Shown: positions 1-54,243, numbered from the stretch's first letter. The stretch is 54,243 nucleotides of DNA from a virus (IMGVR_UViG_3300047275_000087:1-54243); one strand, 5' to 3'. Notes: generated by a model not told the origin, from the letters alone. A program made the numbers and translations.

Positions 1-127
1 TTTCAGGGATTCCGTCTGCTACCAGTTCTTGTACAAACTGGACTGCATATCGGTCTCTCTTGAACCAGCGGAAGAAAATAGAATCATTCTCTTGCCACTT
101 TACACAGGACTGATTACGCTCTTGGAT
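1..127. repeat. Terminal direct repeat, copy 1 (circular assembly overlap)
   Basis: Positions 1-127 are identical to 54117-54243. The 127-nt length matches a common assembler k-mer, and an ORF reads through the junction. Confidence 0.95.
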
Positions 128-172
128 GCGGGCTTTCCGCTTGCCTTTCGGCGGTACGATTGTGACTTTCAT
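1..172 (-). CDS. Small early hypothetical protein spanning the junction (65 aa; continues 54116 to 54091)
   Basis: ATG at 172 with AGGAG SD at 181-185. Hand translation gives MKVTIVPPKGKRKARIQERNQSCVKWQENDSIFFRWFKRDRYAVQFVQELVADGIPENQIRIVQK, stop at 54091-54093. Confidence 0.75.
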   Translation of the reverse strand, partial: MKVTIVPPKGKRKARIQERNQSCVKWQENDSIFFRWFKRDRYAVQFVQELVADGIPE

Positions 173-194
173 TGCTTTCGCTCCTAGTCATTGT

Positions 195-226
195 AAAAAA
201 GTGGCAGGAAGGTTTCCCTTCCTGCC
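195..226 (-). terminator. Intrinsic terminator after ORF 241-510
   Basis: On the minus strand, GGCAGGAAGG-GAAA-CCTTCCTGCC is followed by ACTTTTTT. Confidence 0.8.
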
Positions 227-240
227 GCCAAGACCGCTAC

Positions 241-510
241 TTAGAACAACTTGGTTTTCACCGTTGTTGCCTTAGGTGCGCCGTCCGCTAAGACTTGCAA
301 TCCTTCCAGACTGCTTGCCTTGAGGTAGATTGCTCCGCCTGCCATTGGTGGGACTGCCGTTGTGAAAGTGTTACCTTTCACTGACTGCTTGACCACCTTT
401 GCCGTAATCCCTGAGAATGTACCATTCTCGTTGATACGGGTTGCTGTGATTTCAACCGTCACAGTAACGGGGGCAATCGACCGCTTAGCGGTAGGGTTGC
501 GTTCACTCAT
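241..510 (-). CDS. Beta-rich hypothetical early protein, paralog A (89 aa)
   Basis: AGGAG SD. Clear similarity to 52971-53234 (shared NENGTFSG, PP.AGGA.Y.K, LADGA and C-terminal KTKLF). Confidence 0.85.
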   Translation of the reverse strand: MSERNPTAKRSIAPVTVTVEITATRINENGTFSGITAKVVKQSVKGNTFTTAVPPMAGGAIYLKASSLEGLQVLADGAPKATTVKTKLF

Positions 511-595
511 GGTGAAACTCCTATGGCTACTTGTTAAAGAGCGGGTGAACGAGCCGATTCACCCGTTCTGTCGCACCGTTATCGCTACGACAATT

Positions 596-629
596 TCAGA
601 TTGACATATCTGTAAAAAATGTCAAACAC
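596..629 (-). promoter_or_regulatory. Putative sigma70-type early promoter for paralog A
   Basis: On the minus strand, TTGACA (625-620), then 16 nt, then an extended -10 TGnCAATCT. The same 34-nt architecture occurs at 53301-53334. Confidence 0.55.
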
Positions 630-821
630 CAGCAAAATCGGGGCTTTCAAGAGGGGGGCATGGGGGCGCGATGCGATGCGTGGCGATTGGCTAGAGGGGG
701 GCACATGGACTGCCGTTGCTACACCCCGCCCCATGATAGTAAACCGCATAAAGCAAGACCCAAAAAAAGGAACGTGTAAAGTTACGCCACCGGGATAAAC
801 CGCAGTAACTTTGATATAAAC

Positions 822-837
822 TGTTCCACGTGAAACC
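822..837. promoter_or_regulatory. parS: parS-like palindrome (chromosomal ParB binding site)
   Basis: TGTTCCACGTGAAACC matches the chromosomal parS consensus TGTTNCACGTGAAACA at 15 of 16 positions and lies in an intergenic region. Confidence 0.7.
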
Positions 838-839
838 GC

Positions 840-869
840 TTGACAACCACGTATCCCACAACATATAGT
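840..869 (+). promoter_or_regulatory. sigma70-like promoter of the packaging operon
   Basis: TTGACA (840-845), an 18-nt spacer, then TATAGT (864-869). The predicted start site falls at or near the ATG at 876. Confidence 0.65.
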
Positions 870-875
870 CGAATC

Positions 876-1352
876 ATGGACACACTTCCACTACACCACG
901 TTAAGTGGTCAGATAGGTTGGCGTTTGATGTAGCCCTCATGCTGGAGGGCAGCGGGGAGACCTTGCAAGAGGTAATCGCCCGACACAAAATATCTGGCAA
1001 CGACATACTGACCTTCAATGCCGACCCGGTATTTCTGAAGAAGGTCGAGCACTATCGCGGCGAAATTCAGGACAAAGGGCTGACGTTCAAACTCAAGGCC
1101 CGTGCACAAGCGGAAGAACTCCTGACAACTTCTTGGGTGTTAATCCACGACCCAGCCGTATCCCCCGCAGTTAAAGCAGACCTCATCAAGTCCACAGTGA
1201 AGTGGGCTGGACTCGAACCAAAGAACGATGCCGTTGCCGAAGGCGGCACTGGCGGCGTGCGCATCACCATCAATCTAGGTGGACAACGCCATGAAACGCA
1301 AGTGATTGAAAACGAGGTGACCGATGTCGCTGCCATCGAGCATACTGAGTAG
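876..1352 (+). CDS. Putative terminase small subunit
   Basis: Helical 158-aa protein upstream of terL with a C-terminal GGVRITINLG strand typical of TerS. ATG 876 is preferred over TTG 840, which is the -35 box. Confidence 0.6.
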   Translation: MDTLPLHHVKWSDRLAFDVALMLEGSGETLQEVIARHKISGNDILTFNADPVFLKKVEHYRGEIQDKGLTFKLKARAQAEELLTTSWVLIHDPAVSPAVKADLIKSTVKWAGLEPKNDAVAEGGTGGVRITINLGGQRHETQVIENEVTDVAAIEHTE

Positions 1353-1533
1353 ATTCGACGAGGAATATGAGGGGTTGAAGATGGCGCGGTTTACTAGCGC
1401 CAGCGAAGCACATAATATGGAGACCAACCTCAAGTGGTTGAACAAGTCTTACAAGACGAAGATTGTCAAACACAAGAGGCGGGGGCGAGAGTTTCTCGTT
1501 ATGATTGTTGAACCATTTACACAAGGAGAATGA
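1324..1533 (+). CDS. Hypothetical protein (69 aa)
   Basis: GAGGTG SD at 1314-1319; tight operon packing. Confidence 0.65.
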   Translation: MSLPSSILSRFDEEYEGLKMARFTSASEAHNMETNLKWLNKSYKTKIVKHKRRGREFLVMIVEPFTQGE

Positions 1534-1534
1534 C

Positions 1535-1801
1535 ATGGAAGGCTACACCGGAGAAGTACGACAATTTGCTGGCACGTTCTGCCCACGAAACTGGGCGTTT
1601 TGCGCTGGGCAGACCATCAAGATTCAGAACAACGCAGCACTGTTTTCCATCATTGGCACGACCTACGGCGGCGACGGGATGCAGACGTTCCAGTTGCCTG
1701 ACCTGCGCTACGACGACAACGGGCGCAAAGTGTATGGCTTTGAGATTGGTAAGCCGGTCTACATGATTTGCATGTACGGTATCTTCCCTGACCGCGAATA
1801 A
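1535..1801 (+). CDS. Stand-alone phage tail-collar domain protein
   Basis: GEVRQFAGTFCPRNWAFCAGQ...ALFSIIGTTYGGDGMQTFQLPDLR is a typical tail-collar (MdpB-like) signature. AGGAG SD precedes ATG 1535. Confidence 0.85.
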   Translation: MEGYTGEVRQFAGTFCPRNWAFCAGQTIKIQNNAALFSIIGTTYGGDGMQTFQLPDLRYDDNGRKVYGFEIGKPVYMICMYGIFPDRE

Positions 1802-3189
1802 TGGCGCTGGACATTAACTATACACCGCCGCCAACTGGCGAGCGGTTTATGGAGTCAGACGCAAAGATGCGCGTTCTGATGGGGCCGGTCGGCTCGGGGA
1901 AATCTGTGACTTCGTCGTTTGAGATTATCAGACGGGCGTCGATGCAGGTTCCCAACCAGCAGGGGATTCGCAAGACACGGGCAGCCATTGTCCGTGAAAC
2001 TGCAAGGCAGTTGCAAGATACGACCATCAAGACATTCTTGGACTGGTTTCCACCGGGGCAGTGCGGCGACTACATGCGCACGACCAAGACCTACTTCTTT
2101 AAGGTAGGCGACATCGAGTGTGAAATCATGTTCCGTGCGTTGGACGACGCAGACGATGTTGCCAACTTGAACTCGTTGGAGTTGACGTTCGCATGGTTCA
2201 ACGAGTGTAGAGACATCCACCCCGACATTGTTGACGCGATGTCAAAGCGTATTGGGCGTTTTCCGTCTGCCAAAGACGGAGGCCCAACGTGGCACGGGAT
2301 GTGGGGCGACACCAACCCTCCGACGATGGACACTTGGTGGTATTACCAGATGGAAGGCTTAGACCCCAAAGATGGCGTATCTCCAAATGACAACGGGTGG
2401 GATGTCTTCAAACAGCCGTCCGGTCGCTCGGCTTTTGCAGAAAACGTCGAGAACCTACCAGACGGATACTACGACACCCAAGGTCGTAGCGAAGAATACA
2501 TTCGGGTTTACATCGACGGAGAGTACGGTCTGTCCTCGGCTGGTATGCCAGTCTACAAGTATTTCAGGCCGGACTACCATATGGCTAAGCAGAGACTTCG
2601 CTATATCAACAATGGGGTTCGACCCATTGTTATTGGGATGGACTTGGGGCTTACCCCAGCCGCTGTCATCGGGCAGCAAGACCCTCGTGGTCGCGCCCTG
2701 ATACTTGGCGAGTGTGTATCGTTTGACATGGGTATCCAGCGGTTCATCCGCACGATGCTCAAGCCGTTACTTTACGAGAAGTTTCCCGGTGCACCAGTAA
2801 TAGTCGTCACCGACCCTGCGGGTGTACAGCGGGCGCAGACCGATGAACGCTCGGCAGTGGACATCATCAAGGCGGAAGGTCTAAGGGTTTTCCCTGCCAA
2901 GACCAATAATGTTTCGGCGCGTATCAATGCAGTCGATGATTTCCTTATGCGTCAAGTTGACGGCGACCCGGCGTTCATCGTGACTCCTGAGTGCACACAA
3001 CTCAAAGCAGCGATGATGGGTGGGTATCGCTACAAGCCCAAAGGTGATGGGGACATTGACAAGAACAAACACTCGCACGTTGCCGAAGCCCTACAGTATC
3101 TGATGCTGCACATCTCCACTGTTGGAGAAGGTACACACCTACCGCAGCGACGAGATATAAAACCAGTTTCCGCCGTCGGGTGGACGTGA
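1801..3189 (+). CDS. terL: Terminase large subunit
   Basis: Walker A GPVGSGKS, Walker B-like FAWFNE, motif III DTNPP, RNase H-like nuclease motif GMDLG and C-terminal SHVAEALQY. Confidence 0.93.
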   Translation: MALDINYTPPPTGERFMESDAKMRVLMGPVGSGKSVTSSFEIIRRASMQVPNQQGIRKTRAAIVRETARQLQDTTIKTFLDWFPPGQCGDYMRTTKTYFFKVGDIECEIMFRALDDADDVANLNSLELTFAWFNECRDIHPDIVDAMSKRIGRFPSAKDGGPTWHGMWGDTNPPTMDTWWYYQMEGLDPKDGVSPNDNGWDVFKQPSGRSAFAENVENLPDGYYDTQGRSEEYIRVYIDGEYGLSSAGMPVYKYFRPDYHMAKQRLRYINNGVRPIVIGMDLGLTPAAVIGQQDPRGRALILGECVSFDMGIQRFIRTMLKPLLYEKFPGAPVIVVTDPAGVQRAQTDERSAVDIIKAEGLRVFPAKTNNVSARINAVDDFLMRQVDGDPAFIVTPECTQLKAAMMGGYRYKPKGDGDIDKNKHSHVAEALQYLMLHISTVGEGTHLPQRRDIKPVSAVGWT

Positions 3190-3201
3190 TATACTAGGTG
3201 T

Positions 3202-3292
3202 ACTGCTTGCAGCAGTTGTCACCTCGGCTGAACCTCCTTCACCAGCCGTTTACCCCCTTGACATGTAATAGTGGCAAGGGGGTTTCTTTTTT
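3202..3292 (+). ncRNA. Candidate small RNA of about 90 nt with anti-SD sequences
   Basis: Extended -10 TGATATACT at 3187-3195. Hairpins at 3202-3216 and 3225-3248 (loop AACCTCCTTCAC), ending in an intrinsic terminator. Confidence 0.4.
3252..3292 (+). terminator. Intrinsic terminator downstream of terL
   Basis: ACCCCCTTG...CAAGGGGGT stem followed by TTCTTTTTT. Confidence 0.8.
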
Positions 3293-3293
3293 C

Positions 3294-3322
3294 TTGACTG
3301 CCTGTATACTTGTTGCTATAAC
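3294..3322 (+). promoter_or_regulatory. sigma70-like promoter of the head operon
   Basis: TTGACT, a 17-nt spacer, then TATAAC with an extended -10 TG. Confidence 0.65.
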
Positions 3323-3354
3323 CATCCTACAATATCTAGTAGGCAGGAGGCCAC

Positions 3355-3543
3355 ATGAAGATTAACCAGAAGGCAAAACCGTTCACTGTCATGTCCACCA
3401 ATCCGAAGATGGACACCAGTGGTATGGCAGGTAAACCTAGACCGATGGAAGTGTACGCGTATACTCCACCACCGATGTCTATTGAAGATATGCTTGAAGT
3501 GCAAGAGCACAAAACCAGTAAGAAACCAGAGATGGATGACTGA
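3355..3543 (+). CDS. Hypothetical protein (62 aa)
   Basis: Strong AGGAGG SD; immediately precedes the portal gene. Confidence 0.7.
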   Translation: MKINQKAKPFTVMSTNPKMDTSGMAGKPRPMEVYAYTPPPMSIEDMLEVQEHKTSKKPEMDD

Positions 3544-3545
3544 CA

Positions 3546-5606
3546 ATGGCTGGACTTAACTTCCTACGCGTCGTAAGTAACACAGATATTGCTCGTCAAG
3601 AGCAAGAGGCTGCTGACAAAGCGTTGGCTGAACGCCAGAATCAACCTATGATTCTTGGTTTGGCCTCGTACTTGCGAGGTTGTTGGGATGTTGCACAGCA
3701 GGCAAAGAAGCCTATCGAGAACAAAATGCTCGTTGCACTACGCCAACGCAACGGCGAGTACGAAGCATCGAAGTTAAAGCAGATTCAATCGCAGGGCGGG
3801 TCTGATATTTTCATGATGATTACCGAAGTCAAGTGCCGCGCAGCGGAATCTTGGCTCCGTGACATCCTTTTGGACACTGGAACTCCCCCTTGGGACATCG
3901 TTCCGACTCCAATTCCTGACCTTTCGCCCATCCAACGCAAGGAAATTCAGGACATTTTCGCCAATTTAGTGCTGAAAATGGTGCAAGAGAACGCTCAAGC
4001 ACCCTCTCAAGACGAAATGTCGCAGGTTAAGGAGATGGTAAGTCAAGATTACCGCTTCAGAATCCTGCAAGACGCACAAACTCGTGCGGATAAGATGAAA
4101 TTGAAGATTCAAGACCAGTTCGCACAGGGCGGATGGGCGGAATCCTTCAACGATTTCATTACCGACCTCGTAACTTACCCTTGTGCCTTCGTAAAAGGCC
4201 CAGTTGTCCGCCGTCAACGCAGGTTGGGGTGGAAATTGGACGCTACTGGGCGTACAACGGTGGAGCCAACCGAGGTTTTGGCTCCTGAATACGAGCGTGT
4301 AGACCCATTCCGTATCTATCCTGAGCCGGGTATCACTCGGATTGAGGATGGCTACCTGTTTGAACACCATCCTCTGACTCGTATGGAGTTGTCAGACCTG
4401 ATTGGTGTGCCCGGCTACGACGAAGATGCCATTCGCAAGGTACTTGAGATTGGTAACGGGCAATCGTGGATTAGCGAAGACATCGAACTACAGAAACAAG
4501 AGGAAGAACGCAAGTACTACTCTTACATGCGCCCAACTGAAGTGTTTGATGCACTAGAGTTTTGGGGTAAGGTCTCCGGAAAAATGCTTATCGAGTGGGG
4601 TATGAGTGAGGAAGAAGTTCCTGATGATGCCCGCGAGTACGACGCCAACGTCTGGATGGTCGGGAACTACGTGATTAAAGCGGTTCTCAACTACGACCCT
4701 CTCGGAGAGAAGCCTTACGCAAAAACATCTTTCATCAAGTGCCCCGGCGCTTTCTGGGGTAAAGGTATCCCTGAAATCATTGAAGATGTCCAGAATGTTT
4801 GTAACGCTTCTGCTCGTGCACTCGTTAACAACATGGGCATTTCTTCAGGGCCACAAGTTGAAGTAAACCTTGAGCGTATACCCCCCAATGAGGACATCAC
4901 ACAGATGCACCCTTGGAAGATATGGCAGGTCACGAACGACCCGATGGGTTCGAGTTCGCCTGCTGTGCGCTTCACGCAGCCTGACGACAACGCTCAGACG
5001 CTGATGGCGGTGTACGACAAGTTTGCTCGTTTGGCGGATGACCACTCTGGTATCCCTGCCTACTTGTATGGTGACTTGAATGTACAAGGTGCTGGTCGCA
5101 CATCATCTGGCTTGTCCATGTTGATGGGTGCGGCAGGTAAAGGTATTCGTCAGGTCGTCGGTCATATTGACGGCGATGTAATCAAACCTATTGTCCAACG
5201 TCAGTTCGTGTACAACATGCGCTACGACGAGGACGAAACAATTAAAGGCGACGCACAAGTGCTCGCCAAAGGCGCAATCAACTTGGCTGTCAAAGAGACT
5301 GTCAACGTGCGCCGTATCGAGTTCCTCAATGCAACCGCCAACCAAGTCGATATGGAAATTGTCGGCAAGGACGGTAGGGCAGCGATTCTTCGTGAAATCG
5401 CCAAAGGGTTGCAAATGCCTGTGGATGACATCATCCCATCTCGGGAAAAAGCCGGGTATGTGGCGCGTCTTAGGTCTCAAGCAGAGGCCGTTGCTGCACA
5501 ACAGCAGCCCCCTCAGGGCGGCGCACCGCAACTCCCAGATGGCTCGCCCAAAGGTGGGATGGAGGGCAACACAGTCAGTAATCGTGTGAGTGGGAGAGCG
5601 GCATGA
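3546..5606 (+). CDS. Portal protein
   Basis: 686 aa, between terL and the scaffold. Contains podovirus portal-like segments (ERVDPFRIYP, FWGKGIPE, RTSSGLSMLM) and a Q/P-rich tail. Confidence 0.88.
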   Translation: MAGLNFLRVVSNTDIARQEQEAADKALAERQNQPMILGLASYLRGCWDVAQQAKKPIENKMLVALRQRNGEYEASKLKQIQSQGGSDIFMMITEVKCRAAESWLRDILLDTGTPPWDIVPTPIPDLSPIQRKEIQDIFANLVLKMVQENAQAPSQDEMSQVKEMVSQDYRFRILQDAQTRADKMKLKIQDQFAQGGWAESFNDFITDLVTYPCAFVKGPVVRRQRRLGWKLDATGRTTVEPTEVLAPEYERVDPFRIYPEPGITRIEDGYLFEHHPLTRMELSDLIGVPGYDEDAIRKVLEIGNGQSWISEDIELQKQEEERKYYSYMRPTEVFDALEFWGKVSGKMLIEWGMSEEEVPDDAREYDANVWMVGNYVIKAVLNYDPLGEKPYAKTSFIKCPGAFWGKGIPEIIEDVQNVCNASARALVNNMGISSGPQVEVNLERIPPNEDITQMHPWKIWQVTNDPMGSSSPAVRFTQPDDNAQTLMAVYDKFARLADDHSGIPAYLYGDLNVQGAGRTSSGLSMLMGAAGKGIRQVVGHIDGDVIKPIVQRQFVYNMRYDEDETIKGDAQVLAKGAINLAVKETVNVRRIEFLNATANQVDMEIVGKDGRAAILREIAKGLQMPVDDIIPSREKAGYVARLRSQAEAVAAQQQPPQGGAPQLPDGSPKGGMEGNTVSNRVSGRAA

Positions 5607-5821
5607 TAAAGCCTGACCCCAAAGTAGTTCATGCTCTAGGCGTGTGTATTCGCCAGTACCCAGAACTTTTGGACTGGATACGCGACTGGCGGACACATGA
5701 ACTTGAGCAACTACCTCACGCGGTAAACAACATGACGCTTTCGCAGGGGCGGTGTCAAGTGTTGGGTGAACTGTATAAGTTCGCCAAAGAGTCCCCTGAA
5801 CTAGCGGCAAAGTCCAAATGA
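5603..5821 (+). CDS. Small post-portal hypothetical protein (72 aa)
   Basis: ATGA overlap with the portal stop; this position between portal and scaffold is typical. Confidence 0.75.
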   Translation: MIKPDPKVVHALGVCIRQYPELLDWIRDWRTHELEQLPHAVNNMTLSQGRCQVLGELYKFAKESPELAAKSK

Positions 5822-5861
5822 CTCGCCGTCTAATCACGCATACCGATAGGAGCGTTTAATC

Positions 5862-6896
5862 ATGGCACTTCCAGAGCAAATTCGCAAACAGACCGAGGCA
5901 GTACAGGAGTTGTACAAGCAAATCAACGGTGATGACAACAATGGCGAGGGGCAACAGCCGTCCGCCGATGGCAATGCGTCGTCTACCGAACAACACCAGA
6001 CCGCCGACGAGAACTCTGCACCGAACAATGCTACTCAGTCATCTGTCAATGAGCAAACAGCAGATGATGAAAAAGGTTCTGAAGACAATACCGTCGTACA
6101 GAAATACAAGACCCTCCAAGGGATGTATAACGCTGAGGTTCCTCGCCTGCACTCGCAGAACAAAGAACTTCAATCACGTTTACAAAGCATGGAGCAGTTG
6201 CTGGCAACGATGTCAGCGCAGCAATCTAATCGGAATAATCAAGTCGCAGATGTGCCTTTGATTACCGACCGTGACCAAGAGGAGTACGGTGAGTCGCTTG
6301 ACGTTATGCGTCGTGTGACCCGCGAGGAACTCATCCCAGTTGCGCAGAAGATTGTGGCGTTGGAGCGAATGATTCAGCAGATGCACGCAAATGTTGTTCC
6401 GCAAGTACAGAACTTGGCTCAACGCCAAGCGCAGTCTACGGAGCAGAACTTCTGGGCGCAGTTGACAGACTTCGTACCTGATTGGCGTTCTATCAATGAC
6501 AACCCTGACTTTCAGTCTTGGCTGTTGCAGGTAGACCCCTTGACTGGTGTGACCCGTCAAACCATCCTAGAAGATGCGCAAAAAAGTCTTGATGTTTTCC
6601 GTGTAGGTAACTTCTTCAAATCTTGGCTTGAGTTCACTGGACAAGCCAATGTTGCTCAGACAAACCGTCGGACAGCGACTGCTTCCGAGTTGGAGAAACA
6701 AGTAGCGCCGGGTCGTTCCCGCAATACTGGTACTCCGACAGGAACAAGCGCCAAGAGTTATTCACCTGATGACATCAAAATCTTCTTCAACGATGTGAGG
6801 TCAGGTAAATACAAAGGGCGTGAGGCAGAGCGTGACCGAATTGAACGTGACATTTTCGCTGCACAGCGAGAAGGTCGCATACTTGTTAACGCTTGA
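5862..6896 (+). CDS. Capsid scaffolding protein (putative)
   Basis: Acidic disordered N-terminus plus coiled coils, directly upstream of the capsid gene. Confidence 0.75.
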   Translation: MALPEQIRKQTEAVQELYKQINGDDNNGEGQQPSADGNASSTEQHQTADENSAPNNATQSSVNEQTADDEKGSEDNTVVQKYKTLQGMYNAEVPRLHSQNKELQSRLQSMEQLLATMSAQQSNRNNQVADVPLITDRDQEEYGESLDVMRRVTREELIPVAQKIVALERMIQQMHANVVPQVQNLAQRQAQSTEQNFWAQLTDFVPDWRSINDNPDFQSWLLQVDPLTGVTRQTILEDAQKSLDVFRVGNFFKSWLEFTGQANVAQTNRRTATASELEKQVAPGRSRNTGTPTGTSAKSYSPDDIKIFFNDVRSGKYKGREAERDRIERDIFAAQREGRILVNA

Positions 6897-6912
6897 TTAG
6901 AGGAGTTTCATC

Positions 6913-7821
6913 ATGGCATATCCAAACGCCGCTGGCCGCCCCCAGTATTCGGGCAATTTCATTCCCGAGATTTGGTCGGGCAAACTGATTGAGAATTTCT
7001 ACGACGCCACTGTGCTCGCAGCAATCTCTAACACTGACTACGAAGGTGAGATTCGTCAGTACGGTGATACGGTCAACATCCGTACCACTCCTGAAATCAC
7101 CATCCGTACTTACACCAAGGGTCAAACTCTACAAGTAGAGAACCCTGACAAGCCTAAACTGCAATTGCTCATCGACAAGGGCGAGTACTTCTCTTGTATC
7201 GAAGACGATGTGGACAAAGTTCAATCTGACATCGCATTGATGGACACTTGGTCTAAAGACGCTTCTGAGCGTATGAAGATTAAGATTGACCAACGCGTGT
7301 TGACTGACCTGTTGCCGGACATTGCTTCGACCAACAAAGGTGCAACCGCTGGTCGTATCACTGGAAACATCGACTTGGGCACAACTGGTTCCCCAATCGC
7401 TATCTCTAAGACCAACGTGTTGGATTACATCGTTGACTTGGGTACTGTGTTGGACGAAGCCAATGCTCCTGAGGCTGGTCGCTTCTTGGTTATTCCTGCA
7501 AAGATGGCAGGCATGATTAAGAAATCTGACCTGAAGGATGCTTCTATTACTGGTGACAGCATGTCTGTTATCCGTAATGGTCGTTTGGGCATGATTGACC
7601 GTTTCACCATTTACATGAGCCACAACCTGTCCGTTTCTAGCGGCAAGTTCAGCCTCATCGCTGGTCACAAAATGGGCTTCACTTTTGCTTCACAAATGAC
7701 CAACATGGAAACCATTCGCTCTGAGTCAACCTTCGGTAATATCGTCCGTGGTCTTCAAGTTTATGGTTACAAAGTCGTTAAGCCTGAGGCTCTTGCCCAA
7801 GGCATCGTGACTTTGGCTTAA
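6913..7821 (+). CDS. Major capsid protein
   Basis: 302 aa. N-terminal FIPEIWSGKL...YEGEI..GDTVNI and C-terminal VRGLQVYGYKVVKPEAL motifs of HK97-fold coat proteins; GAGGAG SD. Confidence 0.9.
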   Translation: MAYPNAAGRPQYSGNFIPEIWSGKLIENFYDATVLAAISNTDYEGEIRQYGDTVNIRTTPEITIRTYTKGQTLQVENPDKPKLQLLIDKGEYFSCIEDDVDKVQSDIALMDTWSKDASERMKIKIDQRVLTDLLPDIASTNKGATAGRITGNIDLGTTGSPIAISKTNVLDYIVDLGTVLDEANAPEAGRFLVIPAKMAGMIKKSDLKDASITGDSMSVIRNGRLGMIDRFTIYMSHNLSVSSGKFSLIAGHKMGFTFASQMTNMETIRSESTFGNIVRGLQVYGYKVVKPEALAQGIVTLA

Positions 7822-7847
7822 TCAACATTTAACAGGAGATTTGTAAC

Positions 7848-8321
7848 ATGGCTACATATACCGACTCTCTGGGCTTTAATAAAGGCTCAGCCGCCCTTCC
7901 CGCAAATGCACTTGACAAAGTGCATCTGGTGGAGATGGTTCTTGACTTCCCGAAAATCATTGCGGCACGTTCTGCTGCTGGTGCTACCGCACTGGCTGCA
8001 TCTGATGTGTTGGAAGTGATTCCTGTACCTGCTGGCACTTTGGTGACCAACGTAGGTATGGTGGTTACTACCGCCGCTGGCGTGACTAGCACCATCGCAA
8101 TCGGTGACGGCTCTGCCGCCGCTGGTTACTTGGCTGCAACTTCAGCGAACGCAACTGGTACTTCCGGTGGTGTTCCTGTGTTGTCGTCTGGCGCTTTTGC
8201 TCCTACCTTGAGTGGTGGCAAAGTGTACGCTGCTGCTGACACTATCGACATCACGATTGGTACTGCTGTACCAGCCGCTGCTGTTGTGCGTGTCTTTGCA
8301 TTGTTCACAGACATCAACTAA
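7848..8321 (+). CDS. Putative capsid decoration/cement protein
   Basis: Ala/Thr/Gly-rich beta protein right after the capsid gene and before a terminator. Confidence 0.6.
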   Translation: MATYTDSLGFNKGSAALPANALDKVHLVEMVLDFPKIIAARSAAGATALAASDVLEVIPVPAGTLVTNVGMVVTTAAGVTSTIAIGDGSAAAGYLAATSANATGTSGGVPVLSSGAFAPTLSGGKVYAAADTIDITIGTAVPAAAVVRVFALFTDIN

Positions 8322-8326
8322 AAGTC

Positions 8327-8351
8327 GGGGGGCTTCGGCCCCCCTTCTTTT
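8327..8351 (+). terminator. Intrinsic terminator after the capsid genes
   Basis: GGGGGGC-TTCG-GCCCCCC followed by TTCTTTT. Confidence 0.88.
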
Positions 8352-8362
8352 AAGGACACGAT

Positions 8363-8659
8363 ATGTCTACCAGTGTAATTAAGGTCAAACAACTTACTGC
8401 TTCCGGTCTTGTGACTGGTAAAAGGTCGTTGTTTAAGCAGTTACTCATTCATCATTCAGGTGGTGGCGATACTGAAATCAAGTTCTATGATTTAACCGCA
8501 GCGCCAGTGGGCGGAGAGACAGCCTACGATTTTGATGTGTACGGTAAAGGAATGTTTATTCTTCCTATTCCTGAACCCGGCGTGTTGTTTGATGATGGAA
8601 TTTACGTCGCGTTTACGGCAACAGATTTGACCGCGACTATTTTTTACGAGGAGGTGTAA
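8363..8659 (+). CDS. Hypothetical virion-associated protein (98 aa)
   Basis: AAGGA SD, beta-rich, inside the structural operon. Confidence 0.7.
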   Translation: MSTSVIKVKQLTASGLVTGKRSLFKQLLIHHSGGGDTEIKFYDLTAAPVGGETAYDFDVYGKGMFILPIPEPGVLFDDGIYVAFTATDLTATIFYEEV

Positions 8660-8940
8660 TGGCTACCAAAGACTCTCGACTAGAGCGGGCTGGGGTATCT
8701 GGCTACAACCAACCTAAGCGTACTCCTAATCACCCGACGAAAAGTCACGTTGTTGTGGCAAAGTCTGGTACTGAGGTGAAGACCATTCGATTTGGTCAAC
8801 AGGGTGTTAAAGGCGCTGGGGCGAATCCTACAACTGCGTCCGAAAAAGCCCGCAAAAAAAGTTTTGAGGCACGGCACGCTAAAAATATTGCCAAAGGCAA
8901 AATGTCTGCGGCATACTGGGCGGATAAAGTGAAATGGTGA
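8659..8940 (+). CDS. Basic hypothetical protein (93 aa)
   Basis: GGAGG SD; Lys/Arg-rich with IRFGQQG, SFEARH and AAYWA motifs that I recall from aquatic phage head modules. Confidence 0.75.
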   Translation: MATKDSRLERAGVSGYNQPKRTPNHPTKSHVVVAKSGTEVKTIRFGQQGVKGAGANPTTASEKARKKSFEARHAKNIAKGKMSAAYWADKVKW

Positions 8941-9089
8941 AACAAGTTTGGGACAAACCAAGACCTAAAGGACTCGGTAAATCGAAGCCTTTAACGCCTG
9001 AGCAGAAAGCAAAGGCAAAAGCAGCGGCTAAGAAAGCGGGGCGTAAATACCCGAACTTGGTCGATAATATGAGAGCGGCAACTAAGTAA
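8934..9089 (+). CDS. Small Lys-rich protein (51 aa; not in ORF track)
   Basis: Hand translation MVKQVWDKPRPKGLGKSKPLTPEQKAKAKAAAKKAGRKYPNLVDNMRAATK fills the gap between its neighbours. Confidence 0.7.
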   Translation: MVKQVWDKPRPKGLGKSKPLTPEQKAKAKAAAKKAGRKYPNLVDNMRAATK

Positions 9090-9099
9090 GGAGAATTGC

Positions 9100-9336
9100 A
9101 TGGCACGATTTCTACGAAACAAAAATGATGGCTTTATCTATGACTGGAGTCCTATCCTTGCAGAGAACCCTCTGTGTGAGGAAGTGACTGAGGAAGAAGC
9201 CTTTCCTGAGAAGTTCATTCCTAAGAAGCAAAAGGGTCGCAAGACTGGATTGACTTTGGAAACTGAAAGCGTTCCTGAGGAACCTGAGTATGTGAACGAA
9301 GACGTTAACGCTGACGCATCTAAGGACTTACCCTAA
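9100..9336 (+). CDS. Hypothetical protein (78 aa)
   Basis: AAGGAG SD; TAATG coupling to the next gene. Confidence 0.7.
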   Translation: MARFLRNKNDGFIYDWSPILAENPLCEEVTEEEAFPEKFIPKKQKGRKTGLTLETESVPEEPEYVNEDVNADASKDLP

Positions 9337-9980
9337 TGAAACTGTCCGCTGTACTTACTGAGGTTCGCAGAGTCCTTCAGGACAATACTGCCCCATATCG
9401 CTACAGCGATACATACTTGCTTGGCTTTGCCAATCAAGCGTTGAAGCGTATGGCTGTGTTGCGTCCTGACCTTTTTGCGTACATCGGGACAGTTACATGT
9501 ACAGCGAACGCAGTTATTCAATCAGCGCCAGCGGACTCTATCCGCGTCATGGAAGTCTTTCAAGTACAGGATGGTAATGGTGTGACTGAGGTCAGTCGTG
9601 ACTCACTGGATGAGACCTATCCCGGTTGGATGAATGATGCGGCTGGAGCCTGTGTGAACTGGATGCGGCATGTCCGCAACCCCAATCGTTTCTTCATCTA
9701 CCCTAAAGCCCCCGCTGGGCAGGTGTTGGTTGTAGAGTATTCACAAGCACCCCCAGACTATGCGGCTGACGCAGATGTGGCTTTGCTGCCAGATGCCTAC
9801 TTCCCCGTTGTTGTTGACGGCACTATCTTCTTGGCAGAATCCGTAGACAACGAGCATGTGAACTCCAACCGTGCTCAGTTGTTCCAACAAACCTTTACTC
9901 AGGCTCTCGGCGTAAACGCTCAGTCTCGGACATTGACCGACACTGAGGAAGCCGGACTTGACCCTAAACAGGTGATTTAA
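9336..9980 (+). CDS. Head-tail adaptor / tail tubular protein A-like
   Basis: Size, position and the N-terminal RRVLQD...RYSD..LL.FAN pattern of podovirus adaptors. Confidence 0.65.
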   Translation: MKLSAVLTEVRRVLQDNTAPYRYSDTYLLGFANQALKRMAVLRPDLFAYIGTVTCTANAVIQSAPADSIRVMEVFQVQDGNGVTEVSRDSLDETYPGWMNDAAGACVNWMRHVRNPNRFFIYPKAPAGQVLVVEYSQAPPDYAADADVALLPDAYFPVVVDGTIFLAESVDNEHVNSNRAQLFQQTFTQALGVNAQSRTLTDTEEAGLDPKQVI

Positions 9981-10633
9981 TGGCTACTCGCACATTCCTT
10001 TCTCTCGCTCAACGATTGACACCGAGTGTGCCCGGATGCCCGCAGCCTGTCATTGAGCAATATGTTCGTGATGCAGCCATCGAGGTGTGCGAACGCACGC
10101 TGGCATGGCGGTATCAGCAACCTACAATCCGGTTGACTCCGGGTGTCTATGAGTATCCTTACACCAACCCAGCACAGGCTGAGGTTCATGCGTTCTTGAC
10201 AGTCTCCGTCAACGGAGAAAAGATTGAACCTGCGACGCTTGAGGATGTCCATAGGCAGTACCCTGATTGGCCTAGCACCGACCCCGCAAAGCAGTCTGAC
10301 CCACGCTATGTGTTTCAGTTGGATGCAGATAACTTTGCATTGGCTCCCATCCCAGACGCTTCGGTTAATTACGACCTTGCAATGATTGTGGCGTTGAAGC
10401 CTATTCGCACTGCCACTGGAATGGATAAGACTGTTTTTGATGACCTAGAGAACGTCATCATGCACGGTGCACTGCAACATTTACTTGTACTGCCCAACAA
10501 AAATTGGTCTGACCGCGAGTTGGCGGCGTATCATTCTAAGCAGTACTTATCTAAAACCGTAGAGCGTAGAGCACGAGCAAATCTAGGCGCAGGTCGAGCC
10601 TCGATGTCAGTGCAGATGCGCCCATTCGCATGA
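9980..10633 (+). CDS. Second adaptor-like structural protein
   Basis: VPGCPQPVIEQYVRDAAIEVCERT motif; translationally coupled to the previous gene. Confidence 0.6.
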   Translation: MATRTFLSLAQRLTPSVPGCPQPVIEQYVRDAAIEVCERTLAWRYQQPTIRLTPGVYEYPYTNPAQAEVHAFLTVSVNGEKIEPATLEDVHRQYPDWPSTDPAKQSDPRYVFQLDADNFALAPIPDASVNYDLAMIVALKPIRTATGMDKTVFDDLENVIMHGALQHLLVLPNKNWSDRELAAYHSKQYLSKTVERRARANLGAGRASMSVQMRPFA

Positions 10634-10640
10634 GGTTCAT

Positions 10641-10976
10641 ATGGCAGCAGATGTCATCCGATTAGTAGCAGGCGACGAAAAACCGCTTATTGTCCTTACG
10701 CTGACGGACGACATTACTGGCACGCCCATTGATTTATCGCTTTCAACAACTGTTGTCACGGTAAAGTTTCGCAAGGCTGGCACGACCACATTGCTTTCTA
10801 CAATATCTTGTACAAAGTTGAGCGGTGGTACAACCGGTCAAGTGCAGTTTGGGTTCTCTGGTGGTGTACTTGATGTAGACCCCGGCATGTATGAAGGTGA
10901 AGTAAATATCAACTTCAACGGAGACAGCCAGACTGTGTTTGAAACTCTCCGCTTCACAGTAAGGGATAACTTCTAA
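10641..10976 (+). CDS. BppU-like beta-sandwich structural protein
   Basis: GD...L.LTD..TGTPIDLS...G.Y.GEV pattern resembling the BppU N-terminal domain. Confidence 0.5.
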   Translation: MAADVIRLVAGDEKPLIVLTLTDDITGTPIDLSLSTTVVTVKFRKAGTTTLLSTISCTKLSGGTTGQVQFGFSGGVLDVDPGMYEGEVNINFNGDSQTVFETLRFTVRDNF

Positions 10977-12253
10977 TGGCGAATATTCGCGTCTCCTACG
11001 CACTGTCGTCTACATTGGTGGCTGCGGTTTCGACCGTGGCTATCGGTGTGTCGGCTGCTGGCGGCGCGACTGTTACGGCTCGTCCGCAACAGAACATTCA
11101 AATCAGTGCCTTTGTTGTCCCGATGGAGTATTTGGAAGAACAGACAGTCATCATGTCTGACTTCAGACAATTACTCGTTACTAAAGAGATTGCTGACCCC
11201 GCAGATTCCGTAGTACCAACTGAACAGATTACATTACAACCCGGACTTGCGCTGACTGACTCGGTCACGATGTACGATGTGGTCTACAAGGACGTGACTG
11301 AGGTTGTTGACTATGACCGCAATGACGCAGACGTTGACCCAGACCCAGTTACTGCGTCTGACACGTCTACCCGTAGTGTAGGGAAAACTCTTACTGATTC
11401 TGCTACGGCATCTGACTCTGCGCCTGTGTTCGCGCAGAACAAAACAACGACTGATACAGTCACTGCGTCCGATATAGTCAACACCAAAGATGTTGGTAAG
11501 ACTCTAACGGACACTGCTACAGCATCCGACGCGTCGCCAGTGTTTGACGCGTCTAAAGTTGTTGCTGATAGTGCATCGGCTACTGATGCAGCAGCGCTTA
11601 GTGTAGACAAGGGTGGGATTGCGGATACTGCTACTGCTACAGACTCCTCGTCACTGCAACCTAGCCTTGCCAAGACTGACTCGGTCACTGCGGCGGACAC
11701 ACTGAATTCATTCAATATAGGTAAAAACCCTAGTGATTCAGTGACTGCTTCTGACACGGTGAACTCGTTTGCCATTCAGACCGTATTGACAGACTCAGTC
11801 ACCATAACCGATGTAGTCTACAAAGACTTCACTGAGATGGTGGACTACGACCGCAACGATGCGGATGTTGACCCAGACCCGGTCACTGTTGCAGATGTAT
11901 CTATACGCTCTATTAGTCCAGTCTACACAGATAGTGTGACTATGGCGGATGCGTTAGCCAAAGTCAGCAGTAAAGTTTTGACAGATTCAGCAACTGCTGC
12001 GGACTCAGTTTCAATACTACTCATACCCGGTGTCACAACACCGCTTTATGATTTTGCTTTTGCGTCTGATGAGAAGTTTACGTACCAGTGGACACTCGGT
12101 ACAATTAACTCTCATCTGATTCACCAACCTCTTGTAAACGGTGAATTTGTACTGACAACTAACCCCAATGCTGGTATCGTGTATACGATGCGCACGGAGT
12201 CGGTTGAGTACACGTACAACGGTTACGAACTCAATGGAAACCAACTCAACTAA
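10976..12253 (+). CDS. Thr/Asp/Ser-rich repeat virion protein
   Basis: Repeats of about 20 aa (K.LTDS.TA.D) and two copies of YKD.TE.VDYDRNDADVDPDPVT. Confidence 0.7.
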   Translation: MANIRVSYALSSTLVAAVSTVAIGVSAAGGATVTARPQQNIQISAFVVPMEYLEEQTVIMSDFRQLLVTKEIADPADSVVPTEQITLQPGLALTDSVTMYDVVYKDVTEVVDYDRNDADVDPDPVTASDTSTRSVGKTLTDSATASDSAPVFAQNKTTTDTVTASDIVNTKDVGKTLTDTATASDASPVFDASKVVADSASATDAAALSVDKGGIADTATATDSSSLQPSLAKTDSVTAADTLNSFNIGKNPSDSVTASDTVNSFAIQTVLTDSVTITDVVYKDFTEMVDYDRNDADVDPDPVTVADVSIRSISPVYTDSVTMADALAKVSSKVLTDSATAADSVSILLIPGVTTPLYDFAFASDEKFTYQWTLGTINSHLIHQPLVNGEFVLTTNPNAGIVYTMRTESVEYTYNGYELNGNQLN

Positions 12254-12263
12254 GGAGTGAATT

Positions 12264-12710
12264 ATGTTTAACGATAGCATTAAGATGAAGGGCAGACTGA
12301 ACATTGTTCTCACTGGCCCAGATGGAGAGGTAAAAGAACAACACGAAGTTGACAACTTGGTTGTCACCGTGGGAAAGAATTTTATCGCCTCCCGCATGAA
12401 GGACGCTACTGCGACCGCCATGAGCCATATGGAAGTTGGTACTGGTACAACTGCTGCTGCGGTAGGTGATACAGCCCTAGGTGCAGCCGTAGCAAGTTCT
12501 CGTGTTGCCTTGACCTCAACTACTGTAACTACCAACTCTGTTGCATATGTTGCGACATTTCCAGCAGGTACTGGTACTGGTGCATTGACTGAAGCAGGTA
12601 TCTTTAATGCTTCTTCTTCTGGCACTATGCTTTGCCGCACTGTGTTCTCAGTCATCAACAAGGGCGCTGCTGATACGCTCGGCATTACTTGGACTGTGAC
12701 TGTTAACTAA
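12264..12710 (+). CDS. Tail fibre-associated structural protein
   Basis: NLVVTVGK...GTGTTAA..GDTAL...LTEAGIFNA..GTMLCR pattern common in fibre-anchor proteins. Confidence 0.65.
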   Translation: MFNDSIKMKGRLNIVLTGPDGEVKEQHEVDNLVVTVGKNFIASRMKDATATAMSHMEVGTGTTAAAVGDTALGAAVASSRVALTSTTVTTNSVAYVATFPAGTGTGALTEAGIFNASSSGTMLCRTVFSVINKGAADTLGITWTVTVN

Positions 12711-12721
12711 GGAGTCTGGGA

Positions 12722-14035
12722 ATGGGTATCAAACTCTCAAATAACGCCAATGCTACGCTGGCTGCTAGTATTACTAGCAGTGCGACTAGCATTACGGTGA
12801 CATCGGGGCAGGGTGCTCGGTTCCCAACTCTGAGTGTGGGTGACTACTTTTACGCCACGTTAATTGATACCTCCAACAACTTGGAGATTGTCAAGTGTAC
12901 GGCTCGTTCAACCGATGTATTGACTGTTGTACGCGCACAGGAAAGTACAACTGCTCGTGCGTATAGTGCTGGTGACCGTATTGAGATTCGTCTTACTGCG
13001 CAAACTTTTATTGACGCAACTACGATTACTCCTGCCGCAGTTAGCGACCAGTCAAATACGTCTACTGGGTATTTTGATTTACCTTCTGGGTCTACAGCGC
13101 AGCGTCCGGGGTCTCCAAATAGTGGGAACATTCGATATAACTCTGACTTAGGAGTTCTTGAGTACTATGACGGGTCTAACTGGACATCTATTAGACCTGC
13201 GTACAACATCGACTACATGGTTGTTGCTGGCGGTGGCGGTGGCGGTGGTTATAACGCTGGCGGCGGCGGCGGTGCTGGTGGGTATCGTACAGGTACTTCA
13301 ATAACTGTAAATCCAAATACGGGATATGGAGTTACTGTTGGTGCTGGCGGCGCGGCTGGAACAGATACTGGTAGCACTACTGATGGTGGTAGTACTGGTT
13401 CAGATTCATCTCTTGCAGGGTTGACTACTGGAACAGTTACATCTAACGGAGGCGGCGGTGGCGGTGGCGCAGCAAACACTGCAAACTATCAGGCTGCTAA
13501 GACTGGTGGTTCTGGCGGCGGGGCTACAGGTAATAACTCAATGACTACCTATAGTGGAGCAGCAGGAACTGCTGGGCAAGGTAGTAATGGAGGCTCAGGC
13601 TATCACTATGGTGGATACCATATTTCTGGCGGCGGCGGTGGCGGGGCAAGTGCTGTTGGTGGCAATGGTTCACAGACAACTACTGGGCAAGGTGGTAACG
13701 GCGGCGCAGGCTCGACATGGCTAAATGGTTCAACCTATGCTGGCGGCGGTGGCGGTGGCGTCCACTCTATTGGTGGCACGGGTGGCTCAGGTGGCTCAGG
13801 TGGCGGCGGGCAAGGTGGAACTCTTAGTTCAAATAACGCAACAGCAGGTACTACAAATACCGGCGGTGGCGGTGGCGGTGCAGGAAATACTGGTGCTACA
13901 CCACCTAAAGCAGGCGGTTCAGGTATCGTAATTATTCGCTACGCTGGTTCACAAAAAGGCTCCGGCGGTACAGTTACCTCGTCTGGTGGTTACACATATC
14001 ACACTTTTACATCGTCTGGCACATATACGGCATAA
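12722..14035 (+). CDS. Gly-rich tail fibre protein 1
   Basis: N-terminal anchor domain, an LPSGSTAQRP...G.IRYN knob motif, and a poly-Gly domain ending GGSGIVIIRY...HTFTSSG. Confidence 0.8.
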   Translation: MGIKLSNNANATLAASITSSATSITVTSGQGARFPTLSVGDYFYATLIDTSNNLEIVKCTARSTDVLTVVRAQESTTARAYSAGDRIEIRLTAQTFIDATTITPAAVSDQSNTSTGYFDLPSGSTAQRPGSPNSGNIRYNSDLGVLEYYDGSNWTSIRPAYNIDYMVVAGGGGGGGYNAGGGGGAGGYRTGTSITVNPNTGYGVTVGAGGAAGTDTGSTTDGGSTGSDSSLAGLTTGTVTSNGGGGGGGAANTANYQAAKTGGSGGGATGNNSMTTYSGAAGTAGQGSNGGSGYHYGGYHISGGGGGGASAVGGNGSQTTTGQGGNGGAGSTWLNGSTYAGGGGGGVHSIGGTGGSGGSGGGGQGGTLSSNNATAGTTNTGGGGGGAGNTGATPPKAGGSGIVIIRYAGSQKGSGGTVTSSGGYTYHTFTSSGTYTA

Positions 14036-14046
14036 GGAGAATTTGA

Positions 14047-14409
14047 ATGGCACATTTTGCAAAAGTTGTTGATGGCATCGTTGCACAAGTAATTGTGGCG
14101 GAGCCTGAGTTTTTTGATACGTTCGTGGACTCTAGTCCCGGGCAATGGGTTCAGACCAGTTATAACACTCATGGCGGTGTTCATGCTAATGGCGGTACGC
14201 CCTTGCGTAAAAACTACGCTGGTATTGGGTATACCTACGACGCAGGTCGTGATGCGTTTATTCCACCAAAACCATATAGCAAGTGGGTTCTGAATGAACA
14301 AACTTGTTTGTGGGATGCACCTACACAAATGCCTAACGATGGCAAGATGTATCGTTGGGATGATGACGCAGGTAATTGGGTAGAAGTGCCTGAGACTGAA
14401 GGACAGTAA
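14047..14409 (+). CDS. Fibre-associated protein or chaperone (120 aa)
   Basis: MAHFAKV...WVQTSYN...LRKNYAGIGYTYD..RDAFIPPKP type of protein, which usually follows Gly-rich fibres. Confidence 0.7.
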   Translation: MAHFAKVVDGIVAQVIVAEPEFFDTFVDSSPGQWVQTSYNTHGGVHANGGTPLRKNYAGIGYTYDAGRDAFIPPKPYSKWVLNEQTCLWDAPTQMPNDGKMYRWDDDAGNWVEVPETEGQ

Positions 14410-14411
14410 TC

Positions 14412-14765
14412 ATGGGAATTAAAGTCACCAACAATGCGTATGGCGTACTGAACGCCAGTATCAATAGTTCCGCAACTACGATTGTGTTGAACTCTGGCGA
14501 AGGAGCACGGTTTCCTACGCTGAGCACTGGTGACTATTTCTACGCTACGCTGATTGATACCTCGAACAACCTTGAGATTGTCAAAGTCACAGCGCGTAGT
14601 ACAGACACAATGACGGTTGTGCGTGGGCAGGATGGCACATCTGCCAGAGCCTATTCCGCAAGCGACCGTTTTGAACTCCGCCCAACGGCGGCTCTTTTCA
14701 CAGAATTTGCCGACAGAGCGACGACTGGTAAAGCCATCGCTATGGCAATCGTTTTCGGAGGATAA
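14412..14765 (+). CDS. Stand-alone duplicate of the fibre 1 N-terminal anchor domain
   Basis: Shares GARFPTLS.GDYFYATLIDTSNNLEIVK.TARSTD with 12722-14035. Confidence 0.8.
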   Translation: MGIKVTNNAYGVLNASINSSATTIVLNSGEGARFPTLSTGDYFYATLIDTSNNLEIVKVTARSTDTMTVVRGQDGTSARAYSASDRFELRPTAALFTEFADRATTGKAIAMAIVFGG

Positions 14766-14768
14766 ATC

Positions 14769-15122
14769 ATGGCAGCCCCAAATATCGTCAACGTAGCAAC
14801 CATCACAGGAAAAACGGCGGTACAGGCTGTCGGTACATCCGCAACTGCAATCGTTACCAACTCAAGTGGTAGCGGTAAGGTGTTCAAAGTCAATGCACTT
14901 TATGTGGCGAATATTGACGGTTCAACCGCAGCGGACATTACAGTAGATTTGTTCCGTTCATCGACTTCATACCCAATTGCGTCAACTATTGCAGTTCCTG
15001 CTGATGCGTCATTAGACGTTATAACAAAGGCTATCTACCTTGAAGAAGGTGATGCTATTCGTTGTTTAGCCAGTGCTGCTGGTGACCTTACAGCAGTCTG
15101 TTCCTACGAGGAGATTTCGTAA
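14769..15122 (+). CDS. Fibre-associated beta protein (117 aa)
   Basis: MAAPNIVNV...IYLEEGD...SYEEIS; GGAGG SD; coupled to the next gene. Confidence 0.7.
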   Translation: MAAPNIVNVATITGKTAVQAVGTSATAIVTNSSGSGKVFKVNALYVANIDGSTAADITVDLFRSSTSYPIASTIAVPADASLDVITKAIYLEEGDAIRCLASAAGDLTAVCSYEEIS

Positions 15123-16060
15123 TGGGACTTTCATCCGTATGGAAACTTAGAGATACACAGCAAGGAAAAAGTGATGCTGGGTATTACCGCCCATATATTA
15201 TCGACTACCTAATTGTTGCTGGTGGTGGAAGTGGCGGGAGCGCAGGTGGCGGTGGGGCCGGTGGGGTACTTATTGGAAGTACACAAGTAACTCCTAATAC
15301 ATCGCATACGCTTACTGTTGGCGCAGGTGCTGCGGGACTTACAACTGGTACGAATGTTCAAGCGGCGAATGGTAGTAATACTGCTGCGTTGACGCTTGTA
15401 AATACCACTGCTTTGGGTGGCGGTGGTGGCGGTGCATATAACGGCTCTTATTCCAGCAATTGTACTGGTGTTGCTGGCGGTTCTGGTGGCGGCGGCGGTT
15501 GGCCTGCTGCGGCTGGGGGTGCAGGGACTGCTGGACAGGGTAACGCTGGTGGCACTTCAGTTGATTCATCAAGTAATCCATATGGTTCTGCTGGCGGCGG
15601 TGGCGCTGGTGCTGTGGGGGGTAGCGGCAGTAGTAGTACTGGTGGTAATGGGGGCGATGGACTATTGTCTTCTATTACGGGTACGGCGTTGTACTGGGGT
15701 GGCGGCGGCGGCGGCGGGTCACAAGGCGGTACTGCTGTCTCGGGTAATGGAGGGAATGGTGGCGGTGGCGGTGGCGCATGTTGGACACCCGGTACAGCAG
15801 GTACTGGTGGCGCTGGACTTAATGCTGGTGGTAATGGGCAGGCCTCTAGTGTTTCACCTTGTGCTGGTGGTAACGGAGGTGCAAATACAGGTGGCGGTGG
15901 CGGTGGTATGGGTATATCTGTAACTCTAGGAGGACAGGGTGGTTCCGGCATCATAGTTATTCGCTATCTTGGCGCGCAACGTGCTACCGGAGGTACTGTT
16001 ACTTCGAGCGGTGGTTACACCATTCATACATTCACATCATCTGGCACATTTACAGCATGA
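15122..16060 (+). CDS. Gly-rich tail fibre protein 2
   Basis: IDYLIVAGGG start and a GGSGIIVIRY...HTFTSSGTFTA end paralogous to fibre 1. Confidence 0.8.
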   Translation: MGLSSVWKLRDTQQGKSDAGYYRPYIIDYLIVAGGGSGGSAGGGGAGGVLIGSTQVTPNTSHTLTVGAGAAGLTTGTNVQAANGSNTAALTLVNTTALGGGGGGAYNGSYSSNCTGVAGGSGGGGGWPAAAGGAGTAGQGNAGGTSVDSSSNPYGSAGGGGAGAVGGSGSSSTGGNGGDGLLSSITGTALYWGGGGGGGSQGGTAVSGNGGNGGGGGGACWTPGTAGTGGAGLNAGGNGQASSVSPCAGGNGGANTGGGGGGMGISVTLGGQGGSGIIVIRYLGAQRATGGTVTSSGGYTIHTFTSSGTFTA

Positions 16061-16236
16061 TAGAAACTAAACGCTCCCCTCTTGTCATGTTCCCCAACGG
16101 TGCGCTTGCCCGTTGCGAAGTCGTGCCTGAGGACTGTGTATTGGTCATTGAACCTTTACCCGAGGAGGAAGAATTCGCATCAATCATTGACCAAACCGAG
16201 GCAGTTAAGGAGGCCGAGAATGGCAACAAACCATGA
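16057..16236 (+). CDS. Acidic hypothetical protein (59 aa; not in ORF track)
   Basis: ATGA overlap with the fibre 2 stop; MIETKRSPLVMFPNGALARCEVVPEDCVLV... Confidence 0.55.
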   Translation: MIETKRSPLVMFPNGALARCEVVPEDCVLVIEPLPEEEEFASIIDQTEAVKEAENGNKP

Positions 16237-16399
16237 GTTAGAGGTTCAACTTACATCACATGAGGCTGTGTGTGCTGAACGCTACACGACCTTTATACAG
16301 CGAGTTGACCGACTGGAAGGACTACTACTTAAAGCAACGGGTGCTTTAATCGTAGGTATGGCTGGAATCATCGTAACCATCTTAATCAAAGGAGTATGA
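16220..16399 (+). CDS. Small membrane protein, XhlA/holin-like
   Basis: AAGGAGG SD before ATG 16220. Coiled segment HEAVCAERY followed by a C-terminal TM helix. Confidence 0.65.
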   Translation: MATNHELEVQLTSHEAVCAERYTTFIQRVDRLEGLLLKATGALIVGMAGIIVTILIKGV

Positions 16400-16400
16400 C

Positions 16401-16580
16401 ATGCCCCTCAAACTAAAAGAGAAAACTTTGGACGAAATGAAAAAAGATGCTATCTCCAATAGCGTTGCTGAGCGCGGCTATAAGAAGGGCGGCATGGTTA
16501 AGAAGCCAAGCAAAACTTCTAAGCCGATGAAGGGTTACGCCAAAGGCGGCATGGTGCACAAGATGCCCAAGGCCTGCTAA
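16401..16580 (+). CDS. Small basic protein with two Y.KGGMV repeats (59 aa; not in ORF track)
   Basis: AAGGAG SD; MPLKLKEKTLDEMKKDAISNSVAERGYKKGGMVKKPSKTSKPMKGYAKGGMVHKMPKAC. Confidence 0.7.
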   Translation: MPLKLKEKTLDEMKKDAISNSVAERGYKKGGMVKKPSKTSKPMKGYAKGGMVHKMPKAC

Positions 16581-16585
16581 CGGAG

Positions 16586-17119
16586 ATGATAGAAGTAGCA
16601 GCGGCCTACGCAACGGCACAAGCAGCAGTTGCCGGGGTTAAAGCCGCTGTCGCGTTGTACAAAGATGCTAAAGCAGTTGGGAAAGATGTTAGTGGAATCA
16701 TAGGCGAAATATCATCTCATCTTGGGTCGTTCTTTGAGGCACAAGAAGAAGTTGTTAAGTCGTCGCATCAAACAAGTCTTAACCCAATAAAGCAGAAATC
16801 GCTTGATGCACAGGCACTTGACAACGTAATCAGGATTCGGCAGTTGCAGCAATATGAGCAAGAACTGAAAGAACTCTTGATTTATCACACACCGATGGCT
16901 GGGGTGTGGGAAGACTTCCTACAGGAGCGTAAAAAACTTCGGGATGCTAAGGCTGAGGAGGAAGCAAAAGAAAGAAGGCTTGCGGCAAAGGCAAGGAAGA
17001 TGCGGCAAGAGTTTAAGGACAAGGTTGTCTTGTATGGCGTCATAGTGGGGTCTGTACTGTTTTTAGTCTCCGCCGTGTCATACATGTTCTACCTAATTGC
17101 AGAACATGCGAGGAGTTAA
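16586..17119 (+). CDS. Coiled-coil membrane-anchored protein (177 aa)
   Basis: Coiled coil with a C-terminal TM helix, within the lysis cluster. Confidence 0.7.
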   Translation: MIEVAAAYATAQAAVAGVKAAVALYKDAKAVGKDVSGIIGEISSHLGSFFEAQEEVVKSSHQTSLNPIKQKSLDAQALDNVIRIRQLQQYEQELKELLIYHTPMAGVWEDFLQERKKLRDAKAEEEAKERRLAAKARKMRQEFKDKVVLYGVIVGSVLFLVSAVSYMFYLIAEHARS

Positions 17120-17121
17120 AA

Positions 17122-17643
17122 ATGATACCTATTGTTGGTGCACTACTCGGCACTTTGGCTGAAAGCGGTCTTACTCTTTTGTCGTCTGCTATCCAAGCCA
17201 AGGGTAAAGATGTAGTAGAGAAAACCCTAGGTGTAAAAATTCCTGACAATCCTACTCCTGCTGATGTGGAGAAACTGCGTCAGTTGCAGTACGACCATGA
17301 AGAACGCTTGTTGGAGTTGGGTATCGAGAAAGCCAAACTTGAGCAGGAAGAACTCAAAGCACTGCTGGCAGCGCAAGCCAACCAAGAGGACAATGTCTCC
17401 GACCGCTGGAAGGCAGACATGGCTTCCGATTCGTGGATGTCAAAGAACATCCGCCCTATGACTCTCATCTATATCCTGAGTGCGTACCTGCTGTTTGCAG
17501 GGCTTAGCGCCGCAGGCATCAATGTGCAAGAGTCTTATGTGAGTCTACTCGGTCAGTGGGGTATGCTGGTAATGACAGCCTACTTCGGCGGGCGTACAGT
17601 TGAGAAAGTCATGGAGTTGCGCAACAAAGGGGGCGACAAATGA
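17122..17643 (+). CDS. Putative holin (3TM-holin-like)
   Basis: SDSWMSKNIRP followed by TM helices and AYFGGRTVEK; overlaps the endolysin start. Confidence 0.7.
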   Translation: MIPIVGALLGTLAESGLTLLSSAIQAKGKDVVEKTLGVKIPDNPTPADVEKLRQLQYDHEERLLELGIEKAKLEQEELKALLAAQANQEDNVSDRWKADMASDSWMSKNIRPMTLIYILSAYLLFAGLSAAGINVQESYVSLLGQWGMLVMTAYFGGRTVEKVMELRNKGGDK

Positions 17644-17978
17644 GTCTCAGCCAAGAACAAGCAGCGTTTCTTTTGGACGCCTGCAAATTGATTCAATATG
17701 CTACTGAGCAGGGCTTCATGGTGACTGGTGGTGAACTTGCCCGTACCCCTGAGCAGCAGGCTATCTATTTCAAAACTGGTCGCAGCAAGACCATGAATTC
17801 AATCCATCTCAAACGCTGTGCGGTTGATTTGAACTTCTTCAAGGATGGACAAATCATCTGGGATAAGAGTATCCTTGCACCTATTGGTGCGTACTGGGAG
17901 AGTCTGAATCCAAAAAATCGTTGGGGTGGGAACTTCAAATCTCTTGTTGATTGCCCGCACTTTGAGCGAAATGTCTAA
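17640..17978 (+). CDS. Endolysin, peptidase M15 family
   Basis: RTPEQQ, S.H...AVD and WGG.F...D.PHFE zinc-peptidase motifs. Confidence 0.85.
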   Translation: MSLSQEQAAFLLDACKLIQYATEQGFMVTGGELARTPEQQAIYFKTGRSKTMNSIHLKRCAVDLNFFKDGQIIWDKSILAPIGAYWESLNPKNRWGGNFKSLVDCPHFERNV

Positions 17979-17980
17979 CT

Positions 17981-20602
17981 ATGGCTGCTGTCAAACTTGT
18001 CAAATTCCTAGGTGAAGCCCCCAAGATTTCACCTGAACTACTCCCCGATTCTGCGGGACAGTTGGCGTACAACGTCAAGTTGTACTCTGGTGATTTGATT
18101 CCGTATCGACTACCATACCTTGTAGACAATGTCGGGCGCACTGGTGACATCAAGACACTTTATGGCTTGCGTGACCCAGACACTGACGAACTCAAGTTCT
18201 TGACATGGGCTACTGACGTTGACATCGTTACTGCTTCTGACTCTACGGATATGGAGCAGCGGTTTTACTACACCGGCGACGGAGTGCCTAAGGTATCCAA
18301 CTATCAGTTGGCTACTGCAACTGGTGAGCCATACCCAAACAACTTTTACGAACTTGGGTTACCGCTACCTGAGACAAAACTTACAACCTCAGCAGCATCG
18401 TTTTCCAACAAGACGACATCTACAAAGGCACGTGATGCAGGTAACACAGCCACGATTGTAACCAGTGCTGCACACGGTTTGCGTACAGGTAACAAGGTAA
18501 CTATCAGTGGTATGCCTGCGGGTACTTCTACTGTGGCTACATTCAACGCAACCAATGCTGAAGTTACAGTTATCAATACAACGACATTTTCGTATTTCTG
18601 CCCCGGTGAAACTGTAAGCACCACGGCGGATACATCCGGCACTGTTGCGTTGGCGGGTACAACATTCCCACGCTCGTATGTTTATACATGGTATACACCG
18701 TGGCTGGAAGAATCTATTGCTTCTGACCCATCTGACAACTTGTATATCAAAGAAGGTCAGACAGTTACGGTTACCAACATTCCGACCAGCAAACCAACTG
18801 GGGACAACTTTGTACGTGGCGTACGTTTGTATCGCACGCTGTCGTCTACTTCTGGCACACTGTACTATCTGCTGCGCACTTTGTGGTTTCCTACTTCGCT
18901 TGCTCGTGTGCAGCGCACGAGTAATGTATCTCGTGTAACACTGTCAAATCATCACAACCTTGGTATTGATGACCGCTTCAAAATTAGCGGCTGCCTTGAT
19001 TCATCATTCAACATTACTGGTGGTATTGTTACTGATGTCATTGATGACTATACATTTGAGTACGCACAGACTGCGTCTGATGTAGCCGACAAAGCAGAAA
19101 TTGCAGGCACGCTTTACTATGATGTTTCTGAACTGCCTACCAGTACTGCACGGTACTGGGGCGATGGTGGTACATATTCGTTCACAGACGATTTTGACTC
19201 CACACTGCTAACTGACATTCTTACTACGGATGACTACGACCCACCGCCTGAAAACCTCCAAGGTTTGACTGCGGTACAGAACAACATTCTTGCTGGTTTT
19301 GAAGGTAACCAACTTTACTTCTCTGAGCCTAGTGTCTTTCACGCATGGCCTAACAAATACGCTCTGACATTTGAGTCCCCGATTGTGGGTATAGCATCTG
19401 TTGGTGGTTATGTGCTTGTACTGACTGAAAAGTATCCATATCAAGTATCAGGTAACAACCCAGCCACAATGGCGTTTGCTCGTATTGATACGCTATACCC
19501 TTGCGTGTCTAAACGCTCAATTGTAAACATGGGTTACGGCGTGGTTTATGCTACCTATGGTGGACTGGCTGTTTACAATCCGTCTCTTGGTATGGACTTG
19601 ATTACCAAGTATGTGCACGACTGGGATACATGGGACTCCACACTGAGTCCTAGTACTCTGGCTGCAAAGTTCTATAACGGCAAGTACTTTGCCTCGCACT
19701 CTACCAACTCATTTACGTTTGAACGTGACGAGCGTATTGGTGGTTACTTTGTGTCCATCAACTATCTTTGGTCTGCGGCTTGGTATGACCCAAAGACCAA
19801 CAACTTCTACTACATTGCGGACAACTTAGGCAACCTATACCAATGGGATAAAAACACACAACCACTTGCTTCAATGGAGTGGAAGTCTAAAGTTATTGTG
19901 ACCAAGGACTATCTCAACATTGGTGCAGCGCGTGTGATTGCAGACTATGCAACACCTGACGCAGAGGCTGAGGCTATCTCGGCGTACAACGCTGGAGTAC
20001 CAACATATAACCTTCAGGTTTGGAATGATTACGCTACACCAATCCAGACGGCATCATATGCTCGTGCAGCAAACGTCGCTACGATTGTGACGGCTACTGC
20101 GCATGGATTTGTGACTGGCAGCAAAATCACTATTTCTGGATTCTCAGGTGGTTTGTCGTCTACTTTCAATGCAGCAGATGCAGTTATTACTGTGGTGAAC
20201 TCCACCACATTTACCTATCCAAGTGTGGGTACAACGGCTACTACGACTGCGGATACATCCGGTACAGTTATTTGTTTCAAAGGTCTAGGCGACATGAACG
20301 GCCCATACGACCGGACAACAAGTTTGGGTGTGCGCATTGAAAACTCAGGGACTCTGAACTCCACAGTCATCAACGGGGACAATCTCACTCGTTCGTTCAA
20401 AACTGTTGCTGGAGTTCTTCCGATTACATTCCGTATCTGGGCGGACAAGTCGCTCATCTTCCAAGGCACAGTATCTTCAGATGAGATTTTCAGACTGCCT
20501 ACAGGCTACCGCTCTGACACGTTTGAGTTTGCGGTTTCCGGTTCTGCACGGGTTCGTGCGGTACATGTAGGGGAAACCCCGTTTGGATTGAGGGCGGCGT
20601 AA
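17981..20602 (+). CDS. Tail nozzle / tail tubular protein B-like
   Basis: 873 aa beta-rich protein with LYFSEP...HAWP and C.SKRSIV motifs, carrying three inserted T...HG...G.K.TISG beta-barrel repeats. Confidence 0.75.
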   Translation: MAAVKLVKFLGEAPKISPELLPDSAGQLAYNVKLYSGDLIPYRLPYLVDNVGRTGDIKTLYGLRDPDTDELKFLTWATDVDIVTASDSTDMEQRFYYTGDGVPKVSNYQLATATGEPYPNNFYELGLPLPETKLTTSAASFSNKTTSTKARDAGNTATIVTSAAHGLRTGNKVTISGMPAGTSTVATFNATNAEVTVINTTTFSYFCPGETVSTTADTSGTVALAGTTFPRSYVYTWYTPWLEESIASDPSDNLYIKEGQTVTVTNIPTSKPTGDNFVRGVRLYRTLSSTSGTLYYLLRTLWFPTSLARVQRTSNVSRVTLSNHHNLGIDDRFKISGCLDSSFNITGGIVTDVIDDYTFEYAQTASDVADKAEIAGTLYYDVSELPTSTARYWGDGGTYSFTDDFDSTLLTDILTTDDYDPPPENLQGLTAVQNNILAGFEGNQLYFSEPSVFHAWPNKYALTFESPIVGIASVGGYVLVLTEKYPYQVSGNNPATMAFARIDTLYPCVSKRSIVNMGYGVVYATYGGLAVYNPSLGMDLITKYVHDWDTWDSTLSPSTLAAKFYNGKYFASHSTNSFTFERDERIGGYFVSINYLWSAAWYDPKTNNFYYIADNLGNLYQWDKNTQPLASMEWKSKVIVTKDYLNIGAARVIADYATPDAEAEAISAYNAGVPTYNLQVWNDYATPIQTASYARAANVATIVTATAHGFVTGSKITISGFSGGLSSTFNAADAVITVVNSTTFTYPSVGTTATTTADTSGTVICFKGLGDMNGPYDRTTSLGVRIENSGTLNSTVINGDNLTRSFKTVAGVLPITFRIWADKSLIFQGTVSSDEIFRLPTGYRSDTFEFAVSGSARVRAVHVGETPFGLRAA

Positions 20603-20949
20603 TGGCACGGTTCACAGCAATCCCTTCTATACCTTCAGGTACAGTTACGGACTGGCAGTCTCAACTGCTTAACGCCCTAAAAGAAGATGTCGAACTTCTC
20701 TGCAATCTTCGCGGAGAGGCTGACTCGCAAAGCGTAGCGGTCACCAAAGGAAACATTGGTGTCAAATCTGCGCCAACACCAACATTTACTCGTGTATCTG
20801 CGACAGGTAACGGGTATACTATTAGCGGGCAACGAGTACCAGATTTAGACGATTACGGCAAGTTAATCAATGATGTTCAGTTGCTTGCCAATGACGTTGC
20901 GAATTTGCGGGCGACCGTTAACACGCTCATTTCCCAATTGAAAGGATAA
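20602..20949 (+). CDS. Small tail protein with C-terminal coiled coil
   Basis: TAATG coupling to the nozzle gene. Confidence 0.65.
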   Translation: MARFTAIPSIPSGTVTDWQSQLLNALKEDVELLCNLRGEADSQSVAVTKGNIGVKSAPTPTFTRVSATGNGYTISGQRVPDLDDYGKLINDVQLLANDVANLRATVNTLISQLKG

Positions 20950-20952
20950 ATC

Positions 20953-21930
20953 ATGGCAGGCAATAACCCAGTTCTTCAAATTCTAAACATGGCCCCCAAG
21001 GCTCCGTCGTCTGTTCCACAGGCCGGGCAGCCAACGGTACAGGGCGCTTTGGCTACCAACTTGACTGGTGTGCCCGCGCCTCAAATGGCTCCTACTCCTA
21101 CTGCCCCCGGCATGGGAGCGGAACTTCCAGCGCCTACTACATCGCTTGACCTCCCTGCATCGTTGCAAGGTCTGCTTGGCTCTGGCACTCCTAACATTAC
21201 TGTCAACGAACAAAGCGTTGCGACTCCGATTCAGACTGGCACTGTTGCCTCGAATCCAAGTGCGCCGGTGCTTGACTTTCGTTTACAACCCACCTATGCC
21301 GATGGAGGTATGGTTGGTGCTGGTGGTATGCCTATTCGCCCTTCTGACGTAGGGCCGAAACAAGAGCGCCTAAGCCCTCAGGCTATTGAAATGCAACTCC
21401 AAGAGTTCATGCGTAGACAGCCTCAGGAAGTTGCTCGTATTCAACAAGCCATCATGGCTGGATACCAGTCTGGTGAGATTACCCCTGAGGAGTTGAACAT
21501 GGCAGGGCAACTTGCTATGACTGCGCTTCAGAATCCTGAAATGTACACTTACATCCGCCAGTTTGCAATTCAGCAAGGTATGGCTAACGAGGAAGACTTG
21601 TCTCCTGAATATGACCAAGGCCTCATCTTTGTTCTCCTCTTGGCTATTCGTGCGGTGCAAGGTAACACCCAGCAAGGTATGGCTGGTGGTGCACCCGGTG
21701 GAATGGGTGGTATGAACAACCAGCCTATGATGAGCATGGCTTCTGGTGGCTATGTACATATGGGTGACCATGCTGCTAAAGGCGGTAAGGTTACTGGCCC
21801 GGGCACTGGTACTAGCGATAGTATTCCTATCCGTGTATCCGCAGGTGAGTATGTAATCCCTGCCAAAGTGGTACAGGCTAAAGGTAAAGACTTCTTCGAC
21901 GCACTTCTCAAGAAATACCAAAACGCATGA
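20953..21930 (+). CDS. Putative internal virion protein
   Basis: P/Q-rich, with A.GG.V repeats and a C-terminal GPGTGTSDSIP..S.GEYVIPA domain. Confidence 0.65.
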   Translation: MAGNNPVLQILNMAPKAPSSVPQAGQPTVQGALATNLTGVPAPQMAPTPTAPGMGAELPAPTTSLDLPASLQGLLGSGTPNITVNEQSVATPIQTGTVASNPSAPVLDFRLQPTYADGGMVGAGGMPIRPSDVGPKQERLSPQAIEMQLQEFMRRQPQEVARIQQAIMAGYQSGEITPEELNMAGQLAMTALQNPEMYTYIRQFAIQQGMANEEDLSPEYDQGLIFVLLLAIRAVQGNTQQGMAGGAPGGMGGMNNQPMMSMASGGYVHMGDHAAKGGKVTGPGTGTSDSIPIRVSAGEYVIPAKVVQAKGKDFFDALLKKYQNA

Positions 21931-22415
21931 GTACTCTACCAGCAGGGTTTGACCCAATACCTCTTGACGACTTTGAACCATTGCTCCTTGCAACCAAGGA
22001 GCAGTTCGATATGTATTGGACTGCCACTAAACCTTTGCTTGAAAAATGTGTGAAGCGTGCAATGCACGGAGAGATGACGATTGACGATATATACAACTCT
22101 GCCTTACAAGGAAAGATGTATATATTTGTTGTCAAATGTGATAAAACAATCACTAAGAGTGTGAAGTTGGCACTGGTACTAGAAATTGTTCACTACCCTA
22201 AATTGGCTGCAATGAACATCGTTGCGCTTGGTGGTAGTGACTTAGACGCCTTACATGCTAAGTATTGGAAGATGCTGTGCGGTTGGGCGTATATGAATAG
22301 TGTCCGAGTCATTGAGGGATGGGTGTCCCCAGCAATGGAACGGGTAATTTCTCAATACGGTTTTAAGCCTGTGTATACACACATGCGACTTGAATTAACG
22401 GAGGCTATGAAATGA
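21927..22415 (+). CDS. GNAT-like protein preceding the ejection proteins
   Basis: Position and alpha/beta pattern (IVALGG...IEGW.SPAMER...YGF) resemble podovirus acetyltransferase-like assembly proteins. Confidence 0.5.
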   Translation: MSTLPAGFDPIPLDDFEPLLLATKEQFDMYWTATKPLLEKCVKRAMHGEMTIDDIYNSALQGKMYIFVVKCDKTITKSVKLALVLEIVHYPKLAAMNIVALGGSDLDALHAKYWKMLCGWAYMNSVRVIEGWVSPAMERVISQYGFKPVYTHMRLELTEAMK

Positions 22416-24118
22416 GCGCAACAACATTTGTTCGTATGCCCAGTGCCAAACAGATGGCAATGATGGGTATTCCTGATTTACCTGAGGCTGCATTTGGTGG
22501 GGACATCCCTCCCATGCAGCGCAAGGCTTTGGTTAAAGCGATGGGTATTCGCCCACAAGGCGGTGGTGGTGGTCTAAAAGCAGTTGTGGCAGTTGTTGCT
22601 GCGGTTGCAATTCCATTTGTAGCCCCTGCTATTGCTGCATCCATCGGTGTGTCCGGTGCGATTGCTGGCGCTGCGGCTTCCGCTGGCATCTCAGCGGCTA
22701 CTGCTGCTACCGTCGGTTCTGTGGTTGGCTCTGCGATTGTTGGTGCTGGCCTCGGAGCAGTAAGTGCTGCTGTGACTGGTGGCGATGTTGGTCGTGGTGC
22801 TTTGATGGGCGGTCTAGGTAGCGGTATCTCTGGCTATTTTGCTGCGCCTTCTATGGCTCCAAACGCAGGTGGCCCTGCTGTTGCTACAAGCCCCGGCTCA
22901 CCTAATTTTGTCGGCCCCGTACAAGGAGCACCAACCACTACTGTGGGTATTGCGAACCTTGGAGATGGTGGCGCTGCTGTGGCTACATTTGACCCAGCAA
23001 CTAAGACGTACATGCTGGCGAATGGTACGGCTGTTGACCCATCGGCTATTGCATACGGCGGTCAAGTTAACAGTTCGTTGGCTGCCACATTGAGCAGTTC
23101 TAATAACGTGCAAGGCGCAGCCAATGCTATTCAGGCATCTGGCACATTGTCGGTTAACACTCCTGTGGCGCTTGGTGGTAATGCGGCTAACCTTGGTACA
23201 ACAAGTTTTTACAACGCTAACCTAACGCCTGCTACCTATGGTGGTGCAGGTAGTGCGTACACTGCTAATAATGCTGGTGGTACATATGCTGCGCAGTCTG
23301 CTCCTGCATACGCTCAATCTGGTCAAGCCGTAACTGCGGCTACTGAAAGTGCGGCGGCTGCACAAGCAGCGTTTAGCCCAACTTATGCGGCTAACGTAAC
23401 AACTCCGGCTGCGGGAACTAATACTGGCGGTGCTACTACTGGTGGCGCACAAGGTGGCCCTGCGCAAGCCGCTCCTGCTACGCTGTCTGAAGCACTTAAA
23501 CAGAAACTTACTAATCCATCTAGCCAAGCAGACTTCGTGCTTCGCGCAGCGGGTCAATTGGTTGGTTCCCAGATTGCTGGTGACGGTTTGAGCGAAGAAG
23601 AAAAAGCATTGGTTGCACAGCAAAAAGCAGAACTCGAAAGTCTACGCGCTACCAACAAAGCGTTGTTTGACCAGAAGATTCAGCAGGCTCTTGACCTTGC
23701 TGGTGAGTCGAACTACTTTGACCCTGAGACATTTGGTCTGCGTGCTGCTCGTCAGGTTCAGAACGCAGGTGCTCGTGCTAAGCAAGAAGGTTTGCGTGGT
23801 ATTGACTCCCGTCGTGCTGGGCTGCGCCGAGCCGAAGAACGCCGATATAACTTGGGCATCGACACTGGTGCTCAAACTGCTTACCTACAAGGTATGGATA
23901 CGGCTGAGCAAAATAAACTGCGTGTTAAACAGGCAGGCTTGTCGGCTATTCCTAGCCAAGGGTATGAGGCTTCCAACATGCAATACGCTTCGTACCTTGG
24001 CAACATGTACGATGCTGCTGACCGTCGCCGTCGTGCGGCTGCGGGCGATATTGGTGACTTGTTTGGCGGATTCACTGGTGGGGCTAAATCATCCGGCACG
24101 ACCATTAAGATTGGTTAA
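22412..24118 (+). CDS. Putative DNA ejection (pilot) protein
   Basis: Ala/Gly-rich hydrophobic N-terminal helices and a C-terminal coiled coil. Confidence 0.65.
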   Translation: MSATTFVRMPSAKQMAMMGIPDLPEAAFGGDIPPMQRKALVKAMGIRPQGGGGGLKAVVAVVAAVAIPFVAPAIAASIGVSGAIAGAAASAGISAATAATVGSVVGSAIVGAGLGAVSAAVTGGDVGRGALMGGLGSGISGYFAAPSMAPNAGGPAVATSPGSPNFVGPVQGAPTTTVGIANLGDGGAAVATFDPATKTYMLANGTAVDPSAIAYGGQVNSSLAATLSSSNNVQGAANAIQASGTLSVNTPVALGGNAANLGTTSFYNANLTPATYGGAGSAYTANNAGGTYAAQSAPAYAQSGQAVTAATESAAAAQAAFSPTYAANVTTPAAGTNTGGATTGGAQGGPAQAAPATLSEALKQKLTNPSSQADFVLRAAGQLVGSQIAGDGLSEEEKALVAQQKAELESLRATNKALFDQKIQQALDLAGESNYFDPETFGLRAARQVQNAGARAKQEGLRGIDSRRAGLRRAEERRYNLGIDTGAQTAYLQGMDTAEQNKLRVKQAGLSAIPSQGYEASNMQYASYLGNMYDAADRRRRAAAGDIGDLFGGFTGGAKSSGTTIKIG

Positions 24119-24130
24119 GGGGGCACAAAC

Positions 24131-26731
24131 ATGGCGCTCAATCTAAGTCAAACCGCCAGCAGTATGGGCATCATCTCTGGTCGCCAGAGAGAGGCTGAGC
24201 GTGCTGAATGGCAAGCCCGTGTCGAGGAGATGCGGTTGCAAGCGTTTAATCGTGAGGAACTGAACCGCCAACAAGACACACAAACCACGCAGCAAATGTT
24301 GGCGGGGTTGAACTTTAACCCCACGCAAAACTACAATCCGTTCTTCAGTACTGATGTACGGCAAGTTCCAGTTGAGCCTGCGGCTCCTGCGCCTGCTGCT
24401 GCGGCTCCTGCACCTGCACCCGCTGCTGCGGCTCCTGCACCTGCACCTGCACCTGCTCCCGCCCCCGCTGGTGTTCGTCTACCCGAGGCGCGGGTAAACC
24501 CCCCAACTGTTACAGATACAAACATACCTTTGCGCTCACCTATTGCTGCGCAAAACATTGCAGACTGGCAAGCACGCACTGGGCAGAAACTCCCTGCTGG
24601 GGTTGAAAAGTTCAGTCAAGGGCAAACCCTTACCCACCTTACTGTACCGGACTTCAACCCAAACCTTCCTAGCCGTGCTGGCTTGGTTGACGCAGAAGGT
24701 ATTCCGAAGATTGACCCGAACTCTGCTGGTTTTCAACGGTCTCGGCAAGAAGGTGCTGCGCGTAGTGCAGTTATTCAACAGCGTGAGCAAATTGCTGTTG
24801 GCTTAGCCACTGGTAAATTTGGCCCTGCTGGTGCTCCGTCTGGGCAACTGTACGGCTACTTCTTCGACAATAAGAGCGAGGCCGAGAAACGCGATATTGC
24901 TACCGCAGCAATGAAGTGGTTCCGTAGTGATGAATCACTTGCATATTTCATGCAGAACCCACAAGCACTGGCGCAAGCCAAGATTGACCCAATGGGTTTC
25001 TATGCTGCGTTTGCTGCTGAGGCTCCTGTTCGTGAAGCCCGTCGTCAATCTGAAATGCGCTCTGAGCAGACATCGACAGGCGCACCTGAAGTTGTTGGAC
25101 AAAAACTTCAACCAAAAGCAATTGACCAGAAACTTGTGGTCAGTTCGGCTAAGACTACTGACAAGCGTATCGAGCAACTGACTCCTATGCTTCCCAAGAT
25201 TTTGGAGAAGGCAGAGACTAAACGAATTCTTAGCCGTGCTGGTGTTCTACAAGTAGACCCTGCTGCGGCTTTGGCTGTGTATGGTCTTGAGTCAAACTTT
25301 GGTGCTGCTACTAAAGATAGTTCCGCTGGCGCAAGTGGCCCGCTTCAAGTTATGCCCGATACATTCGCGCTGATGAAGAACTGGTACACCAACGCTGCCA
25401 ACATTCAGAAGTACAAGATTCCGCAAGAGCAAGTAGATGCTGCAAGGAATATGCAGTTCGATGCTTCTGGCAAGATTGATGCTGGTCTATTGGTGCTCAA
25501 GTACAACGAGTATATTGGCAATCCTAAGAACCTTTGGGGTGCTGGATACCAAGGTAACGCTGACCAAGTTAGGAAGTTTGGACGCCCGCTCAATGCACAT
25601 GATGGCGCAATGATGAACGCAGACTACAACCGTGGATTTATTGCGCTCTACAACACTGCGTTAACTGCACTGTCTGGTAACCAACAACAATTGGCTGCTG
25701 CACCTGCTGCTCCCGCCGCTGCTCCTGTTGCTGCTGCTCCTGTTGCTGCGGCTCCTGCGCCTGCTGCACCCGCTCCTGCTGCACCCGCTGCGCCTGCGCC
25801 TGCTGCTCCTGCGCCTGCTGCACCCGCTCCTGCCGCCGCTGCGGTTGTTGCGAATGTAGAAAAGCCACAGATTAAGATGCCTCCGGCTGGCACGATTGAC
25901 CCCAATACATACGACCAGTTTACAAAGCAAGCCTTACAAATGCGGGACTACACTCGTCAGTTGGCAGTAAACGCTGCTAACAGTGGCAACCCTGCTAAAG
26001 CACTGGAGTACATCGGGAAAATCTACTCTACCGACCTTGACTTGTACCGCATGATGGGCGACCGTGGCGTGGCTGAGTTCACTCGCTTTGGTGACCCAAC
26101 TCGTATGGTTGGTGTGTGGAGTCAGTTCACAGGACAAAAACTCCAGTTACAACCACGCAGTGATGGTAAGTGGGACTTGTTCTCCAATGGCAAACCATTG
26201 GCTCAGGGCGTATCTGGTTCTGAGTTGATTGGCTATGCCAAAGAAGATATGGACGCCAAGTACTTGGCAAGTAAGTCGGCGCTTAAAGACTACATGTTCA
26301 AGAAATCGTTTGAGTCTGGACTCAAGATTGAGGAGACCACCGCTGGTGAACGCGCCAAGGCAATGGGGCAAATCTACATTGATACCAACAAGATTAACCG
26401 TCAACTCATTGCTGACATTTCTAAAGACATCAACGCTGGCAACATCAAGATGGCTCAGACAGCATTTGAGAACGCCACTGGTGTCAAGGTTACGATGTCT
26501 CCTGACGGTAGTGGTAAGGCACTGATTGTGTCCAACGACGGCTCTCGCATTGGCGTTGTCGATATGTCTGCTGGTACTATTACACTGAATGGCGAAACAA
26601 TCAACAAAGCGCCCGGAAGTCTGTTTGTGCTTGGAAGCGGTATGCCTAGTGCTGGTATGCCAATCTTCGGCCCAGCAGCAGAGAAAGCAGGAGTTAAACC
26701 TCCTGTGGCTGGGCTTTTAGTAAATCCGTAA
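24131..26731 (+). CDS. Internal virion protein with lytic transglycosylase domain
   Basis: SLT motifs LESNFG...SSAGASGPLQVMPDT, flanked by Ala/Pro linkers. Confidence 0.8.
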   Translation: MALNLSQTASSMGIISGRQREAERAEWQARVEEMRLQAFNREELNRQQDTQTTQQMLAGLNFNPTQNYNPFFSTDVRQVPVEPAAPAPAAAAPAPAPAAAAPAPAPAPAPAPAGVRLPEARVNPPTVTDTNIPLRSPIAAQNIADWQARTGQKLPAGVEKFSQGQTLTHLTVPDFNPNLPSRAGLVDAEGIPKIDPNSAGFQRSRQEGAARSAVIQQREQIAVGLATGKFGPAGAPSGQLYGYFFDNKSEAEKRDIATAAMKWFRSDESLAYFMQNPQALAQAKIDPMGFYAAFAAEAPVREARRQSEMRSEQTSTGAPEVVGQKLQPKAIDQKLVVSSAKTTDKRIEQLTPMLPKILEKAETKRILSRAGVLQVDPAAALAVYGLESNFGAATKDSSAGASGPLQVMPDTFALMKNWYTNAANIQKYKIPQEQVDAARNMQFDASGKIDAGLLVLKYNEYIGNPKNLWGAGYQGNADQVRKFGRPLNAHDGAMMNADYNRGFIALYNTALTALSGNQQQLAAAPAAPAAAPVAAAPVAAAPAPAAPAPAAPAAPAPAAPAPAAPAPAAAAVVANVEKPQIKMPPAGTIDPNTYDQFTKQALQMRDYTRQLAVNAANSGNPAKALEYIGKIYSTDLDLYRMMGDRGVAEFTRFGDPTRMVGVWSQFTGQKLQLQPRSDGKWDLFSNGKPLAQGVSGSELIGYAKEDMDAKYLASKSALKDYMFKKSFESGLKIEETTAGERAKAMGQIYIDTNKINRQLIADISKDINAGNIKMAQTAFENATGVKVTMSPDGSGKALIVSNDGSRIGVVDMSAGTITLNGETINKAPGSLFVLGSGMPSAGMPIFGPAAEKAGVKPPVAGLLVNP
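24375..24470 (+). repeat. Low-complexity (Ala-Pro)n coding repeat
   Basis: Tandem GCACCT/GCTCCT units; a second block lies at about 25694-25843. Confidence 0.8.
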
Positions 26732-26741
26732 TGAGGTAAAT

Positions 26742-29700
26742 ATGGCGAATCCTGCAACCCCCGCTGGACTGTCATTTGCAGATGTCAACATGGGCAGTAT
26801 GGGCGCAGACCTAAACACTGTGCTCAATCCCTATGCAGGCTTCTCGCAAATGCCACGAAGCGGAACTGAGAACATGATGCCGTCCCAAGTGGACACAGCA
26901 GTTCTTGGGCGGGAGTTAGTCAAGCAAAGCCAGTTCACCATGCCGGAGATTAAGCGTCCTCCGGTTGTGGCATACAGCCCGTCCAACAAGACGTTGTTCG
27001 TTAACGGTGCGCAGTTTGCTGCCGATGACGATGCACTGGCGTTGCAGACTGAAACACTTCTATCAAGACCCGGTGTCGGTATGCCGCAAGGTGGCGACTG
27101 GGTGCAACTTGACCCCAGTGCTTATGGTCAATACCTCAACACAATCAAGAACCCCGGCCTAGGCAAACTAGCCAAGAAGAACTTTGGCATTGGTCTGGAC
27201 AATATGCAAATGCTCGCGGGTCGCGGCTTGCAGTTCTTGGGTGCGGAAGAAACTGGTCAGCGTATTGTTGATGCCCAAGTGGGTACTGACACCATGCGTG
27301 GTGACCTTCAGAAGTCCTCGCCGTATATCCGTGAGTTCTCTGATGTCAAAGATGCCAATACTGCGATTGACTGGCTTGTAGCCACCATTGCGCAGCAAGG
27401 CCCGAACATCCTTGAATCCATTGCTACGGCTGCCGCAGGTTTTGCGGTTGGTACTGCAACAGGTGGCCCTCTTGCTGGTGGCGGTGCGGCACTTGCTGGC
27501 TTGGCTGGTAAAGAAACCTTCAAACAATCTGTTCTTGCTGCTATCAAAAAGAAAGCCGCAGGTGAGGTGCTTGACGCAGTAGAAACAAAACTACTTCGTG
27601 AAGCCGCTGGTATTGCAGGCGCAACCATATTCACTACAGCGCAGAACTACGCCACGGGTGTGGCTGACATCTATGGTGAACAACGAGACCAAGGGCAAGA
27701 CAACCGTCTTTCCGCACTGGCTTCTGCTGTACCTTACGCTGCACTTGAATCACTCCCTGAGTTTGTACTTGCGGCTCGCTTGTTTGGTACAGGCGGTATT
27801 GCCAAGCAGACTGGTCGTGCACTCAAAGACATTCAAGGTGAAACCATGTTGGGCACAGCCGCCTTGCGTGGTGGTGAACTTCTAAAGCGTGCTGGTAAAG
27901 GCTTTGTTGTTGGTGGTACTGCTGAAGGCGCGACTGAACTTGGGCAAGAAAGCCTACTCATTGCGAACACAGGTCAAGACTTTGGCGACCCCAATGTGCA
28001 AAAGCGGTTGATGGAGTCATTTGCCGCAGGCTTCGGCACTGGTGGTGTGCTTGGTGCGGCGGCAAACTTGCGCCGTGGGCCACTTACTAAAGAGCCAACC
28101 AACCTATTGAACCCAAGCCAGACTACCGAGCCTCCTGCTCCATCCACTGCGTTGGCAATCATTCCTCCTCCACCGGGTGCTCCCGTTGGTGGCCCAACTC
28201 AAACTGGTGGTATGGGTGCACGCCCTGACTTTGTGGCTGGCGCTGATGGTGTACGCCCATCTGTACCTACTGACCGCATCTTTACTGGTCAGGTTGCCCC
28301 CGGTCAATTCGGTGGTGCTCAAGGCGTTCTCGACCTTGGTGGTGCGACCATTGGTGAATTGCAGCAACGCAGTAACCAGACTGGTGAACTTGCCCCACGC
28401 ATGGTGTGGAATCCCCAGACTCAACAGTACGAGCAACAAGCCGTAACTGCACCTCCATCTGACCGGATGGCATTGCCTGCGCCTCAAGCCCCCGTTGACC
28501 CACGGCAAATGGCATTGCAGTTTGCGCCTCCTGCTCCGAGCGGTGTGGGCTTTACAGATGCACAGCCTGCGTTTAACCCTGCAATGGCTCAGCAGTTGCA
28601 GGCTGCGATTCAGCAACGCCAAATACAAGAAGCCTACGCACAGCGTATGGCTCAGGAGCAAGCACAGCGTGAAGCCGACATGAATCGTCTGGCTATTCAA
28701 GCGCAGAATCAAAGACAGTTGGACTTTGCGGCCCAGCAGCAACAGCAGCCAGTCACACAGCAACAACTTCCTATGCGTCCGTTGCCCGTGCGGCAGCCGC
28801 AGCAGTTGTCATTGTTCAACCGCAGACAAGCCCCAGTGCCTTCTCGTGCTGAAGGCTTACGCCGTGGTGTCGGCACGCAAGTGCCTGCGCCCGCACCTGT
28901 GGTTCAGGGTACTCCTACCCCCGGACAGTTCCAGCGTGCAGGTCAGTTGTCTCTATTTACCCAACAAGGTCAGCCTTCCGTGGCAGCACTCAAGAGTGCA
29001 GGTACACGCCAAGCCGTACCGACTCCAACTGTGCAGCAGGGTGCTACGCAGATTCCGCCGACAGGTGCGCCTGTTACGGCAGTAACCGCTACTAAAGCGA
29101 AAGCCGCAGTGCTCAAGAAAGGAAAAGCAAATGCCACTCAAAAAGGGAAGCAGCAACAAGATAGTGTCAGCCAACGTCAGCAAGATAATGCGGGAGTACA
29201 AGGCGGGGGGCAAACTGGGAACCAGCCCACGACCCAAGTCAAAGGCGGCGGCACTCAAGCAAGCGGTGGCGGCAAGTCTCTCAAGCGCGGGAAGAAGCAA
29301 GAAGAAGTAGTAGCCGCACCAGTCGTAACTGCTAAGCAGGAAGCGCCTAAACCTCCGACTCCTCCGAAGGGTGGCAAAAAGAAACTTGCCAAGGGTGCAG
29401 AAAAAAAGCCCGAAGCAAAGGCTAAGGCTACTCCTGCCAAAGCCGCCCAGTTGCAGAAAGGCCCAAGTGGTCTTGCGGCAATGGTCGGTCAACTTCTTGG
29501 TACAACGCAGCAACCTGCGGTGGTGGAAAGCAAAGCCAAGAAAGGCGTGCAAGAAGCCAGCGAGGAAACAAAGGCTGCGAACGAAGAACTCGATATGGCT
29601 ATCGAGACTATCGAAACAACTAAGAGTCCTGCTGCATATGTAGAGGCTCTGTTTGAAATCGTGAGTGCCTACGCACTGACTTCAAACGTCAAAGCATATC

Positions 29701-32700
29701 TCCGCACTGCATCCGAAAGGTTCTTGCAGGATGGAGGTATTCCCCAGCGGGACTTCATAGCCGCACTAAGGGAAGTGGCACTCAACGAGGAGAGCATCGG
29801 GCCTAAGACTCGCTTGTACTCCTTGTTGGCTGACCACGGGTTGCTGAACGATGCCAACATTCAAGCGTTGATTCGTCAGCCGGGGGCTAAGGTCAAACAA
29901 GAAGCCGTGGTTGACAAGCCTGTTAATACTCAGACAGAAAACCTTGGTGAGATTCGCATGGCTGAACTCATCAATAACCGTAATGGCTACCTGAACAAAG
30001 CCCAACTACGCCGTGCTGCGCTCATCCTTTATGTGGATGTAGATGACGACAACTTTAATGTAAGCGGTCGTGGACGCATCAAAGACTTCTTTACCGCTGA
30101 TGGTGAGCCTATCATCGTGCAGGTTCCCGGCACAAGTAACTTTGTATTGGCGACCAAAGAAGAAGGCAAGATGTCTAAGGAAGAATTTGCCGAGAAGCAC
30201 AAGGATGCTAGACAGGCAATGCGTGACCTTGAGGCTGAAGAAACACAGACCACACTGGATGACCTCCAGTATGACCCGCTGTATGACAACGCACGCAGTG
30301 ACCGTGGCGATTTGGAGTTCTATCGTGTTGACGGGCGTCCTACTGAACCAATGAAGGTTGGCCCACTGCGCTTGTTTGCCGCTCGTGTGGTGTCTAAGTT
30401 TGCTCGTAAGCCTACTGTCAATGTGTTTGCCAACTTGGCTGACATGCAAAAGGCTAACCCCTCGCTGTTCGCCGCTGCTGCCAAGGCACGCAAGGAAGGC
30501 GACATTGAGCATGTTAATGCTGCCGGTATGGCATGGGGTAACAATGTCGTTCTGTTTGCAGACTTCATCGAGTCCGAACAACAAGCCCGCTTCATTATCG
30601 CTCACGAAACACTTGGGCACGTTGGCTTCCGTGGCTTGTTCAATGACCGTGCACTGAACGCCATCCTGAAACTTGTTGCTGATTCAGACCCACAACTCAA
30701 GTACGCAGCAGAGGTGTATGCAGCAGGACGAGGTGTCTCGTTCCTTGAGGCAGTCGAAGAAGTGTTGGCTGACCGTGCTGCCGCCGTGGATACTAATACG
30801 CTTCTGCGTTTCTGGAGTTGGGTGAAAGACCAGTTGAACAAGATTGGCCTCAAGTTCAATGACGATGCGGCTCGCTACCTCATTGGTCTATCACGCAAGT
30901 ATGTGCGTCAAGGCACTGGGCGTAGTGAAGTCAACCTATCCGGTCTGTTCAAAGAGATTGACCAGTCGTTGCTAAACGACCAGTCGAATTTGGAAGTGCT
31001 GCGCTTTGCTGCAATGGCTCCTCAGGGTTCTATGACCCTTGCAATGGGCAACATTAACCGTAATGCTGCAATGCACGGTCAGTTATCCCGTGCCGTAAGC
31101 GATTTGATTGAAGCCAAAGAACGCACGGCTGAAGCCCGTAAGCAAGCCAAGGGGTTGTGGAAAAACACTCAAAACGTGGCGCAGTCCATCCTCGATGGTG
31201 TGCAGACTATGGATAACCTAGCCCGCAAGAGCAAAGGCTTCTCCAAGATATTTGAGTTGCTCCAACTCAAGGGTGCAAAACAAAACCAATACAAGCAGAA
31301 GTATGCAGACGGCACAGCCACTGCACACAAAGCCAAGTTTCTGGGCCTCGGTGAAGGCGCAGACATCGAGCAACAAGTTCGTGCGGGTGAGTTGCTTGCA
31401 TACGGCTCGCTCTTTAAGATGAACTCCATCTCTGATTCTCAGTTAGACAAGATGGATAACCCTGTGTTCTTTGACCCAGACTCAGGTATCTTGGATGTGA
31501 ACATTGATGCGTTCCGCGCATTGGTTGACGCAGGCCGCTTGTCTGTGGAAGATTTCAAGAAAGGCTTTGAAGTCCAGCAGGGCACAAAAGAAGTGCCCAT
31601 GACTGAGGAGCATCGTCAAGAACTCGCAGCAGAGCGTGACCTTGCTATTACCAAACTAGAAGCAGCCCGTGACAAAGCGTTTGCCCGTGTTGACAAGAAG
31701 ATTGCAGCCGAGACTGATGAAGATATGAAGGCTGAACTTGCTTTAGAACGCAAGCGGGATGAGAAGAAATTCAATCAAGACATCGAGCAGACCAAACGCT
31801 TATATACCAAGCGGATGAAAGAGCCGATGTACGAAGTGCCTAACATGGCTCCTACTCCTGAGTGGTTCAAAGACCTCACAGAAGATAGCGTTGAGTGGAA
31901 GATGTACAACGAGTTCGCAGAAACAATGGCGATGAGCCACATTGATGTTCTGCGAAGCAAGTACATTGGCGCAGTTTACGAGCAAAAGAGGGCCATCTCC
32001 GCAGGGGTGCGGGGCGCATTTAAGAAGTCTACACCACTTACGGATGTTGAGCGTAGATTTATTGAAGATGCCACTGGCATGTTTGATGAGATGCGCATGA
32101 AGGGTGCAGAGTTCCAAGGCAACAGGCTCAAGTTGTTAGCAACCTCTGAGAAGGATGCACTTGAGTGGCTGCGTATGAAGTTTGCCCGTGCGTTCTATAC
32201 TGACTTGGCTTTGAATGACCTCAAGACCATGATGCCGGGGTATACCCCTGCTCAAGTGGAGTCGCTCGTTAAGAGCATGAGGGCTAAGTTGCAGACGCAA
32301 ATTGACCCCGAAGTAGACCCAATTAAAAACAGTTCTATCTGGGCGTTGGAGCACCGCATTGAAGAACGCTCGATGTTTGCGGCTTCTATCAATGATGACC
32401 AGTTGTACGCCAAGCGTTCAATCGCAGGTGCTTATGTACCGCTTACTCGTGAAGGCGACTGGCAAGTCCGTGTGCAGGCATTTACAACCGATAAGGACGG
32501 CACTAAGTACCCAGTCAAACTGACTGATGGTCAGCAAAACTCACTGGCTTTCTACAAGACTGGTACGCAGAAAGATGCTGAGCAGTACCAAGAGGAACTA
32601 AACGCCATGCTCAATGGCGAGTACGAGATGCGGGATGAGAAGGGCAATCTACAAAAGGTTCGCCTCGAAGCCGTTGCATCTGTGACTCGTCAGACCCCTG

Positions 32701-34868
32701 ACCTTGTGGACGTGTTGCACTATGACGAGGTGATGTATTCGCTCAGCCGCTTGGGCATCCAGTTGTCGCCTGAGGTTCGCCAAGTTCTTGTGCAGAAAGT
32801 GTCCGGTCAAAATTCTCGTGCTCGTGCAAACTTGCAGCGTGCAGGTGTTCCCGGTTGGGACAAAGATATTGTCCGCAGTTCGTCTGCGTTCTTGGAGCAG
32901 CAGGCATATGTTGCAGCCAACAAAGAATACCGCCATCGTTTTGACGAGGTGCTTGACGACAACGATAACTGGAGTGACAACCCTGAACGTCTTGCTACAT
33001 TGAAAGCCAAGTGGGAATCCGCCACGGGGGAGGCCAAAGAAGTAGCGGCTCGTGAGTACTTCCAAGAGAAGTTCTTCCAAGACAATGTGGTTGAGTACAC
33101 CAAAGATGGTCGCCGTATCGAGCGAGGTCTGTACTACAACGAGCGTGCTAAGTCCATGCTTGCATGGATGGACTCAACTGGCGACATCGTACATGCCGAT
33201 GACATTTGGTCTAACAACGAGTGGAGTGTGGCTACCCGTACATGGGCGGCATTGGCTCAACTGGGTGGCTCGATTGCTACTGGTATCACGCAAGTGCTTT
33301 CGCTGCCAACAAACTCGTGGGCGTACCTCTCATCGTTCAATCCTAAGACTGGCTTTGGTGTCGGCTTAGGTGCAGGTAAGGCAGGTAAGTTACTCACCCA
33401 GTTCTTGATGAGCACGGCTAACCCCAAGTACGCTGACCTTGCATGGCTCGAAGCCCGACTTCAAGAGTTTGAGGTTGCTGAAAAGAATGGTGCGAAGTAC
33501 ACCAAAGATGGATTGACTGGTAGTGAGTTGCGTTTCTTGAAGGACATGACCGAGCAACAACGCTTGGATGCAGCCTCGTTTAACGCCATGACAGGAACCA
33601 GTAAGGGTCGCAAGATGACAGGCAACCCAACCTTCCAGAAAATTATTCAAGGTTGGATGTTCCCCTTCTCCTACTCGGAGCAGGTCAACCGCCGTGTCAC
33701 ACTTCTAGCAGCATATCGTGGTGAGTATGAGCGGCAGATGGCGACGCACGGCGACCCATCCATTGCGGATGTGAAAGCGCGTGAGGTATCCACCAAAGCA
33801 TTGGACGCGACCCAAGGTGATTACGCACAGTACAACCGCCCTGCGTTCTTCCGTGGCGGGGTGCAAGCCTTCATCTACATGTACAAGCAGTACCCAATCA
33901 TGATGATTCAACTGCTGAAGAACATGAACTACGAAGGCAGAATCATCATGATAGGTTCGTTGCTACTCCTGTCCGGCGTGCGTGGACTACCGGGTGCTGA
34001 CGACTTGTTGGACGTTCTTGATGCTATCTGCCAACGCCTCGGTTTGAAGATTGGCTCAGTCGAAAAAGAGTTTGCTCGTCTCACCGCTGATGTGTTTGGT
34101 GCGGAACTTGCCTCTGAGATTAACCCAATCGTAATGCGTGGTTTGTTTGACCGCATGACTGGTTGGTCATTCTCCAACCGCTTGGGTCTTGGCGACATAA
34201 TCCCCGGAACTGGCATCCTCAAACCCTCAGCGACTAAGGACGAAATCCTGCGTGAAGTCGAGAACTTAGCGGGTGCTCCTACATCCTTCATCGTGGGTGT
34301 GCTTAACTGGGGCGGAAGCACATTGCCAGCAGTTGTGACTGGTCGTCAATCACCTATAGAGTTATTGAGAGATAACCCAGTAAGGGCATTTAAGAATGTG
34401 GGTGATGCGTGGAAATACGCTGACACTGGCGCAATCCTCGACAACAAGGGCTATGTGGTTGCTAAGAATGTATCCACATGGGAGTTGCTCGGTAAAGCAA
34501 TGGGCTTCTACCCAAGTCGTGCGCAGATGCAGATGGACTGGATGTCAGCAGACAGACAGGAACAAGCGTACATGTCCATGATTAAAACCGAACTTACCCG
34601 TGAAGGTGTGGCAGCACGGCTTGAGAATGACACTGAACGCTTGGCTCAAGTCAGGAAGTTTGTGGCTGACTGGAACGAGGACACGAAAGGCACACGCCTT
34701 GAGATGCGTAACTTTGACCGTGGCTTGACCCAAGCCTACCGAGAAGCAAGCAAACCACTGGCTATCCGTGCGTTGAAGTCATCGGCTAAAGGTGGTCGCA
34801 TGGAGGCAAAAGATATGCTTCGCCTCTATGGAGTAGACGAGGAAACCCTTGCGGGCATCCCCGACTAA
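26742..34868 (+). CDS. Giant polyvalent ejection protein (2708 aa)
   Basis: Last structural gene. Contains a zincin-like AHETLGH...EEVLA, a PLxRFG-like YVPLTREGDW, and a C-terminal TQGDY..YNRP helical region as in large polyvalent proteins. Confidence 0.75.
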   Translation: MANPATPAGLSFADVNMGSMGADLNTVLNPYAGFSQMPRSGTENMMPSQVDTAVLGRELVKQSQFTMPEIKRPPVVAYSPSNKTLFVNGAQFAADDDALALQTETLLSRPGVGMPQGGDWVQLDPSAYGQYLNTIKNPGLGKLAKKNFGIGLDNMQMLAGRGLQFLGAEETGQRIVDAQVGTDTMRGDLQKSSPYIREFSDVKDANTAIDWLVATIAQQGPNILESIATAAAGFAVGTATGGPLAGGGAALAGLAGKETFKQSVLAAIKKKAAGEVLDAVETKLLREAAGIAGATIFTTAQNYATGVADIYGEQRDQGQDNRLSALASAVPYAALESLPEFVLAARLFGTGGIAKQTGRALKDIQGETMLGTAALRGGELLKRAGKGFVVGGTAEGATELGQESLLIANTGQDFGDPNVQKRLMESFAAGFGTGGVLGAAANLRRGPLTKEPTNLLNPSQTTEPPAPSTALAIIPPPPGAPVGGPTQTGGMGARPDFVAGADGVRPSVPTDRIFTGQVAPGQFGGAQGVLDLGGATIGELQQRSNQTGELAPRMVWNPQTQQYEQQAVTAPPSDRMALPAPQAPVDPRQMALQFAPPAPSGVGFTDAQPAFNPAMAQQLQAAIQQRQIQEAYAQRMAQEQAQREADMNRLAIQAQNQRQLDFAAQQQQQPVTQQQLPMRPLPVRQPQQLSLFNRRQAPVPSRAEGLRRGVGTQVPAPAPVVQGTPTPGQFQRAGQLSLFTQQGQPSVAALKSAGTRQAVPTPTVQQGATQIPPTGAPVTAVTATKAKAAVLKKGKANATQKGKQQQDSVSQRQQDNAGVQGGGQTGNQPTTQVKGGGTQASGGGKSLKRGKKQEEVVAAPVVTAKQEAPKPPTPPKGGKKKLAKGAEKKPEAKAKATPAKAAQLQKGPSGLAAMVGQLLGTTQQPAVVESKAKKGVQEASEETKAANEELDMAIETIETTKSPAAYVEALFEIVSAYALTSNVKAYLRTASERFLQDGGIPQRDFIAALREVALNEESIGPKTRLYSLLADHGLLNDANIQALIRQPGAKVKQEAVVDKPVNTQTENLGEIRMAELINNRNGYLNKAQLRRAALILYVDVDDDNFNVSGRGRIKDFFTADGEPIIVQVPGTSNFVLATKEEGKMSKEEFAEKHKDARQAMRDLEAEETQTTLDDLQYDPLYDNARSDRGDLEFYRVDGRPTEPMKVGPLRLFAARVVSKFARKPTVNVFANLADMQKANPSLFAAAAKARKEGDIEHVNAAGMAWGNNVVLFADFIESEQQARFIIAHETLGHVGFRGLFNDRALNAILKLVADSDPQLKYAAEVYAAGRGVSFLEAVEEVLADRAAAVDTNTLLRFWSWVKDQLNKIGLKFNDDAARYLIGLSRKYVRQGTGRSEVNLSGLFKEIDQSLLNDQSNLEVLRFAAMAPQGSMTLAMGNINRNAAMHGQLSRAVSDLIEAKERTAEARKQAKGLWKNTQNVAQSILDGVQTMDNLARKSKGFSKIFELLQLKGAKQNQYKQKYADGTATAHKAKFLGLGEGADIEQQVRAGELLAYGSLFKMNSISDSQLDKMDNPVFFDPDSGILDVNIDAFRALVDAGRLSVEDFKKGFEVQQGTKEVPMTEEHRQELAAERDLAITKLEAARDKAFARVDKKIAAETDEDMKAELALERKRDEKKFNQDIEQTKRLYTKRMKEPMYEVPNMAPTPEWFKDLTEDSVEWKMYNEFAETMAMSHIDVLRSKYIGAVYEQKRAISAGVRGAFKKSTPLTDVERRFIEDATGMFDEMRMKGAEFQGNRLKLLATSEKDALEWLRMKFARAFYTDLALNDLKTMMPGYTPAQVESLVKSMRAKLQTQIDPEVDPIKNSSIWALEHRIEERSMFAASINDDQLYAKRSIAGAYVPLTREGDWQVRVQAFTTDKDGTKYPVKLTDGQQNSLAFYKTGTQKDAEQYQEELNAMLNGEYEMRDEKGNLQKVRLEAVASVTRQTPDLVDVLHYDEVMYSLSRLGIQLSPEVRQVLVQKVSGQNSRARANLQRAGVPGWDKDIVRSSSAFLEQQAYVAANKEYRHRFDEVLDDNDNWSDNPERLATLKAKWESATGEAKEVAAREYFQEKFFQDNVVEYTKDGRRIERGLYYNERAKSMLAWMDSTGDIVHADDIWSNNEWSVATRTWAALAQLGGSIATGITQVLSLPTNSWAYLSSFNPKTGFGVGLGAGKAGKLLTQFLMSTANPKYADLAWLEARLQEFEVAEKNGAKYTKDGLTGSELRFLKDMTEQQRLDAASFNAMTGTSKGRKMTGNPTFQKIIQGWMFPFSYSEQVNRRVTLLAAYRGEYERQMATHGDPSIADVKAREVSTKALDATQGDYAQYNRPAFFRGGVQAFIYMYKQYPIMMIQLLKNMNYEGRIIMIGSLLLLSGVRGLPGADDLLDVLDAICQRLGLKIGSVEKEFARLTADVFGAELASEINPIVMRGLFDRMTGWSFSNRLGLGDIIPGTGILKPSATKDEILREVENLAGAPTSFIVGVLNWGGSTLPAVVTGRQSPIELLRDNPVRAFKNVGDAWKYADTGAILDNKGYVVAKNVSTWELLGKAMGFYPSRAQMQMDWMSADRQEQAYMSMIKTELTREGVAARLENDTERLAQVRKFVADWNEDTKGTRLEMRNFDRGLTQAYREASKPLAIRALKSSAKGGRMEAKDMLRLYGVDEETLAGIPD

Positions 34869-37735
34869 ACGGCTTGCATCTGGCCCAGTACCAAGTTAGC
34901 GATAGGTTGTTGCGCATCATCCAAGACTCCCTGTAATTCGGGGTGGTTGAGGTTGATGCCGACAACATAGCACTGTGGAATTTTCAGACCAATATCTTTA
35001 CCCAAGTACGCCTTCTCAGACTTAGGCGTCACCACGATTCCTTCCTGCTCGAACTCACGCAAGAACGCCTTGTAGTCATGCCCTCTTTGGGATAGCCAAC
35101 GGCGCAACTTCGTGCGTTCAATCAGGACAGTACCGCTTTCAAAGATGCCGTCATAGGTCTTGCGATGCAGGTCGTAGCGGACAATCACATCATTAACATA
35201 TGGTCGGTTGTTATCCCGCATCGGCTTCTGTCCGGGGGTGTGCATGACAGTCACAGTGGAATCCATGTGGGCTTTGACGAACTCACCCAACACCATGAAG
35301 GATGTTGCTTTATTAGAAGCCACAGTGGTTTTCATTGCGCCTAGTTCTTGCAGTGCCCAAACAGTTGCGTCTTGATACTCGTACTGGATGAGTCCGTATT
35401 CTTTAGCAAGTTGGTTGCCGAGGTCTGACAGGATGACACCAAGTTCCCAAAAGCGTTCGTCACCAGTGAACTGCACACCATACTTCTTGGGGAACTCACT
35501 GATACTGTGCTCCAACATATTGCGTATGACATCAACGCCTAGACCCATGATGTGCTTCATGAACTCACGCCCTGCCACACCATAGTTGTTCATCAAGAAC
35601 GCATGAATCTTACGACCCACATTACTGGTGTCACCGAACAATGGATTGGGTTGGACATTGAACTCAATCAGTCGAGCCAACTGCGCGTCCGTGGCATGAC
35701 CACCTGCATACAACATACTGCTGAATGATTCGTTGGTAGACACAGTCATTGTGGTCTGCCATTCCTTGACCGCTTTCTCCTCAGCATTGCGGTTCAGACG
35801 AGCCTTGTCCTTGCCCTGTGAAATCCAGTAGAGCATGTCACCCGCTTCCTCTTTGTCGAGCATGGTGATTTCATCCACAGTCATGGGCAAGTTGCCGTGC
35901 ATAGCCAAGCGGCTGAACAATCCGTTCTGTGTGAACTTACCACCGAAGTGGAGTAAGTCAGGGTTGCCCCACACGGACTGCATCATCAACTGACCTAGGG
36001 TTTTCCCGCCCCCTGTCTTACCATAGAGAGATAGGGTTAACCCTTTGAGTCCGCTGACCTTGAGCAGTGGCGTAGCGAAGGCAAACCCAATCAGGAACTT
36101 GTGCAGTTTGAGGTCACCCTTCTGCAAGATACTGGTGAAGTTAACCCACTCTTGCAGGTTGCCCTTGCAAGCGTACATGTCCTCACCCACCTTGTTGATG
36201 GATGATGCAAGGTTCACAGATTCTTCAAAGACAGAGCCGTTGGAGTCACGGCGAAGCAGGGTGTTACCAAGAACAAATTGTGTGTAGTCGTCCTTCCAAC
36301 CCATTGACGAATACAAGTTAGTCAATCCTCGTTTCTGCTTCAATTCCTCCATGTATGAGCGTAGTAGCATTTGGAAAAAGTTCGTTTGGTTCTTGTTAAA
36401 AAGCACGATGCCTTGGTCAGCAATCGCAGTGGAAAACTCCCGACTTCCATCAGTCAGGTAGGCTTGACGCAGTACAAGTTCTGTCCACCCAACATGCGGT
36501 CTATTCCACATGTAGCGAACAACCTCGTAACCAAGACCCTCGTCTTTCCCGTAGCCCACCGGGTAGATGTCGAACTTACACACATCAACATCTGTGTCGT
36601 CAATCACATACTTCATGCCATCAGTGGTTCGCTTGAATCCACGAGGCAATGGAACTTCTGCCGCAATCGGGTCAGCCAATGCCGCCATTGATTTGACCTC
36701 GGCAAACTGTGTGCCTAAAGCAATCGGGCTTTTAATCTTGTCCTTAAACTTACAACCCTTACAGCCGTCAGGCCGCTCAAGGGAAAACTTCTCGCACCAT
36801 GTTGCACCAGTAGCGCCGTCCTTCCAGTTCTCAACCTTGGACACAACTTCTTGTTGGTTGAACTTACTGTACTTCTCGCTCCACTTGATAGCCGTTTCGA
36901 TAGGGTCTTTGCAGTAGGCGGCTACGCCCATCAACTTCCACCAAAAGGGTTCTGAAACATCTTCTTGGTTCTCAGTACCCCAACGAATCTGTTGGCACTT
37001 TTCCGCAATCTTGTCCGCATTAGCAGGTGCGTACTCGTGCTTAACCGCCATAGCATCCAACAACGTACTGGTACGTGTCTGTTCAGCGGGTGGCTCATAC
37101 GATGAGCCTGAGGCAAACGGCGACAAAACCTGCCACAAAGTTTGGTAGTCCACATCGGGTGCATCACGCAACATCGTGGCTACCTTACCCCCTTTGGGAT
37201 TGGTGCATCCGACTGCCCTGAGAATACGAGCACTGTCACCAGTCACCCCAATGTCGGGTGTAAAGCCATGCTGAATACAGGCGGCTTTCAATGCGTCTGC
37301 CAGTGGCTTCCACTTTGCCGGTGGCACGGCGTCATTCATCACCCAATAAGTATGTAGGCCATTGCCTGACGAAACTATAATAGGCATCGGTAAGCCAACA
37401 TCCTGCACAAACTTAACCAGTGCCCGAGCACCTTCGCTTGCATTGGGGAATGGTTTCGGCTTGCCGTTCTTCCCTATGCCACAGTCAACATCAATCGCCA
37501 ATACCTTGGTCAGTTGTACATTGTCCTGCTTGCGTCTGCCCTCCTTGGTTTGGAAGGTCGAGATTGCGTAGTATGTGTTCTGTCCTCTACTATTTAAGGC
37601 TAGTGATACCTTTGCGAGTTCTTCCACTGTGCTGAAGAATCCGTGCCGTGGGGCAGGGTGTCCATCTTCAAACGAGGCTACACAATATAGCCCTTCAGTT
37701 GGTAGAACCCGCCGTAAAAAACTCAGCGTGTCCAT
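34865..37735 (-). CDS. Primase-helicase (AEP-like primase + DUF927 + ATPase)
   Basis: N-terminal IDVD and SSGNGLHTYW primase motifs, a Cys cluster (C...C.GC), a DUF927-like GW...FVLG, Walker A GKTGGGKT and Walker B VDE. Start at ATG 37735 is preferred over the track start at 37780. Confidence 0.85.
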   Translation of the reverse strand: MDTLSFLRRVLPTEGLYCVASFEDGHPAPRHGFFSTVEELAKVSLALNSRGQNTYYAISTFQTKEGRRKQDNVQLTKVLAIDVDCGIGKNGKPKPFPNASEGARALVKFVQDVGLPMPIIVSSGNGLHTYWVMNDAVPPAKWKPLADALKAACIQHGFTPDIGVTGDSARILRAVGCTNPKGGKVATMLRDAPDVDYQTLWQVLSPFASGSSYEPPAEQTRTSTLLDAMAVKHEYAPANADKIAEKCQQIRWGTENQEDVSEPFWWKLMGVAAYCKDPIETAIKWSEKYSKFNQQEVVSKVENWKDGATGATWCEKFSLERPDGCKGCKFKDKIKSPIALGTQFAEVKSMAALADPIAAEVPLPRGFKRTTDGMKYVIDDTDVDVCKFDIYPVGYGKDEGLGYEVVRYMWNRPHVGWTELVLRQAYLTDGSREFSTAIADQGIVLFNKNQTNFFQMLLRSYMEELKQKRGLTNLYSSMGWKDDYTQFVLGNTLLRRDSNGSVFEESVNLASSINKVGEDMYACKGNLQEWVNFTSILQKGDLKLHKFLIGFAFATPLLKVSGLKGLTLSLYGKTGGGKTLGQLMMQSVWGNPDLLHFGGKFTQNGLFSRLAMHGNLPMTVDEITMLDKEEAGDMLYWISQGKDKARLNRNAEEKAVKEWQTTMTVSTNESFSSMLYAGGHATDAQLARLIEFNVQPNPLFGDTSNVGRKIHAFLMNNYGVAGREFMKHIMGLGVDVIRNMLEHSISEFPKKYGVQFTGDERFWELGVILSDLGNQLAKEYGLIQYEYQDATVWALQELGAMKTTVASNKATSFMVLGEFVKAHMDSTVTVMHTPGQKPMRDNNRPYVNDVIVRYDLHRKTYDGIFESGTVLIERTKLRRWLSQRGHDYKAFLREFEQEGIVVTPKSEKAYLGKDIGLKIPQCYVVGINLNHPELQGVLDDAQQPIANLVLGQMQAV

Positions 37736-37776
37736 ATCATCCCCGTTTGTTGGGGGGTGGTTAGCCCCCCAGTACC

Positions 37777-38067
37777 TCAATTAAAACGCTTCATACATTC
37801 GTCAAGACGTTCTTTTCTCTGCTTCTGCTCCATTGCTATGACATCAGGAGTAGGCCACTTGTCGTCAACCATAAGCGAAAGTAACTGTTTTAGCACAGTC
37901 CTTACTGCTTCGTCACTCGATTTGCGTAGGGGCTTACCCCGAACCCATCCATAGTATGTCATGCGAGAAACACCGAACACGGAAGCCATGTCATTGGTTG
38001 TCAACAACATGTGCTTCCGCAACGCCTCGACCTTTGTGAAGTCAATAGGCGTTTGGTTAGGCGTCAT
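37777..38067 (-). CDS. XRE-type HTH protein
   Basis: LRKHMLLTTNDMASVFGVSRMTYYGWVRG helix-turn-helix. Confidence 0.8.
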   Translation of the reverse strand: MTPNQTPIDFTKVEALRKHMLLTTNDMASVFGVSRMTYYGWVRGKPLRKSSDEAVRTVLKQLLSLMVDDKWPTPDVIAMEQKQRKERLDECMKRFN

Positions 38068-39046
38068 CTGCGTTCACCTCACCAACAAGTGCGGCAATCT
38101 CATCTGCCAACGATGCGGCAGATGGGGCAGTTGCAGCAGGGGCAGGCTGAGCCTTAGCCTGTGGAGCAGGGGCAGGGGCTACTGCCTTTTTGGCTGCACC
38201 GAAACCACGCTTAGGTGCTTCGGGTTGGGGTTCCGCCACGGGGGTAGGAGCGGGTTGAGGAGCCGCCGCAACTGGCGCAGGCTTCGGTGCAACTTGTTGT
38301 GGTGCAGCAATCTTAGGGACTGCGGGCACACCACCTTGTCGGGCTTCACCAGTGATGTCCTTGACTGCTTCAGAACCAAACAATCCATCAACTGCGGATT
38401 GTGTTTCTTCATCTAGGAAGCCACCAAACGAGAACTTGAGTTTAGGGAATGACGCATCGGTGTCGAAACCAACACGAGTGCGAACAATCTCAGCAGGGAT
38501 GCCACGATGCGACAACTCTTTCTGATACTGTCCGAGTCCTGCCAATGCCGCAGGAGTAACCTGCAACAAGTATACAGGCCCAGTTGGGTCGTCAGCAGAC
38601 ACGACTGCCAAACGCTTTTGGTCAGAACATGCTTTGATTTGTTTACCCTGTGGAGTCACCTTGCTACCCCATGCGTTCTGTGGGCACGATGCGCACAGGT
38701 CATTCTGTGGGTCAGTGCTTGCAGTGTCAGGGCTAATGCCGTCCAACGAGAAGCAGTCAGGGGATGATGGTTCACTCTCAGGTGTCCATGCTTTTGCATA
38801 CCAAGTTTTCGACAAACGGGGGTTCGCACCAACGACAACAACATCCAAAGAAGTTGTGTCGAGTACGGTCTCGCTTGTACCTTCAACAATACGGAAGCGG
38901 CTACCCTTGATGGAGATACGAGGTACGGCTTCACCGCCACCACTGATACCGCCCGACAAGGACTGAGACAAAACTGAAGGAACACCAACACGTTGAGCGA
39001 GGTGGGCGGGGACTTGCACATTGGCAAGAGATACGATGTTGCTCAT
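38057..39046 (-). CDS. Putative ssDNA-binding / replication accessory protein
   Basis: PRISIKG start, a Cys cluster (PDC...C.SCPQN.WGS...KAC), a Pro/Ala linker and an acidic tail; lies in the replication operon. Confidence 0.55.
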   Translation of the reverse strand: MSNIVSLANVQVPAHLAQRVGVPSVLSQSLSGGISGGGEAVPRISIKGSRFRIVEGTSETVLDTTSLDVVVVGANPRLSKTWYAKAWTPESEPSSPDCFSLDGISPDTASTDPQNDLCASCPQNAWGSKVTPQGKQIKACSDQKRLAVVSADDPTGPVYLLQVTPAALAGLGQYQKELSHRGIPAEIVRTRVGFDTDASFPKLKFSFGGFLDEETQSAVDGLFGSEAVKDITGEARQGGVPAVPKIAAPQQVAPKPAPVAAAPQPAPTPVAEPQPEAPKRGFGAAKKAVAPAPAPQAKAQPAPAATAPSAASLADEIAALVGEVNADDA

Positions 39047-39070
39047 AGAAATTCTCCTTTGTTGAGCGGG

Positions 39071-39466
39071 TTAAATGCGATTAGGCGCACGAGACACGAG
39101 TGTTTTTCCTTGCATAGCCACTGCTCGTGCTTTCTCAGCGGCAAACATTTCTTGTTGATACTCCTCACCGATGCCTAACTTACGCTTGGCTTCGGATGCA
39201 ACGATGTGTTCAGCAATCGCTTGGTGGTCTTTGCAGTAATGAAACCCACCTTGGCGTCTGCCTTCATACACTTCTTCTTGGTGCATCGTCCGAACGACAA
39301 AGCCGTTCTCAATTCTGAACGCAACTACTGCGGGTGAGCAGTTGCCGAACATACGCTCCATATCTGTGGATATAGTTGCTTGTGCACCAAGTGCTCTGTT
39401 GGCTTGGTCTTGATGGGCTTGAATCATTGACATCAATCCCTTACCAAAAAATGATTTGATTCCCAT
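39071..39466 (-). CDS. Hypothetical protein (131 aa)
   Basis: GGAGG SD; operon packing. Confidence 0.7.
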   Translation of the reverse strand: MGIKSFFGKGLMSMIQAHQDQANRALGAQATISTDMERMFGNCSPAVVAFRIENGFVVRTMHQEEVYEGRRQGGFHYCKDHQAIAEHIVASEAKRKLGIGEEYQQEMFAAEKARAVAMQGKTLVSRAPNRI

Positions 39467-39469
39467 GTC

Positions 39470-39874
39470 TTAGTCCTCCACTTTAGCGACAGGCTTACGG
39501 ATATTTACTTCCAGTTTCGTGCCGTAGTTAACCCCGGGGGGTACGGCTTTGTTTGCCTCAATATATCCACGGACGGCAATCTTGCTAATGCGTTTCTCCA
39601 ACATGTCAAACGCTTCTTGTGTGCGAATGAAATCCAGTACGGCATCCCAGTCCGCTACATTGGCGTAGTCAGTTGTTGTGAGAAAAGCAGTGCCATGCTT
39701 GGTCTTAAAACTTGTAACGCCTTGAGCGTCTGCTTGTTCTTTAATCCAAGCCTCTAACTTCTCCATCTTGGCTTTGATGGTAGACACTCGGTCTTTCACC
39801 TCAGCCTCAATGGACTCTTTCTGTGAGCGCAACTTCATGTATGTTGCGACTACATCATCTACATTTACAGTCAT
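39470..39874 (-). CDS. Phage coiled-coil protein (134 aa)
   Basis: N-terminal coiled coil, SFKTKHGT and PPGV motifs; AGGTG SD. Confidence 0.75.
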   Translation of the reverse strand: MTVNVDDVVATYMKLRSQKESIEAEVKDRVSTIKAKMEKLEAWIKEQADAQGVTSFKTKHGTAFLTTTDYANVADWDAVLDFIRTQEAFDMLEKRISKIAVRGYIEANKAVPPGVNYGTKLEVNIRKPVAKVED

Positions 39875-39878
39875 AGTG

Positions 39879-41432
39879 TCACCTATTTGTTTGTTGTTGA
39901 ATCAAATCAAGAAGCAAGCCTTGCAGTTTCTGCTTGTTCTTCAATCGTTCGTACATCTTGTACTCAAGGTCTGTCGCCTCGATGTGGATGACGTTCGATG
40001 TATGCCTCTTGCCGATACGCTCAATGCGACCGTTCGCCTGAACATATTGTTCGTTGCTTGTCACTGGCCCATACCAGATAATCGTTGACGCGACAGTCAA
40101 TGTAAGTCCGTGCGCCATCGTTGCGGGGTGAGCAATCAACACATGTGGGTCTTTGGCTTCTTGGAAATCTTGGAATATTTGATTGCGTTTGGTTGACGAT
40201 ACCTCACCATTCACAACACCAACAGTCCAGTGCTTCGACAACTCTTTCTCCAACATGTGCAGAGTTCCGGTCAGTGGTACAAATACAATTACTTTCTCTC
40301 CTGCTTCTTCAATCACCTCCTTCACTAAGTTGATTCGTGGTGTACAGTCGAGTTCAATGTTGCGTCCATCGTCACCATAGGCTACGCCACACGCAATCTG
40401 AACCAACTTCTGAATCTTCACCGCTTCGTTAACCGCAGTAATTGTTCCTTCCGTGGACATCTCAGTAACAAAATGTCTCAACATCTGTGTGTAATGTTTC
40501 TTCTGCTCGGGAGTCAGTTCGACTTGTCGGGTTTGGATTACTGTCTCAGGCAAGTCGAAACACTCGTCTCGTGTGTAGCGAACCGCAGGTTGGAGGATAT
40601 GTTTTACGATGTCCACTGCCTCGGGTCTCGGCACAAACTTCCACTGCGCAATCTTCATCATGACCTGCTCACGGAACGAGGTAAAGGTCTTGGTGCAGAA
40701 CGGACTGTTGACTAACTTAGCCAAAGCCCATGCGTCTGTCGGGTCGTTAGGCGTCGGCGTTCCGGTCATCAACCACAAACGTGTTGATGTGTTGTTGTCC
40801 ATCCACTTCCGGAATACCTTGAAGCGTTGCGTTGATGGGTTGCGTAGCACTGCCGCCTCGTCAACAATCACAAGGTCAAACATCCCATGTGCAAGTTCAG
40901 AGATAATGGGGAAGCCGTCATGGTTGATGATGTAGAAGTCTGCCTCAGTCTTGAGCAACTTCTTTCTACGCTCAGCAGTGCCATGCAGAACCACAAACCT
41001 ACGATGGGGAAAGCCTGTAAAGATAGCGTCACCCCACACACGCTCCAGTGTAGACAGTGGTGACAGAATCAAAACCTTCTTCACCTGCTTGGTCTTGATG
41101 AGATAGTCAGCCGCCCACAAAGATGATTGTGTTTTGCCTGTGCCAATCTCGTTCAGCACAAGACCTTTGGGGTGCAGTGTCAGGAACGCCGCCGTTTGCT
41201 TTTGATGTTCGTATGGGGTGTACTGCCCACACCAGTCGTAGTAGTGCAGGATGGGGGAGGGCGCATTGATGCCAAGGTTGCGTAGCACACGCACCTCATC
41301 AAGACTATGTGGTGTCAGCACAAGGGGGATGCCTCGCACTTCCACAGTCTTAGCAGTCGGGATACTGTCAAGTACCCGATTGGGATTGTTCAATTTAAGG
41401 GCAAGTGTCCTTGCCTTCTCAACTACCAACAT
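39879..41432 (-). CDS. SNF2-family helicase
   Basis: EIGTGKT, DEAA, TGTP, AHGLTL and QANGRIERIG motifs. Confidence 0.9.
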   Translation of the reverse strand: MLVVEKARTLALKLNNPNRVLDSIPTAKTVEVRGIPLVLTPHSLDEVRVLRNLGINAPSPILHYYDWCGQYTPYEHQKQTAAFLTLHPKGLVLNEIGTGKTQSSLWAADYLIKTKQVKKVLILSPLSTLERVWGDAIFTGFPHRRFVVLHGTAERRKKLLKTEADFYIINHDGFPIISELAHGMFDLVIVDEAAVLRNPSTQRFKVFRKWMDNNTSTRLWLMTGTPTPNDPTDAWALAKLVNSPFCTKTFTSFREQVMMKIAQWKFVPRPEAVDIVKHILQPAVRYTRDECFDLPETVIQTRQVELTPEQKKHYTQMLRHFVTEMSTEGTITAVNEAVKIQKLVQIACGVAYGDDGRNIELDCTPRINLVKEVIEEAGEKVIVFVPLTGTLHMLEKELSKHWTVGVVNGEVSSTKRNQIFQDFQEAKDPHVLIAHPATMAHGLTLTVASTIIWYGPVTSNEQYVQANGRIERIGKRHTSNVIHIEATDLEYKMYERLKNKQKLQGLLLDLIQQQTNR

Positions 41433-41436
41433 GTCG

Positions 41437-41745
41437 TCACCTGTAAAGTTTTTCTTCTATCGCTTGTTCCAATGAGCGGATGGACTCAGCGTCATACACC
41501 AAGAACCACCAACCTTTTGCTCGTTGGATTTCCTCACCGCACTTCACTTGCAATGCCGTAGGCTTCTTTGTCCTATCGGCTTTCACTTCGATACCGCAAA
41601 ACTGACCCTTCACAATCGCAATGATGTCGGGGATTCCTGCCTTGCCAAACCCATTGTTGGCAGGGAAAAAGTACCATACACCATGACGCTTTAAGACCTC
41701 AACAACCTTACGCTTTACTTTGCTTTCGGGTGTCAATGCACTCAT
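41437..41745 (-). CDS. VRR-NUC domain nuclease
   Basis: PE..VK, GIPD, IEVKA and PTALQ motifs. Confidence 0.85.
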   Translation of the reverse strand: MSALTPESKVKRKVVEVLKRHGVWYFFPANNGFGKAGIPDIIAIVKGQFCGIEVKADRTKKPTALQVKCGEEIQRAKGWWFLVYDAESIRSLEQAIEEKLYR

Positions 41746-41771
41746 TATATTCCCCTTTACACGAATGTCAA
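41744..41771 (-). promoter_or_regulatory. Consensus sigma70 promoter
   Basis: TTGACA (41771-41766), a 16-nt spacer, then TATAAT (41749-41744), which overlaps the VRR-NUC ATG. Confidence 0.55.
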
Positions 41772-41777
41772 GTAAGG

Positions 41778-42437
41778 TTAAACCCTAGCGTAGTCACAGT
41801 CGTGTCGAGCAGGGCAGTACCTACACAAACCGCTAGGCTTGGCAGGCCAGTTGTCATGCTCCAATGAACTGTGGATGCGTTGGATTCGCTTCATGATGTC
41901 AGCCCATATCGGGTTGACCTCTGACCTCTGATATGTCTCTGTATCAATCTCAAATGTCTTGAGCCACACCAGTGAAGTCTTGACAACATCTATCTCAGGG
42001 AAGTGCTTGAACACCTGCGCAGCGAACAGTTGCATCTGAAATTGGTCAGCCTTCCGCTTACCTGTTTTCCAGTCCATGACATTAGCCATGTTACCGTTTA
42101 TTACAAGGATGTCAAGTTTACTTCTCAGCCATGCGTCAGCATCCCACCACCCAGTGGGTGTCAGGTTATCACTCAGCACAAGTTCTTTCTCGATGTACAA
42201 CTCACCGCCACGGGAGATGCGCTCCACCGATGAGCACAATGGCTCGTAATGGGCGACCTCCTGTGGGAGTAGGGCGTCTTGCTTCAGGCGATGCTCAAGG
42301 TATTCATGGATTCTTTCACCATACTTACTTGCTTCACCGCCTTCATCCACAACATCTTTGACAACTCGTTGCCGAAAGTACCGCAACGGACAGTTCTCAT
42401 ACAACTTAATTGACGAGTATGAATGGGAAAGGCGCAT
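41778..42437 (-). CDS. PD-(D/E)XK Cas4/RecB-like exonuclease
   Basis: SYS...CP, G..IH, LD...DWKTGK, Q..LFA and a C-terminal C..C....C. Confidence 0.85.
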   Translation of the reverse strand: MRLSHSYSSIKLYENCPLRYFRQRVVKDVVDEGGEASKYGERIHEYLEHRLKQDALLPQEVAHYEPLCSSVERISRGGELYIEKELVLSDNLTPTGWWDADAWLRSKLDILVINGNMANVMDWKTGKRKADQFQMQLFAAQVFKHFPEIDVVKTSLVWLKTFEIDTETYQRSEVNPIWADIMKRIQRIHSSLEHDNWPAKPSGLCRYCPARHDCDYARV

Positions 42438-42498
42438 AGGTTGTAGCCCCTCGGGGTGTCCTTGGGGTTCTCTGTTTAATTGGAAAGTCCAGTATACA

Positions 42499-42735
42499 TC
42501 ACTGATTCATCCTGTGCAAGATGTCGTATTTCAGTACCTCCAACTGGGCAATGACCTCCATCACATCGTCAATGCTTGTCGAGAATCGTGAGTACACACC
42601 ATCGGTCTTGAGCAGGATGAGCACATTGGATGCACCATCTTCTTCGACCTTATCAATAGCCTTCTGCATGATGTCGAGGACTTCTGCCTTGCGTTTTTCC
42701 TCAACGACTTGGGTTAAGTTTGTCACCTGATTCAT
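42499..42735 (-). CDS. Hypothetical protein (78 aa)
   Basis: GGAG SD; TAATG coupling to the polymerase stop. Confidence 0.7.
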   Translation of the reverse strand: MNQVTNLTQVVEEKRKAEVLDIMQKAIDKVEEDGASNVLILLKTDGVYSRFSTSIDDVMEVIAQLEVLKYDILHRMNQ

Positions 42736-44612
42736 TATGTATCTCCATAGTTTTCTGCCATACCCGATTCACATGCGACTGGTAAGTCCTGTGCCCAGAC
42801 GGGAGGGGTAGACATTGTTTCCACAATAAGTTGCTCTGCGTGTGTTGCCTCGGCCGCCGGGGCAACGATGATGATTTCATCGTGGACTTGAAACACCACA
42901 TGGTAGTGCTGCCCAATCTTCGCCATCTGCTCTGCAACAACTATGCGAGCGAGGGCTTGGATTAAATTCTCCGTGGCTTTCCCACCATAGATTTTTGTCC
43001 AGTCAATCTCATCAGCCTGTCCTGTCAGCACTCTGTCCTTCACAGCCTTGCGATATGCTCGGGCATCTGAAATATATTCATAGCCGTTTGGCGATGCTCT
43101 GAGTGCAGGGTATCTAATATAGAAACCATTGGGTAGGCGTATACCTTCCTCATCGTATGTCACCATCTTGCCAATGACACCATGTTGTCGTGCAAGGATA
43201 CCGCCCAGTGCGTTACCACACTTGTTCCACAACTGGACAATCTTGTGGTTCTTCTGCCTGTACAAACGCACAATGCGGTCAGCCTCATGCAGTTCAATCT
43301 TGACAGAGATACCGCCCTGACCTATCTCTAGTGTGCGTCTGAACTTCTCAGCACCCATGCCATAACCAAGTCCCAAGATACAAGTCTTGCCAACGAATCG
43401 TTCAACCTTGTCAGACTTTGTTATGGTGCGTCCGTATACCTCACTGGCAAACTCGGAATAGACATCACGACCTTCGGCAAACGCACCGACTAAATCATGT
43501 TGCTCTGCCAACCATGCAACCATGCGGGCCTCAATCTGAGATGAGTCACACGCAATAAGAACTTGTCCGTTGGGTGCTCTTAATGCACGACGGATACTGT
43601 TGTTCCCACGAGCAGGTAAGTTTTGCAGGTTCATCTTGTCACCACCCGAGAACCTACCTGTGTGCGCACCATAATAGTTGAGCATGATTGGGAGGCGACC
43701 CCGCCCCGCCACCTCTATTAGAGACTGGGTTCGGGTCTCCTCTAGAGTGGACTTGACCCCGAGCCGAGCCGAGACTGCGTTCTGAACCCTTGGGTCAGGA
43801 TGCTCCAACAAATCTGTGAAAGCCTTGTCTGTCTTTGAAAATGCGTAGGCTTCCTTGCCTGTGCGTGCGGACACTTTCGTTGGCGGTTCGACACCCAAGT
43901 TCTCAAGATACTTTGCAAAGATTTGATTACTCATCAACGTCTTTGTAATCGAGTCCTTACTAATACCAGTCAAGCCAAGGTCATCAATCAACAACCGCTT
44001 GCGTTCAATGACTTCCTCAAGATGTTTCTGTAATACATCCACATCCAACTCGATGGTTGGTTCGGTGTACATGCGTAAAGTTTGGTCAATCACCAGCAGT
44101 TCACTGACAGGAAAGCCACGCTTCAACTTGTTGAACAATGCGTAAGTAATTTCCACATCGTTCTTACAGTACTCACCATACCGAGCAAGTTCTTCTTGCG
44201 TGAAGTCCATGCGATGCTTGCCGAGTGCTTGGATAACTTCGTCACCCTTAGCCCCCAGTTCATAGTAAGTAGCGAGTGCCTTGAGTGAACCCCCCACAGT
44301 GATGTTGTGGAAAGGTTTAGCCATGCTCATAGTATCAAGCCACAACTTAGGCTTGATTCCAAAGTGCCATGACAGTATCGCCCCATCAAAGGCGGTGTTG
44401 TGACAAAGGATTGCTTTGTCTTTGTAGTCAAGACTGTTGAGGAACTTGCCAACATCATTACCACTGTACCAATCAGTCGGGTAATTGTTGACCTTAACCC
44501 CCACGCCTATGACCTCGAACTTATCGCTACGCACATACGCTTCTGTCGTCATCTTTGACAGAGAAAATATTTGGTCGTAGTAAGTTTCAAAGTCTATGGT
44601 TACGATGTCCAT
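42735..44612 (-). CDS. polA: DNA polymerase family A with 3'-5' exonuclease
   Basis: ExoI DFET, ExoII HNTAFD, ExoIII YC.ND; motif A DSSQIE, motif B R...K...LG..YG, motif C VHDE. AAGGA SD before ATG 44612. Confidence 0.93.
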   Translation of the reverse strand: MDIVTIDFETYYDQIFSLSKMTTEAYVRSDKFEVIGVGVKVNNYPTDWYSGNDVGKFLNSLDYKDKAILCHNTAFDGAILSWHFGIKPKLWLDTMSMAKPFHNITVGGSLKALATYYELGAKGDEVIQALGKHRMDFTQEELARYGEYCKNDVEITYALFNKLKRGFPVSELLVIDQTLRMYTEPTIELDVDVLQKHLEEVIERKRLLIDDLGLTGISKDSITKTLMSNQIFAKYLENLGVEPPTKVSARTGKEAYAFSKTDKAFTDLLEHPDPRVQNAVSARLGVKSTLEETRTQSLIEVAGRGRLPIMLNYYGAHTGRFSGGDKMNLQNLPARGNNSIRRALRAPNGQVLIACDSSQIEARMVAWLAEQHDLVGAFAEGRDVYSEFASEVYGRTITKSDKVERFVGKTCILGLGYGMGAEKFRRTLEIGQGGISVKIELHEADRIVRLYRQKNHKIVQLWNKCGNALGGILARQHGVIGKMVTYDEEGIRLPNGFYIRYPALRASPNGYEYISDARAYRKAVKDRVLTGQADEIDWTKIYGGKATENLIQALARIVVAEQMAKIGQHYHVVFQVHDEIIIVAPAAEATHAEQLIVETMSTPPVWAQDLPVACESGMAENYGDT

Positions 44613-44788
44613 ATCATGTCCTTCAAATAGTTGTTGCACTTTACGACCACAACTCCATCCGAATCTTTCTTGAATGGGGTCATAGTATGAAAGGGTAGAT
44701 TGCTACAATCTTTGCGCCTATGCAAACACTGGCTACACATAGTCCCGCTTGGTCGGTGTGTCTCAAAGTCGATGGTTACTATGTCCAT
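44600..44788 (-). CDS. Cys-rich mini-protein starting with the PolA N-terminal decapeptide
   Basis: GAGG SD; MDIVTIDFET followed by C..C.....C...C. Confidence 0.65.
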   Translation of the reverse strand: MDIVTIDFETHRPSGTMCSQCLHRRKDCSNLPFHTMTPFKKDSDGVVVVKCNNYLKDMIWTS

Positions 44789-45270
44789 GTTGACCTCATT
44801 GCATCTTGGTAATCAAAGAACTCACCGAAACATTCACCGATGTTGGCTGACTCGGGAGACCATGCTTCCACAACATCGTTGTAGATGTAGACCTTCTTGG
44901 GTACGCGGATAGTGCCGTTCACAAAGTCTCTGCCTTTGTCCGTGGCTCTCCATATACCTGAGAACTTCTTGCTTGGGTCGTTGTTAGGCATACGCTCAAC
45001 AAGTCCCCAATGTTTAAGGGTCGGTAACTGGTTTGACCTGAGAACAAATGTCGGTGCTTTGGTCGGTACTTCTACCCACCCACTAGCATCTGCATGTGGT
45101 GTCCTCGTTAGCCATATCAGTGACTTTGCCATCGTCTCGTTTAGATTGATACGGTATACGCTACCCCACCTATCACAGACAGGGCAATACCCCCCTCCAT
45201 GTTGGGCAGTCTCACGCCACCGCTCTCGTAGTTCATCTGTCTCCACGGCGGTTCCTTTCACGGCGCTCAA
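44779..45270 (-). CDS. Hypothetical protein with CPVC knuckle and possible wHTH (start may be GTG 45246)
   Basis: Long ORF in the operon; YCPVCDRW and WGLVE...WRAT.KG motifs. Confidence 0.65.
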   Translation of the reverse strand: MSAVKGTAVETDELRERWRETAQHGGGYCPVCDRWGSVYRINLNETMAKSLIWLTRTPHADASGWVEVPTKAPTFVLRSNQLPTLKHWGLVERMPNNDPSKKFSGIWRATDKGRDFVNGTIRVPKKVYIYNDVVEAWSPESANIGECFGEFFDYQDAMRSTWT

Positions 45271-45373
45271 GCCATATCACTAACAACACAAATGCTGCTA
45301 CCAATATGGCTGTCGTGCCAATAATGAAAATTGCAAATTTAAGTCCGTACCATAAGGCATCAAGGATTGTCAT
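45233..45373 (-). CDS. Small membrane protein (46 aa; not in ORF track)
   Basis: MTILDALWYGLKFAIFIIGTTAILVAAFVLLVIWLERRERNRRGDR has one TM helix and a basic tail. Confidence 0.55.
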   Translation of the reverse strand: MTILDALWYGLKFAIFIIGTTAILVAAFVLLVIWLERRERNRRGDR

Positions 45374-45797
45374 AATCATTCATCACCTCAACAAGTTTGT
45401 CGATGTAATGCCTTGCCTTTTTCACATCCTCAACACCACCCTTGCTATTGCATCGTGCAAGATATTTGATTGAGTTGCCCTTCAAGAAACCACGGAATTC
45501 TTCGGGTGTCATCCATGATTCCATAGCCTTCCAAGGTTGTATCCCCATATTCTTGTAGTGGTCACCGCCCACTTGCAAATCATCTGCCTTATTGCTTGGC
45601 ACGAATGGTTTGCTCTGCGTTACGGCATCAGTAATTTGGTCGTTGATACGCCCTAACATAGACCCACTAAGCACACGCTTACGGATGCCGTACACCTGAG
45701 GCATGTGCATCTTGAACTTTGCACCAACAACTTTAGGTACTGCACTCGGGTTTGCCAAGAAGTACTCTGCCACCTTCATTGATTTAGTTTTCTTCAT
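45360..45797 (-). CDS. DUF3310 (SaV-like) domain protein with N-terminal extension
   Basis: QVGGDHYK...FLKGNSIKYLAR...KGGVEDVKKARHY signature. Confidence 0.85.
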   Translation of the reverse strand: MKKTKSMKVAEYFLANPSAVPKVVGAKFKMHMPQVYGIRKRVLSGSMLGRINDQITDAVTQSKPFVPSNKADDLQVGGDHYKNMGIQPWKAMESWMTPEEFRGFLKGNSIKYLARCNSKGGVEDVKKARHYIDKLVEVMNDYDNP

Positions 45798-46110
45798 TTG
45801 ATTCTCTCTCAAGTTTGTTAAATGTTTGTTCGCCCAATACCATTACTGCTTCAACAAAAGATACCATGTTCGGACTGCGTATTGCTGTATCTGTTGTCAC
45901 CGCCCATGCGTTGTACATTAGATTTGCTAGTGCATATCTTGTTGGTTCTTTGTCGTAATGGTCTAAGGCATCGAACGCTTTGTATATCGCGTCTCTTGTG
46001 CGATATGTATAGGCTTCTCGCCAAACATCACCTACACCATACCTATTTGCGTAAGGTTGTAGTTGTTTAAGCGACACCCACAGTCGTGCTAACTGCGCAG
46101 ACCTTATCAC
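45784..46110 (-). CDS. Hypothetical protein (108 aa)
   Basis: Overlap-coupled ORF. Confidence 0.6.
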   Translation of the reverse strand: MIRSAQLARLWVSLKQLQPYANRYGVGDVWREAYTYRTRDAIYKAFDALDHYDKEPTRYALANLMYNAWAVTTDTAIRSPNMVSFVEAVMVLGEQTFNKLERESNEEN

Positions 46111-46307
46111 TTGTCCTTTCCTACTGAGTTAAGCCATGCACATTCTTCTTCCAACAACTTGACCCGTGCATGTAAAAGGTCAATGTCCTTCTGTTGTTCT
46201 GCCCATGCGACATCCCATACATCCTTACTCCAACCTGCATCATCTTCAAAGGCAGTACGCCCGATGAAGTTGTAGTAGCAACCATCACGCTTTTTAGTAT
46301 CAATCAC
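46107..46307 (-). CDS. Hypothetical protein (66 aa)
   Basis: GTGA overlap; AAGGAG SD. Confidence 0.6.
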   Translation of the reverse strand: MIDTKKRDGCYYNFIGRTAFEDDAGWSKDVWDVAWAEQQKDIDLLHARVKLLEEECAWLNSVGKDK

Positions 46308-46672
46308 CAGTCATCTCCTTTAGGAAAGTCAATACCTAAGTCCGAGTAATCATCGTAATGTCTACCATCTTCGGTGTCCTCGAACATAGACCTACTTGGT
46401 TTATGTTTTACCTCAACTTGTTTCTGCTTCTTTGGCTTTTCTTTCCTGCCATAGAACGCATCCATCAACTTATCTGTAGACTTCTCGACATCTATCTTTT
46501 TGTAATCGGGTTTGGGTATAGGCTTTGGTATAGAAGGGGCACTCTCCCATCGTTCGAGAGTAGTACCCCTTGCACCGCACTTACACTTCCATCTTCGCCT
46601 TGTTTGTGTCTCGGTCTTGTTCCACCTCGTGTCTAGGCACATCATTCTTGTGTCGCATGTCGGGCACTTCAT
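46304..46672 (-). CDS. NrdR-like zinc-ribbon protein
   Basis: From ATG 46672, MKCPTCDTRMMCLDTR...TRRRWKCKCGARGTTLE matches the NrdR N-terminal zinc-ribbon pattern. Confidence 0.7.
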   Translation of the reverse strand: MKCPTCDTRMMCLDTRWNKTETQTRRRWKCKCGARGTTLERWESAPSIPKPIPKPDYKKIDVEKSTDKLMDAFYGRKEKPKKQKQVEVKHKPSRSMFEDTEDGRHYDDYSDLGIDFPKGDDW

Positions 46673-47492
46673 TCTTATCTCCGTTGAATACACCGAACTT
46701 ACGGCGAATGTCAACGCTGTAGTTCGTGCATATCTTGTCGCACTCTTTCAGCACATCTGCAACGGAGATACTAGACTGGTAGTAGCCTGTGTGTACGGAC
46801 TTGACTATACCTTTCAGTAACTCAGTTGGACATTCTGAATCTCTGATTGAAGTGTATAGCATATCCTGCCACATGTCAGTATTCCAGTCGGGCATTTCCC
46901 AATCGTATCGGGAACGATGTTTGCTACGCTCTTGTGCTACTTCTTGAATGAGTGATTCAAGCACACCAAGTCGCCCTCGTACCTTTACTGCTTGCTTGAA
47001 TTTACGCAATGCACCTAGCCATTCCTTACGCTTTACTGGGTCAATACTATCGCTCAACTTTGGTCGTGCATTTATAGGTTCATAGGTATTCAAATCAAAC
47101 TGCAAACCATCGAACACTTCATAGCCTTCTACCTTACTGAAATAGTGCCACGCATAGTCATCAGGATGTTGTTGCTTGTACTCCTCGTACTGTGGTGTAG
47201 GCTTGACATGATACTTACCCATGCCTTGTCTGTGCCATGAGAATGGGATAGTCCGTTGTAGTGCTTGGCTTAGGGTCACACTAGAATTTCTTGCTTCCTG
47301 TGTGCTCAAGGTAAAGGTAAACTTATTGTCAGGTGAGAATACACCTACCCTAGTACTGCCATGTCGCAGTTCGTATGTATCACCAACCTTGAATATCCTT
47401 GCCCATGACATGACTGGTCTACCCTTGTCAGGGTTACGGCATCGGGTAAACCATTCAGCAACATCGTTGTAAGACATCTTATCTGTACGCAT
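46581..47492 (-). CDS. Hypothetical protein (303 aa)
   Basis: Long ORF with AAGGA SD. Confidence 0.75.
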   Translation of the reverse strand: MRTDKMSYNDVAEWFTRCRNPDKGRPVMSWARIFKVGDTYELRHGSTRVGVFSPDNKFTFTLSTQEARNSSVTLSQALQRTIPFSWHRQGMGKYHVKPTPQYEEYKQQHPDDYAWHYFSKVEGYEVFDGLQFDLNTYEPINARPKLSDSIDPVKRKEWLGALRKFKQAVKVRGRLGVLESLIQEVAQERSKHRSRYDWEMPDWNTDMWQDMLYTSIRDSECPTELLKGIVKSVHTGYYQSSISVADVLKECDKICTNYSVDIRRKFGVFNGDKNEVPDMRHKNDVPRHEVEQDRDTNKAKMEV

Positions 47493-47501
47493 ATCAATTC
47501 C

Positions 47502-48122
47502 TTATCGAGTCATTTTGTGGAAAGCAACTTGTGCGGTGAGGGCAGTCAGGTCTACATCTACCTTGACTTCTTTCTTCTCACGCTCAACAACTTGGCGGTG
47601 TCTCTCCTTGTACTCCTCAGGTATCAAGTCCCACAATGGTTGCCACATCTTGAGGGCAGGGGCTAGGGTTGCATGTGCCTCGATTACTTTCTTAACCGAT
47701 ATAACAAAGGCTTTCTTCTTATCTACTACCGATGCAATGTTGGCTCTGTATGCCTGTATCTCCTGCTCGATTTCCTCCCACTCATGACCTACCAACTCGT
47801 AGCCGTAGTAGTCCCTGCCCTTTGCAGGTACATCTTTGGGCAGGCTATGTGGTACTGGTCGCTCGGCGGTAAGTTTGCACTCCAATCCACCAACATCTTT
47901 GCCGTTGACTTTTGCCACCTTCATAGTTGTAGTGGTAGTGAAAAAGCACATGGGCAATGCGTTCATTGCAGGTATGTACTTACGATGGATAATTTCGTAA
48001 ATGCGGTCACCCCATGTGGCGTTGATGTTGCCTTGCGCCTCGTTGACTTGCTTGTCAAACATACGCTCTGCGTTTTTAACAATCGCATCCTGTAACTCTT
48101 TGCTGAATCTAACTGTAGCCAT
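47502..48122 (-). CDS. Hypothetical protein, possibly Nmad5-like (206 aa)
   Basis: AGGAG SD. C-terminal TL..ALKMW.PLWDLIP weakly resembles Nmad5; the family call is tentative. Confidence 0.6.
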   Translation of the reverse strand: MATVRFSKELQDAIVKNAERMFDKQVNEAQGNINATWGDRIYEIIHRKYIPAMNALPMCFFTTTTTMKVAKVNGKDVGGLECKLTAERPVPHSLPKDVPAKGRDYYGYELVGHEWEEIEQEIQAYRANIASVVDKKKAFVISVKKVIEAHATLAPALKMWQPLWDLIPEEYKERHRQVVEREKKEVKVDVDLTALTAQVAFHKMTR

Positions 48123-48123
48123 G

Positions 48124-48288
48124 TCACTCTCCTTCTTTGGTTAATATGTTCAATGCTTTCTTTGCTTGCTCTTGTACCTCGGGGATTCCATACATCTCTG
48201 TGTACTCTGAATCAGGTGCAAGTTGCTCTACGACAAACACAAGATTGTGTATTGCCATAACTACCAACTGCTTCTCATCACTCGTCAT
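48124..48288 (-). CDS. Hypothetical protein (54 aa; not in ORF track)
   Basis: GGAGG SD; MTSDEKQLVVMAIHNLVFVVEQLAPDSEY... fills the gap exactly. Confidence 0.6.
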   Translation of the reverse strand: MTSDEKQLVVMAIHNLVFVVEQLAPDSEYTEMYGIPEVQEQAKKALNILTKEGE

Positions 48289-48859
48289 CTTCTACCTCCT
48301 GTAAGTCATTAGCAATGATGGTTTCTACCACCGCTTCATCACTTGTTAAGTGGTCGTACTCCTTCTCCAATGTGCGATACAAGGTACGCATATGGTTCTT
48401 GAATAACTCCACGCTCTGCTTCTCAAAATCATCCATCTCTACATCCAGTTGCTTATCAAGGGCTTCCACAACTTGTTCATGGAAGTCGGTAGGTTTATCT
48501 AGCACATAGGCAAACAAGTCACAGTCAATATCAAACGATGTGCAATTCTCATGGTAGTAATGACCACGATGTTTGCACCTGAATGTGACTGAGCCACCAC
48601 TATCCAACAACTTGCGTATTGTTGGGTAGTCGGTAGGCTTGTAGTGTTTATCTAAGAATAGCCGAAGGTCACCTATCCTACCCTCGAAACAAGCACCATC
48701 ACCCTGAGAACAAAAGCCTGAGAAGTACATGTTGTCTACATCAATACCCACCTGTTCCATACTCAGTCGGTACTCGTTGTAGGTATACTCCCACCAGTCA
48801 TCATGTTCCACATTGATGTGGCGATACTTGTCTATCGTCCTTTCGGATACGGATACCAT
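48278..48859 (-). CDS. Acidic phage/MGE protein
   Basis: DWWE...YFSGFCSQGDGACF...LY..LE.EYD.LTSDE motif set; AAGGA SD before ATG 48859. Confidence 0.7.
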   Translation of the reverse strand: MVSVSERTIDKYRHINVEHDDWWEYTYNEYRLSMEQVGIDVDNMYFSGFCSQGDGACFEGRIGDLRLFLDKHYKPTDYPTIRKLLDSGGSVTFRCKHRGHYYHENCTSFDIDCDLFAYVLDKPTDFHEQVVEALDKQLDVEMDDFEKQSVELFKNHMRTLYRTLEKEYDHLTSDEAVVETIIANDLQEVEDDE

Positions 48860-49025
48860 CTTCAGTCCTTTCGATTTCAACCTGACCTGTTGCGACATCG
48901 TGCAGAATCATGGTCAGCATTTCCCCTGCACGATTAGACTTCTTGAGTTCGTGCCGCAGGTATGAGATGTATACACCCATACCTACAAACACAAACATCA
49001 CTATGAGTTCGGCGTATGTAATCAC
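48801..49025 (-). CDS. Small membrane-anchored protein
   Basis: N-terminal TM helix; GTGA overlap with the upstream stop. Confidence 0.55.
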   Translation of the reverse strand: MITYAELIVMFVFVGMGVYISYLRHELKKSNRAGEMLTMILHDVATGQVEIERTEDGIRIRKDDRQVSPHQCGT

Positions 49026-50179
49026 ATCAGCACCACTTCCCCGAATGGGGCAGTACCCTCATCCGTAGATACCCACAACACAGGGTAGGCAGGCTGTTCA
49101 CCGAAGTCGTTGCAACACAAGTCGGTCAGGAACACACAGGCTACTGGGTTGATGTCATGCTCTGCAAAGTACTCGAACACAGGGCTGAACGCAGTACCGC
49201 CACCGCCGTGTGGCTTGATGTCTAAGTCATCATCTCTGCCGTAGCACTCGTAGTGTGATACCTCACTATCGAAGTACACCACATGGATTTTAGTGGGGTT
49301 ACCATCCTCTTTGGCAGAGCGAATCTCTGCGGCAAACTGGTCGATAACTTCCTGAGTGATTGACCCTGAGCAGTCAACTGCAAAGGCTATCTCACCGAGG
49401 GACTCACCGCTTACGCTTGGTAGGTAGATACCCTGAGCCAAGAATCTGCGGTTGAACTTAGACCATGTGCGTTGGTCACTCTTGCACTTCTCCAAGAACT
49501 TGCGAAGCACATCACGCCAGTCAACCTTGGGCTTGAGGATTTCACCTACCAATCGCTCAAGTCCTGCTGACATTTTGCCCATCATCTTTGCGGCTTGTGC
49601 CGCTTGTGCTACTCGCACCTTCCACTCTGCTTCCTGTTGCGCTTGCTCGGCAGGGGTATCACCACCATCGTTGCAGTCATCGAGTGGGTCACCATGTCCG
49701 TTGTTGCCGTCATCGTCAGGTTCAGGCAGGATGTTGTAGATGCCGTCAGTTGTACCGCCACCTGCTTGATGGATGTTGTTGTCGAGCAGTCCACCCTGAG
49801 GCATCTTGCCAATCTTCTCATCGTCCAACAACTTGTTGATGACATAATCAGCGGCTTGATTCCACCGCTTGTGGTTACGCCCATTACGGCGGTAGGTATG
49901 TTCGAGCATGGGGTGTAGGCACTCATGCGCTACCAAGAACTTGCGTTCCTCATCGTTGAGACTGTCAACAAAGTGGGGGTTGTATCGGATGTTCTTGCCG
50001 TTGGTTGCCGCAGTCTTTACACCATAGTCAACAATGTAAGGTAAGTTCAATGCGACATTGCCAATGAACGGATGCTCAAGGACTAGGGCAGTCCTAGCCT
50101 TGGCAAGCAGTCGTTCAATACGCTTTTCCTCAGCGGGTGGCAGGTGCTCTACCACATCAGTCATCATCACGCTTGTCAT
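49022..50179 (-). CDS. DUF2201-type metallopeptidase + vWA domain protein
   Basis: TAATNG, HECLH (HExxH), WN.AADY.IN; vWA MIDAS DCSGS, GGGGT.F and FLTD. Confidence 0.88.
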   Translation of the reverse strand: MTSVMMTDVVEHLPPAEEKRIERLLAKARTALVLEHPFIGNVALNLPYIVDYGVKTAATNGKNIRYNPHFVDSLNDEERKFLVAHECLHPMLEHTYRRNGRNHKRWNQAADYVINKLLDDEKIGKMPQGGLLDNNIHQAGGGTTDGIYNILPEPDDDGNNGHGDPLDDCNDGGDTPAEQAQQEAEWKVRVAQAAQAAKMMGKMSAGLERLVGEILKPKVDWRDVLRKFLEKCKSDQRTWSKFNRRFLAQGIYLPSVSGESLGEIAFAVDCSGSITQEVIDQFAAEIRSAKEDGNPTKIHVVYFDSEVSHYECYGRDDDLDIKPHGGGGTAFSPVFEYFAEHDINPVACVFLTDLCCNDFGEQPAYPVLWVSTDEGTAPFGEVVLM

Positions 50180-50189
50180 AGGTATCTCC

Positions 50190-51044
50190 TTAGTGGTTCA
50201 TGAATACGGACATCTTGTCCATGATTGCCTTAGCCTCTGCCGCTTTGTCACGGCGTAGGTCAGGGTCATTGCGTAAAGCATCGGGGTGCTTGAGCAAGTT
50301 GGCTTCAACCTCAGAGCGTAGGGCTTCAAGGTTGGGGTCATCGGTAAAGTTGAGGCGTGTCAACATGTCGCATTGGTCACGCAGGTTGTCAACCAATGTG
50401 TCACGGAAGATAGCCTTGGGGTCAGCAAGTTTCTCTGCCATGTTCTTTACACGCTCGTACAGTCTATTCCATACCTCCTGCATAGCCTGCTGTTGTGCAT
50501 CCTTCACCCTTGCCTCAACATCTTGTTGGATGCGAGTCAGTTCATCACTAGCGATGGACACACGGAAGTCAGTAGCAGGTACAGGGAAGATTGCCATGTC
50601 CATCTTGAACTTCCTACCAATCTCACCCTCTGAGGGGTAGTCAGCATCGTTGTACATGCCGTTGAGTAGCCGTTGCGCATCCAGTTTCAACTGCGGATAG
50701 TGACGCTCGAAGTCATCGACAAGGTACTGCCATTCGCCTTTCTCCTTACGGAACTCAGTCACGAACTTGAGGTAGTTGGCAGAGGGCAACATCATCGTAC
50801 CCTCGATACCCCACGGCAATGTGTTCTCATAGAACTTGGTGCGAATGAGGGTTGACTTCTTGTGCACTCGGTCAAGTAAGTCATTCATGGGCAGTAGCAC
50901 CTTGTTGTACCGCCCTGCTGAGGTGCTTACACCATGTGAACTGGCAACATCTTGGGTTACCTTCTTGTCGTATTTGCGGGCAGTCCATTGGCTTATGGAT
51001 AACTGCACCAGTAATGCTCTGTCAGATAGATTCATAGTTGTCAC
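50190..51044 (-). CDS. Helical protein between ATPase and vWA genes (DUF3150-like, tentative)
   Basis: W.ARK.D, TLPW and DYP motifs; sits inside the ATPase/vWA cluster. Confidence 0.65.
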   Translation of the reverse strand: MTTMNLSDRALLVQLSISQWTARKYDKKVTQDVASSHGVSTSAGRYNKVLLPMNDLLDRVHKKSTLIRTKFYENTLPWGIEGTMMLPSANYLKFVTEFRKEKGEWQYLVDDFERHYPQLKLDAQRLLNGMYNDADYPSEGEIGRKFKMDMAIFPVPATDFRVSIASDELTRIQQDVEARVKDAQQQAMQEVWNRLYERVKNMAEKLADPKAIFRDTLVDNLRDQCDMLTRLNFTDDPNLEALRSEVEANLLKHPDALRNDPDLRRDKAAEAKAIMDKMSVFMNH

Positions 51045-51083
51045 TCCTTCTAATGGCGAGGGGCAGTTGCCCCTCTTGGTTAA

Positions 51084-52070
51084 TTAAAACAATACATCTT
51101 GGTGTTTGACCACCCACTTGTTGAACGCTTGAGTGTTGGCTAACTCAGGCTTCTTGCGACTTGCATAAGACACAGTAAGCACAGAGAAGTCAGCAGGCAT
51201 ACGCTCTGCATAGGTACAAACACGCTCAAAGTTGCTCTCAGTAGCACGCTCTGCGATAGCACCACTAAGCGCATACAAGGTAGCAGGGTCAGTCGGCACA
51301 TCCGAAGTAGTCGGGTTCATCAGTACCGCATCAGGGTTAGGCAACTTACGGAAGATACGCAGGAAACCTACGAACTCTGCCGCCGCACCTTCACCAACTG
51401 CACCCTTGAACGACTCGAACTCAGCATCAGCAGGGACAGTACCGAGCACATCGCTAACACCTTCAACCCATGAACGAGGCGTAGCATTTTGGTCACGCTG
51501 AGGGTCATAGTCATGTAGCAAGGCAGGGCGGAAACGAATGAACGAAACCAACTCAGGCTTTACATCGTTGTCAATAGCCCATGTAGTCCAGTCATCGAGA
51601 TGTGTGTCAAGTTCGTAGACAGTCTCACGATTACGCAGATGACCAAGCACTCGGTTAGCACCTGCTCGGTCTGCTTGTCGGTTACCTGTGGAGATAACCT
51701 GCCACCCATCAGGCATTGCTACGCCATGCAGGGTACGGGCTTGGCAGATGTTGGCTAGGACTTTCTGCAAGTCAGCGTTGGCTTGGTTGCGGTCATCGAA
51801 CAACAGGATACCCTGCTCAGGTGCTTTGCCCTTGACAGGAAACCAGTCAGGCAACTTGTAGTGCAGTTGGTCATCGCCATTGGGGAACAGGATACCGAAG
51901 TCCTCGACAAGCATGGTTGGCATGTGTCGTTCGATGCAGGGTACACCCAACTCCTCAGCAACTTGATGCACGATGGTTGTCTTACCACCACCGGGGCTAC
52001 CCTCAATACAGATGGTACGCTGAATGGGGAACAGAGATTTGATTGTGTCTTTAAGCAGAGTGGCTCGCAT
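51084..52070 (-). CDS. MoxR-like AAA+ ATPase
   Basis: Walker A GSPGGGKT, Walker B LLFDD, sensor TGNR, L.NR and TPRSW. AAGGA SD before ATG 52070. Confidence 0.88.
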   Translation of the reverse strand: MRATLLKDTIKSLFPIQRTICIEGSPGGGKTTIVHQVAEELGVPCIERHMPTMLVEDFGILFPNGDDQLHYKLPDWFPVKGKAPEQGILLFDDRNQANADLQKVLANICQARTLHGVAMPDGWQVISTGNRQADRAGANRVLGHLRNRETVYELDTHLDDWTTWAIDNDVKPELVSFIRFRPALLHDYDPQRDQNATPRSWVEGVSDVLGTVPADAEFESFKGAVGEGAAAEFVGFLRIFRKLPNPDAVLMNPTTSDVPTDPATLYALSGAIAERATESNFERVCTYAERMPADFSVLTVSYASRKKPELANTQAFNKWVVKHQDVLF

Positions 52071-52254
52071 TTTGATTTCCTTTGTAGTTACGATGGTCAA
52101 CGCCATAGGTTACGAAATAAACATTCACTTCCGATGTCAACTTACTGCGGTATCTGCGAGCAGAGTCCTTGTCAGCAAAGTACATCGGTTGATTGTTGTC
52201 CTCATTGCGGACAAGTTGTCCACGGCTATCACGGAGAGCGAATAGGCGCTTCAT
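52051..52254 (-). CDS. Hypothetical protein (67 aa)
   Basis: AAGGAG SD before ATG 52254 (MKRLFALRD...). Confidence 0.65.
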   Translation of the reverse strand: MKRLFALRDSRGQLVRNEDNNQPMYFADKDSARRYRSKLTSEVNVYFVTYGVDHRNYKGNQNASHSA

Positions 52255-52439
52255 TTGAAATACTCCTTCAATGTAAAGTTGTGGGTGAGAAAGACACATT
52301 CGTATTGATGCCTCACACCATTTGCATCAATATAGGTTTCGCCACACCCTGCAAACCATTCGATAAGCAAGAGGGCAAAAAGCGCTGAGAACAAAAGCAC
52401 CAGTAGTGCTTCAAGTAGTTTAGTAAGTAGTCGCTTCAT
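52251..52439 (-). CDS. Small membrane or lipoprotein-like protein
   Basis: Hydrophobic N-terminus ending FAGC; ATGA overlaps at both ends. Confidence 0.6.
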   Translation of the reverse strand: MKRLLTKLLEALLVLLFSALFALLLIEWFAGCGETYIDANGVRHQYECVFLTHNFTLKEYFK

Positions 52440-52552
52440 CGGAACAACCACCCACCGAGAGCACCAAGTAGTGCCCCGATAACTGTTCCGTAGATGAGAA
52501 GTTTGCCTTTGAGGATAAGGCGTTTCTGTTCCTCAGGAGGTTTGATAAACAT
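52436..52552 (-). CDS. Small membrane protein (38 aa; not in ORF track)
   Basis: MFIKPPEEQKRLILKGKLLIYGTVIGALLGALGGWLFR; AAGGA SD. Confidence 0.55.
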   Translation of the reverse strand: MFIKPPEEQKRLILKGKLLIYGTVIGALLGALGGWLFR

Positions 52553-52553
52553 G

Positions 52554-52766
52554 TCATGTTGTCCTTTTAGGATTAAGTTGTTTGAGGTAGTCGGGGTTGG
52601 TGATTAACTCATACCCCTGCTTGTTGTTACAGGCTACTGTAAACTTGCGTTGCTTGGCTACTTCCTCACCACAACGCAAGCATGTTGGTCTTGGCATGTA
52701 CCGCCGTTGAGGTTCTACCCTCACGGCGTAACAGTTGGTACAGATGGGTAAGTGGTAGTCTTCCAT
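52554..52766 (-). CDS. C4 zinc-finger protein
   Basis: CTNC...CLRC; TGATG coupling to the upstream gene. Confidence 0.7.
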   Translation of the reverse strand: MEDYHLPICTNCYAVRVEPQRRYMPRPTCLRCGEEVAKQRKFTVACNNKQGYELITNPDYLKQLNPKRTT

Positions 52767-52903
52767 CACAACCCCATGCTTGAAAGCACACGATTGTTAA
52801 TGTAAGCCAAAGCCAATGCTCGGGTACGGAACAACAAGGACTCGGTGTCTGTGTTGAACTTGACAATGTAGCCGTCAGATGTCTTACGAATAGTCCATTT
52901 CAT
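52766..52903 (-). CDS. Hypothetical protein (45 aa; not in ORF track)
   Basis: AGGAG SD; MKWTIRKTSDGYIVKFNTDTESLLFRTRALALAYINNRVLSSMGL. Confidence 0.6.
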   Translation of the reverse strand: MKWTIRKTSDGYIVKFNTDTESLLFRTRALALAYINNRVLSSMGL

Positions 52904-52929
52904 GATAATCTCCTATGAACATGTTGGGG

Positions 52930-52965
52930 AAAAGGGAAACAGGGCAGAGGGTTAGTCTGCCCTGT
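52930..52965 (-). terminator. Terminator-like hairpin after paralog B
   Basis: ACAGGGCAGA-CTAACCC-TCTGCCCTGT followed by TTCCCTTTT. Confidence 0.65.
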
Positions 52966-52970
52966 AAGGT

Positions 52971-53234
52971 TTAGAACAACTTGGTCTTAGTGACCATTGC
53001 TACTGCGCCGTCAGCCATGAGTTCTAAGCCGTCAAGCGTATCGCACTTGATGTACATAGCACCACCTGCTTGTGGAGGTGCTACAACACGGAAGGTACTG
53101 TTCTTTACACTACCACTAATGCCTTGTATCTCTAAGCCAGAGAATGTGCCGTTCTCATTGACCTTCTTTGCAGTCACCTTGATGGTGAAAGTTACAGGCT
53201 TAATCGACTTCTTCAATGTTGCTGTTGCTGTCAT
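52971..53234 (-). CDS. Beta-rich hypothetical early protein, paralog B (87 aa)
   Basis: AGGAG SD; paralog of 241-510. Confidence 0.85.
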   Translation of the reverse strand: MTATATLKKSIKPVTFTIKVTAKKVNENGTFSGLEIQGISGSVKNSTFRVVAPPQAGGAMYIKCDTLDGLELMADGAVAMVTKTKLF

Positions 53235-53300
53235 GATAACTCCTAAAGTTGATTGATTACATTACATACCTTGTCTTACTGCGTTGTTGCAGGGACACCC

Positions 53301-53334
53301 TCAGATTGCCACGCCCAGCGAAAAACGCAAACAC
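53301..53334 (-). promoter_or_regulatory. Putative early promoter for paralog B
   Basis: GTGTTTGCGT...TGGCAATCTGA, with the same length and ends as 596-629. Confidence 0.5.
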
Positions 53335-53409
53335 TTGCGTGGCGTGGGTTTGCGGGAGAGTGGGCGCTCACTTCGAGGGTCGAGCCATGTCTTGTAATTT
53401 TACAAGGTC

Positions 53410-53790
53410 ATGCAACAATCTACTCCGCGAGTAACAAGGTTTTTGTAATTAGTCAAACACTCAAAGTTAGATTGTTAGGAATTCCCTTATGAATCAACAA
53501 CTTATGGTGGAATAATCTAGATAATCTAAATAATCTGGTAAAGTTAGTGATTGGGAACATTACAACATACAGCCGCCTTCCTTTACTTTACAGGCTTAAA
53601 GTTAGTGTGAACAAAGGGCATATATATATTCTATAGATTATTTAGATTATTTAGATTGTTTACACTATCACTTGGTAAAGTTACTAGCAAAATCAATGGT
53701 TTACAGGCGTCAAGTTATGATGTAAGGTAATCTAAACTTTACAAATACAAGTACAAAAACCTAGATTGCCCTTAGATTATATGCGATACA
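53410..53790. repeat. AT-rich iteron region, putative replication origin
   Basis: Three tandem (A/G)ATAATCT(A/G) at 53511-53537 face three tandem TAGATT(A/G)TT at 53634-53660. Further single copies, a (TA)n run and no convincing ORF. Confidence 0.65.
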
Positions 53791-53847
53791 GCCTGATATG
53801 TCGTGGCTCAACCCCCCGGCGTATGGTTATATTATATATGTAAAGTT

Positions 53848-53878
53848 AAAAAAGAGAGGGAGGCTTTCGCCTCCGCTC
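53848..53878 (-). terminator. Intrinsic terminator
   Basis: GAGCGGAGGC-GAAA-GCCTCCCTCTC followed by TTTTTT. Confidence 0.75.
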
Positions 53879-53881
53879 CCA

Positions 53882-54043
53882 CTACTTCATGTTCCGCACT
53901 ATCCAGAGAGTCCAGACCGATTCCCACTTCGACATTCCTTCTTTTCTCAGTCTGTCGTATGCGAACCAGTATCCAGTCTCATGTACAACGCGCTTCACTG
54001 CCCACATATTCACATGGTTGATTTGCTCTGCGTAAAGTTCCAT
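53882..54043 (-). CDS. Trp-rich hypothetical early protein (53 aa; not in ORF track)
   Basis: GGAGA SD; MELYAEQINHVNMWAVKRVVHETGYWFAYDRLRKEGMSKWESVWTLWIVRNMK; flanked by two related hairpins. Confidence 0.65.
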   Translation of the reverse strand: MELYAEQINHVNMWAVKRVVHETGYWFAYDRLRKEGMSKWESVWTLWIVRNMK

Positions 54044-54116
54044 ATCATTCTCCAAGGTTAAGAGACGGAGCCTTTCGGCTCCGCTCTGGTTTACTTCTGC
54101 ACAATCCTGATTTGGT

Positions 54117-54243
54117 TTTCAGGGATTCCGTCTGCTACCAGTTCTTGTACAAACTGGACTGCATATCGGTCTCTCTTGAACCAGCGGAAGAAAATAGAAT
54201 CATTCTCTTGCCACTTTACACAGGACTGATTACGCTCTTGGAT
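54117..54243. repeat. Terminal direct repeat, copy 2
   Basis: Identical to 1-127. Confidence 0.95.

Follow-up and report, generated by a model that had tools for sequence, protein, structure and literature searches.

P0001 is a giant protein of an uncultured marine phage and, judged by analogy, is probably injected together with the phage DNA. The linker behind its N-terminal domain carries a multivalent set of candidate DnaN-binding motifs, an explanation that fits the evidence as a whole best and is held here with a slight lean in its favour. The evidence supports the view that two of the sites, both reading QLSLF, behave like real beta-clamp-type short linear motifs, and it inclines modestly towards the motifs binding the host clamp. 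The protein is encoded in the window, which is the whole stretch of 54,243 nucleotides of viral DNA that was analysed (IMGVR_UViG_3300047275_000087).

The P0001 gene closes the plus-strand structural module in a podovirus-type genome and is preceded on the same strand by genes for terminase, portal, capsid, tail fibre and an internal virion protein. P0001 has 119 homologues of 1720-2973 aa, and the family comprises at least 145 clusters at 90% identity. The gene and the domains of its product are laid out as follows:

26742-34868, plus strand: P0001 giant gene, one unbroken ORF of 2708 aa (ORF list and translation).
26742-28091, plus strand (aa 1-450): conserved Gly/Ala-rich N-terminal domain of no known family (top-residue fraction mean 0.63, 36 representatives).
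28092-29141, plus strand (aa ~451-800): Q/P/A-rich linker with the motif cluster, recognised by composition (top-residue fraction mean 0.45).
28578-28742, plus strand (aa 613-667): predicted long alpha-helix, Q/A/E/R-rich (AF2 model residues 174-228, pLDDT 81-95).
29079-29561, plus strand (aa ~780-940): strongly basic K/G/A/P-rich stretch, mostly coil, with a mean pLDDT of 37-49 in most AF2 blocks.
30294-30929, plus strand (aa ~1185-1396): zincin-like HExxH domain, with HETLGH at nt 30603-30620.
33495-34757, plus strand (aa 2252-2672): C-terminal PLxRFG ('tail-700') domain (NCBIfam NF032893; PHROG 11358; tblastn).

The N-terminal domain is common to 270 representative clusters (50% identity; E <= 1e-3), many of which have marine metagenomes as their source. 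It has no credible match in Pfam, and the ESM Atlas look-alikes are hypothetical viral proteins, one weak lead pointing to LPD22. The basic stretch, in which residues 801-900 count 21 K+R against 7 D+E, may bind DNA. Residues 2252-2672 match NF032893 with 177.2 bits against a cut-off of 100, placing the C-terminal domain within that family; by tblastn the domain is 26-29% identical to 39 phage records, and it aligns to the last ~400 residues of F116 p60. Its relatives in the phage records carry the annotation 'structural protein'. A megablast of the giant gene against 50,697 phage records yields no match, Pfam searches with the whole protein (E <= 0.01) and with six pieces of it return nothing credible, and the family profile finds low-complexity matches alone among PDB sequences (eS8, TBP; best E-value 0.0019). 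The sole strongly hydrophobic 19-residue window of the protein lies at aa 2399-2419, which rules out the linker as a membrane-insertion segment.

The first-pass annotation had listed five motif strings in this region, all of which are found where it placed them, within the 2708-aa ORF:

28320-28337, plus strand (aa 527-532): site A, QGVLDL; family consensus QGVLDIF, conserved and non-canonical.
28506-28523, plus strand (aa 589-594): site B, QMALQF; family consensus QGALQF, a Qxx-L-x-F hexamer, non-canonical.
28716-28727, plus strand (aa 659-662): site C, QLDF; hexamer register QRQLDF from nt 28710 (aa 657-662).
28797-28868, plus strand (aa 686-709): module 1, PQ-QLSLF-NRRQAPVPSRAEGLRRG, with the core QLSLF at aa 688-692 (nt 28803-28817).
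28944-29003, plus strand (aa 735-754): module 2, QLSLF-TQQGQPSVAALKSAG, with the core QLSLF at aa 735-739 (nt 28944-28958).

The pentamers at aa 688 and 735 thus each lie in a conserved module of 20-25 aa of their own, and two non-canonical Q-x-x-L sites lie upstream. Both match the clamp-motif consensus QL[S/D]LF exactly (PMC12867686; PMC3716654). The two copies differ at 4 of 15 nucleotides and every difference is synonymous, which rules out a recent duplication of the DNA, and since an extended pattern is common to both, sites 1 and 2 are evidently paralogous repeats.

The 213-aa zone that holds the motifs is rich in glutamine, alanine and proline (45 Q, 30 A, 25 P), and the annotation had allowed that the motif count might be that expected from shuffled sequence. 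In 200,000 composition shuffles of the zone, the two QL[SD]LF matches observed are reached in none (shuffle mean 0.0004), and the two QLxLF matches have a P of 5e-5 (shuffle mean 0.0077). Chance or composition is therefore ruled out as the origin of the QLSLF pair. The loose hexamer Qxx[LMIV]x[FLMW] taken alone is weakly enriched (four observed, shuffle mean 1.17, P = 0.025). A six-frame scan of the window, covering stop-to-stop frames of 100 aa or more, gives three matches to Q[LMIV]x[LM]F, namely the two QLSLF sites and one QMQLF in the exonuclease gene.

The pattern Q[LMIV]x[LM]F was picked after inspection of the homologues and is counted alongside the a priori patterns QL[SD]LF and QLxLF. 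Within residues 501-850 of 120 proteins, a set that spans 96% to ~30% identity, 30 contain QL[SD]LF, 104 contain QLxLF and 115 contain Q[LMIV]x[LM]F, the last with one to five motif copies each. The motif reaches a density of 5.36 per 1000 aa inside the zone against 0.12 per 1000 aa outside it, and 32 of the 34 outside matches fall on a single Q[VI]WMF site that is conserved within the folded C-terminal domain. From 36 representatives with less than 70% mutual identity, 67 motif instances were collected, in which the search pattern itself dictates Q and F, with L, M, I or V at position 2 and L or M at position 4. Position 3 varies freely (P 28, S 17, E 5, A 5, Q 5, D 4), and proline is the commonest residue there, whereas the consensus has S or D. 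The substitution pattern of a clamp motif, with conserved Q1, L4 and F5 around a variable position 3, is found in this family. It is also seen in alignment columns independent of any pattern, where Q688 (0.92), F692 (0.94), Q735 (0.97) and F739 (0.92) contrast with the linker mean of 0.45.

Module 1 keeps Q[LMIV]x[LM]F in 32 of the 36 representatives, and P686 (0.97), L691 (0.89) and P698 (1.00) are likewise conserved. Module 2 has the strict motif in 28 of 36, the rest including QGILF, QNILF and QVPLI, and its conserved columns extend to G743 (0.94), P745 (0.94) and A749 (0.97). The conserved flanks comprise P at -2, RR-G C-terminal to site 1 and GQPSVAALKSAG C-terminal to site 2; such conservation goes well past that of an ordinary clamp motif and may point to a different or larger partner. 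The two pentamers are spaced 40-50 residues from Q to Q in 104 of 117 aligned proteins. The same 36 representatives conserve site A (Q527 0.97, V529 0.92, L530 0.92) and site B (Q589 0.94, L592 0.86, F594 0.78). Site C is the weakest candidate of the set: R658 stands at 0.83 and L660 at 0.69, F662 is unconserved, and the variants are QRQLD[LIFM] and ARDL-Y. From the motif set that had been proposed, both QLSLF sites stand as clamp-like, QLDF proves helical and moderately conserved, and QGVLDL and QMALQF are conserved in the forms QGVLDIF and QGALQF, which are non-canonical.

In the P0052-P0056 clade, pentamers (QMGLF, QLPLF) occupy places where other members have hexamer-type sites, an indication that one type of site can stand in for the other. 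P0118 and P0119 have no pentamer and contain the strings QLELPL and QLPLPF. These strings presumably resemble the six-residue motifs of Hda and Pol IV. A six-residue clamp motif is described for Pol IV (PMC3716654).

Persistence in homologues, which the annotation had proposed as a check, is thus seen in the protein's own clade (115 of 120), and absence is found outside the clade alone, where 54 of 80 distant full-length representatives have no motif. A generalised pentamer/hexamer pattern shows weak enrichment in those distant relatives (14 matches, compared with 7.4 +/- 2.6 and a maximum of 16 in 300 shuffles). Presence of the motif is clustered by clade, with 16 changes on the tree compared with 30-47 when labels are shuffled, and the wider family can do without it. 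The giant proteins of F116, Pseudoalteromonas phage Y7 and Rhizobium phage RHph_TM3_14A were checked for the motif cluster and give no match, so that among these three no cultured carrier was found; F116 p59 and p60 together hold zero Q[LMIV]x[LMIV][FL]. The Y7 giant is a 4675-aa DarB-like protein, and the 2307-aa giant of RHph_TM3_14A has only the C-terminal domain in common with P0001 (27.6% over ~330 aa).

The linker had been described as a disordered segment, and for most of the sites this description holds. An AF2 model of residues 440-960 has a mean pLDDT of 57 and a pTM of 0.23, and both QLSLF sites are coil in it, within 10-residue blocks of mean pLDDT 46-61, as are site A (blocks of 48-50) and site B (blocks of 53-57). 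The description does not extend to residues 613-667, a confident helix with blocks of 81-95 that includes QRQLDF/QLDF. Site C is located at the C-terminal end of this helix, and because it is helical it does not share the exposed, flexible setting of the two pentamers.

Modelling of the complex with DnaN, a further check that had been proposed, places the QLSLF sites in the canonical pockets. Two copies of E. coli DnaN were modelled with residues 670-760, E. coli serving as a stand-in for the host, and the complex scores 0.64 compared with 0.16 for the best of three controls. It passes a score mark that is reached by 58 of 80 solved complexes and by 2 of 110 mismatched pairs; the model may, however, owe this result to memory of the clamp-peptide structures, many of them, that have been solved. 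Contact agreement between runs is 73% or higher, with a partner pLDDT of at least 52. Residues 685-692 contact residues 172, 174-177, 242, 247, 360 and 362-366 of the first clamp copy in the model, and residues 733-739 contact the equivalent pocket of the second. For comparison, the pocket in the solved UmuC-peptide complex is formed by Val-247, Leu-177, Val-360, Pro-242 and Met-362, with the glutamine bonded to Met-362 and Pro-363 (PMC3716654). As modelled, the two QLSLF sites would therefore fill both canonical pockets of one E. coli beta-clamp dimer, and the site 2 flank (residues 741-753) also touches the clamp surface.

The modules could instead be conserved linear motifs for another partner, their likeness to clamp motifs being coincidental, and this reading keeps a minor though appreciable probability. 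Candidates for the partner are a phage protein with a part in packaging or ordered ejection (portal, capsid interior or another internal virion protein) and some other host protein, for example a chaperone that pulls or refolds the ejected chain. In its favour, the modules of 20-25 aa have conserved residues of their own (P686, P698, R707/R708, G743, P745, A749, L750 and A753) and an extended pattern, with P at +10 in 58 of 67 motif instances, which is more than the clamp pocket needs. An LxLF core followed by basic residues, as at site 1, would also suit a generic hydrophobic-peptide binder. However, Q is invariant, positions 2 and 4 carry L/M, position 5 carries F and position 3 varies freely, which is exactly the clamp consensus, and in the model the site 2 flank likewise lies on the clamp surface. 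An assembly signal would moreover be expected throughout the family, yet most of the distant relatives do without the motif, and its copy number varies from one to five. Binding to the clamp remains the preferred reading.

Clamp-binding motifs are a common route to replicating DNA for bacterial proteins, some transposons and phage regulators. A close parallel is MuC of phage Mu, which has two clamp motifs and for which DnaN binding is reported as demonstrated and needed for function; the Mor/MuC family consensus is Qx[D/E][L/M]F (PMC12867686). MuC, a DNA-binding activator of 16.5 kDa, is synthesised after infection and has terminal motifs, unlike P0001, which is a 2708-aa protein of the structural module with motifs in an internal linker and a binding that is modelled only. 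P0001 is also reminiscent of Tn7 TnsE, Tn3-family TnpA and IS transposases, mobile-element proteins with a short DnaN-binding motif, the motif of P0001 being a candidate one. TnsE and Tn3-family TnpA are described as binding DnaN by this motif to find replicating DNA, and the TnpA motif tracks sub-branches of its family (PMC11417375), just as the P0001 motif is clustered by clade. The TnsE, TnpA and IS proteins act as target selectors or recombinases and have one motif each, which in TnpA is QLxxLR within a helix, unlike the two to five motifs of P0001 in the disordered linker of a presumed ejection protein.

Delivery of P0001 by the virion is suggested by its gene position and by its C-terminal PLxRFG domain, to which the final part of F116 p60 is homologous. 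F116 p60 and H66 gp60 are reported as homologues of T7 internal virion protein D (IVP-D), and Hardies et al. linked F116 p60 to IVP-D through joined family profiles (PMC4819975). A comparison of the P0001 family profile with T7 gp16 by hhalign gives a probability of 0.1 and no match. The designation as a giant ejected protein is thus where homology and gene position point, direct similarity to T7 gp16 not being detected. In H66 gp60, as in N4 gp50, a structural protein is reported to be linked to a domain whose action has to take place within the cell (PMC4819975), and P0001 would by analogy likewise combine an ejection domain with an intracellular cargo and act in the cytoplasm. The cargo of P0001 differs from the methylase-like domain of H66 and F116 and from the RNA polymerase of N4.

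In the zincin-like domain H1288, E1289 and H1293 are invariant in the 36 representatives, and the domain has an AF2 pLDDT of 73.7. Its best match by VIA-align is anthrax lethal factor (Z 8.6, rmsd 4.2, 168 aligned), followed by ArdC (Z 6.6, rmsd 4.3, 112 aligned), PPEP-2 (Z 6.4, rmsd 4.9, 157 aligned) and PprI (Z 6.0, rmsd 3.4, 91 aligned), all of them middling scores, and many other zincins score between 4 and 7. SPRTN (Z 4.5, rmsd 3.2, 91 aligned) and Wss1 (Z 4.1, rmsd 4.2, 91 aligned) are weak fold matches, and Foldseek of the HExxH model against the PDB gives no match at E <= 0.001. The resemblance to ArdC recalls the polyvalent proteins (Iyer et al. 2017), which like P0001 are giant multidomain proteins that presumably enter along with the DNA. 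Leads in the ESM Atlas point to LPD1, LPD22, LPD23 and ART-PolyVal clusters, P0001 has no Pfam LPD/PolyVal domain at E <= 0.01, and the main text of Iyer et al. (2017) mentions neither 'clamp' nor 'DnaN'.

The phage encodes its own family-A polymerase and primase-helicase, both without a clamp motif, so that there is no evident need for the clamp in its replication. Its GC content is ~0.50, and a search for tRNA genes that might identify the host found none in the phage genome. A scan of genome contigs returned four short MAG contigs assigned to unrelated phyla, which are most likely mis-binned phage DNA. The nearest cultured phages are Rhizobium phages of the RHph_TM3_14A type (polymerase 37%, portal 35%), and the portal of HMO-2011-type phages is ~26% identical.

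It is proposed that P0001 is packaged in the capsid, that its C-terminal PLxRFG domain brings about its ejection along with the DNA and that its N-terminal parts arrive in the cytoplasm. Each pentamer would then put its Q into subsite 2 and its L-F into the hydrophobic subsite 1 of the clamp, as in the model, and two pentamers would jointly occupy both pockets of one clamp dimer and so provide avidity. A few pre-made molecules would in this way be fastened to DNA-loaded clamps of the host, and so to its replication forks, ahead of any phage gene expression. The zincin-like domain would be tethered along with them, as would the basic stretch, which probably holds the leading end of the phage DNA. 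Localisation or tethering is favoured over titration of host clamps as the role of the motifs, a tentative preference to which we give somewhat less than an even chance.

A bacterial cell holds hundreds of clamps, and small marine cells may hold far fewer. The first-pass annotation had also raised the idea that the ejected protein sequesters host clamps, so that the motifs would block both pockets and shut off host replication or repair. The bivalent docking in the complex model fits such a role. Twort gp168 and G1 gp240 are reportedly small early-gene products and not virion proteins. Both are phage proteins listed as targeting DnaN, host replication being shut off (review table, PMC3594737), neither is known to use QLxLF, and overproduced MuC is described as lethal through clamp binding (PMC12867686). 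T7 IVP-D is annotated at ~3 copies per virion in the T7 record, however, and if P0001 is packaged like it, two to five motifs per molecule would amount to only 6-15 motifs. Titration at this copy number is implausible, and sequestration is accordingly judged improbable.

We know of no protease specific for Q-L-x-L-F. It is very improbable that the sites are processing sites at which a host protease or the zincin-like domain of P0001 itself cuts the linker, freeing the N-terminal domain. Short conserved motifs in an exposed inter-domain linker and an invariant HExxH domain in the same chain would suit this, but two to five equivalent cuts within 200 residues have no evident purpose, and the spacing of 40-50 residues and the exact match to the clamp consensus would be left unexplained. 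That the strings have no function and are remnants of an old internal repeat in a Q/L-rich low-complexity region, as their paralogy and the biased composition might suggest, is already disfavoured and hardly credible against the 200,000 shuffles without a QL[SD]LF pair, key columns of 0.89-0.97 among variable neighbours at ~30% overall identity, and DNA copies that differ solely at synonymous positions.

With clamp binding as the preferred reading, the most far-reaching form of the proposal is a virion-delivered 'clamp staple', in which two to five motifs would seize DNA-loaded host clamps moments after injection and couple the genome end, by way of the basic stretch, and the zincin-like protease to the replisome; this complete form is speculative and, taken whole, unlikely. 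SPRTN is a PCNA-tethered protease. If true, the 'clamp staple' would be the bacterial-virus counterpart of such an enzyme and the first such host-takeover device without a need for phage gene expression, and it would occur widely within a single clade of marine podoviruses that are abundant and uncultured. A literature search on clamp-binding motifs in phage virion or ejection proteins found no paper, and pairing ejection proteins with the sliding clamp returned an unrelated T4 review. For work on clamp-directed inhibitors the family would be of interest as a set of putative natural clamp ligands that are bivalent and have a conserved spacer. Should the binding be real, the phage would engage the host replisome by a protein that it carries in, ahead of transcription.

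The best-supported reading of the giant protein (P0001, 2708 aa) is that of an ejection protein whose cell-entering part carries a multivalent region for binding the bacterial beta sliding clamp, DnaN. Its ORF (26742-34868, plus strand) is uninterrupted, and translation recovers all five strings listed by the first-pass annotation at their coordinates, within residues 527-739 of the Q/P/A-rich linker (aa ~451-800) that follows the conserved N-terminal domain (aa 1-450).

Features of the giant protein, in window coordinates
28320, plus strand: QGVLDL (aa 527-532), hexamer-type
28506, plus strand: QMALQF (aa 589-594), hexamer-type
28716-28727, plus strand: QLDF (aa 659-662)
28803-28817, plus strand: QLSLF, site 1 (aa 688-692), pentamer
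28944-28958, plus strand: QLSLF, site 2 (aa 735-739), pentamer
29079-29561, plus strand: strongly basic K/G/A/P-rich stretch (aa ~780-940) directly after the motif cluster, with 21 K+R against 7 D+E in aa 801-900
30294-30929, plus strand: zincin-like HExxH domain (aa ~1185-1396) with invariant H1288, E1289 and H1293; model pLDDT 73.7

Of the 213 residues in the zone holding the strings, 45 are Q, 30 are A and 25 are P. When the composition of this zone was shuffled 200,000 times, QL[SD]LF occurred at a mean of 0.0004 per shuffle and two copies were reached in none (0/200,000), while QLxLF gave P = 5e-5. An excess over shuffled composition is therefore clear for the two QLSLF copies, whereas the loose hexamer pattern is weak by itself (4 observed against 1.17 expected, P = 0.025), so that the two pentamers carry the statistical weight. 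Their DNA differs at 4/15 nucleotides, every difference being synonymous, which argues that the peptide and not the DNA has been kept. Over all six frames the window has only three matches to Q[LMIV]x[LM]F: at the two QLSLF sites and at QMQLF (42024-42038, minus strand) in the exonuclease gene (41778-42437), around residue 134 of 219 aa and probably inside a folded domain. Overlapping the linker on the minus strand are two mechanically called ORFs, one of 220 aa (28104-28766) and one of 199 aa (28953-29552); lying wholly within the conserved giant gene, they are most likely spurious.

Searching with the whole length brought in another 119 proteins, 1720-2973 aa long and 96% to ~30% identical, many of them on contigs of ~54 kb.

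Pattern matches in the 120 proteins (zone, residues 501-850)
QL[SD]LF: 30/120 proteins with a match in the zone; 33 hits inside, 0 outside
QLxLF: 104/120 proteins; 119 hits inside, 1 outside
Q[LMIV]x[LM]F: 115/120 proteins; 225 hits inside, 34 outside

The density of the last pattern is 5.36 per 1000 aa in the zone against 0.12 outside, and 32 of the 34 outside hits fall at a single site, Q[VI]WMF, conserved within the folded C-terminal domain. Most proteins hold two copies in the zone (88, with one in 21, three in 1, five in 5 and none in 5). The five negatives comprise two N-terminally truncated proteins, one with motifs at shifted positions, together with P0104, which has QLELL, and the pair P0118 and P0119, where QLELPL and QLPLPF take the place of the pentamer. 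Among 36 representatives (<70% identical over the N-terminal 1150 residues; the shorter P0061, P0062 and P0064 excluded from the alignment) the mean top-residue fraction is 0.45 in the linker against 0.63 in the N-terminal domain. Within this set the motifs persist despite linker divergence: ten key motif positions rank in the top 30 of 350 linker columns by conservation, including Q527 (0.97), V529 and L530 (both 0.92), Q589 (0.94), L592 (0.86), Q688 (0.92), L691 (0.89), F692 (0.94), Q735 (0.97) and F739 (0.92). The strict pattern stands at site 1 in 32/36 and at site 2 in 28/36, where variants include QGILF, QNILF and QVPLI, and the Q-to-Q spacing of the sites is 40-50 residues in 104/117 aligned proteins. 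Members of the P0052-P0056 clade carry extra pentamers, five in total, where others have hexamer-type sites, which suggests that both kinds of site do the same job.

Several features weaken the case for plain clamp motifs. Conservation extends to the flanks: site 1 has the consensus PQ-QLxLF-xRRxAPxPSRAEGLRRG, site 2 the consensus QxxLF-TQxGQPSVAALKSAG, and a Pro at +10 is common to both (58/67 instances). Pentamer position 3 is free, and its commonest residue is Pro (P 28, S 17, E 5, A 5, Q 5, D 4; 67 instances). A different partner for these conserved modules is the foremost of four rival explanations. The motif is also confined to part of the family. The N-terminal domain, searched against 1.84 billion representatives, gave 270 hits at E <= 1e-3; among the best 150 of these, 80 new full-length proteins carry the strict motif at residues 400-950 in 26 cases and lack it in 54; absence from homologues, named beforehand as refuting, holds only for proteins outside the clade of P0001. 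Even a generalised pentamer/hexamer pattern barely exceeds shuffled sequence in the 54 negatives (14 matches vs 7.4 +/- 2.6). A FastTree built from the N-terminal domain has 116 rows, 60 of them motif-positive, and accounts for the trait with 16 changes against 30-47 for shuffled labels (200 shuffles); one clade of 28 rows is 96% motif-positive. Since relatives share labels, the test speaks for clustering and lability only. No clamp-type motif occurs in the giant proteins from F116, from Pseudoalteromonas phage Y7 or from Rhizobium phage RHph_TM3_14A. Such restriction to certain lineages is known from Tn3-family TnpA, whose DnaN motif is described as tracking sub-branches (PMC11417375). Many representatives with the N-terminal domain are just 640-780 aa long (e.g. 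P0191, P0193, P0242, P0243), most without the motif; these may reflect truncated contigs or a split arrangement that puts the domain in a gene of its own.

An AF2 model of residues 440-960, built on a 36-row alignment, has mean pLDDT 57 and pTM 0.23. The segment had been called disordered, and this fits both pentamers, QGVLDL and QMALQF, which are coil (10-residue blocks of mean pLDDT 46-61). It does not fit QLDF, a poor clamp-motif candidate because QRQLDF lies within the sole confident element, helix 613-667 (block means 81-95). The basic stretch (most blocks of aa ~800-940 at 37-49) could bind DNA, judging by its composition. For the zincin-like domain the fold matches are zincins, with middling Z values: anthrax lethal factor (Z 8.6, rmsd 4.2, 168 aligned), the antirestriction protein ArdC (6.6, 4.3, 112), PPEP-2 (6.4, 4.9, 157), PprI (6.0, 3.4, 91) and SPRTN (4.5, 3.2, 91), the last being weak, as is Wss1; Foldseek of the domain model returned nothing at E <= 0.001. 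Most homologues at ~56-63% identity (P0007-P0047 and others) carry a precomputed Pfam MORN repeat (PF02493), which may be represented by a segment like YEDGSVYTGQLK, found after the linker in P0007, P0035 and P0052 and absent from the window's protein.

Only the last ~450 residues match known phages. This part scores 177 bits against NCBIfam NF032893 'PLxRFG domain-containing protein' (cut-off 100), and tblastn finds it at 26-29% identity in 39 records, mostly F116-like Pseudomonas phages, the F116 match falling at the C-terminal end of p60. F116 p60 and H66 gp60 are described as homologues of T7 internal virion protein D, and H66 gp60 is further characterised as structural, as 'reminiscent of N4 gp50' and as linked to a domain that has to work inside the cell (Hardies et al., PMC4819975). 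By this analogy the protein, indeed giant as first annotated, would be an ejection protein; hhalign of the family profile found no similarity to T7 gp16. The giant protein of RHph_TM3_14A (record L011, 472-7395, minus strand, gene EVB41_084, 2307 aa) has the C-terminal domain in common (27.6% over ~330 aa, E = 2e-16) and a Gly/Ala-rich N-terminus with a Pro-rich linker, but lacks the clamp-type motif.

The window is a complete virus record of 54,243 bp with direct terminal repeats, in which no dnaN gene was found. Its plus strand encodes terminase, portal, major capsid protein, tail fibre and internal virion protein, with the giant gene last, and its minus strand primase-helicase, helicase, exonuclease and family-A DNA polymerase. 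Three ORFs separating the PHROG-511 internal virion protein from the giant gene (20953-26731) are candidates for further ejection proteins: those of 568 and 866 aa have no PHROG match, and that of 325 aa matches only over a short C-terminal piece common to tape-measure and endolysin families. Megablast against the phage collection gave no match and there is no close cultured relative; Rhizobium phages of the RHph_TM3_14A type are nearest by polymerase (37%) and portal (35%), and portals of HMO-2011-type marine phages are ~26% identical.

Modelling with the clamp, as had been proposed, put both pentamers in its binding pockets. E. coli DnaN (Swiss-Prot reference), standing in for the host's clamp, was modelled as two copies with residues 670-760; the complex scored 0.64 (runs 0.62-0.67) against 0.16 for the best of 3 controls, passing a mark reached by 58/80 solved complexes and 2/110 mismatched pairs, a calibration only rough for this job. 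At least 73% of contacts recur between runs, and the partner's pLDDT is no lower than 52. Residues 685-692 contact clamp residues 172, 174-177, 242, 247, 360 and 362-366 of one subunit, and residues 733-739 with flank 741-753 the equivalent pocket of the other; the least expected errors pair Q688 with 362-364, 175 and 320, and L691 with 172, 174-177, 247 and 360. The contacts of 685-692 fall in the hydrophobic pocket described from a UmuC-peptide crystal structure. Val-247, Leu-177, Val-360, Pro-242 and Met-362 form this pocket, and the Gln bonds to Met-362 and Pro-363 (PMC3716654). As many clamp-peptide complexes have been solved, the passing score may reflect memory of them.

Binding of the region to the host clamp is judged somewhat likelier than its opposite; what binding would serve is conjectural. 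Sequestration of host clamps, as first suggested, seems unlikely, since the T7 record gives ~3 copies of internal virion protein D per virion. A better fit would be a few molecules tethered to DNA-loaded clamps, with the adjacent basic stretch and zincin-like domain travelling along. Inhibition of replication through blocked clamp pockets ranks next after a different partner; staphylococcal phage proteins are reported to target DnaN (PMC3594737). Processing sites come third, and lack of any function, set against pentamers far beyond chance, last. Clamp-binding motifs are already described in phage Mu MuC (PMC12867686) and the transposon proteins TnpA and TnsE (PMC11417375), and in the literature searched, including the polyvalent-protein paper, none were reported for virion or ejection proteins. 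If the binding predicted here is true, motifs known from phage and transposon proteins would be new in an ejection protein.
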